DNA of 55,522 bases, counting the filler, from Platydemus manokwari (Eukaryota), in assembly GCA_037951405.1 (NCBI GenBank). It is 5 parts of 5 records of this genome, joined end to end, with 100 filler letters (N's around TTAATTAATTAA, not from the genome) between each part and the next. Parts side by side here need not be neighbours in the genome. Positions count along the whole stretch, not along the records: positions 1 to 13,647 come from JBBMOY011656959.1; 4 more parts are not named here. One strand, written 5' to 3'. The position numbers and the translations under genes are program-made. The notes below the pieces were generated by a model. It searched no databases, was not told the origin of the DNA, and was given only the letters and a program-made list of their open reading frames with translations. Below are positions 1-55,522 of this stretch, in pieces. Position 1 is the first letter of the stretch. Each line of letters opens with the position of its first letter.

Positions 1-201
1 CGGAGATGCCATGATCGAGTTTTTTAATTCCAAAGACGAGACTTTCTATAAAAATGGTATCCAAAACTTGGTTTCACATTGGCAGCAAGTTATTGAAGCA
101 GATGGGGGAATATGTAAATGATTAAATAAATCTCAATCAAAATCTTTTTCAATTTTATTCTTTTAAAAAAAAACGGACATTACTTTTCGGATGACCTAAT
201 A
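1..201 (+). mobile_element. 3' end of a mariner (Tc1/mariner) DNA transposon: transposase C-terminus plus right TIR and TA
   Basis: Frame from nt 2 reads GDAMIEFFNSKDETFYKNGIQNLVSHWQQVIEADG, the typical mariner C-terminus (EFF.SK...FY..GI..L..RW..V). Removing one G from the G run restores the usual ...DGEYVND* ending, so the copy is frameshifted. It is followed by a TIR-like sequence at about 170-199 (revcomp TTAGGTCATCCGAAAAGTAATGTCCGTTTT) and TA at 200-201. Confidence 0.85.
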
Positions 202-3200
202 TTATAAATGATGTATGATTTTACAGGTATTATATCTTACTACGATTTCTTTTATTTTGGGCTTCGACTCCTTAGAACAAATATCAATATCCAGTAATTG
301 CTGGGCATAAACTTCTGAGAATAATGGCGAGAATTTGACTGGCTTTGACGGTTTGCAAATCGAATGTTTGGTCTTCGTATGTAAAACACTAAAGCTAGTG
401 GTTTCTAATATTAGGGCAAAGCTACTAATGTTATGAGCCTATTAGTACTGATTATATTCAGGGCTAATTTTCATTGAATTGAGGATCTTATTGATTTATT
501 CTAATGGATTTGCGTTTTTAATGCGGTTATTATCTTTGTTATAGTAATTCTCATTGTGTGGAAATCGTTATCAATATTGAGTTTTATTTATTATTTTGTT
601 ACCAAGCCAGAATATTGAAGCGATTTATTATTTCTATTTATCGTATATTTTATAAATGTCATATTTTATTTTCGATAAGAGTGAATTTTTTGACATTTAA
701 TGTGGGTAATTTATTTGTTACTAGGGACTTATTTTAAATTAGTTATTATTTTATTTGTTTTACTTTGCTACTATTTTATTCTGTTGAGGATGCACCTTCC
801 TCGTCTTAATCAACAAATATATTGAAATCCCAACATTAATCAACCATGTCTTTATCAACAAATCCCAAATTTAAATCCAAACATTATACCTTCATCGCCT
901 TCATCAGTAAATATATTGAAATCATAACATTAATCAACCCTGTCTTTATCAACAAATATTTATCAACAAATAATAATAACTGCAATAATAATACCAATAA
1001 AAGTACAAATTATAAAATAAGTTATATTTTATCTGATCAAAAAGAAAACGAAATAAATCAGATAACAAAGAAATAAAAATAATAATAACAAAAATCCATT
1101 ATATTCGATTTTTATCAGATTAAAAAGAGAACATTACGAATGATTAACAATAGAGAATAAATTTAGTAACAGCCATTGCGATGTAAAAATATGAGAAATA
1201 AAAAATAATATCAAAGAATAAAAATGGCGCCAGTCATAGAAACGGCACCATAGAAAACAGTATATAAAGCAAATGAAAAACATAGTATTCATCCCACCAC
1301 AATCACTTCGAGACAAGCGAACATTACACAGCACGAGTGACAATTCAAGCAGTATCCAGCAATCCTTCGAATTGGTTTTCTGACAGTATTCGTAAGCTTA
1401 TTTTTGATCATTGATTCAATGCGTAATTATTGATTAGTTCATCTCATCAGTTATTAAAAATCTTGTTGTTGTCTCCCTGATAATCTCCTTCCGGTACTCG
1501 GAATTTTGAGTATCAAGTAGTAATCTGTGTACTAGGCATTTGGCAAATTTGTTTTTGTTCTCTTTTATTGTTGCCTATTTTCGTTTCTTAAATAAATCAT
1601 TTAATTAATTAAAGGGTTATTTAGTGTTATCATTTTTGGTAAACAAGGTTATTATTACTATTCTAACTTATAGATTACTCTAATGTCAATGAGATATCAC
1701 AAGTCCTGGTTGCCACAGTTAATTATATCTCTCAGGGTTACCATTTTTAACCTTTTTTCAGTCTAGTTTCCGATAGCTTCGTCCTCATACGAGCTATTGA
1801 AGCCCTCGATGGAACCAGTAATATCACTAACCCAACCTTACCACACATCCAATATATAAAATAACCATAAGACTTTCCAGCATGATAAAAAAATATAATT
1901 AGAATAAAAATTGCTACGACAATAGACTGATACAGGGATGAGTTTTGTACAATATACCAAGATTAAGAATAAAAATTTCATGCACATATATTCAAATGGA
2001 TTCAATATCTCCAGATTATTGTCACATTGATTTTCATCAGCTTGATTTTTTAACCGTCTTTATTTTTTGTCTTTTTCATTATTTTTTTTTATTTTGCTGA
2101 AGTGTTATGTCTGTTTTCCTTTATGTTTCTATTTTTCGATTTATTTCATTCCTCTTCTATTTTTATATTAATTTTTTTATCTATTTTTGAATTTCTATAT
2201 ATTTTTTGCTATTACTTATTTTTAGGTTGTATTAATTTTCACGGATGACTCAAAGATATTTTACAGCTATTTACTATCAATATTGTAGGATCTATACTCA
2301 ACAGAACTTTGTCCCAATGATTGACTCATTTTAATTGGGCTTTGTCTGAGACGAAACCAGAAAGTCTTTGTCACCTTACAAGAGTGAGTTTGTTTGGAAA
2401 ATAGAAGAAGAAAGCCTCAATGAGCAGAAAATAATGACTTTGTCAATCACAAATAAAGCCGGACTAGGCGAGGGCAGTTAGGTTAAAAAGCAAAATACGA
2501 CTCAAGCATTTCCAAGTATTCCGTACAAAGCAAACAAATTGTACAAACAAGAATAATAACTAGAAATCTTTTATCGGCACAAATCGGAATTATAAATCAA
2601 ATACATTGATCATCAACACAAGGATCAACTTTCTTTAGTCTTTGCAGATAATCAGCCATTCAAAATATATTTAAAACAGGATTATCAATGATAAGACAGC
2701 GTTGTTTCTATCAAATAAATCGGGTTAAAATCTCGACCATATCTCCCACCTCACCTTCTTAAAGTTAACAGGTGCTGGACCATTAAGCAACACAAGTGAC
2801 AGTTTTCACTGAGACGCTAAGTTATTGGATTATATTATAACAAATTTAATTATTTATAATCATAAGACATTTTTATGTATTGTCATTGCGTTTGTCTTTT
2901 ATCGATTTTGATAATTATTATTGGTATAAATATAATGAAATTAGTGACAACAAGCGACCAGCATCTCAATTTATCAATAATTATCACCACTTAAAAAGTT
3001 TCAATTAATCCAAACACTTCCTTATTTTTGATAATTTTTTTTATTGAGATAAACAAGTCAAATGTGAAAAATCTGTGCTTTATCGTAATATTTTTACAAA
3101 TCATACAGTTGTACCTTGAGCTTCTCAATAGTCATAATAATCTTGTCATAATAATCATAATAAACATTCATCTCTTAGTTATCTAATTATTCGTTTATTT

Positions 3201-4458
3201 CTTCACAATAACACACAGCATCTTTTGCATTATCGATGGTGAACTGATTCCATATAACCTATTCATATTGTTTATCTTTAACTAAAATCTAGTAAATATA
3301 TATTTGGTATGTATCTGATTTCGATATCATTTGTTTTTATTAATCAATTTTCCATTCATTATTTATATAAATGTGTTTCTGAGCTATGTGTTTTGAAACA
3401 TGGTTTCTATATGGTATTGTGATGATACGATTTGATTATAAATTAAATTAAACAAATTAAATGATTTAATTAAAAAAACATTATTAATAACAATTTGGTT
3501 TTAACGGGCCATACGGGATTTAATTTCAAAAAACTGATCTACTACAACGAAATTCATATCAGTTTATGACCTAAACATATGAATGGAATTTCAAACATAG
3601 GTCAAACATATTATTCAGATAAAAATTAAACAAAACAATATCTATTATTATTCATAAGAGAAGATTTATGCACACATTCATAGGCGTAAATTTACAATTC
3701 AATAAACCGTGACAAATGAATTCAATGAAATAAATAGTTTCAATAATGTTTCACATTTGATTGAATATCATGAATATATGTGTGATCATCAATGATAGTT
3801 TGTTGATATGATTTGGAACAATTTAGAAATTAAATACAAACCAAATATAATCAAAATGTTTGAGGTGAAAAAATCAATAAATTATACTATTATCAATAAT
3901 TGATATTGATTTCGAAATTATAATTGCTAATATGGCCGTACAAACCTGGTTATAAATGGAAATTTCTGATTAATATTAGAATTTTCAATACTTGAAACAA
4001 GAATTCAAGATCTAATTCATAATTTGTTTTTTACGAGTTTAAAAGCAAATTAAATCCTCTCAAACCCTGGAACCATTTAATAACACTCAATAATGTTAGT
4101 AAATTTTAAATATTATTCTGAATATATTCTTGTAAAAGTCTCAAATCAAACAATAAATATTTCCCCATGATTCACTGATCTAAACTTGGCATTCACAACA
4201 TAAGGACCACTGGTTCAATCTTGAATCCATCTGTAAGTTTGAACCCAATCATTTGAAATAAATATTCTAGTTTATTTCAAAACATTAAGTATTCATAAAA
4301 CAGTCATTTCAAACGGTTAAAATTGCATATTTTAGAAATCAATATCTCACAAATTCTCAATTCTCTTTTGATCAATGAATCTTGGTCTACTAGATGTGTG
4401 TTGATAAACAAGAAACCTAACAGCTGTAATTAATCAACAATAAATAATCCCCCTCAAA

Positions 4459-4524
4459 CCAATTATCAACAACCAATCAAATTCGACCAATCACCAATAA
4501 CAACAATAATATTTATGACGTCAT
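4459..4524. promoter_or_regulatory. Cluster of four CCAAT boxes plus a perfect CRE palindrome
   Basis: CCAAT at 4459, 4473, 4487 and 4494; ATGACGTCAT at 4515-4524. No target gene identified. Confidence 0.3.
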
Positions 4525-4893
4525 CATTACCATACAAAAACAAAGTTGGAAAGCTAGTAATAATATTTATTTCCATCAGTAGCATAAATATAACATAAAT
4601 TGTTACCAAATATTATTTACGATAAATATTTACCAACACATAAATATTCGAATAAATAATGATAATAATAATAATAATGATATTGATAATTATAATCAGC
4701 TGACATCGATGCATAGAGAACGCAGTATTTTTATTATTAGGATAATCTAAAGCGAATTTAAGGCCGATTAAACAGTTTACAGAGATTAATTATCATTGAC
4801 AAAATGAAAAAATAAACACTAATTTCATATTTTCAACAAATAATTATATTACTGGCTTCTTAATAAATAATCGTATGGGCAATTCCATACGAA

Positions 4894-6630
4894 TTATAAA
4901 CGCCTCAATGCTTTTTTATGTTGTGGAATCGGTCGTTTCTGGCTACTGGGTTCGGACATGGTCGTTGGGTGATCGTTGGAATTTATCTTTTTGGCAACTG
5001 GCCCAGCATCGTTGCTGTCAGAATTGGTTTTCAATCTGATAGAAATCGAATTATATGTTGTGATAAAATTGTTCAGTATAAATTAATCATTGATGTATGA
5101 CTGCACATTGAAAACAGTTGATTTAATTCGTGACAAAAATAATTGGGAGGATAAAAATAAATCGCTCATTAGCAGAGAAAAAAAATAATCAGATATCCAA
5201 AAGCAAAAAGAATAAATTAAAATAAAAAAATAAAGGAAAAAATAAAAGTTATAAAAAATGTATGGGCTAAAGCAATATTTGTTATAAAAATAAAAATAAT
5301 TTCAAAGAAAATGAAATGCCGCTATGCATCGGTGAATTTGTCGATCAATGTTTGCTAAATTCGTAGAAATGTCAGTGGTGTAATGGAAATCTGCCTATAT
5401 TATCACCAGTGCATATCATAATCGTTTCCATTTCTCATCCAATTGCAACTGACTCATCACATGAATCACTGCTTGTACGTGTTTGTGTGTAGGTGCACAC
5501 ACATGAACTCTACAGATCAGGTGTATCCAACCAGATATACAGTGCTTGTTCAACAATATGCACACACACACACAGGCACGCGCGTACTATCTTAAAAATG
5601 ATGGTACGCGGTAAACATTGACAGAATAAATAAACCGACCAACTAAATCTGAAAGACAATCCAACAAGTATCGTGTTTGAAATCATTTAGTTTCATGTCA
5701 GAACAAAAAAAACATTTTATTCTGCCGTGGGAACCCGAAAGTAAATCACATAAAAAAGGTTTAAAAGATCTCAAAAACATTGATATTCTGATTTATCTCT
5801 CCTAGTATTATTTCTTTATTTATTAAAATTAATCCAAAAAACAATTTTCCAACTGGAAAAATTAATAGAATTGTAGCCCGTTTTAAAAAATTATTGATTT
5901 TTTCAGAGAAAATTATAATGTATAATTTGAAAATATAATTTGCCAACTTACATTGCGCTGATTGATGGATTATTCACGGAATTTGATACTTGTGGTTGAT
6001 CAGAAATAAAATTACCGGACCCGGTAACAGTTTGAGCAGCATAAATACTCGTAAATAATCGAGCACGTTTAGCATATTCTGAATAATCTTCCAATAACAA
6101 GTGACCGGCCTCTTCATTCAATGCCGATTCGGGATTGGGATAAATCAACAAACATTTGACTGTCTAAAAAATATTTCCCATCAACGTTAAGCTTGACAAA
6201 ATATCGATAGTAAATTTTAACTATTAAATTTATATATAATTGCAAATTCATACTAAAAGAATTTTCTTAATTCCAATATCAGCAGACCAATCTCTTTTCA
6301 ATGTATTGACACAGATTTCACCGTTTTTCGGTGATATATTTGGATGAAATATTTTCGTGATAAAAAACCCTTTTGGGGCTTGTTGTGGATATGAGTTGGA
6401 TAATGATATTCGTATTCTAAATTTTCCATTTTCATAAGGCGTATCGGTGGGACCGTCTATTATTGCCTAAAGTGAATAATATGATTCCATATCCTCTACA
6501 TTGTAAATACTTGAATATCAGTGATTTCTCTTTCGTTTGTTAATAATGTTATTCCTTCAATTGGGTTCGACATTAACTGGCGAATTTCTTGTCCTATCTT
6601 TTTTACAACATGAGGTAATAAGTTTTCCAT
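4894..6630 (-). CDS. UBE2S: Ubiquitin-conjugating enzyme E2 S (K11-chain E2 of the APC/C), 228 aa, 4 exons: 6630-6511, 6466-6254, 6163-5952, 5035-4894
   Basis: The spliced product begins [16 protein letters not shown]. It contains [35 protein letters not shown] (catalytic Cys) and [18 protein letters not shown], and ends GPVAKK...KKALRRL*, the UBE2S-specific tail. All three introns are GT-AG (44, 90, 916 nt) and the phases are consistent. Confidence 0.95.
5329..5750 (+). ncRNA. Candidate structured non-coding RNA of unknown family, antisense within UBE2S intron 3
   Basis: A GC-richer island in an otherwise A/T intron. A closing stem (5329-5355/5611-5638) encloses helices 5359-5466, 5478-5580 and 5581-5610. 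Two further hairpins follow at 5641-5692 and 5694-5729. Most non-Watson-Crick pairs are G-U on the plus strand. Confidence 0.5.
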
Positions 6631-9600
6631 TTTTAAATATCTGTAAATCTTATCAAAGTAAAGTCTAAAATGTATAATTATTAAAAGAATTCAAATTATA
6701 TAATATTACAATTTTTTATTTTATATGCAAAATATAAACAAATTTTAATTACTGAATTAATTTAATAAAAAATGTAAATCACATTTTAATTTTGACAAAT
6801 AAAGTTATTTTGATTTATACTAAAATATCTTTTGTTTAAGGATTTATTTAATCAATTGAGCTTTTAATCTGAATGAATATTGTCAGTTATTATTTAAATT
6901 ATTTTTTAAAAATTTTCTTGATGTTTATTCTTGAGATTGTTTAAGATTTTACAAATCAAGATAAATATCGAATTAATTTATTAGCGCAATATCACAATGT
7001 TTTCATATTTAGATATGTTGTCTAGATTATTTAATGTTTTCTGAATAATACATAACCATGCTCGAATTTCAAGGTGAAACTCAATTGGTTTTATAAAATT
7101 TTTCGAAATGACTTCTTGAGTTTACTTAAGATTACATAATTACATATGTTGATTCCATAATATGGGTGGTATTTTTTTAAGTATTTGATGTTATGGATTT
7201 TATGTAATTTAATTTAGTGATAATCATATAGCAACAAATTTAAAGATTGATTAAATTGAAAATTATATTAGTAAGAATAGAGATTAGATGGGAAGAGGTG
7301 CAATAAATAAACAAGGAGTAAGAAAATGATAACAAGAGAAGAAATAGTTATATAAAGAAAAATATCCTACAATTATACAAATTAAAATATAATTAAAAGT
7401 AATAAAAATATGCCAAATAATAATAAGCGAATTAAGCAATTTGGATTCGATGTGGAGTAAATTCCTTTGAAAAAGTAGCTGTTGTTGAGGTCTGGATATG
7501 GAGAATAACTGCGACCAAAACGTAGAAATCTGCATCTCATGTGTCTGTTCTGTTTGTTCAAGTTGTTTATTATGGTCAAAAGAACTTTAGCTCGTTTTTG
7601 AATAATGAGTTTAAATTAGGAATGCACTATTTCAAAATATTATTAGTGTCTATGCTGTGCCTGACTCCAAAGGCACAGTAAAAAAATAATGGCAATAAGT
7701 AGAAATAATTTAGGTAACGAATATATAATTTTCAAATCAAATGATGCTTAATAATCAATGTATAATAACCAGGTATTTAATACGCCTTTATTTTTAATTA
7801 TCAGTCATTGTTTTATTTAGGATATTAAGAAATCCTTGTATGAAAAGCTGCTAGGTCCTTCTGGTTGATTTTAAGCTTGTTAGGAGCTACAGAGTCCAGC
7901 AAATATTGAAGAGCAATATGTGATGAGTTTGAAAAAATTGAAGTAGTTAGTAAATAAGTGACTGGACTAGATTCAGGCCACTATTAGCTATGTTATTCAT
8001 TAAATTTATTATAGGAAGATTCATTGATAATTTTCAAATAATAATAAAATTAATGTTACTTTGTTGTAAATTTTCTATTGAAAATACTCTCTAATAATTC
8101 CTGCCAATGAAAGTAGGTTTTATATAATCCGTTATAAGTGGTGCTTAAAATCTTTAGCAATCGTATATAATAGTGCAATAATTGTAGGCGTATTGTTTTG
8201 AATAATTATGGGTGTTGTCTGGTTTTTCATGGTTTCTTCAATTCTAATTCTCTTCTTTTTAAACTAATTATCATTTTTTGTTGTTTTTATATTTTACCTA
8301 TACTACTTTCTGTATTGGTAAATTTTATTTATAGGTTTATTATATAGTATCAATTTTTGGAGGGTCTGATTCATGGTTGTTTAAAACATTTTATGTGGTT
8401 TTAATTATTGTTTATGTTTGGGTATTTGGTATCCAACATACCCATGCAATGCATAACTAAGTAGGTGAAAGATACCAAGAAACCATAACCTCCAATCCAA
8501 TAGAAATCTTGATCTTCGAAAATAGAATCAATATCAAATCTTATCTATATTTTGTTCTGTATAATTATTTTATATCTTTATCTGTACCTGGAACTATATA
8601 AACCAATGAAAATCCAGTTGGGACATATTAAAAATTACCACCAAGGTAGCTCTTGGTAACAAATGAAGGCTTAAAGAGATTAAGTTTAAAAAATAATCGA
8701 ATCTGTAATACTGACATTTGTGGATGACACAACAGAATTCTTGTGATAATCAATGGTAATAATAGAAGCTTTCGATTTAGACAATAGAATTATTAAATTT
8801 TTTGAGTGGGTGTGGTTTTTAAATTATTTGATCTATCTGGTTCTGACTTTATGTCACCGAATGGGCTTCGATAGTATGGATGAAGATTTTACTTTCTGTA
8901 ACTGGCTATCTAAAGGTTCCTTTATAAGTTTATAATTGAGTTCAACTGTACTGAATATAACCTAGGTTTTAACATTTACTAAATATATTCGATTACTAAT
9001 AAACGTTTAAAATAATATCGTCTAAATTGCAATTAATAATCAATATGATTGTTGAATTTGATTCTATACGATAACGACCTATACACAAAAAAGGAAGCTA
9101 TTTCAATGAAATTTTATTTGTGAATAGTCGAAAAATCACAAATTAAAAATCATAAAGGATTACGAAAAGATTTTTAGACAATGTCCAATGAACCACCTAA
9201 ATGAATTATTTGAAATTCAAAGCGGTTTGACAAAGTAAGAGGTTTGGATTTTTATTGTAGTTATTTAAACTTATATTGTTGAATTACCAAGGACTAGGTG
9301 ATAAAATTGAAGTCTAAATATAACTATTCTCACTTCTCTGCTCATATTAGTAGTTCAAAAAGATAGATTAATAAACGTGTTCTTCTTTTTTGTTAGATTC
9401 TATTCAAATTAACTTATTATTCGTTGTGATATTAGTGATAGTTATGAAGCTGGCAAAAATAAAAACTAAATGAAGTGATAAAGAACGCTCAAGACTGGAA
9501 AGAATTATGAAGAAATGATTCAAGTTCATACGTAATGTGTAGACAAACCGAGAATACAAATGAGTGAAAAAGAATGCTTCTGAGATAATTCAGAAATACA

Positions 9601-11859
9601 AGAAAAGCCTGCTAAGTCTGGAAAAGAAACAAAGTTTGTAGAGTTCTAGTCTAAAATTGGACACAATTAGAAAGACAACAAACTAGCTATTTTTTGAAGA
9701 AAGTGGTTTGGATGTTATTCTTGAATGGAAATCTAATTATATAAACGATTCCTTCAGAAATCTAGAAAATCCGATAATGGACATCTTAAATGCACAAGTG
9801 GAAGAATTTGTTCCAAGACAAATAGTAGTATTCAATAAACATCAAGAAGAAGAATTTACACCCATAAAAAGAATGATAAAGAAGAAGAAAGAATATTTCA
9901 TCATTCACATGAATACAGAACCACCATAAACCGTCATAAAAGATAGAAATAAGAAGAGAAAGTCAATTGATCCATGCAATACCATTAAATACATAATATA
10001 CCTTGTATTTCTCAATATACCAAGAAAGTTACAATGAAGTACATAGCATGAAAATCCGAAGGAAAATTGGAACAATTAGAGACACAAAGACACGTCTGCG
10101 GAAATACCGAGAAATATTTAGGATTTTTGTCACCAATACTAATCGAAATTTCAAGAACCATCAAAACATTTACTCTAATCATGATTATCGAAACCAGAAT
10201 TTTCAAAATCCCAATCAAAATGAGGAAACAACTAAAATTCTCAGCATAGTATAAAATTGACAAATCTGATGGGCATTGGAGAAAATATGCGTGAAACCAA
10301 TGAAATGATAATTAATATGTGTTTAATGATAAATTTTAATCAAATTGTGTGGGTGGTTGTCACTTTTATTATTATTATTTTTCAACCTCAAGTAATTGCT
10401 GTTGTTTAAAATGAAATGTTAATTACGTCATCCACACCTTCAATGGATGTGTTGGGTATTATAATCAATAATTTAAACCTGAAAATTATATTGCCAAAAA
10501 TGTAAAAATCTCAATCACAGCAACTACAGTTAAACCTCTTCTCAAATCACTATAGTCTATCACACAAGATGGGATCAGCACCCGAAATTCAAAGACAGAA
10601 TAGAAAACAACCAAAAAGACTGGTTGCTGAAAACCAAGCAAAGATTAATACACAAGTAACTGACTAAACAAGACTGGTAGTTAATCATGAAACTCAGCTT
10701 ATTTTATAGACCTATTAGATGTGTCTGTTTGATGTATCTGGTCTTCGTTTTTCATTTGCTGAATTCGTTCGGAAATCGGTCTGTTTGAAATTTTCCGAGT
10801 ATCTCTTATGCAATTGCCAGCTGTTTGAGTTTGCTTCTATTTGTAAGTACGTGCCTGTCGATTCTTAGCTTCTAAATACTGATTAATATTAAAACGAATC
10901 CGATTGGCTGAAGGCACATGTGTTTATAGGATCTGTGTCGACTTTTTTTAGGGTTACTTCCTTGGTTCCTGTGATCCTTTTGGTTGATTTGTGAACTAAC
11001 TAACTGATTTTACCCAGTCTAATCATTTAACTAATTTAATCTTTAATATTCTTATTAGCTCTATATAAATCAAGAGGGGTTACTGGAACATATAATCAAC
11101 ATCATGAACTCTTGTGACGAAAGTATAAATGACTCACAATCATTTCTATAGAAACAATAGCACCATATATTAAATAATACTTGTGATTGTTTTCTAATTA
11201 ACTAATTTTTATTTGATCATTGTTGTCTCTATTATTTAAATTATAATTTTATATATTAATTTGTATTTGCTATATCTTTAATTATATATTATTAAACATC
11301 ATTCGTTATTTTATTTGATGTCAGGTATCGCTTTATGATAATAATCATATTAATATATATGTTGGCACATTTTACTGAGCCTTGTCGAAGCTAAAATTCC
11401 TTAATAATAATATTACCATAAAGCCATTATAACCATCAAAAATAATAGTAACATCGTGACTAAAACAATTATTACATAATCGATAGAATTCCAAAATCTT
11501 TCAAGCAATTTATAGTTATAACAATTTTTCAGGTTGTGCCAATAAAATGTTTGATGAAATAAAAGAAAGATTGCCAGTAAATTATCAATTGGGAATGCAT
11601 ATAATGATCCATTTATTTTTCCAATCCGAAAATCGTGGTAAATTTTTCTGTTAAATACTCGAAACCGTTCGGAAAAATGTTTCTTATTTTATGAAATGGA
11701 GGAGAAAAAATAATAAAAAAAACATTAAAACGCTGTCAACAAATATCCGATAAAATGACCAAATAATGCAAACCTAGAATCATTTAAACACCCTTTTTTC
11801 ACTAGCTGATATCAACGACAGGACTTTGTTAACAAAGTTCTAATTCTTGTCGATTAATT

Positions 11860-12650
11860 AACCATTTCTGAAATTCTTTTCAGATTAATCGACTATAAGA
11901 AACAACAAGGATGATGGATTGAATTCTGGTTTATATTGATATGTTTTTAACTGCATTCATGTAATGCCAGCAACTCTGGGTTACACGCATACGGTAGCCA
12001 ACAGAGTAAGCTATTCAAATTATTCGCTGTTATTTTCATTGCTGTATATTGTTCAAGATAATTCTCTTTGACTCTTGCATATCCATTAGCATCAATTCGG
12101 ATTGGTCACAAAGAAAATTATTTTATTAATCGTGAAATTAAACATTTTGGATAATTGTTGTGAATGAATATGTAAGCCAAATACATGGAATCATCATTAT
12201 AAATTCAAAGTTTCCCCTAAGATTAATCTTAATAATTTAGATTCCTCATAATAGTCATCATATTATTGTACAAGCCTTTTACGTGAAATAATCCATTAAG
12301 AGATTTATAGCTCACAGATTTGACAATAGTGATAACATAAAATTATTGTTATTGTTATTATTAAAGGTACCTATCCTGCGAGATAAAATTCACTCGGGTA
12401 ACCCTTCTTTATGATCACAAATTCCCACACTTAAAAATAAACGGAAAATTGGTAAAGATTTTAGGTTCACGTATCTATTTAATTGAGCGACACTTACAAG
12501 ACTATAATGATATCCATGAACTTCACATAATGACAAGAAAATAGATAACGTGACTGCTTGATCGATAATTCTATAATGATGATTATTTATGGTTTCCACA
12601 ATATCATATCAGGAGTACGATTATAATCAGTGATTTCTGGGAATCTTGGA
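11860..12650 (+). mobile_element. Heavily decayed Ty3/Gypsy pol remnant (RNase H and integrase fragments)
   Basis: Broken-frame motifs in the Gypsy order: NASNSGL (~11964, DAS..GLG-like), LFAVIF and PLASI (~12020-12097, RNase H), then IYGFHNIIS (~12585) and ISDFWES (~12626, integrase core-like). Confidence 0.4.
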
Positions 12651-13647
12651 GCATCAGATAGCTTCACCAAATTTGGCTAGTTAAATGTTCCAAGAGAGAA
12701 AAACAATTATTTCTCCAAATGATCAAACTGTGTCTGAAATAAATCCAATGTGATGTAATTGAATTTCGTTTTATTTTCATGGATGTTTTTTGACGTTTTA
12801 TTTGGACAAGTCTAATAAATCAATCAGCTTATAAGGCTGAATTGTCTTTGTTCCAGTTCCTGTGTTTGTCTTAGTTCCACTTTCAGAATTCTTTTTTCTC
12901 TGCGTGGAAAGTCTTTGTCAAAGAATTTGAACCGATCTCAATTTGACATACGTAAAATTATGTTAATATCTTTGCCAATTTATTATAATTATTATATTAT
13001 TATTCCTTGGCATCGATCTCTAAATCATTTTTCCATTCAATGTTTTCGTCTATAAAATTGCTATTTTTCTGGCTAATAAAAATTTGCACATCTGACAACA
13101 TTTTCATCTTAAATTTACATGAATATATATGTACGTGTGTGTATAATAAGAATCAAGAATACTGCTCAAGGAGATAAAGATAAAATATTGTCATCTTTCG
13201 ACTTTCCGTTATAGAGCTAGAAGACGACCTTGGTTTTATCTTCACTGGACATTCGGCTATTTTTTATCCAGCTTAATTTTCCTTATTAAGTTATTGTAGT
13301 CCAAATTTCACAAAAACCAACAACAAACCAACAGCACAAATTCAAAAAATCATTTATTATTTATATCGAATCTCTGTCTTTTTCAATGGGTTATTTGAAA
13401 TGAAATCTATCAGGAAATTTTATTGATTTTTTCAAAACATGTTAACAATAGTAATTTTGATAGATAATTAAAATTAAAATTTTATTATAATGAGCTTTAT
13501 CAAAAATTAATGTTGGATTGATGACAGGAAATCAATACAGAATTTCGATTTAGAAATGACTCATCGAATAAATATTAGGCTGAGTCAAAAGTTATTCATG
13601 TTTTTTAGTTGTTTAAAGTTTTTGTTTTACCAAATCATTTAAACATA

Positions 13648-13747
13648 NNNNNNNNNNNNNNNNNNNNNNNNNNNNNNNNNNNNNNNNNNNNTTAATTAAT
13701 TAANNNNNNNNNNNNNNNNNNNNNNNNNNNNNNNNNNNNNNNNNNNN
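13648..13747. other. Artificial contig linker (44 N + TTAATTAATTAA + 44 N)
   Basis: Identical 100-nt cassette with stops in all six frames, seen four times in the window. Confidence 0.97.
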
Positions 13748-13792
13748 ATAAGATCTTCAATTTAATATTTAAAAATGAAAAGCCAATTTAAA

Positions 13793-13822
13793 AAAGGCCA
13801 TTATTTTTGCACCAACCTAATA
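13793..13822 (+). mobile_element. Mariner right-end TIR plus TA (cecropia/Hsmar1-like)
   Basis: Revcomp TTAGGTTGGTGCAAAAATAATGGCCTTT followed by TA on the plus strand; 24/28 identical to the Hsmar1 TIR as I recall it. It lies about 45 nt into a contig. Confidence 0.75.
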
Positions 13823-13859
13823 ATATATTTTATTTTCGAAATGTTGGATAAAGTTGAGA

Positions 13860-14630
13860 AAAGGGGTTTTAAAATATAATTTTAAATTTGTTAAGTGTAT
13901 TGCAAAAATCTATACTTAATTAAATTCTTTTAAAACATTTTGAATTTTTTATTTAAGTACTTAAGATGAATTTTAGTTGTTTGAAATCAAATATTAAATA
14001 CACTAGAGCTTCAAAACCTGGTAAATTATTTGAAAAAATTAAAACAGTAAGTCGAATTGCAATTTATTAAAAATTAGCGAGGCCCCCTTACTTAACACTA
14101 GAAGCAAATTAAGAGATATTCTCAATTTTTACAAATATTTTATAAAAATAACCAATGATATTATTAAACATGTCTGTAATCAACTAACTCGATTTATAAT
14201 TATAAAAATATAAATTTAAAAACTCAAATAATCATATAGAAGTGTTGTTATTAGAATGGGAACTTGGTTTTAAAACTATGTTTTGTCACTATAAGACATC
14301 TTTAAATATGAGATATTAACTGAATTTTATCTGGTTAAAAGAGAGAAATATTATTCAAAAGTATCGATAATTTACTTGAAGTTGTTATGAACAAATTCTT
14401 GGGTGAACTGAAAAACAAAATTTCCCAATACGGACAAATGGGACATGTTGTGAATTTCAGACTAAAGTGAAGAAAAGAAGTCCTAAAATGAAATTTTAAA
14501 TTTGTTGAGTGTATTGCAAAATTCTATATAGTTTATTTAATTATATTATATTAATTTTTTATTTAAGTATTTAAGTAGAATTTTAGTTGTTTGAAATCAA
14601 ATATTAAATACAATAGAGCTTAAAAATCTC
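13860..14630 (+). repeat. AT-rich dispersed repeat family R1, copy 1 (about 615-nt unit, partly tandem)
   Basis: The block aattttaaatttgtt(a/g)agtgtattgcaaaa recurs at ~13878 and ~14491. The same sequences recur at 16842-17975 and 49620-50190. Confidence 0.85.
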
Positions 14631-16220
14631 TTAAAAGAAATATAAATTGTGATAAATAAGTGTAATCAATACTTTTTGTGAAGTCTTTGATACTGTTATG
14701 TTAATAACTGTTAATATTATTTTTTAATATGAACATTGAAAAAAGTTGGAACGCTAGCGTTCATATTGAGCGGAGTTATTCAGAATATAGAGAAAACCGA
14801 AAACCGGAAAACTTGAGGATTTTAAAATGAATGAAAATTTAAAATCGGAATTTATATTATATTCTCCCATGTGCTGCAACTTCTCAATTCGTTTTCAATA
14901 TATGCTTAAAGTAGTACCAGCTGGCAGAAATGAAAGATAGAGCTATAGATATAAAGAATGAATGGAATTGGCAAGCGTTGTGGCCATTTTGATGATCAAC
15001 AATTATAGGGTGTTTTATCCCCCTTCTGATGACACTTTTCAGATTTTACAATCATTTCCTTATATATGTATATTCGTTTGTTTAAATCAACCAATGATAG
15101 TTCAAATGTTATTTAGTTGAAAAAACGCTTTTTTTCTCCAGTCAAACGAGAACAACTTATCAGAAATTGACAAATTCTCAAAAAAAACACTAACAAACGA
15201 TATGTGAAGGATAAATCATTTTATCCATTTTCATTTGGATACGCCCATACTTATTATAGATAGAAAATCGAAGATCAATAAACGAAAAATCTCATCTCCA
15301 AACACAATTCTCAGAATTCTCAAAAATGCCGCCGAAAAAGCTTTTGAATCAAATTGAAAAGAAAAAGAAAAGAGAGAAAAAAAAGAAGTGGATTCGTTAA
15401 GCTTTTCGTGCTATCGATGAATTTTACATGAAGAGAAAAACTCGTTGAGATTTGAACAGCAGAAGAACAAAAAAAATCAAATTGTACAGCTTTGTCAAAT
15501 GAAAACATATTGAATTCGGGTTTTTTTTTTCAAATTTAATTAGACCAATAGAAATATCTAAATTAAGACGATCAATATTTCATTAAGCTTATCGATGAAA
15601 CAAATCTGCATCCACGGAGATAGTTTTATTTTAAATAGAGATCGCTTTGAGATCAATTAATAATTATTTTTATAGAATTATTATTGATATTTAATGTTTT
15701 AAAAAAATCGATATCCATATATATTCAATAAAATATAAATAATTATAATATTAAAACAAAGTTTTATTAATCCGAAATTAAAAATAAACACATTAATTTT
15801 TTATTATTTTCTTAACCAGTTCTCATAGCCATAGCAAATTCCAATGACAATATTATCTATCTATTATTATTACATAATAAACGATTGTGTCGGTTTTGTA
15901 TGGCTTAATTGTTGGTCATTTTATACTGAAAAAAAATACTCTCCATTATCGACTTGCATACCAAAAAAGTAACACTGATCAACGAGAACATTATATAAAT
16001 ATTTCTTATTGCATTTGGCTATGAACACTCACAACAACAACAAAAAATAAAAATAAATGACTGAATTATGCATTTCGCTGGCGATCGATTGTTTCGTTTG
16101 GAAAAAATATTTCAAATTAATCCGCATTGATTTTTAAAATTGTTTGTCAATTCAAAATCAATAATGTATTTTCACATTCCGAATTCACATTTCACAAACC
16201 ACCGTGTCCCAATGGTTACT

Positions 16221-16234
16221 GTTGCCATGGTGAT
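16221..16234. promoter_or_regulatory. Possible RFX X-box
   Basis: GTTGCCATGGTGAT resembles the X-box consensus GTTNCCATGGNAAC, with a CCAAT at 16209. No target gene identified. Confidence 0.25.
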
Positions 16235-16841
16235 CTGAGTGTGGTTATTGATAATTGTGTTCTCATATTTTAATTCATCAACCAAATTGATTGTTTATTG
16301 AAGATAATATTTATTATCGATTCGATTCAATATTTTATGGTTTCGCTACTTAGCTGTTTCGAGTTTTCACAAAGCAATTTTTTTTTCAATCAACAAGTAC
16401 AACTGATGTGGTTATTTTTTTTATTGATTACTTTTAAGAATAAATTTATCAATTTTTCGTTGCAAATTATTGAAATCAATAATATATTTTCAAAGATTTG
16501 ATACTCAATAAATGTTATTCTCGGTTGTGTCAAGTACTGCACAACGAAAATCAATATGCCATATTTATTATTTGATTTGGGTTTCCACATCAAAATTTAG
16601 TTTAATTTTTGATATTTTGTTGTTGTCTCGATCAGATCTGTTTCGACTTTTAGCTGGGAATTAAATTTATCGATGTATTTCGATTTAAAGATCCCAAAGA
16701 TAATTATATGTAGGCACATTTCAATTGGTGCGAAAACAAGTACGAGATTTGGCATTTTTTTGCGATTGGAAAAATATTTTATTTGTACTTTCTATCATCG
16801 TCAATTTAACTGAAACTGACAACCAAAAGGAAGCTTTGCAA

Positions 16842-17975
16842 AATTTTATCTGGTTAAAAGAGAGAAATATTATTCAAAAATATCGATAATTTACGTGAGG
16901 TTGAAATGAACAAATTCTTGGGTGAACTGAAAAACAAAATTTTCCAATAAGGACAAATGGGACATATTGTGAATTTTAGGCTAAAGTGAAGAAAAGGGGT
17001 CCTGAAATGAAATTTTAAATTTGTTGAGTGTATTGCAAAAGTTTATATAGTTTTTTTAATTATATTCTTTAAAAACCTTTTGGATTTTTTATTTAAGTAC
17101 TTAAGAAGAATTTTAGTTGTTTAAAATCAAATATTAAATAAACTACAACTTAAAAATCACCTAAAATCTGATTATTTGAAAAAATGAAAAAAGTAAATCG
17201 AATTGTAATTTATTGAAAATTAGCGAGGGACCCTTTTTTAACATTAGAAACAAATTGAGAGATATTCTCTATTTTCGCAATTATTTTATAAAAATAACCA
17301 ATGATATTATTAAACATGTCTGTAATTAACTAACTCGATTTATAATTAAAAATTTAAATTTAAAAACTCAAAAAACCATATAGAAATGTTTCGATTAGAA
17401 TAGGAACTTGGTTTTATAACCTTGTTCTGTCAATATTCGACATCCTAAAACTTTGGCCTATTTGAAAAACGGATCATGTTAGGTCAAAATACAATTTATT
17501 GAAAATTAGTGTGGACCTCTTTTTTAATATTAGAAGGAACATGAGACATAGTTTAAATTTTTACAATTACTTGTTAAAAACAAGTAATACTAGACTATGA
17601 AACATGTCATGAGTTTGATAGGTTCATTTTTAATTAAATAAATATAAATTTACAAAATCAAAAAATCAAGTAGTAGTATTGTGATTTGAATAGGAGCTTG
17701 GATTTAAAATTAAGTTTTGTCCTTATTAGACATCCTAAAAATGAGATATTAACTGAATTAATAATAAAAATTAAAAAAAAATTGTATAAAATTTACTGAT
17801 AATCTCATTTCTTCCTATTTGTTTTCCAAAGTCGACGAGTGGCAAACCGGGAGAAAAAAATTACTATAAAATTAACCTCTGGGAAAATTGTCTATAAAAT
17901 TAAATTGTAAAATTATCTCACGCGCGAAAATTCATCATAATGAAAGTAGGTCAAAGGACATCTTTTATTGACCTA
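16842..17975 (+). repeat. Repeat family R1, copy 2, with internal sub-duplication and terminal hairpin
   Basis: Near-identical to 14325-14630 and 13860-14325 (for example aattttatctggttaaaagagagaaatattattcaaaa). Ends ctcacgcgcgaaaattc...taggtcaa-N13-ttgaccta. Confidence 0.85.
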
Positions 17976-18524
17976 ATTCCTTAACAATGATTTATTTTAA
18001 ATTTTTTAATTGCTATTACTTTCAAAGTTAAAGTTTATATTTTATAAATAACACAATTATAATAACATAATTTAAATCTTAAATAACAATTTCTAGCCGT
18101 TTTATATCTAATCATAAACGAACATAATTCAAAATAAATTCCTTCTTATATTTCTCTTGATTATAACGCCATTAAAGCTATCTTATCTTTGATATTTATT
18201 TTATACTGACATCACGATATCTTTCGACTAGAAATTGAAGTAAGAAAACGAAATATGATTTTCATTTATACTAATTGATGATCTTAATGCAAAAATGAAT
18301 TTCTAATATTTCAATTTCCATGTTAAGAAAATTTTAACAACAAACACTAACACATATTCATTACTTAACATTACTTTGATAAAAAACAATAATAAAGTGA
18401 CAACAATAAAAAGTTTAACAATAATCCGTTCATTACTCGATTCATAAAATTTCATAAAAATTGCTGATTAATACTGATTAGAATAAACAAATTCAAAATA
18501 AAATTCAAAATTTGATAAGATAAA

Positions 18525-18763
18525 AAGATGGAGCCTGGTCAACTTTAATGTTTGCGGTAATTATCGAAATCTATAATTCACATTGTTGACTTCTCGATAA
18601 ACTCAAGTAGTTTATTAAACGTTTTAAAATCAACCATAGAGCATAAATGAAAATCATCAAGATTTTCAAATTGGTTATATATTTCTGTTAAAAACCATAT
18701 CAGATTGGAATTTCGTTTTAGAAAAAAGTATTTATCTGACATTAGTGAAAAATGGTTATTCAT
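18525..18763 (-). mobile_element. Probable PIF/Harbinger transposase N-terminal remnant
   Basis: The segment DDFHLCSMVDFKTFNKLLEFIEK resembles the HARBI1-type F...FRM...TF..LL..I motif. It is followed by a frameshifted NYRF..LPQTLKLT segment. Confidence 0.35.
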
Positions 18764-18944
18764 AAAAATAAACGATAATATTATCGAGATAATAAGTTTC
18801 GGTCTTTATGTCATTTGCAATTGAAACACACTAATAATAACATTGATGTCTATAATATCAACAATAATAAGAATTGATGAGTAAAGGTAAATATCACACA
18901 AAAACACGCTATTAGCACCATGAAATCTTTCATTAGACGTTGCA

Positions 18945-19140
18945 CATGTATACAGCCATAGTAGCCAGTCGATCAGAAATGAAGATTCCAATTCGAAAAA
19001 GAGCATAAATAAATAACAACACATACATAGGGATTAACCAATCCCGATAACACAAAATTGATAGGTCAAATTAGAATTGAAAAAATACTAACAAAAATAC
19101 ACACAACCTTCATATATAAATAACAATGCAAAGGTAATCC
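18945..19140 (+). repeat. Diverged repeat family R2, copy 1 (possibly Gypsy integrase C-terminal debris)
   Basis: Shares the core aca(c/t)acatagggatt and its flanks with 20640-20970 and 22460-22780. Confidence 0.6.
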
Positions 19141-20639
19141 AATTCCAGTTAAAGCTGATAAAAAGAAATGCGTTTAATTTTATTTTTATATTTATGTCAA
19201 TGTTTACGTTTATATTTACTTTTAAACTTGTTTATTTAAGCTTACTACAGAATAGTATTACGTTTTCCTAAAAATGCAACTTGAAACCTTTATTTATTTC
19301 ATACATTCAACTGAATGTTGAGAATAATACCACTCAGACTCAACGGCCATTGGTTATATTCTCTCTGACTTCTTATAAATTTACTCGTCGAGAAAACGAA
19401 AATCGTCTGAAGAATGAGATAAGTTTTTGAAAAATTATTATGATTTCTTAAGCACAGTCGGGTAAAACCATGAACAAGTAAGAATCTCAACACCTGTACA
19501 AATCTGTAGAATACTCACTAGAATCTTTTCCTATTTGTTGTACAATACATTTACTAGACTGTCATCATATTTACTTTAATTGATCTTTAAAATTACACCG
19601 GTGGGGCTACTATTACTTGCTGTACAACGTGCCTACTGGACAAAACATTTATTTTTAAAATTTATTATTCAGTAGTTTCCTCTTAAAGCTGTAATAATCA
19701 CAGTTTTACTGAAGTTTCATAATTATTTTCTGTACAGGCCTACTGTACTTGTATAATTACTTAGATAAACATATCAAATGACGTTTATCAATTTCAAATT
19801 TTATTTTTAAAATTTTTTAATCTCATTAATTGTATCAACAATTCTTAGTTCATTGCTAAATATTTAATCCTATTATTCACTCATTGATAATGTCAGTATT
19901 ATAAAATTTCTGTGCCTGGATATCTCAATAAGAATAAAAAAAAGTTAATGTTAAAACTCGTTTTTAGTAGTATTGCATTTTTTTTAATGAAGAAAATTCC
20001 TATTCATGCTATTTTTCATCTGAAGAAAAAATATTTAAAAAAATTTTTCCTTGAAAGTTTATGTTTTGAAATACTCATTAAAATTTCAATTTAATATCCA
20101 GAAATATGAAGAATACATAGAAAATATAAAAAATAAATAGAGAATTCGATAGAAGAAAAGTGAAGAAAATCAAAGTTTTTGTTTGAGAATTTAAAATAAA
20201 TTAAAATGATTATTTTAAATATATAATATATTGATAATATAAATATAAATGATAGATTTAGTCGGTTTGAATCTTCTGATTAAATATATTTTAGTGGGTT
20301 GAACTTCTTATGTTTGTTATGAAATAAAGGCAGCTGACTTTAGTAAAAAGATTTCAATAAATTTTTTCTACACCGCTGTTAACATTAAATAAAAAATGAT
20401 TTTATTTTATTTAACTAAATCCGAAATAAAATTTTATGAAACATTCATTCCAAAACTCTATTGATTGAATCTATTTTATATATAAACTATAATTAAAAAT
20501 GTGATGGAATTAATAGTTTGTCCAATACTGAATATGATTTCGAATTTATAATTATATTTTGATTTGATTCTTAAGATAATTTTAAATTTGGAATTTTATT
20601 CCACTATTATAAAACAATATGAAGTAAACCTGAATTAGA

Positions 20640-20970
20640 GACAAAATCTTGCAAAAGAAAAAATATTTTGCACCTTGGAATTCTTTTTTATCACTTTAAG
20701 TATTTCCATGCCTACACAACTATATTGGCATGGCAATCAACCAAATCACAGCTAACATATATGGAAAATGATAATTTTAAAATGGATATAGCAACACAGT
20801 AACACACACATAGGGATTGAGAAACCTGCACGTACAGAAACCAACTAGTCCAATAGAAACTTGAAAGATTAAGGGTGCAATATAAACGTGTCACAAAAAG
20901 TACATGCAAATTTCAAGTATAAATGTCGATGTAAAGATGGCCAACTGTCAGTTGGAAGTCAAGTTCAGAG
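20640..20970 (+). repeat. Repeat family R2, copy 2
   Basis: Aligns to 22460-22780 (aaaagaaaaa..ttttgca.cttggaa...cactttaa...catgcctaca...cacacatagggattga). Broken frames give HAY.. and QLSVGSQV, weakly like the Gypsy post-integrase region. Confidence 0.65.
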
Positions 20971-21419
20971 TGTATTTTTGAGATGCTGTGTCTCGTTTTA
21001 GAGTATCGTTATGATTAGTACGTTTAGCGAAAATAAAGTTTGCTATCTTTGATTCTTCAATAATTATTTGGTGATCCCGAATAATGACCAACAATAATTC
21101 TAACGAAATTAATTAATTCTTTGTTTATTTCGCTCAATCACTTGTGGTCAAGTTCTGTAATAATAAATTTTGATAATTTTTTAAAATAAAATATAATTTT
21201 TATTAAAAAATTGTTTGATCTTCAAACTAACATCAAGTTGTTGTCAAATTAAAGAAAAATTTTGATTTAAAACCATTGGAAAAATTTAATCCATTGTTTA
21301 ATTGTTATTCTTCAAAATATTGATTAACCCGATAAATTTTTAATTGTTTTTTTTTATAAAAGAAACAGTGACTAACAAAGAAAAGATAAAAGAAATGTTT
21401 TGAATATGGTTACTAGTGA

Positions 21420-22010
21420 AATAAATCTCAATTCCAAACCACCCAGCATTAGTCGCCTAAACTAAAATTCTTAAATTAGAAATTTCCTGAACAATAACTG
21501 ATATACTATCCTCGCTTTTAATCCAAAGTACAACATGGATTCAAATAGTCGATATTAATCTTAAAATATTCTGGATTTAATATGTCATTAAATTCTCAAG
21601 ATCAGTCCCAACTTAAGTTAACGAGTTAATCTAATTATTGAAGTATTTTCAGCAAATCAGTAGTTCTATTTTTACTTATAATTTTAAAAATTGTTAAATT
21701 TATTTTATATTATGTTCTATATTTTCTTTCTAATTTATTATCATATAATACTAAATTTGGTTATCAACCCTTACATTTCACAAATAAGGTGCTTCCATTG
21801 TTATTTTGTTAAGGTTTCGAGTCAAAATTTCCTTCCATATAGTTATATTTGGATAATGACCAATGCTACAGTGTAATGTGAATAATTGTTATATTGAAGG
21901 CACATTTATAATTAACCATATTTGGTTACGTTTCCGTCCACTCTAGATTGTCATTCTCGGTCAGTTGTAAGCTCTATGTGGGCATATAGAGAAATGAATC
22001 ATATAACCTA
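21420..22010 (-). mobile_element. Decayed Ty3/Gypsy pol remnant (RNase H region)
   Basis: Minus strand 21842-21813 reads LYGRKF*LET, matching the YLYGRKFTLETDH motif. Downstream PEYFKI and GWFGI (WWPGI-like) fragments occur in the expected order. Confidence 0.45.
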
Positions 22011-22459
22011 ACAGTTTTCTTTGTGGTCTTGGGAATAAAAACTAATAAATCACAGAATAATTATTGTAACACTTACCCGTGATATATGATATAATATCTA
22101 TTCAGTCCAAGTATCCTATCGAAGAAGATATAAGTCGAAATATCGGCATATCAACCTTATTGCTTTATCTACATTGTTATGCTTTTGATGGGTTAACATT
22201 ATCATTTCTTTAGATAAGGTATCTAAATGAGGTCAAGATTATTTTAAAAATTGTGAAATTTAATAAGTTATTCCTGTTTATAATCTATTAGTAATTTTCA
22301 TAATTAATACTATTATTATCACCTGATTCCAATTGGTGCAGTCTTGTTTTAGATATTATAGATAATTAAAACAAATAAAAATATTCTAATAAAATTTGAT
22401 TGCAAGACAAATACGAATGCTAGATAATAGAAATAGTTATTATACTTTATATGTTGAGT

Positions 22460-22780
22460 GACATGAAATTCTGTAAAAGAAAAATGATTTTTGCATCTTG
22501 GAACACTTGTTTGAACACTTTAAACATTTGCATGCCTACAAAGCCATACAGGCATTGCAATCATCCAACTGCAGCGGAGTTAGATGACAAACGACAATTG
22601 TATAAAAGGGGCATAGCCACATAACAACGCACACATAGGGATTGACCAATTCCACTCATGTAAAAACTTAAAAACCCAATAAAAACATAGAACAGCAAAG
22701 ATCGAATTAAAATGTGATAAAACAGGACACAAAAATTACACACAATTCTCGAATATAAATATCGTTCTTGGAAGCCAGGT
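22460..22780 (+). repeat. Repeat family R2, copy 3
   Basis: See copy 2; also ends in cttggaagccaggt (VLGSQV). Confidence 0.65.
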
Positions 22781-22887
22781 TTTTATCTATATTTTGAGAA
22801 GTTTGTCGTACTTAGCGATAAGTAGTCGAAATAAAGTCTTAGCCTTCGAGACTTTGGAGTAGGCGATTATTTAATTGTTCACGAGTA

Positions 22888-22987
22888 NNNNNNNNNNNNN
22901 NNNNNNNNNNNNNNNNNNNNNNNNNNNNNNNTTAATTAATTAANNNNNNNNNNNNNNNNNNNNNNNNNNNNNNNNNNNNNNNNNNNN
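22888..22987. other. Artificial contig linker
   Basis: 44 N + TTAATTAATTAA + 44 N. Confidence 0.97.
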
Positions 22988-23982
22988 AATTGTACAAGAT
23001 TTTCTTTAATAAACACTCAATTGTTCTAAAAAAATTCCGGTTTTTAAGTTATAGACCCAATATTATATAAAATCTGATGATGTCTTGGCGTTTTTCCTTT
23101 CTATTTTGAAATCGATGTGCGAAAATCTTAGGAGAAAATATTGCGAGTTAAATATAAAAATTAATAATTAAATTATTACTTTATATTTAATTAATGATTG
23201 ATGAAATCTGATAAATCACTTTGAGGTTTAATTGGGTATACATTTAGGATTACTGATAATAGCTTCAAAATAATATAAAGAAATCTACCAGGCTTTGTCG
23301 GGTTCTGGGTTGTGTTGGAACTCATTTACGTTAATGTTATGACTCGTAGATCATTAGGACATACGCTTGATTAATATGATTTTTATTACATATTAATATC
23401 TGCAGTCCTAGGTTTTTGGATGTTAAAATGTAAAATTATGCTATCATTATTTACACTAAAGCTCTTTTTAGAAATAAATATATGCATAGTGTATAAAGAT
23501 TCACCTTGGGCTCGTATTATACATTACTAATTAGAGTTTTATTTTATAATGTTCAATGCATTCTGCAGTAGTGATTTAATGATTTTATAAATCATAACGT
23601 TAATATATATAATTGACCAAACATTAATTATGAAATGTTTACCATGGATTTTAGTAGAAATACTTATGATTTAAGTTAAATGAAAATTTAAAATTAAATT
23701 GAATTAATTGAAAAATCAGTGTTATCCATATATAATTGTTTCTGTCAATAATTAAATTGTAATAATTTCGAAAAATAATTAAAGACTATGTTTAGGATAA
23801 ATTTAATGTTAAGATAATTATAGTACATATTTGATGATGAATTGATAACCGGCAGATTAAAAAGTAATTGGTATTTTAATTTATAATGAATAAGAAGTTT
23901 TTAATAATTTTTATCAATTAATAAAAATAAAATAATGTTTTAATAAACATAAAATTCTGCTGTAATTTTAAGTTTAATTTTT

Positions 23983-26194
23983 ATGGCTGGAAATTTTTGG
24001 AGAAGTTCACATTGGTATATATGTTGTTTACATTTTATTAATCTTTTCATGAAGTTTAGAATGGCTTTTAGATAAGCAGTATGTTTTAAAAAATAGAGAA
24101 AGTGATGTTAAGGAATTAGGAGGTGAAGATGAATATCAAAAATTAATGATATTCTTTACAGGGGGTTTGAATTAATGATAAATTTTATATTTTAAAATTA
24201 TTTATAGTGACTATTTCTTTCGGTGAAAAGTTAGGGCTACGTCAACAAGTTATAGCAACAGCAGTAACATATTTTAAAAGATTTTATGCTATGTAAATTC
24301 GTGACTTACTATGATTATAAAATACTTTATATTAAGGTATTCATTAAAATCAGTTGATCCGTGGTTAATGGGTCAAACAGCTTTGTTTTTAGCTTCAAAA
24401 ATAGAAGTACATTTTTGGGATTGATAACGAAAATAATTTTTTCTAGGAGTTTGGTCTAGTTTCTCAAAAAAGTATAATACAAATGTGTAATACAGTTAGT
24501 TAGTGTATTTAATTTATTTCAAATACATTCTTAAAATGTGATTAGTTAAGCAAAAGTATTCTCAGTATTTTCCTAGAGAATATCCGCACAAAATCCAAGA
24601 TGTTCTTGATTGTGAATTCATTTTAGTCGAAGTCTTGGTAAGTTGTTTCTAATGAAAAATAACATAGATATTCATATTTTTAATATAGGATTGCTCATTA
24701 ATTGTATTTCATCCTTATCGATCACTAATGTTATATTCCGAAAGTCTTGCCAATTCCACTAATTATCAATGTGATCCTACCATTTTACAAAAAGCTTGGT
24801 ATGTCACATTTATTTCTAATTTTCACATTCAAAATTGATTTTTAAACTTTTCTATGAAATATTTTTTGGTAAACTCGAGATTTTTTGGAAAAGTGATTAA
24901 TTAAAATGGCTAAACAGAGTTGGGTTTTCCAATGTAAACTTTAAATGATATTTTAGGCTTGTTCATAATATTGTATAAAATATGTTAAACAAATGGATAC
25001 TTTTAGATGAATCAATAAATACTCTTAGCATTAGTTTCAATGATAAATATTAATTACAATTTTGAGGATGAGCAATTACTGGCCAATAGAGTAACATAAT
25101 ATGGTAAAAACATTATCCAATCTAATCTGTAAAAGTCAGAAAGGCCATTTATTGCTTGCAATGCAATTCTTTTCATTTCCAATCAATCCATTATTATATC
25201 CTCCCAACTAAATTCTTTCCATTTCCAATTATCCCCTTATTCTCTCTACCCAACCAAATTCTTTCCATTTCCAATTAACCTCTTATTCTCTCTTCCCAAC
25301 ACAATTCTTTCCATTTCCAATTAATCAGCTATTCCAAACAAATTATTGATTTCATTGATATTTTATCAAAATATTGATTTATTATAAATAAAAAATATTT
25401 ATTCATAATCAGTATTTTTAACATAATTTATTATTTTTTATCATAAATATTATTATTATCGATATCATGATATTATTAAACATGTGTGTCATCAGCATCA
25501 TCTCCGTCAAACATGTGTGTCATCAGCATCATCAAATATGTGTATCAAATTCATCTTATAAACTTATTATCATCTTATTAATAAATGATCATAATATCAT
25601 TATTAAATGAAAATTTTTATTCAATTCTCATATGGCTAAATAAATTATTTGTCAATTATTCACCTATCACTATACATTCCTATATATACATACATATTAT
25701 CCAGGAAAATTGTTAATGATAGCCTGCGAACAGATTTGATGCTTTATTATCCACCATATTTGATATCATTAGGTATATTAATTTGTTCACTTATAAAATA
25801 ATAATGACATGGATATTCAAATGCTTATTATAGGGTGCCTATTTTTGGCGTGTGTTATTGATAAGAAGAATGAAGATGCCATTCAAACATGGTTCGCTGA
25901 ACTTTCTGTTGATTTTAGCAAAGTAGTTTAACCATTGATATTTGATGAAACCATGTTTTGATAAAAACAATTCTTTATTAGATAATGGAAGTGGTGAAAA
26001 CAATGACGGGATTATATTGTTTATGGAAAACATGTGATGATGATAAAGATATATTTAATTTGCTATCAAAAATGCCCAAACCAAAGATCCACAATCCCAA
26101 TCAACAACAACACAATATTTCTCATCAACAAATCTCAAATAATAATTTGATGAAATCAAATGTAATTCAACATCAAGCTCCTCGAGCGAAATAG
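23983..26194 (+). CDS. CCNC: Cyclin C (CDK8 Mediator kinase module), 306 aa, 10 exons: 23983-24014, 24055-24164, 24208-24292, 24337-24406, 24447-24498, 24546-24637, 24689-24798, 25705-25772, 25834-25922, 25982-26194
   Basis: Spliced product: MAGNFWRSSHCLEWLLDKQ...LGLRQQVIATAVTYFKRFYA.YSLKSVDP...FLASKIEEFG...DCEF...DCSLIVFHPYR...AWKIVNDSLRTDL..YPP...WFAELSVD...LSKMPKPK. All introns are GT-AG (40, 43, 44, 40, 47, 51, 906, 61, 59 nt) and the frame is maintained. Mostly missed by the ORF track. Confidence 0.96.
25165..25325 (+). repeat. 46-bp minisatellite, about 3.5 copies, in CCNC intron 7
   Basis: Unit approximately aattctttccatttccaattatccccttattctctctacccaacca. Confidence 0.85.
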
Positions 26195-26605
26195 TGGCCA
26201 TCATAATTTATTGTTATTAACTTGTTTATTTGTATGTTTTATATATATGTATTTGTCAATCAATAAAATATTTGATTATTTTTTCTTGATTATTATTTAC
26301 CGATCAATAATTGAATTTAATTCATTTATAACCTTTCAATGAAAATGCATTTCTATTTGATAGTTATTTTAAATGTCAGAACTAGAAGAAATTTTCGTTT
26401 TAACACACGCTCACGCACACACACATTTGTGCACACATGTTAGACATGTATGATTGCAGTTTCTGATGCATTTATGGTGTTTTAATTTGGGATTTTAAAG
26501 TTTTATTTTATCGATTTGAATTTATTGTGATATCATTGAAAACTCATTGGATTATCAACATTCAATAACGTTATTGAACGATCTTAGATTCAAGGTTGTA
26601 AATTT

Positions 26606-29600
26606 ATGGAGTTCAAACCAATTCTTAGTGGTTTGTGGATCTTGGTTTTATTAGGAATAGTTCTAGGTTTGTGGAATTTATATCTGTTATGCAATTTTTT
26701 TGCTTATTGAGTCTGAATGAATATTATATGGAAAAATTATTAATACTCTAGCTGAGCCAGTAAGGCGGTTGAAAAGACAAGCAATAACCTCAACAATTTC
26801 AAGTCAAACACCTTCATATGAAGAACCTCCAGTTGCTGAAGATTATAATCCAGTATTCAAACTTGTATGAAATTCCGATTGTTATTTATAATTAGGTTGT
26901 GGAGGGCCCTGACATTATTATTGAAAAAAGAAAACTATTAGGCCCAAAAGGACCTCCTGGAGAAGTTGGACCACCAGGGCCTCCTGGTCTTCAAGGACCT
27001 ATGGGTAAACCTGGTCCTGATGGTCCACATGGTCCTCCAGGAGCTGATGGAGCAAAAGGGCCTCCTGGATTTCCTGGTCAACCAGGTTTTGATGGTAAAA
27101 TTGGTCAAGATGGAGATCCCGGCAGTATTGGAAATCCTGGATTACCTGGAATTCAAGGACCTCCTGGGCCTCTTGGTGCACAGGGTAAACCTGGTCCTCA
27201 AGGAGCTATTGGTAAAAGCGGTATAGTTGGTGAACCTGGTCCAGATGGAGTTCCAGTTAGCATTTTTGATTACTTATATTAATTATTTAATATTAAAATT
27301 GCGATTAAAAGTTCTAATAGCTGTTTTTTTTATAATTTTCTGACTTGAAAATCGTTTTATCCAGAAAAATGTTCTTTAGCAAATTTATTTTTTCAAAATC
27401 TGTAATCAATCGGTTCATAGGTCAACTTATTTTTGTGATAAATTATGGAAAATATCACATCAAGGATTCTGATCAAATATCTATGATCATATCCAATATA
27501 TTATTATCTGAAAATAGATCATCTATTTATTTTTTCAAAACAACAATTTCATACACAGATAATATTATCGAAAAAACTCGTGGTTTATGAAAACCAATAA
27601 AATTCCATATTACTATTATTTTTGAAAATGTTATTCATTTTGATAGTAGTTTGTAAATTTATATGGTCATATAATATAATCATTAATAAATATAAAATTC
27701 ATTTTTATAAAAAAATAGGGAAACAAAGGTGATATTGGAATTCCTGGCGTTAATGGATCACCTGGACCAAGAGGTCCAAATGGGGAACCCGGACCGATGG
27801 GATCTTTGGGACCTATTGGTCCTCCTGGTAATATCGGTAGAGCAGGTTTTCCTGGACCAACCGGACCACACGGCCCAAATGGCCTGCCTGGAGTTACAGG
27901 ACCTCCAGGTCTTAAAGGTGATGATGGAAACATTGGTCGTCGAGGTAGTGCAGGTAATCCTGGATCCCCGGGGCAGGATGGAGCCCCTGGCCCTGTTGGA
28001 TTGAAAGGTCCACAAGTAATTACATTATTTTATATTTGTCCTCATTTAAGTTATTTTAAGGGTGTCAGTGGAAAACATGGAAATCCTGGTAGGAAAGGTG
28101 AGTCAGGTCCCCATGGTCTACCAGGAGTACAAGGTCCATCAGGAAGCATTGGACAAACAGGTAAACCAGGATTGCAAGGTCCACCTGGGCCTAAAGGATC
28201 AACTGGATTAATAGGCCCTCAAGGAAATATTGGTCTTGCTGGACCAATAGGCGAGCCGGGAGATGTAGGAAATAGGGGTGAAACCGGAGTAGTCGGTGAT
28301 GCCGGAAAAATGGGACCTATTGGTCTACCTGGTATACCCGGAATTAAAGGTGATGTGGGTAAAGAAGGTCAACCTGGGCTACCAGGAAATCCTGGATTAG
28401 ATGGAATGACTGGAAAAATTGGTCTCCCTGGCAAAGATGGTGGACCAGGAAGAGTTGGTGCTAGGGGATTAGTTGGTATAATAGGAAAAACTGGCCAGGA
28501 TGGGAAAAGAGGAGACCGAGGCTATCCTGGACCAGTAGGGCAAGATGGGTTTCCTGGTCTTGCTGGTGATCCTGGTCCTCGTGGCGATAACGGTAATCCA
28601 GGTGATGATGGAAATGTCGGTGATGAAGGTCCTCCTGGAAGACAAGGTCCACAAGGAGGTGCTGGTCCACCAGTATGTTAAAATTATATGCTAAGAACTT
28701 ATTTATTTAATAATGCATTCAATTTATTATTTAGTTTATAAAATTATACATTTAATTTAATTGTTTAAAGATTTCTTTTCCACAGATGAAAGCTATTTCT
28801 CTCTATTCCAATACGCTTGAACTAGTTAAGACACTCTTATCTTCTTATAATTCTAATATTTTTATTTCCACCAATTTATCAAGATAAAATCCACTGACTT
28901 CTCAATTAATAAATTATGTGAAATTATTAATGGAATAGAAGTGTTATCAATGAATATGTTGTTTAAGAAATCCATCCAGATCTTTTAGACAGATTTTTAT
29001 TCATGACAATTTTCTTATCAATTTACCATTCTTTGAAAATCAATTTAAGAAGGATCCAAAATACAAACTCAAAATTTATTCGACGTATCTCATGTTTTAT
29101 GAAGCTTCATTTTACTTTCATATATAATGAAACTCCATCAATCTGAGTATCTTAATTATTTATAACATTTATGAATGTTAAAGAACTCAGTTGTTGTCTT
29201 TAGTAATTTTTGTTGAAAGAAATTTAATTTTTTTAAAATGATAGTTATAGTTTAATATTTATTGAATTTCTCATTTCAATACTTATAATTATTTCCATGG
29301 AATTTTTATGAAATTTTTAAATATTATTTTAGGGTGTAAGAGGTGAAACGGGTCCTTCTGGAGATTCTGGTAATATTGGGCCAAAGGGTGAAATGGGCAC
29401 ATCTGGCAATATTGGCCCTATTGGTTCAAGAGGTAAAACTGGAAAAGTTGGAAAACCTGGACCTCCTGGTCCTCAGGGTGAAAAGGGTGTTGATGGACCA
29501 TCGGGAGAGCCCGGTCCAAAGGGTCCAGACGGAGTAAGAGGTCAAACAGGAAGCACTGGTTCAAATGGGATTAATGGAAAACCAGGAAATGATGGTGGTA

Positions 29601-32600
29601 ACGGTGAGGTTGGAATCGATGGACCTATGGGCCCAGAAGGATCTGAAGGTGAATCTGGAAAACCTGGTCGTATTGGGTTACCAGGTTCAGGAGGGTCAAA
29701 AGGGGAGAACGGAAATCCTGGGATAATTGGCCGTCATGGAATTGCTGTTAATAAATAAAGCTTGCATTTTTCTAATATATTTTTAAATGTTTAGGGTCTT
29801 CCTGGTGTAATAGGGTTAATGGGTTCTACTGGAGCTCGTGGTATTAAAGGTAAAAGAGGATCAGATGCTGGCGTTGGACAGCCTGGACCACCAGGACCAC
29901 CTGGTCCTCCAGGCCCCCAAGGTGCACCTGGATCTGTTGGTGTAATTGGAAGAGGAGCTTCACGATCTGCTGCAACTCCTGGTGGTCCTGGTCATATAGG
30001 AGATTCTGGGGTTGCTGGTAAGCCTGGTAAAACCGGACTTCCTGGTAAATATTTAAAATTTTTCTAAAATATTTAATTTATTAAGATTTTTTGAAGTTTT
30101 ATATTAAACAAGATAACTTAATGCCAATCAAGTTAATGCGCATGGAAAAACAATTATAAACATTTATATTTCTTTCTAAAAGATCCATGATAGCATAACA
30201 AGGGTTGTTCTTTTAAACAAAATTAAGAATGTTATATTTATGTATGTAAAATATAGTGAGATAGCAAATTTTATTCTTTTATATATTTTCTAAACAAATT
30301 TGATAGAAAAAATAACGAAGTATTTCGAAATGCCTAATAAATTTCGATATATATATTTTTCAATTAAAATTTGTTCGATTTAACTGGGATAAAGAAATTC
30401 CATATTCTAACTGTTGTTGACAAACAAGATTAGATTAAATAATTAAACAGACACTGCATCTTTTATAGTTTTCTGCTAGATGACATCTTTTATACTTTTC
30501 ATTGAAAAAAGCACTGGCGGTTGCTTGTATTAGGTCCAAAGCAATGGATAATTAAAGGAACTCTAGAAAGTACATAGTCATTCATGATTTTGTCAAACAT
30601 TTGGCCGAATATACGTTAGGATTTTTACGAGATTGCGTCTTTAAATGTATCTATACTTCAAAAGAAATAAAGTAAAATTTAAGAATTTCAATACTTTTCA
30701 ACATATTATTCACATGTAATTTTAAGAATAAGTTCAGATTCATGGAGTTCCATGGTGAAAAAAAATAAAAAATTTGCAAAGAATTCCATATCCGACAGAG
30801 ATTGAGAAGCACTGGTACAACTGATACAAAATTATAAGATAATATATAAATTATAAAACCATTATGGTATTTTTAATGATAGATTCAACTCATTATTAAA
30901 ATAACTATGAATTATCTCAACAAAAATTGAGATCGTTAATATTTATTTTGAATTTTATTAACGAACTGCAATGTTTTGGTGAAATTATGGTATAGATAAC
31001 TTTCAACTATAATTTTTGATGTTCATTCAAATTTTTTAACATAAAATAATTTTATTTTTCCTTACCAAAGGCCATTTCATAAGATCCCTTTGATAACAAA
31101 CTAAAAGTAAATACGTAAGATGAAATTCAAAAGATCGTTTTCAAAATTTTATAATATTATGCCTGTTTTATTAATAAGACATTTTCTGGCACATAAACTA
31201 AATGAAAAAACATTTTATTTTTAAGGATATAAACTACTTATTATAGCACAATTTTGTAACTATCAAGTATCATTTTCGCAATCCAACTTCAAGGCAATAT
31301 TTTTAAACCACAATTGGATAAAAAATGTTTTATATTTTTTATGTGTTCTCAAAATGAAACAAAGTAACTTTTGTATCTGTACTCTAACATCTATTAGCTC
31401 ATCAAGATTACCACAAGATTATAGATGTTCTATTTAGCAGCTGTCCACGGAAAAACAAATTATATATTTATACCATATATCATATCCATTGTATTGAAAA
31501 CGTTGAATTTCTAAACGTTTCTTCTTATAATAGTAATCTGTAAAAAGGTTACTTTTTAAGAACCAGATGCTATCTTGTAAATATTATAAATGAAAATTTT
31601 ATAAATTTAAAAACTCGTATTGTTACTTCATATCCTCTATATTTCTTCTAATTTGTCATTCATTTATTGAAATCATGTTAATTATTTGAATCACGTTTGT
31701 ATATATTAGCAATTGATAATTATATGTCACTATATATTTCATTGTATCTGAGAATAAAAAATTTCTTTTTTCAAAATTCTTAAGTTATTAAATTTTTAAA
31801 TATTTTTAGGTCCACCCGGAATTGCTGGACCTAAAGGTCGTATCGGTCCTATTGGTGAAAATGGACCTCCTGGTTCACCTGGACCAAGAGGACCACCTGG
31901 TAAGGATGGAGCTTCTGGTAAACCTGGAATAGATGGAAAACCTGGACCAAAGGGTGAAACAGGGAAAAGAGGAATTCCAGGAAATAGTGGAGAAGAAGGC
32001 TCTAGAGGTGAACCAGGTTTGGTAGGGATGAGAGGAAAGCAGGGCATAAGTGGTGAAAGTGGAAGACCTGGAGCTAATGGGTCACCAGGTAAACCAGGGT
32101 CAAATGGACCTAGAGGTCTTCCTGGTGATAGAGGTTTAACTGGAAAAGATGGAAGAAATGGCGTTCAAGGACCTCTTGGAGATAAAGGTCCTCAAGGACC
32201 AAGGGGTGAGCCTGGAAATCCAGGTGTTTCAGGTCGCGATGGTTCACCAGGTGTTCAAGTAATAATAATTGATAGAATAATATTAATTTTATTACATTGT
32301 ATATTTTAAGGGTAAGCAAGGAGCTCCTGGAAAACCAGGCCAATTGGGTTCAATTGGACCACCGGGACCTCCAGGTCCTTCAGGAAAGCAGGGAATACTT
32401 GGTAAAGAAGGTCAGATTGGACCTGTTGGTTTAGAGGGAAAGTCTGGACCTATGGGGAAAATTGGTATCGCTGGTGAACCAGGTGAATTTGGAGAAACTG
32501 GTCCAGAAGGTCCTCCAGGAGGACGAGGAAATCCTGGAGCTCAAGGATCTCCTGGGGAAATTGGACTTAAAGGACCTCAAGGTCCTCAAGGCCCTCCTGG

Positions 32601-34335
32601 AAATAGAGGTCCACAAGGAAAATGGGGTGCTCGAGGTGACCAAGGTGTTGCAGGAAAGCTCGGACCAAAAGGCGATAACGGACCGACTGGTGAAGTTGGG
32701 AAAGATGGTGTAGATGGAGCTGATGGACCTACTGGCCCACCTGGCAAATCAGGCCAACAAGGTTTTAAAGGATGGACAGGTGAACCTGGGGATGATGGAA
32801 GCCCTGGTGCTCCTGGTATGAAAGGTCCAAGCGGAAACCCTGGGTATCCTGGACCATTAGGATTACCTGGGCCTCGTGGATTAGTAGGTCTTGATGGATT
32901 ACCGGGGGAGCAAGGATACCAAGTAAATATTTGGAAACCAATAAATATTATTTAATTAATATTTTTGAAGATATTTTTTCACAGAAATTTTTTCTCATAT
33001 TTTGTTTAGAATTATTGACTTTTCAAATACTTGTTATTTTATATTAAAATATAATGATGATGTCACTCATCATGTGATTTAATAGATTGAGGATTGAATT
33101 TAAAAAAAAATTATTGAATATAAAATTCGTGTTTTTTAATTTTTAAAATTTTTCAGTATATTTTCTTGTAAAATATTGAATTTATTTAAAGATTTAATTT
33201 ATATTTTTTCTTTTACCTGTTACCCCCTCAGTAAATATCTAAAATATGTTGTGATTACATCAATATTCTAGCAGAAATCGATACAATGATCAAGATACGA
33301 TAAATCAGTATCAAAATAAAGAGTCTTGCTTACAAGATTTCAAAGAAAGTTACACAATTCATTATTATTCAAATATTAAATTAATTAATCTAATGAAATT
33401 CACTTTGATGCCAGGGTGAACCAGGATTGCCAGGTCCCACTGGATCGAATGGAAATGATGGTAAACGCGGACCCCCGGGCCCTCAAGGTAATAGTGGCCC
33501 TCCTGGCCCACCAGGATCACCAGGAATGTCAGATCCAAATATGCAAATGTTTGGCGATGAAAAGGAAATGGCAAATTTACTTGGACTTGATGCAATATCC
33601 CTTCCAGACGGAAGTAAGAGTCTTCCGGGTAGAACTTGTCGACATCTTATAGAAGTTATGCCAGGAATGTCAGACGGTATAAGCTCATTTCAATTTAATA
33701 TTTTTATGATCATAATAGGATTTTATTACGTGGATCCAAATGGAGGAATAGTTGATGACGCATTTGAGGTGTTTTGTAAAGTTGAGGGCAAACAAACCTG
33801 CATCAAATCTACAATACCAGAATTTTCCCAAAGATCATATCATAACATTTCCAATGGGCATTACAAATTTTTATCCCACTTTTCCGACACAAGTCGAGTA
33901 AAATATCATAAAGTCAATTCAATATTATATTATGCTTTAGCTGCAATATAATGCCGAAAGATCACAATTAAATCATTTAAAAATGCTTAGTCGTATTGGA
34001 CAGCAAAAGATATCTTTTAAATGTAAAGGCGGTATTCGACTGATTAAAGATCTGGAGAAACCTATCATTTTAATAACAGACAATGATAAAATTTTGCGAT
34101 ATCAGCATTCTATATTTAATTACAAAGTAGTTCAAGATAATTGTGATGTTGGTTTTCTATTTTTCAATGGCGTTTTAATTTTTTTTTCAATTTATAGTTT
34201 GACGAGGGTAATACAGAATTAGAGATATTCACAAGAGCTCATAGGATGCCTATTCGTGATATTGGGTTAAGCTACTTTGGATCACATAAGGATCATAAAG
34301 TTGGATTTGTCATTAGTGAGGTATGCTTCCAATAA
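26606..34335 (+). CDS. Fibrillar collagen alpha chain, about 1313 aa, 13 exons: 26606-26666, 26752-26852, 26896-27255, 27719-28015, 28061-28672, 29333-29746, 29795-30044, 31810-32258, 32311-32922, 33415-33676, 33719-33897, 33941-34147, 34198-34335
   Basis: Signal peptide [21 protein letters not shown], an RRLKR site and about 1022 aa of Gly-X-Y domain. COLFI C-propeptide motifs: [63 protein letters not shown]. All junctions are GT-AG and in frame. The exon 2 donor could alternatively be at 26864. Confidence 0.95.
30440..30545 (+). mobile_element. Possible hAT transposase remnant inside collagen intron 7
   Basis: FYSFLLDD followed by frameshifted EK.LAVACIR resembles the hAT FS...DE.TD.S....L...VR motif. 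Confidence 0.3.
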
Positions 34336-35247
34336 AGACGACCTCTATTTTGGGAGTTGGACTAAATATTTTAAAAATACTTGTGTGTAACTATTGAATG
34401 TTATAAATGATTTTTGTCAGTTTTGTTAATAGACTTAATTTTTACAATCAATTATCTTTTAGTTAATAATCGTCAATAATAATGTCACAACAAAATATTC
34501 ATTGATTTAGTAAATGAAAATGGTCAAATGATTACAGACTTTTACGAAAGCAAATGATCTAATAATTGAAAGAAACTTGGAATTAAAAATCTAAGTTTTT
34601 CAGGGATATTCTTTGTAGGATTATGTTTATATTAATGTCTAACATTCCTCACTAGAATATCATTTTCGCAATATCAGTACCAAATGATTATAAACTTACA
34701 AATTCAATATTGTAGACATTAGAAACATTTACTAAAAACAGTGCCATCACTCAATATAGCTGAAATATATGTTGAAAGAGTCATTTCTCGAAATGAAATT
34801 CGATGTTTTGTTTTATTATTTATTATATTAATTTAATTAGGTATTTTATTAAACTTTAATATTTCATATTTTAATTTTTGGCTTCAATCCAAAGATAAGG
34901 GCTACTTAAGTTTATTTTCTTAGGGGTTCCGGATTTATTAATTTGGATTCTTTCTAGCTTTTAGGTTCGATCTTTATACGTTTAAAATATATATAGAAGT
35001 TTGAATTGACTTTGTCATTTGGAACCAAACAATGACCTTTACATTTCGTTCAAATGGTTTGATGCAATCACCTATGGCCATTATATTTTTTTAGTTAGAT
35101 TGTTAATTTATTAACGGTTGAATGAAATTAGAGAAAATTATGAAACCCCTTGTTAATATTAATTTTTATTATTATTTTATAAATAACATTTAAATGAATA
35201 ATAATAATTGTTACCAATGTTCGGCATTATAAATTTTGGATTTTTAA

Positions 35248-35282
<35 letters not shown>
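35248..35282 (+). repeat. (AAT)n microsatellite
   Basis: About 11 perfect AAT units. Confidence 0.95.
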
Positions 35283-35283
<1 letters not shown>

Positions 35284-36163
35284 TTTAATTATTATAATAA
35301 TAATTATTCTAGTTAACATTTTAAAAAATAATTATTAAATTTATATGCTTTCTGCCCATTTTGCTTTCAAGACTTTATCAATTTCAGCCGAAAATCAGTT
35401 CTTTTGATCAATCAGATCTTATCAAATTGAAAATTAATTTCGATAGTTATTCAGAAATTAAGTGAAATTATTTTCCTGATCTTACCAAAGTTACTGCGAT
35501 CATTATGTTCAAATATAGTTAAATTTCTTTCTTTTTAATGAATTTATTATTAATAGGTTTATTCGAAAAGTAAATGATGTATCATTTAATAAAATATTCT
35601 AACTTTAACATCTTGATACAATTATTAACAATATTTTTATAAAAGTTCATATATTTTATAGAAGTTCATATTTTAAAATTAAAAGTAATTAAGTTTAAAT
35701 TTTACAAAATCTCTTTAATTAATTTCCTTTCAATTATTTTTAAAATGTGATTCTTTGGTTATATAAAATAAATTATCTTATAATAATTATAATAACGTTT
35801 TCAAAAACTTCAAACCGTTCCTTAGATTTATATTATTGGTAAATATTAAACTTAGTCAATTCCAATAAGTTTAGTAATCGTTTCTACTTATTAGTATCCA
35901 ATAGAACTCCGATTACAAAATATAATGATAGATAGATTATGGATTCGAATTTGTGGTCCTCCGACTCAGACATTTTAGTACACTTTTGTTTTATATCACC
36001 ATGATATTTAACAACAAATTCTTAATTTATTTTCTGTTTCAACAAAAATAAAGCTTTGAAATATAAATAAATTACTTATTACTGTAATCTAATAGTGATA
36101 TTAACGAATATCATACTGAATATTATCATTAAAAAAATTTTATCAAAATTTTGATATTCATAA

Positions 36164-36263
36164 NNNNNNNNNNNNNNNNNNNNNNNNNNNNNNNNNNNNN
36201 NNNNNNNTTAATTAATTAANNNNNNNNNNNNNNNNNNNNNNNNNNNNNNNNNNNNNNNNNNNN
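36164..36263. other. Artificial contig linker
   Basis: 44 N + TTAATTAATTAA + 44 N. Confidence 0.97.
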
Positions 36264-36649
36264 ATATTCTTAGAGATAATCGTAACTGTTTTTATATTTT
36301 GTTAAATATATAGTAACTAATATATATTATTTAATATAAATTATAGTTTCTCAAAAAACCAATTCTTAAACATCATGATTTGTATTTTAAGTCATGTTTA
36401 TTTTTATTTTATTATTCATAATATATAATTATAAATGGGGTGTAAATATTGGATTATTTAAAACTGCTTTATTGGTTTATCAAATTTTTTATCAAATAAA
36501 TATTTTAAATCACTTGTAATCTCACACATCACGCTGAACATGCTATCAAACAGGCATAGTTAGTTATATATTATAATGTGTCAAAAGTATAAAAAAGGAA
36601 ATATTTTTGAAAATTTCTGAGAAATCACAAAGAGAAAGAAAAAATTGAA

Positions 36650-36980
36650 AGGTGAGATATGTTACATATGACAAATGTATGTGAAATTTGAAAGGAAAAT
36701 TCTAATGAATAAATTTGAGTTGTGAATTTGACAGGAAAATCTTTCATACTTGATAAAATAGTTAAAATCATTTGCATAAAATTGTTTTGTAAAATATTTT
36801 CCTGAACCGTTTCACTGGATCTTTGCAAAAAATATTAATTCAGTGATTGTTTCCAACGACTTATTTGTGCTTTACAATTTCCAATGTTCGATTCTCTATT
36901 TACATTATTTATTAGCATAGAAAAACCTTTTCGAATCACATTAATCGTTAATACTCAGCAACAAATATTATATTGGTAAT
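36650..36980 (+). repeat. Repeat family R3, copy A
   Basis: Shares atatgacaaatgtatg and gttaaaatcatttgcat(a)..attgttttgtaaaatatt with 41610-42015 (direct) and 38635-39030 (inverted). Confidence 0.8.
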
Positions 36981-38409
36981 TTAGAGGTATATTGTGATTG
37001 TGCACCATGGATTAATATGTGGTTTTCGTTATTTTTGGGCGTTCCATGTTCTTTGTCTAATGTTTGTTAGTGTTGTTATTTAAAGAGACTTAATTTGTGA
37101 TCAAGATTAGAATTGTGATTAACTTGAACAATGTTAATATGATCTCCATGCTATTATGATCTTTTTTGGCACTGGTCGAGAGTACAGTTGAATGTCAGTA
37201 AATTCCATTATATTGAGTATTCGTGATTAATTTTAATTGTATTATTTTAATGTCTCCATTTTCTGTTTTAATTTTATCGATGAATATTGACATAATATAT
37301 CGCGCTGTAAAAGTTTCAAATTATCACCAAAATTAAAGATTTCTGGTATGTGTCCAATGGTATCTTTTGCTTTTCTATTTATTTGTTCTGGAGTCTTGGT
37401 AATGAATACCTCTAATTCGTCTCATGGTGCATCTTTTCATAGTGAAGATATTTGCTATTGGCAGCAGAAATTTTAAGATTGATAAACATCATATAATATT
37501 CTTGCGATAAATTTAATGAATTAAATTTTTAAAAATTATATTACATTGTTTTCTTAATTGTATTTAAACAAAACGTGTATAAATTTCTATTGAAAATAAA
37601 AATTATATATAAATTTATATATATTCAAAAAGAAAGAAATAATTGAAATGATATTTATTACAAATTTAATTCATGATTTCTAAAAGTGATTTTTTTTTAA
37701 TGAAAACAAAATATTAAAGCTTACAGTCTATATATGTGATTTATAAATTCGAAATGCACCATACAGATTGCCTAGAAAATTTTGATACCAATAATATATC
37801 TTCACTTTTATATATATATCCTTTTAAATATTTGCATAAAATGGAAAGATTGTGTTAATTTGTCTGAATTTATGTTTTACGATCTCTTTGAAGTAGTGTT
37901 TAAATGCGTCAAAGTTTATTGATCTTCCAAACATTTCAATCCTCGAAATTTCTTTAATTATTAAAATAAGCGTAAGTAATTTTTGTCTTTCTAAATTTCA
38001 TATTAATTTGGCCAGCATTTATCAGTTAACAGTTAATAAAGCCAATTTAAAGAGTAAATAATAAATGTATTGAATCGGGAGAATTTGTCATATTTGTTAA
38101 AAATATTTATTACAAATATATATTACGACATAAAAGTAAACCCCTAAAACTGTTCTCAAATTTATATTTATTTATGACTTAATGGTAATAGGATTTAATA
38201 TTAAAGAAACAATGTTTGCTAAAATTGTATTTATTTCCAAACACGATTGCAGTAACTCATTTATAATTTTTCCTTGAAAAATTTTTCCAATTCTCTTTAT
38301 AACAAAGTACACTGATAAAATTATCAGATAATTTTTAACGAAAAGAAATGGATTTCTGATTAACTTTGTTTTGAAAATCAATAATAAAAAAATCTGATCA
38401 TTTCTTTTC

Positions 38410-38490
38410 CATTTTGAAATAGCCCCCAATCCATCTTGTCTTGGAATTCTCGGATAAAATCTTCAGATAATTTTGGTTACATTGAAATTT
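38410..38490 (-). pseudogene. Relic of a virus-type tryptophan-repeat protein unit
   Basis: Minus strand reads KISM*PKLSEDFIREFQDKMDW then, after a 1-nt frameshift, GAISKW. This matches the ~23-aa repeat IS.YQKLSE.FIREF.DKVDW..IS that I recall from entomopoxvirus, other large DNA virus and phage proteins. Confidence 0.55.
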
Positions 38491-38634
38491 TATTTTTGTG
38501 ATGAAATCAAGGATATTGACGATTCATTCGTCAAGAGAAGGTATAATTATAATATATTATTAATTATTAATTATATAAATAATACTAATTGTGATCACGA
38601 GTTCGCAAAGTTAACATAAATATTATTTGATAAA

Positions 38635-39030
38635 AATAAATGAAAATATTAACCAATGTAACATTCTTTGTTGAGTAGAGACAATTAATGTAATCAAAAC
38701 AGGTTTTCCTATGCTAAGAGGTTATGTAAATACAAAATCGAGCATTAAAAATTGTTAAGCACAATCGAGACATTAGAGACAAATTCTGAATTAATATTTC
38801 TTTTGCAACGTGTCAGTAACATGGTTTAGCAGAATATTTTACAAAACAATTTTATGCAAATGATTTTAACTTTTCTAACAAGTTTAAAAGATTTTTCTGT
38901 CAAATTTATTCATTAGCTCTTCTACACAAGTTTAAATTTTTAAGTTTTTGATTTGAATTTTCTATTCAAATTTCACAACAAATGTTTTCGTCATACATTT
39001 GTCATATTTAATTTGAAAATGTTTCTCTAC
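38635..39030 (-). repeat. Repeat family R3, copy B (inverted)
   Basis: Reverse complement of 41610-42015 over about 400 nt with scattered substitutions and indels. Confidence 0.85.
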
Positions 39031-39329
39031 ATCTTTAGTTTATCTAGAAAACATGATTAAAAAATTCAAATTGAATGCCTTTTTCAAATTGCTTTGAAAG
39101 AATATCATGTTGCATTCATATTTATTAAATAATATTAATATTATTAATTCTTTTACCGTCTCTTCTAAAAGATGCTTCTGAATTTAAAATAAAATGTGCA
39201 CTTTTCATTTTACCCGGTGTTGCATCAACCCAGAGTTTCAATTTTGGTACAGCTTCATTTTATAGCTTCATTTGTTTCATTTGCAGTTGTTTTAAAGTTC
39301 CCGGTTGATAATTGTTGTTTTTCTTGATT

Positions 39330-40123
39330 TTATACAACGGGTGCGGATAGTGGTTTAGAAAATTTGGTTAGCAAAAGATTTAGCAATTAAAAAATTATGT
39401 AAAAATCCGGATTACATTGATGAAACTAAAGAGCATTTTCCTTGACAAGATGAATTATTAAAAAATCTTAAAAAGGATTTATATACATTTTGATTGTTAT
39501 TTATACACAAGATAAAGTTGAAAGATAAGAAAAGAAACTTTAGTTCAAGCATTCGAAATTTATTTGGAATTCCAAAATATAATTAATTTTATAAAGAATC
39601 TGGAATTAGAAGTAAATTTTTTAATGTTTCTCATGAAAATCAAATCATTTTATATCATACTGAAAATAAAGGAAAAGCTTTTTATGTAAAAAAACTTATT
39701 AGAACTTTGAAAAATATTATATGGAAATATTTTATAGCTGCTGGGATTTATAAATGGGATAAAATTTTGTTGCAAAATTCATTCAAGTATTGGTGTTAGT
39801 CCAATTAAAGCGATTAGAAAATCTGAAACTATTCATAGAAAAATTTAAAAAATAATTTGATTTTTATAATAATTTGAATGTTAAAGCAAAATTTAAAGTT
39901 TTAAATCCAGTATGATTTTTTGGATTTGAGAAAGGATATACAACAAAATATTCCAAATAAATTTTTAATTTAAAATCCAGTAAGATTTTTTGGATACAAC
40001 AAAATATTTCAAAGAAAATTTTAATTTAAAAGAAGTATGCAAAACTATTAAAATACTAATAGATAAATTAAATTAAATGATAAAAGGATTCTTGGAGGAT
40101 TTTACCAAAACGAGCTCGTATAA
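39330..40123 (+). mobile_element. Maverick/Polinton-type integrase pseudogene
   Basis: Broken frames give, in order, LKDKK, YHTENKGKAFYVKKLIRTLKNIIWKYFIAAGIYKWDKIL, IHSSIGVSP, KAKFKV, FEKGYTTKYSK*IF and ILGGFYQNELV. This is the motif series of Polinton integrases (KA..VERFNRTLK..MWKYF, HSSI.M.P, KFKVGD, F.KGY..NWS.EIF, I.G.FY..EL). There are stops, frameshifts and a small tandem duplication at ~39903-40030. Confidence 0.8.
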
Positions 40124-41609
40124 ACAATTATCTATGACCTTATTTGGTTTGGCGATTGACCTCCTGGTCAAATGCTTCAATAACTATAAGATTCCATTAT
40201 CGCCATCTAGTGTGGAACTTTTCATAGTGGGTTACGATGATGATCTTGTTGTTGTATCTGCAGATGCAGATGGATTGTGTGATAGGTTATTATTATTGTA
40301 AGTTATTATTATTGCAGTTATTATTGTAAGTTATATTTAATCGTTCACTTACTTGACAATTTCTAGTCAACCTGTCCTAATTGTAAATGAGCAAAATCAA
40401 AATAAATGACTTGGTGTTCATTTTCGTTGATCTAATGAAAAAGATATTGATCTGATTATTGCCAAATGTAATTTGGACTTTGAAACTAAATCGAGTTCCA
40501 AACCATATCAAATATTGGACGCTTCCTAAATATTAATCTAATCTAGATTGTCATTCCTTCGTAGAAATAGGAAATCAGTATCTTGACTATTACGTCACAA
40601 AATAAAAAAATTCTAATGGAAAAGCTTTCTATAGCACACAATAGGTACATATTAAAAAATGGGTATGATTACATATGCTATCTCCATTTTGTGTGTATTA
40701 AAATTTATTCTTATTAGGGGTGTTATTTATGAGAATTAATATAATTTTCTTTACATATTTATTGTGGTTATATTCGAATTAAGTTTATCGCATCAGGTCA
40801 ACCGTGTTAAAAATCTTAAGTAGGGTGTATGCTATGTGTTCTTATTATTTTTAAACATCAGAGAAGATCTCCACCTGGAGCAGGAAATTTACTATTATTA
40901 TGGTAAGTTATTAAATAAGTTTAGGAATAAATCTATTCTAAAAAACATCGCCACAGTCAATGCGTAAGTTAAACATAAATTTAAATGAATTAAAAAATTT
41001 ACATTATAATGACAACGAAAAAATATCAAAGCAGTGATACCAAATTAAAAGCAATAAGTAAATAATTGTTGATCTAAATATTAATGCAAAGCTTTTCCAA
41101 TCGAAATACAATATGCATTGTTAGTCGCTACTGTTTATAAAGAATTGAAAATCAATTAGAAAGCCAAGACAGATATATTTATATATAATAAAATTAAGAT
41201 TTATAATTTAAATTCTTTTTCGAAGTCATTTTTAATTTTAATTTATTTCTCATTTCTAACATAAATGAACATTAAAAATATTTTGTTTTCGAATTTTGGT
41301 AGAAAACTTTTTATCTCGTTACTATGGCTTTTCAGGTTTATTATTATTTAATTATTTATTCTCGAATCCATCATGTATATTAACACTTAAATTTTATTAT
41401 TGCACTTTCCTAATAGGTAAAAATATTAAAATAAAATCCACATTGAAGACTTTTCCATGATTTTACATTTTCACTGTTTAGCTGTTGTCTAACAAAATTT
41501 GATTAATAATATAACAAAAAAACCGTATGGTACCAGTTTATCTGAACTCCCCAAACACCAGAATTTCAAGAATAAAGATAAATAAATAAAAGGTGAAATA
41601 TGCCTGCTA

Positions 41610-42015
41610 TGTAGAGAAACATTTTCAAATTAAATATGACAAATGTATGAAAAAAACAATTGTTGTGAACTTTGAATAGAAAATTCTAATCAGAAAGTTA
41701 CAAGCTTAAAATTGTGTAGAAGAAGTAATGAATAAATTAAAATTATAAATTTGACAAGAAAATCTTTCAAACTTGTTAAATCAAAGTTAAAATCATTTGC
41801 ATATAATTGTTTTGTAAAATATTCTGCTAAATTATTTCACTGGCTTGTTTCGAAAAAAATATTAATTCAGTGGTTGTCTGCAATGTGTCGATTGTACTTA
41901 ACTATTTTCAATGATCGATTCACTATATACATGACTTGTTATCAACAGAATTCTGCTTACATTAATTGTTTTTACTCAACAACAAATATTATATTGGTTA
42001 ATATTTTCATTTACA
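41610..42015 (+). repeat. Repeat family R3, copy C
   Basis: See copies A and B. Confidence 0.85.
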
Positions 42016-42549
42016 ATTATAAATAATTTTTTATTTACTGGTTTTATTGTTTTTGCGAACTCATTGTTAACATTTAGTATTAATATATAATTCATAATTA
42101 ATAATACATTATCATTATATTTAATATTATATATTTATATTATTTTTATATATTATTATTATATTATATATTCTTGATTTAAACACAATATTAAAATTTT
42201 CTGTTTTATGACTTCACATTTATTTTATATTTGTTCAAATCTAAAATTTGTCAAAATGACAAGCTTATTATGAGCACAGATGAACGAAATGCGATAAAAC
42301 AAGTACAACAAAGGATAAAACGAATATTTATAAAAACAAATAAAATATAAGCTAAATATAATTGGGAGTAAATTGAGAATAAATTGCAAAACGCAAGTAC
42401 AAGTTAAAAATCACTAAAAATTTTGAAAAAATTCAGGAAATGAAGTTAACTTATAAATGTTTCTTATGTGACATTAAAGCTAAATAATAATTTTTAACAT
42501 TGAATTTAATTATTAAGTACAAAATTATTAAAATTACGAATTTAAAGTT

Positions 42550-42960
42550 CACATTAACAGTATTCAACTTTTTCAGTAACTGAAATATATAAACAATGAG
42601 CGAAATGGCGCATTATTTTGCCATTCAACTAGAAGATACATACATGTTATATGCTTGTTATGAAATTGTTCGGGAGTAGGAATATTGTAGAAAGATTATT
42701 GTTTGAATGTGCGCTAATTTAAAAAATTATTGTATAGCAGTGTGATATAATAAGAGGTATATTCTGAGCTAAAGTATCCAGCGGCGTTATCGGGACTTTA
42801 CCATAGTTAAATGAACTTGCTTCTATTAAGAAATGTATCCTAGTAATATTAATAAGTGATTTATAGTGTAATTCAAATATATCTCAGTTAGAATGACGTA
42901 TTTATTTTTATCAGATGCATCTTAAGTTGTATCTTTGCTAAATAAAGATATTATTGTAGA
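42550..42960 (+). mobile_element. Decayed hAT (Charlie/ZBED8-like) transposase fragment
   Basis: INSIQL, YFAIQLED (42614; F.IQLDE motif), NIVERLLF (42681; I.E..LF) and LSDA....LLN occur in the expected order with frameshifts. Confidence 0.45.
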
Positions 42961-43560
42961 TAATTACTAGAACAACGAATAATATTTCAATACCTTCATT
43001 TCAGTACCCAATTAAAGGCGAATTCAAAGGAAAACGTCAATTATCATTTTAATTTATTCTTAAATATGTGATTTTGTTTTACTTTATCCAATAACTCATC
43101 AATTAAAATATTTTTACGATGTGACATTATAAAAATGATAAAGGCTATATTAAAATGCTATAATATCTCGAATGATAATATTGTTAATAGCACGGATATA
43201 AAATTAATAAAATAATCAATTCTTTATATATTTATAATTTTATTTTTACCAAGAATAAGCTATTGTAGAAATCGAATGGTTATTGAAATCATTAAATTTA
43301 TAACAAAACCAATAAAGTAATTGTACAGACTCACACAGATAAAATTACATAGATTTTAGAAATATTTAGACAATAAATTCAAATAAAAAACTTAAATAGC
43401 TAAGCTGTATTCGGACTTAAAGCCATAGTTTGCCGACCCTTGTTTTAGAATTAAGATTATTTGACCAATAAAATTCATTGTCCAATCAGATTCGATTTTT
43501 AAATGAATCGTAATATTTAAAAAACATAGATTCATGAAATAATTCATTTCCACAACAATA

Positions 43561-44331
43561 ATGTTTGTAAGTACATTTCGTCTACTTTTGACTTATTTAA
43601 CACTTCACGATGTATCAAGAAAATGGGAATGTGGTAACGAAATGTATAATTATTATGTTATGAATAATGGTACCTTTGTAAGTCTAAATATTGAACCAGA
43701 TATGTCATATAATCCATTTTCAAATGAATTCAATAAGATTTCAAACACTGTCACTCTTTTCAGAATTGTTTCAGGATCCCATATTGATAGTTACGAATAT
43801 TTCACGGAATTCGTTTATAGTCCATCAATAATTAATAATAATAATGATGTCAAAGAACAGTTTAAAAGTAAGTTATTATTAGAATGGAATCATATTCGAC
43901 CAGTAACGATGAATGTAACATTGAAAGATGAGAACAGTAATTTGTTGGCATATCTCACATTTCAAGTGAAAGATCAAGATAGCGTAAAATCGTGGTTTAC
44001 TAAAGATAATTTGATTGCAACTTTTCCTTGGTTATTGGAGAAAGTTAAGCAACATAATTTTGATTATTTTAGTATAAATGGAAATGATAATCGACATTTT
44101 CATATAAGTTCACCTTTGCTTGGAAATTGTAATGAAGATAATGGAATGATAACCATTTATGATGAAAGCTTCTTACTTTGTGGATATGTGAAAAACTCAA
44201 CTTTACCAATAATAGGATATGTTGAAAAAGACGGTAGTCCTGCATATTATGAATCTTCAATGCGATATGCTCATTCATTTGAGATCATAGGAACTTATAA
44301 TGAATCCATTGAAATATTTGTCAGACAATAA
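43561..44331 (+). CDS. Intronless 256-aa putative secreted glycoprotein of unknown function
   Basis: 771-nt ATG-to-stop ORF in very AT-rich DNA with a hydrophobic N-terminus, sequons NGT, NVT, NST and NES, four Cys, CCAAT boxes upstream and AATAAA about 25 nt after the stop. The motif series FKSKLLLEW, WF...NL...PW, FSING..R.F.I.....C..D.G.......C resembles an uncharacterised extracellular domain I recall from marine invertebrate proteins. Confidence 0.8.
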   Translation: MFVSTFRLLLTYLTLHDVSRKWECGNEMYNYYVMNNGTFVSLNIEPDMSYNPFSNEFNKISNTVTLFRIVSGSHIDSYEYFTEFVYSPSIINNNNDVKEQFKSKLLLEWNHIRPVTMNVTLKDENSNLLAYLTFQVKDQDSVKSWFTKDNLIATFPWLLEKVKQHNFDYFSINGNDNRHFHISSPLLGNCNEDNGMITIYDESFLLCGYVKNSTLPIIGYVEKDGSPAYYESSMRYAHSFEIIGTYNESIEIFVRQ

Positions 44332-45647
44332 TGATTGTTTGCTTCCGTTTTCATAATAAATATCGATTTATCATGAAACTTTGTTTCGATACTACCAACT
44401 TTAAAACATAATTTTTTCGCGATGATATGACTACTGATTCAAGAATTACTAACATTTTAATGTCAAATAATTTATCAAATGACATTAAAATCACAGAATT
44501 AATTTAATTAAAAAGTTACGTCTTCATGCACATCAGTAACAAAAATTTTGCGTAATTTTATCAGGTAGATTTATCACATTTTCTTTGTTATCGATGTGCT
44601 ATATTTCAGAAAATCATTATAGATGACACTTAATTAATTTAATTTGATATTTGTTGTTTAAATTACTAATGGGAAGTAATAGAATTGGAGCGAGAATATC
44701 CTATGTATCGAGAAAAGGTTACCCTATAACAAATAATAATTACAAACAGGATAATTAAATTTATTATTATTATCATTATTATTATTATTCTTATAAAAAC
44801 TTTTAAATTTTTTTTTAAATAAAAATTAAAAACTTTTCTATAGGCATGATTTGCAATAAAATTTGTGAATTATTTCAATGTGGTGATTTCATACAACAAA
44901 TCAACGATTGATTATCAATAATTTATTCCGGTAAAATTAATATGAATAATTGTAGTCGATCAATTGCAATGTTGATCTGATAGATTATTATGTTATTTTT
45001 ATAGATATAATAATGACAACAATAACTGATACTAAAATGAATGTGATGCCAATTAAATTACAAAATGTGTCGTGATGAAGTTAATAATTCTTTAATAAGT
45101 TAATAAATATTTATTTTTTTAATCAAACACGGACAGATGCTCATTTCATCTTAAATTGTCAAGATTTCTCATCATGGATTCATAAAATTCATGAAAATCC
45201 AAATGAGGAAGTTATAATAATCTTTTTAATTGGCTGGAATTAGTAAGTTTTTAAATGTCAATATTTCGCATCGTTTCAACAGATTTTCGTTGTTATCGAT
45301 GTGCTATATTTCAGAAAATCATTATAGATGATACCTACGTTACGATTCACTCACCATATATATATAAAGAATACATAAGTATTGAGTAACAATGAAAATA
45401 AGGAGTATTATTATTATTATTATTATTTTTGTTTCCTTTAACTTAAGGATAAACAAGTGATTATCTAAAGATAAATTTCGTCTATTTAAAATAAATAAGA
45501 TTTTATTTATTTATAATTATTCGTCTATTTAAAATAAATAAGATTTATAAATGCGATTTAATTATTTACGTGTAAATCACAAATTATATGTCATCTCTAT
45601 CTTTTTCTTATCTTTCTTTCGTTCCATCCTGATAGTTATTTCTCTGA

Positions 45648-45747
45648 NNNNNNNNNNNNNNNNNNNNNNNNNNNNNNNNNNNNNNNNNNNNTTAATTAAT
45701 TAANNNNNNNNNNNNNNNNNNNNNNNNNNNNNNNNNNNNNNNNNNNN
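45648..45747. other. Artificial contig linker
   Basis: 44 N + TTAATTAATTAA + 44 N. Confidence 0.97.
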
Positions 45748-46169
45748 CTATGCAAAATGTACTTTAAATAAATAAATATTTTTCAAAAAAAACCGAAATT
45801 TTAAGGTTATACACCTAATAATTCTACTGTATTTAATATATATATAATGAATGATCATGAATGATCCCCAACAAATCAATACTGTGCTTGTAAAATTTGT
45901 GCACGAGAAATCGTAAAACAGTATTATGAGTAAAAAAACTATGCTTTGAATGGCTATCATTGGTTGTATATATAATATTTCATGTCACTATAAATAGAAA
46001 AGTTCTGTTACTAAGCATATGTTACTATTTTTTATGTATGTTGTTAATATGCCAGCATTTTCAGTCTAAATAGTTATTTTTCAGTAAGTTTTATTTTTAT
46101 TCTATCTTTAGACATTTTTCAATTTCTATTTTTAGATTTTGGTGCAATTTTATGTTATGATCTTGAGTC

Positions 46170-46500
46170 GATTAATTTTGATGTAATGAAACAATTTTTT
46201 AATAATTTATGAATATTTTTTATCGAAAAATTTGTTTAGTTGCCCAATTGTATTATTCCAATTTTGTCAACTATTTTTATCTTTTTATTAGCAATCATCA
46301 ATTCTTTGCAATAATTATCTCAGCTACTTTGAACATGTATGTAATTTTTTAGTTGTCTCTTTCACTAAAAGCTGTGCAAACTGTTTTATGGTTAAATTTT
46401 AATGAAATTATTTATACATTCTAATTAATATCACCTCAACATCCAGTGGCTGTAAAGAATGTATCCAGCCATTTCTGGTATAGAAATATGTAGACTTGTT
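46170..46500 (-). mobile_element. pogo/Tigger-type (DDE_1) transposase remnant
   Basis: Minus strand 46455-46438 encodes LQPLDV, the pogo hallmark, preceded by a frameshifted IP. Downstream IHKLLKNCFITSKL resembles the I..SF.KC.IS..L tail. Confidence 0.5.
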
Positions 46501-47689
46501 AATTAAAAAAAATTGAATACCCGATTACTCAATCGTTCGCGTCAAAACAAGATGAGTGGTATTGGACTATGTATTTACAGAAAAATGTAGTTCAATCCTA
46601 CTAATATACAATTAGTTAAATATCTCCAAACTTTTGTTATTATAATTTATTGGAATCAATGAGGTGATGAATTTAGATTTAAATTAAAATGTTATTCTCA
46701 ATGATTTAAACCATTAATTAACAAATATTAGTTAAACTCTGATAATTGATGTTTCCACAAAATATCCAACTCTTAACAGAAAATTAGGCCAGTGCTACTA
46801 ATAAATAAGGAAATATGAACGATATGTCACTTATATTTATAAAATATCTACAGTATGCAAATGCGATTTTAAAAGATACCGTGTTATGAACTGAAGAGCT
46901 TTTTAAATAATCGGCGGAGAGTCAAATATAAATTAAAAGAAATGAGTTTTTTAGGCTCCAAAAAGTTCTACACCGACTTTGTGGAGTTTTATAATTTAAA
47001 TGTGTTCAAATAATCTCCTACCATAGGCTGATGTACGATAATTAAAAATATGAACAATAAAAATGATTAGCATGGTAAGATTGAAAATGTAACAGATGAA
47101 ATAATATTCTGAGCTTCGAATTATTAGCGAATAAATAATTTCCAACGACGGTTATGAAGAAACAAATTATACTGTATAATTTCCAATGACGGCTGTGAAA
47201 AACCAAATGATACTGATATAACGGTAGAAATGAATTGAAAATTTTATGCCACTGATTAAGTCAGGCACCTGCTTTGCGTTGTGGTGTATGAATGATATTA
47301 GTCATAATTATTTTTTCCATGGTGATCTTGAATTTAATTGAATTCACTTAGGATACTCATACAGTTCCCGTGTAATGTGTAATACAAGGATTCACGTCTG
47401 TCACAAAACTTTTAAATTTTAATATTTTTCATTTAATTTTATGTATTTATTATTTTTTATTTTATTATAATTATGTATATTACTAATTTATATGTATGTA
47501 CATCCAACATAAAGATATTGAAATCTATTTTTGTCTCAATTGTTTTATTCTTGCACCGGATATAACCAAAAGGTGGTAAATTTACAATGATTGTGACGGA
47601 TTATTGGAAAATATGAAAAGAACTTAATGATACTGATTACAAAAATAGATGTTGATTGCAAATATTTTTATTGATAATTATGCACCGAC

Positions 47690-48037
47690 TCAACTTCCAA
47701 ATAAAGCTACAACTTTTGTTAAAACTATATATAATATCTTATATTTGCAATTTGTGTTTATTAAATTTGCATTCAAATATTTTTCTACATCCTCCATTCT
47801 TTTATCATTTCTTTCATTTAATTTTCTTTTTAAATCCTCCTTTCTTTTTTTCCTTAATTCTTCTATTTCTTGTTGAATAAACGATGCGTCTAAAAATTCC
47901 TTATTTTCATTTTTTACTTTTTTGCAATATTCTTCATATTCATTTTTCTTCTCTTCCCCAACGAATTTTTTTATTTCTTCTAGTAAATTGGCTAATCCAA
48001 TTGCCGTCCGGATTCTTAGATTGTCTGTTTGATTCAT
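47690..48037 (-). CDS. Hypothetical 115-aa E/K-rich coiled-coil protein (possibly mobile-element derived)
   Basis: ATG-initiated ORF with a charged, helical composition; no recognisable domain. Confidence 0.35.
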   Translation of the reverse strand: MNQTDNLRIRTAIGLANLLEEIKKFVGEEKKNEYEEYCKKVKNENKEFLDASFIQQEIEELRKKRKEDLKRKLNERNDKRMEDVEKYLNANLINTNCKYKILYIVLTKVVALFGS

Positions 48038-48178
48038 AATAAAATACTATCAATTAAATTAGAAATTAAATAATAACAAAAATCAAAATTTACTTGAACA
48101 AAAATAAATTATAAATCATAAATCACATTTAAAAAATGAATTTGTGTACTTACCTTTCCTTTTTATATGAATCCCTTT

Positions 48179-48292
48179 GGTTTTCCAAAATTTTGAAAAT
48201 AACCCACCAATAGATTTGTTGATGTTCATGGTTTTTCCAAAAATTTCGAAATAACCCACCAATAAATTTATTGATGTTTATGATTTTCCAAA
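48179..48292 (+). repeat. About 51-bp tandem duplication
   Basis: ggttttccaaaattttgaaaataacccaccaatagatttgttgatgttcat repeated about 2.2 times. Confidence 0.8.
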
Positions 48293-48649
48293 CAATTATT
48301 TTTAAATTCTCAATTTTTTTCTAACTATAATAATGATAATAATAATAATATTGATAATAATTGATAATAATAATATTAATAATATTGATAATAATAATGA
48401 TAATAATAATAACAATAATAATTCTACATACAAACTCGGTGAGAGGGGAAATTCTCAACATACATACTCAGTGTCTCGATAATTTCAAATTTCATCGATA
48501 ACAATGTGTATGTTTTGAAAATCGTTAACATGATTGTGTGTTATGTTATTGTTTAGATGGTTTTGAATTTAGCACATACTTGGAGGGGTACTGAGAAGAG
48601 TTTTGAAGGGGTTTCGAGCCTGAATTGAAAAAAATTTATAACTTTTGAT

Positions 48650-49191
48650 CTACTGAACCGATTTTAATAATTTATACATCAAATTAAATAGTATTAAATG
48701 GGGAATTTTAATAAGGACATCTACATATAAATTTCCAAATTCTTGTAAATTCCAATTGTCATTAATCTTTAATAAATCTTCTAACTTTTGTGGAAAATCA
48801 TTTATAGCATTTTCAGTAATTTCTTTCCCTTCAACTTTTGATATTTTTTTTGAATATATTTCTTTTGTAATAAAATTTTCTTTTCGAATATCACTAAGAT
48901 TTTTCAATATAATTTCAATTACTATTCGAATATCAACAACTTCCTCGTCATTCATGTATTTTAAAATATTATCAGTTCATTCTGAAATATATGAAATTAT
49001 ATTTTTATTTTCTGGAGAATGTTTAATGAATTTAACAAATTTAATAATGTCACTTGTATTATCAGGTAAAGTTATTTCATTGTTATTAATAGAAGTGTTA
49101 AATTTCGCTATATGTTTTTTGATTTTTCATGGTTTCTTAAACCTTGAGTAGTTTTAAATCAAAGGTTACAAATTCGGCACGGATGACTCAT
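48650..49191 (-). pseudogene. Intronless pseudogene with an N-terminal C2H2 (matrin/JAZ-type) zinc finger
   Basis: From the ATG at 49191: MSHPCRICNL*FKTTQGLRNHEKSK, a 1-nt frameshift giving (K)HIAKF..., a second in-frame TGA, then the listed ORF 48650-48955. Confidence 0.55.
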
Positions 49192-49619
49192 TTTTAAACT
49201 TTATTTTTTATTAAACATTAGATTTTATCAAACTCTAGTTTTTATTTAACTTTGGTTTTATTAAACATTCTCACACAGATAAATAGAAGATCTTAGGTTT
49301 ATTTTTTCTTCTTCCTTTGTTTCTCTATCTTTATACTACTATGTTATACTAGTTTTTGATGTTGCCCACAAGCACCGCGGAGAGAATCGTATTTAAGAAC
49401 TTCTTGTTTTACGCAATAATTATTATTCTCACTTAAAACTTTTAAACTTTAATTCAGTTGACCTAACTTTTCCACTATTAGACATATGATAACATGCATA
49501 ATCATAGAGTTAAGTATTAATTAATTCAGAATATACCTATATAAAACTTATGAAATTCACAGGATGATATTTGTATAATTTTTTTTAACTATTATAAATC
49601 TTATAACAATACATAAATT

Positions 49620-50190
49620 CTGGGCTTAAGTTAAAAAAGGATCCTAAAATGAAATTTTAAATTTTTTGAATGTATTGCAAAATTCTATCTAGTTTATTTA
49701 ATTATATTCTTTAAAAACATTTTGAATTTTTTATTTAAGTACTTAAGAAGAATTTTAGTTATCTAAAATCAAATATGAAATTCATTAGAGGTTCAAAATC
49801 TCCGAAAATTTGATTATCTCAAAAAGGGATCAAAGTAGGTCGGATTGCAATTTATTGAAAATTAGAACATTAGAAGCAAATTAAGAGATATTCTAAATTT
49901 TAACAATTATTTGATAAAAATAACCAATGATTTTATTAAACATGTTTGTTGTTACCTAACTCAAGTTATAATTATTAATTTATAAACTCAAATAATCATA
50001 TAGAAGTGTTGTGATTAGAATAAGAACTTGGGTTTAAAACTATGTTTTGTCACTGTAAGACATCAGAAAAAGTGAGATATTAACTGAATTATGCGAATAA
50101 ATCAAATATAACAGTTATATGTAAAATAAAGTTATGAAATTATCTCATGCGCGAAATTCCAGGTCAAGGGACCCTTTTTCTTAACCTAAG
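49620..50190 (+). repeat. Repeat family R1, copy 3
   Basis: Aligns with 16985-17450 and 13860-14325. Ends ctcatgcgcgaaattccaggtcaagggaccctttttcttaacctaa like copy 2. Confidence 0.85.
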
Positions 50191-51547
50191 CCAATTTTAA
50201 AATACCTATATAGTTTATCCAATTAAATAAACAAGATTAAAAAAATGAACCTCAATTGTATCAGTGATAATATTATTTCTTTAAAATTATGTTGAGTGTT
50301 TGTAATATTTATTATTTATTTTATAAAGTTATTGTAAATAAACTAAAGAAAAATTTTAATCGAAATTTCAAAGAAAAAGGATGCATAACTCTAATTTAAT
50401 TATTCTTCATGAAATAAGAATTGACATTAATAATAATAGCAAATAAGAAATATTATATATTCTTGATAATTCACGACCTGTTCATGCCTTTTCATCGATT
50501 TTTTGTAAAGTTTTTCGGTAAAAAATCGGTAGCTATTGAAATAGCTATTGGAGCGGTTTTCAGTATTTCTCTTTGGTAGTAAGTAAAGAAAATGATTAAT
50601 ACTAGGAACACGAACTGAGTCTTCACTTTCTTCTTCGTGTTTTTGACATTTTATTTTAATATGATACCTCCAAGTGTACTGACTTCAAACGTAGATCACG
50701 CTATCTTTGAACGAAAGTGACGCTAGGCACCAACTTTTATAAGTTCTTTTTCTCCATTTTCGATTACATAAAAATAATTTTCATCTTCAGATGACAATTC
50801 CGAATGTATGTTTAGCTGCTTACAGCTTCGAATTGCCCATTGAGTAAAAGTAATTCCTCTGTATTGTAGGCAAATAAACTTTAGACACAGTAGTATTAAT
50901 AGGATTAATTAAATAGTAGGATTAATTTATTGATCAAAATATTATTAAACAGGTCTTCTAAATACAGTTCAAAAGTAACTTATGATTATTTTTCACATAT
51001 TCTTGAAAAAATACCAAGTAAAAAAAATAAAAATTATTTTATTATCACTTCAAAAAAGGTTCAATTTGATTTGTTAGGTTTCTGGAATAGCAGCAAGATA
51101 TTTGATTACAATTAGCTACGATAGATTGGCAGTTCTCACTTCACTACTTATGCTTGACGACAAAAGCCATTCCTATCTACAAATGAATCTAAGATGAGTC
51201 AAAGATTGATTTAAATTTTTATTAACTCTAATTTATTTTCAAATAATGTAAATCAGTTTTAGTAAACCCAGTTGATATAATTATTTTTCCTTGTTCAGAT
51301 GAGTTGCCGTAATACACGAATTTGAAAGCATTATATTTCTAATCATTATATAATAATAAATATCTAAATACTCGTGGGGTAGTTCATCAAAATCACGAAA
51401 AAAATATTTTTCAACCACGGCAAATCAAAATCCATAGAATAGTGCCAGTTGAATCGATATAATATTTTTTGTTTTCGATAAAAAGTTATTATTAACAATA
51501 TAAATTATTATCAATTAAAGTTAATATCAGTCCAAATATTCAGATAT

Positions 51548-54500
51548 TTATTCTTCATTATCATCATCGCTGTCACTACAAGAATGTATATCAAGCTTTT
51601 CAAGATAAGTCTCTATTTTTTGAGAACGATTTATTTCAAATGGCAATCTTCCTGCCAACTCCAAACTGAAAATAATATTAGATCCATTCAACACAAATGC
51701 CAACAAAGTATCGTCAAAGCAAGTGCTAAATGAATGGATTTTTTGGTCTGGTTGGAATTTGCTTATGAAATCCAATTGATCCTTATTAATGTCCCAAATT
51801 TGAAAACTGTATCCATTGAAGATTAATAAAATCTTTTCGTTCTGTAAGAATTGTATTTCAAATTCATTAGTATCATCTGTAGAACAAATACCTTCACTTC
51901 TAGGAAGTAGATGACAAGAATTAGAAATGGTTTTCCACACGATTGCACCAACATTCCTTTCTACGAAAACAATTACAGTCGATGATTTGTTTATTGCAAC
52001 TGCTAATACATCGTTTTCCATTCGCAAATACATTGTTTGTGTTTCACTTTGCGTATCCCACAAGGATAAACCAGCAGTGGCTAATTTATCATTAAAATTA
52101 TTTTGAACCAAATAATGTCCGTCGAATGTAATAGCTGAAACATTTAAATCCAAATGGGTAAAATTACCCTCCAATGTTTTGCTGTGACATTTGTCTGTCA
52201 AAGAAAACACACAGAGAAATGAAACAAAATATGATGCTATCAAAGTGGAACAATCTCCCGAAATGAGAATTTTGTCAATCACTAAATCATGAATATTCGA
52301 TCTCAAACTCAGTGGTTGTAACGGGGGATCATCACAATCATCAACAGATGAATTGGACTTATCAATAAATAGAAGGGCTGGATCGGGTTTGATTCGCCAT
52401 TGAATCTCACCAGTGATTAGATTCCATGAAACGATGTGCGATCTATTATCGGACAATCCAACAAGTAAATCTTCGTTTAAAACGATGTACTCATTTCTTC
52501 TGCAAGGATATATGGAAACATCTCTCTTTTCTCTAATAAATTTTCCGCATGTCAAATCAAATATTCTAATGAGCTGATAAACATTTTTACAATCAGGAAC
52601 AAAAGTAGAAAATAATTTCTCCGAAAGAATAATTAACTTATCCTTATAGGGCAATATAACATCATCAGTAGAGGCTATATCGGTATAACTACAGGTCTTA
52701 GCACCCGCTCGGTTATTTCTCATCATGTTATATACCTCGATTAAGGAATTATTTTGATTAATCATAAAAATATACTGACTATTCAATTCATATTTCCATA
52801 TGCGATGACTATTTCGTTGGTTAATGGATTTACTTTGTAAAGCTGTTTGGATATTGACCTTATAAATGTCTCTGGATTGTCTGGAAAATACAAATGTTCT
52901 AGCGAAATCTTTAGCTTCACACAAGTCGAACATATTCTCTAATTCAGAACAATGTTTATGTTCCTCTGTCTCAAGATTCCATATTGATATATCAGAAATA
53001 TTCATTTTCTCATTCCCATTCGAACTAATTGCATGAGACCCAACGCTATTAACAGAAAGGCTTCTTATACAATCCAAAATGCACCCAGTTATCCGTCGAA
53101 TATTTTGTAAATTGACAACATCGAACAGTTCTAGATAATAGATAACCAAAGCAGATTCGGAATTGGAAAATCCCCTGGTACACAAAATATAATAGTTGGT
53201 AGAAATAGTTACATCAGTTATTGAAGAGCTTTCTTCTTTGCAAATCAGTGATTTTGGATTAATTTCACCCCTTCTTATATCTATTAAAAAGGCTTTGTTA
53301 TCAAATTTAACAGCGGTCAAAGCAAGGAAATTATTGCATTTGATCGATACATTAATTTTGCCCTCGTTGTTTATTGAAGTATCCATAGGTAGGAGTTTCG
53401 AAAAAATCAATTCTAATGATTCGAAATTCCAAGTTGCTATTCGAAAAGTTCCATGGAAGAAAGCACAAAATAAAGATCTATCAGTTGAGACTGTTAAACA
53501 ATATAGATCGACTTTAATAGGTATTTGAACTAATAAGATCTTTTCCATAATATCCCAAATTTCAATGGCTTCTGATAAGGCCGTGATTAGTTTATCGTTA
53601 CTGTGATTGAGAATCATTTGGAAAACATCATTACCAATACCAGGAATAATGGTATCAACAATATTTCGAGCTATATTCCAGATATACAATATACCTTTAT
53701 TAGTTGATATGAACAATTTAGTGCAGGATTCATTTACCAGAACACAAGTTATTGTTCCAAACCAAATACTTACGATCTTAGTCAAGAATAAACCAGACGA
53801 TTTCATACAAGTCTTAGAGGGGATTAAAACTGATAACCAATCATTATTAGGTATTGATTTGATCAATTCACACAAATTGACGTACTTGCGCAATTCTTTC
53901 GAAGCCAAGTCGTTTCGTATGACATCTGTCATTCGTCCGAGAATTTGACTGCCGAGCATCAATGGATCCTTTGCTAAAGTATCTTCACTAAGTTGGATGA
54001 CATTCAAAAATAATTGATATTCGACATCTTCTGGTTCCATTTCGCTTGCTAACTTGATAAGATTGACAACATATGTAACACCATAATTAATCATAGCAGC
54101 TTGTAACCAGTAGAAGTTAAAGATACAGATGTGCTTCAAAAGTCTGTGATTTTGCAGTTGTATTAAATGATAAGGAAGCTGTGAGATCTTTCGATGATTG
54201 AATTGTGATTCATGAAAAGAGAGTTTCAGATCAAATATTAGATTTTGTTTCATAATAAACGATGGAAAGTTTGGGAAAAGAATTTCATTTTCTGATAATC
54301 TTTCAAATATTTTTCGATCGACATTATTATTTGTGAAATAGAAACTCACTGACTGATGATACGAGGCTGCTTTATCTTTCTGTAACAAATATCTCGCTGT
54401 AGCAGCCTTTTCGTATGGTAAGCATAGCCACTTAATAAACTGAAAATTCAATTCATTGTAAAATATTCCCAACATATCATCCAATTCATTGAATACACAT

Positions 54501-55068
54501 CTTATTAAGGTGTATGCATATAACACATGATCAGTGATGTCAAGTGAAGTTTTTAAATATCTCTGAACGGCTTCATCAATCGTCATTAAATCCATGAGTT
54601 CGTTTAAAGAGACACCATTTTGAAAACATGAGATGTACCCGAGTAGTCTCTTAATAATTGGTTCTCCAAATTGATCTTCTAACATTACAAAATGACTGGC
54701 TATATTCTGTTCCAATTTGGTGCCTAGTTTAAGAGTCGATGTGGTTAAACCGAATGGTTTTACTATTCTAAGATTGGATAAAATTAACCCTATCGACTGG
54801 CCTAAATCTGCATGAGTTTTTATTGCTTCCTTTTGTTGATCATTCCAAGATTTACTATGCATTTTAATAAATTGATTTATGAGACATTCTACACTACTTA
54901 AACATAAAGGAGGAATTGAAAATGTTGTCATCGATTTCTGATTAGATTCCATATAATTTACCAAACATTCATATGATGCAGTAGTTTGATCACATGTTAG
55001 AATTAAGGTAAACTTTTTCTCCTTTATTGGTAGCCAATTGATTTTAGAAATTGAGTCGGATTTAAGGT
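51548..55068 (-). CDS. NACHT and WD40 repeat protein (NWD1/NWD2-like); 3521-nt terminal exon, 5' exons unresolved or outside the window
   Basis: The frame stays open to a tttcAG acceptor at 55069-55070, adding LKSDSISKINWLP...LILT. Family motifs LEDQFG....LLGYI.....GVS.NELMDL..DE, AATARYL, FNHRKISQLPYHL and FNFYWLQA are followed by many degenerate WD40 repeats. Confidence 0.85.
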
Positions 55069-55522
55069 CTGAAATATTTTAATAAAAATTACTTTGAAAA
55101 TTATATCAAAAGAATGAGAAAATACAGATAATATAACCTAATAAAATTATATATATTTGAGAATATTTCTACTTTAATTAATTTTAAAAAGATTTAAATT
55201 TTTAACCCCAATTATAAGTAAAATATAATAAGATAATTAATAATAATGACTAAAAATCAATAAAAATCAATAAACAGATTAAAATTATTATAAAATATTT
55301 TATGGCATTTAAAATTAATAAATCAAATAATAATTGTTTAGATTAAAATAAATTAAGTAGTCCATAAATAATAAAGGTTGAACTCAATAATAAATTTAAA
55401 GGTGAAAATAACAATGTTCAACTATTACCTAAAATTAGAATATATAAACAGTATGCTCATACCGTAATAAGTTTGAATAAGCGGATGCATACAGACGTGT
55501 ATAGAGAGTGAGATAAATCTTT

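What the first reader, a model, noticed from the sequence alone, without database searches (positions are those of the whole stretch)
5329..5750. Unassigned multi-helix structured RNA candidate antisense in UBE2S intron 3
Seen: this 916-nt intron, in a genome where most introns are 40-60 nt, holds a GC-richer island that folds by eye into a four-way junction. The closing stem is TCGGT 5329-33/ACCGA 5634-38 and TCAATGTTTGC 5345-55/GTAAACATTGA 5611-21. Arm A is ATTCGT 5359-64/ATGAAT 5461-66 and GTCAGT 5371-76/ACTGAC 5448-53. Arm B is CGTGTTTGTGTGT 5478-90/ACACACAGGCACG 5568-80, with inner TGAAC/GTTCA and GTGTATC/GATATAC. Arm C is CGCGTACTATC 5581-91/GATGGTACGCG 5600-10. Arm B, arm C and the closing stem abut with no spacer, as in coaxially stacked junctions. 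Two more hairpins follow (AACTAAAT 5641-48/ATTTAGTT 5685-92; CATGTCAGAA 5694-5703/TTCTGCCGTG 5720-29). There is an ANANNA at 5700 and an ACA at 5748. Nearly every stem has G-U pairs on the plus strand; only two positions favour minus. A CAGTG 5407/CACTG 5467 pseudoknot is possible. Inference: an independently transcribed ncRNA antisense to the host gene. I could not find canonical motifs of RNase P/MRP (P4), SRP, U3, the 7SK 5' end or a TTAGGG telomerase template. It may be a highly diverged member of one of these, or a new family.
Basis: partly seen in the sequence, partly recalled or inferred. Interest (0 to 1): 0.75.

Follow-up and report, generated by a model that had tools for sequence, protein, structure and literature searches.

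The report
Orphan folded island in UBE2S intron
A single-copy, GC-richer stretch of about 430 bases in an unusually long intron folds into three tightly stacked helices far better than chance, but nothing available shows whether it is a new structured RNA gene or only a leftover cluster of inverted DNA repeats.

Summary
The 310-nt core (5329-5638) folds far beyond chance: z -6.7 on +, -3.7 on -. No other 310-nt window of the piece goes below -2.5. Only three elements carry the signal: a 23-bp interrupted closing stem, a 103-nt hairpin whose outer stem is a (TG)n/(CA)n repeat, and a GC-clamped 11-bp hairpin. These three abut without spacers. "Arm A", the two 3' hairpins, the pseudoknot and the H/ACA-like boxes are at chance level. 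The claimed plus-strand G-U bias is weak once mismatches are counted without reference to a fold.

No Rfam family matches. An exact RNase P/MRP CR-I motif has no P4 partner. There is no telomere-template candidate, no terminal stem for a C/D motif on the minus strand, and no target-site duplication. The only sequencing run that holds the island is DNA and shows one copy at 80% likeness or more. No RNA run and no relative closer than about 64% protein identity could be reached, so expression and covariation remain untested.

My verdict: a real, orphan structured element. I put an RNA-level function (strand open, + slightly favoured) at about 0.45, a DNA-level inverted-repeat relic at about 0.40, and sense-strand intron roles below that.

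The parts
5036..5951 (-). Host intron 3 of the UBE2S-like gene (916 nt, GT..AG). Exon 3 is 6163..5952 and exon 4 is 5035..4897, ending KKALRRL-stop.
   Evidence: The hydrozoan-like relatives lack this intron.
5312..5750 (.). Compositional island. GC is 0.34-0.46 against 0.20-0.22 in the flanks. There are no homopolymer runs of 4 or more between 5312 and 5593. It is single copy.
5329..5355 (.). Closing stem, 5' strand. It pairs with 5611-5638 in blocks of 5+6+1+11 bp, 21 Watson-Crick pairs and 2 G-U on +.
   Evidence: As a minimal hairpin it gives -24.0 (+, z -8.1) and -17.1 (-, z -5.0).
5356..5477 (.). It is not significantly structured on either strand. It carries a CR-I-like motif (5366-5377, +) and box C/D-like motifs (5460-5454 and 5375-5372, -).
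   Evidence: (z -0.23/-0.36).
5478..5580 (.). Arm B, a 103-nt hairpin. The outer 13-bp stem is formed by (TG)n against (CA)n with 2 G-U on +. The inner helices are 5, 5 and 7 bp.
   Evidence: z -3.26 on +, -2.41 on -. Weak mir-466/mir-297-like hits arise from the low-complexity stem only.
5581..5610 (.). Arm C, an 11-bp GC-clamped hairpin with an 8-nt loop. It abuts arm B and the closing stem with no spacer.
   Evidence: (-17.1, z -8.9 on +; -12.2, z -6.6 on -).
5611..5638 (.). Closing stem, 3' strand.
5639..5750 (.). Its composition matches the island but its folding is at chance. Heterozygous sites at 5737 and 5740 mark its edge.
5282..5289 (+). TATA-like octamer about 30 nt upstream of the island's left edge. 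This is a possible promoter element, by inference only.
   Evidence: Read from the sequence. Such motifs are common in this AT-rich DNA.
5715..5718 (+). First T4 run on the plus strand after the island starts, a possible Pol III stop (inference). On the minus strand, a T8 run (5712-5705) and a T5 run (5599-5595) would stop Pol III before or inside the core.
   Evidence: The absence of T4 over about 400 nt is not significant (expected about 2, P about 0.13).

Best explanation
The island is a single-copy structured element that acts at the RNA level. It is a roughly 310-nt core inside a roughly 430-nt GC-richer segment. An interrupted 23-bp closing helix brings together two hairpins (103 nt and 30 nt). 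These stack on it without any spacer, each helix ending in G-C pairs at the junction. A 122-nt largely single-stranded strand is left exposed.

This architecture suits a protein-binding scaffold RNA with an accessible single-stranded segment. The strand is not settled. The plus strand, antisense to UBE2S, is somewhat favoured, at about 60:40. On that strand it could be an independent transcript running from about 5312-5320 to about 5718-5750.

Shown: the fold, its statistical excess, single-copy status, the compositional boundaries, and the absence of any known family. Inferred: that it is transcribed as a discrete RNA, the strand, the ends and the scaffold role.
For: The core z is -6.68 (+) and -3.70 (-), with 0 of 100 shuffles as stable. 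It is an outlier against 44 background windows of the same piece, whose minimum z is -2.5. The signal does not depend on the CA/TG repeat. The same three helices reappear when the whole 916-nt intron is folded on either strand.

The three helices abut exactly at 5580|5581 and 5610|5611 with G-C closing pairs. Independent DNA repeats have no reason to do this.

The whole island, including its unpaired 230 nt, is GC-richer and free of homopolymer runs, with sharp edges. It has one copy in the only holder run, on one unitig continuous with exon 4, with no skipping joint and no high-depth organellar or rDNA source. No other GC-containing inverted repeat or strongly folding window occurs in the 13.6-kb piece. 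There is no coding signal.

For the plus strand: the closing stem and arm C are together 12 kcal/mol more stable on +. The whole intron gives z -5.0 on + against -0.7 on -. Pol III-type T runs interrupt the minus strand but not the plus strand.
Against: There is no expression data and no orthologue, so no covariation test was possible. A z near -7, perfect helices of 11-13 bp and a microsatellite-built stem are more typical of DNA inverted repeats or hairpin precursors than of classical structured ncRNAs. More than half of the island is not significantly structured.

The strand asymmetry is within what random transition mismatches would give, about 6:3 in a fold-independent count. Part of the z difference between strands is a composition effect, because the G+U-rich minus-strand shuffles fold better: -77.6 against -69.9. 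No promoter or terminator can be verified in this unknown organism.
Confidence: 0.45

Rival explanations
1. The island is a DNA-level relic. A short foreign or mobile segment, or a local series of replication template-switch inverted duplications seeded at a (TG)n/(CA)n microsatellite, landed in the intron and made it unusually long. On this reading the closing stem is a pair of decayed terminal inverted repeats, and the folding of any transcript is a by-product without function.
For: The closing arms look like 27-nt imperfect terminal inverted repeats 255 nt apart, with a 310-bp span typical of miniature elements. The outer stem of arm B is a dinucleotide repeat. Both strands fold far better than chance, as DNA palindromes do.

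The mismatch spectrum is roughly 6 G-U(+), 3 G-U(-) and at least 6 transversions or indels, which is compatible with neutral decay. The intron is absent from the nearest relatives found, so it may be a lineage-specific gain. Template switching is a documented source of perfect hairpins (PMC8794818, PMC5453318).
Against: There is no target-site duplication of any usual length at the stem ends. There is no second copy at 80% likeness or more in the holder run, in the window, or in 84 related loci. The island extends about 110 nt beyond the 3' 'terminal' repeat.

The exact, G-C-clamped abutment of three helices is unexplained by this reading. Arm B shows perfect blocks separated by fully non-complementary loops rather than scattered decay. 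No comparable repeat occurs elsewhere in the piece.
Confidence: 0.4
2. The island is a sense-strand element of the host pre-mRNA. It could be an intron-processed small RNA (snoRNA-like or hairpin/miRNA-like), or a structure that shortens the effective length of a long intron in a genome that otherwise splices tiny introns. This is a sub-case of an RNA-level role, counted here apart for the minus strand only.
For: The minus strand is certainly transcribed as part of the UBE2S pre-mRNA. On it, the core still folds at z -3.7. Arm B forms a near-continuous 38-bp hairpin on the minus strand. A perfect box C (5460-5454) and a box D (5375-5372) lie 78 nt apart on the minus strand. Structural splicing helpers are known in yeast long introns (PMC12350175, PMC2536676).
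Against: There is no terminal stem adjacent to the box C/D pair; the nearest complementary hexamers are 7 nt off and hold an A.C mismatch. The closing stem lies 313 nt from the 5' splice site and about 250 nt from the likely branch site, so it does not bridge them. The whole intron on the minus strand folds no better than shuffles, z -0.73. The mir-466/297 scores are 22-25 bits against gathering scores of 85-90. The closing stem and arm C are weaker on this strand.
Confidence: 0.15
3. The fold is a chance product of AT-rich, low-complexity sequence.
For: AT-rich DNA gives many 9-11-nt inverted repeats by chance. Arm A, the 3' hairpins and the proposed pseudoknot are indeed at chance level.
Against: Zero of 100 shuffles reach the core energy on either strand. 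The background windows never approach it. The stems are the GC-richest part of the region and are not low-complexity, except for the outer stem of arm B.
Confidence: 0.03

Closest known systems
Telomerase RNA core domain (core-enclosing helix, single-stranded template strand, hairpins; H/ACA tail in animals)
   Same: A long closing helix encloses a long single-stranded strand followed by hairpins. The size is 300-450 nt. It is single copy and is not found by Rfam, as is usual for telomerase RNAs of divergent lineages. Intronic location has a precedent in Caenorhabditis (PMC12921731), though there in the sense orientation.
   Different: No stretch matches 1.3 or more copies of the complement of any common telomere repeat. 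There is no credible pseudoknot. The H/ACA reading fails, because the box lies inside a stem, there is no hinge, and the hairpins are at chance.
Miniature inverted-repeat or foldback transposable elements
   Same: It has imperfect 27-nt inverted termini spanning 310 bp, a strong fold on both strands, an internal microsatellite and an intronic location.
   Different: It has no target-site duplication and no other copy at 80% or more. Its interior is GC-richer than its surroundings. It also contains two further hairpins that abut the terminal repeat exactly.
T- or Y-shaped terminal hairpins of parvovirus-type single-stranded DNA genomes (my own knowledge, not tested)
   Same: A closing stem encloses two smaller palindromes that abut without spacers.
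   Different: A 122-nt unpaired strand lies inside the closing stem. There are no viral genes nearby, and there was no match in viral contigs for a 22-mer of the junction.
RNase P / RNase MRP RNA
   Same: An exact match to the eukaryotic CR-I consensus GNAANNUCNGNG occurs at 5366-5377 on the plus strand. The size class also fits.
   Different: No CR-V element can form helix P4 with it. There is no Rfam hit even at E = 10. The motif is expected by chance about 0.03 times in the stretch scanned, and many motifs were tried.
mir-466 / mir-297 CA/TG-repeat hairpins
   Same: Arm B is a hairpin whose arms are TG-rich and CA-rich. These are the only Rfam families to give any score.
   Different: The scores are 25 and 22 bits against gathering thresholds of 85 and 90. 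The similarity is low-complexity only, and those families are rodent-specific repeats.
Zipper stems of long yeast introns (PMC12350175, PMC2536676)
   Same: It is a long-range helix inside an unusually long intron of a genome with short introns.
   Different: It does not bring the 5' splice site and branch site together, being 313 and about 250 nt away from them. The sense strand is the less stable one.

Membership tests
Any Rfam 15 family | Covariance-model score at or above the family's gathering score | tested here: not met
   There were 0 hits at gathering over 1-13647. At E up to 10 over 5100-5950, only low-complexity miRNA and bacterial sRNA noise appeared.
RNase P / MRP RNA | CR-I consensus GNAANNUCNGNG | tested here: met
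   There is an exact match at 5366-5377 on +. Chance expectation is about 0.03 for the scanned stretch.
RNase P / MRP RNA | A CR-V element able to pair with CR-I to form helix P4 | tested here: not met
   Four one-mismatch CR-V candidates exist on +. None is complementary to 5369-5376 in the P4 register (checked by hand).
Telomerase RNA | Template holding more than one copy of the telomere-repeat complement in a single-stranded region | tested here: inconclusive
   No match was found to 15 known repeat types in the island. The organism's own telomere repeat is unknown. The only partial tandem motifs in the linker (for example at 5425-5434) are not G-strand-like.
Telomerase RNA (animal type) / H/ACA RNAs | Hairpin, hinge with ANANNA, hairpin, then ACA 3 nt from the end | tested here: not met
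   The two hairpins are separated by 1 nt. The ANANNA at 5700 lies inside the second stem. The ACA at 5748 is 19 nt past the stem. The hairpins give z -0.95.
Box C/D snoRNA (minus strand) | Box C RUGAUGA and box D CUGA 60-90 nt apart | tested here: met
   GUGAUGA lies at 5460-5454 and CUGA at 5375-5372.
Box C/D snoRNA (minus strand) | Terminal stem directly flanking boxes C and D (kink-turn stem I) | tested here: not met
   The flanks immediately next to the boxes are not complementary. The nearest complementary hexamer is 7 nt downstream of box D and has an A.C mismatch on this strand.
7SK RNA | 5' hairpin with paired GAUC/GAUC motifs, and an Rfam 7SK or Arthropod_7SK score | tested here: not met
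   The GATC sites at 5343 and 5515 do not face each other in any predicted helix. There is no Rfam hit.
Miniature inverted-repeat transposable element | Terminal inverted repeats | tested here: met
   5329-5355 pairs with 5611-5638 through 21 Watson-Crick pairs and 2 G-T.
Miniature inverted-repeat transposable element | Target-site duplication flanking the repeats | tested here: not met
   No 2-, 3-, 4-, 8- or 9-bp direct repeat lies at the stem ends, and no flanking direct repeat of 9 nt or more was found.
Miniature inverted-repeat transposable element | Many dispersed copies in the genome | tested here: not met
   Depth over 5341-5497 equals that of the single spanning contig, and no other contig aligns at 80% or more. 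Copies more diverged than 80% could not be looked for.
Intron zipper stem | [quoted passage not shown] | tested here: not met
   The stem ends lie 313 nt from the 5' splice site and about 250 nt from the putative branch site. The minus-strand whole-intron z is -0.73.
Independent Pol III gene (type 3) | Upstream TATA and proximal element, no internal T4 or longer run, and a T-run terminator | tested here: inconclusive
   On +, a TATA-like motif lies at 5282-5289 and the first T4 is at 5715-5718. Both are weakly informative in 72% A+T DNA, and the organism's proximal element is unknown.

The most novel reading that the evidence does not exclude
The island is the gene of a previously undescribed structured non-coding RNA of about 400 nt, in a poorly sampled, fast-evolving animal lineage, transcribed antisense from within the UBE2S intron. 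It might be that lineage's still-unidentified telomerase RNA or a 7SK-like scaffold, with the 122-nt exposed strand as the working surface.
Probability: 0.25. Interest if true: 0.6.

Novelty: new member of a known kind. Interest (0 to 1): 0.38.

Why it matters
If it is a real RNA, it would be an orphan structured RNA of the size class that holds telomerase RNA, 7SK, RNase MRP and U3. The lineage has no close sequenced relatives, and such RNAs are usually missed by homology search there. It would also be an example of a gene nested antisense in the one long intron of a compact gene.

If it is a DNA relic, it serves as a caution. Very negative folding z-scores on both strands, microsatellite-built stems and fold-defined G-U counts can mimic an RNA gene. 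It would also document how a tiny-intron genome acquired a 916-nt intron.

Tried and rejected
- **Rfam:** nothing at gathering and nothing at E up to 10.
- **tRNA scan:** nothing found.
- **Telomere-template scan:** 15 repeat types and a generic scan for partial tandem motifs gave nothing credible.
- **Motif scan** for P/MRP CR-I and CR-V, 7SK, box C/D, Sm site and A/B boxes: only an isolated CR-I match and an isolated C/D pair, both failing the second defining feature.
- **Coding potential:** no ORF over 58 aa and no Pfam hit.
- **Transposon signs:** no target-site duplication, no second copy in the window and none in the holder run.
- **Organellar or rDNA origin:** rejected, because no high-depth contig matches.
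- **Bacterial or viral origin:** a 22-mer from the junction is absent from both collections.
- **Orthologue hunt:**
  - An exon-3 word search gave a best hit of 57% over the full length.
  - A metagenome locus scan returned 80 loci, with at most 59% identity over the whole exon.
  - blastn and nhmmer of the island against all 84 loci found nothing.
  - A profile search combining a full-length relative with the window's exons found nothing above 64% identity to the window's exons.
  - Covariation was therefore unreachable.
- **RNA evidence:** only one holder run exists, and it is DNA contigs.
- **Failed runs:** two background z-scans timed out before a lighter one succeeded.

Full report
**Context**

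The finding lies in the last intron of a four-exon UBE2S-like gene on the minus strand.
- Exon 1 runs 6630 to about 6511, exon 2 is 6466-6252, exon 3 is 6163-5952, and exon 4 is 5035-4897, ending KKALRRL-stop.
- Exon 2 hits the ubiquitin-conjugating enzyme domain at E 2.5e-24.
- Introns 1 and 2 are about 45 and 87 nt. Intron 3 is 916 nt, 5951..5036, GT..AG.
- The rest of the 13.6-kb piece is 28% G+C and holds no other recognisable gene, tRNA or Rfam RNA.

The 310-nt core 5329-5638 folds at -97.9 kcal/mol against -69.9 +/- 4.2 for dinucleotide shuffles, z -6.68, with 0 of 100 shuffles as good. The reverse complement gives -93.4, z -3.70.

Twenty-two other 310-nt windows spread over the piece, folded on both strands, gave z between -2.5 and +5.6, and no energy below -65.5. 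The island is therefore a clear local outlier. The same three helices come back when the whole intron is folded on either strand.

Taking the fold apart shows that three elements carry the signal:
- **Closing stem:** 5329-5355 with 5611-5638, 23 pairs in blocks of 5, 6, 1 and 11. As a minimal hairpin it gives z -8.1 on + and -5.0 on -.
- **Arm B:** 5478-5580, z -3.3 on + and -2.4 on -.
- **Arm C:** 5581-5610, an 11-bp hairpin, z -8.9 on + and -6.6 on -.

The outer 13 bp of arm B are a (TG)n run against a (CA)n run. Deleting arm B still leaves z -6.2 on + and -3.5 on -.

The other parts are at chance:
- The two 3' hairpins (5639-5735) give z -0.95/-0.6.
- The 5-bp pseudoknot and the H/ACA-like boxes carry no weight. 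The ANANNA lies inside a stem, the two hairpins are 1 nt apart, and the ACA is 19 nt past the last stem.

The object is therefore three helices and a 122-nt open strand, not a four-way junction with an H/ACA tail.

One striking feature is confirmed. Arm B, arm C and the 3' strand of the closing stem follow each other with no unpaired base, at 5580|5581 and 5610|5611, and each helix ends in G-C pairs at the junction.

**Composition and copy number**

From about 5312 to 5750 the sequence is 34-46% G+C, against 20-22% in the rest of the intron. It has no A4 or T4 run between 5312 and 5593, whereas the flanks have one every 15-20 nt. This holds for the unpaired parts as well as the stems.

The only public run that holds the sequence is a set of DNA contigs. 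Laid on 3300-8000 at 80% likeness or more, one contig runs uninterrupted from 4701 to 5736, through exon 4 and the island. Depth over 5341-5497 equals that contig's own depth. No contig skips the island, and no high-depth source such as organelle DNA or rDNA matches it.

There is no second copy in the window. None occurs in 84 loci around distant UBE2S relatives. A junction 22-mer is absent from the bacterial/archaeal and viral collections. No direct repeat that could be a target-site duplication flanks the closing stem. There is no coding signal.

**Strand**

The plus-strand fold has 6 G-U pairs in the three strong elements. But helices were delimited on that strand, so mismatches that would be G-U on the minus strand are counted as loops. 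The minus-strand MFE in fact has 16 G-U pairs overall. Aligning the arms as DNA repeats gives about 6 plus-type transitions, 3 minus-type transitions and at least 6 transversions or indels, which is not a significant bias.

By energy, the plus strand wins for two of the three elements:
- Closing stem: -24.0 (+) against -17.1 (-).
- Arm C: -17.1 (+) against -12.2 (-).
- Arm B: -35.2 (+) against -36.8 (-).

Part of the z-score gap between strands comes from composition, because the G+U-rich minus-strand shuffles fold better. Runs of T8 (5712-5705) and T5 (5599-5595) on the minus strand would stop Pol III before and inside the core. The plus strand has no T4 from the island's start to 5715-5718, but with about 2 expected this is not significant.

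I put the plus strand at about 60:40.

**What it is not**
- No Rfam family reaches its threshold. At E up to 10, only CA/TG-hairpin miRNA families score, at 22-25 bits against gathering scores of 85-90.
- An exact RNase P/MRP CR-I consensus sits at 5366-5377 (+), but no CR-V element can form helix P4 with it.
- No template-like complement of 15 known telomere repeats occurs in the island.
- On the minus strand, a perfect box C and box D lie 78 nt apart, but without the adjacent terminal stem that defines a C/D snoRNA (sequence).
- The closing stem lies 313 nt from the 5' splice site and about 250 nt from the likely branch site. It therefore does not act like a yeast zipper stem (PMC12350175, PMC2536676). 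The sense-strand intron as a whole folds no better than shuffles.

**Relatives**

The decisive test, covariation in an orthologous sequence, could not be run.
- An exon-3 search found nothing above 57% identity over the full length.
- A metagenome scan found 80 loci, with at most 59% identity over the whole exon.
- A profile search combined a full-length relative (L006, hydrozoan-like: 77% to Clytia, 74% to Hydra) with the window's exons. It listed animals of many phyla, none more than 64% identical to the window's exons.

The source is thus a divergent animal without sequenced close kin in these collections. The nearest relatives found have exons 3 and 4 fused, so intron 3 may be a lineage-specific gain.

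**Weighing the explanations**

These points favour an RNA-level (or at least structure-level) function:
- the exact, G-C-clamped stacking of three helices;
- the compositional island that includes the unpaired parts;
- single-copy status in a genome that keeps introns tiny;
- the absence of any comparable inverted repeat elsewhere in the piece.

These points favour a DNA-level relic:
- the extreme z on both strands;
- perfect helices of 11-13 bp;
- the microsatellite stem;
- the large unstructured fraction;
- a mismatch spectrum compatible with neutral decay;
- known mechanisms, namely mobile elements and replication template switching (PMC8794818, PMC5453318), that create such repeats far more often than new RNA genes arise.

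I put the DNA relic at about 0.40. The sense-strand intron roles (about 0.15) overlap the first figure. Chance is at about 0.03.

**Limits**

Motif consensuses for RNase P/MRP, 7SK, C/D and H/ACA, and the comparison with parvoviral hairpins, rest on my own knowledge of those families.

Noticed in passing
window 4871-4892: A perfect 8-bp inverted repeat (TCGTATGG / CCATACGA, 6-nt loop) starts 5 nt downstream of the UBE2S stop codon on the minus strand. It may be a 3'-UTR hairpin.
   Followed up: no
window 7539-7876: Several contigs of the holder run align here at 80-95% with many substitutions and indels, and summed depth rises to about 62. This looks like a dispersed repeat, unlike the single-copy island.
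   Followed up: no
window 5036-5951 versus L001:3591-3890 and L006:124-774: The nearest UBE2S relatives found (hydrozoan-like, about 30% G+C) encode exons 3 and 4 as one uninterrupted reading frame. The 916-nt intron may therefore be a gain in the window's lineage.
   Followed up: partly
window 5366-5377 (+): There is an exact match to the eukaryotic RNase P/MRP CR-I consensus, but with no partner for helix P4. It is probably chance.
   Followed up: yes
window 5454-5460 and 5372-5375 (-): On the host's sense strand, a perfect box C (GUGAUGA) and box D (CUGA) lie 78 nt apart inside the linker, without the adjacent terminal stem. The would-be guide upstream of box D could not be compared with the organism's rRNA.
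   Followed up: partly
window 5577-5584: A perfect 8-nt palindrome ACGCGCGT is centred on the arm B / arm C junction. The two hairpins therefore share a self-complementary GC-rich joint, which allows alternative pairings there.
   Followed up: no
window 5737 and 5740: Two variant letters (G>A, A>C) in about half the depth, together with a contig break, mark heterozygosity right at the 3' edge of the island. No variant was seen inside 5329-5736, but about 0.5 would be expected, so this is uninformative.
   Followed up: partly
window 4655-4696 and 5205-5248: An (AAT)14 microsatellite lies downstream of the gene. An A-rich low-complexity tract in the intron attracts many unrelated contigs, with a depth spike to about 240.
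   Followed up: no
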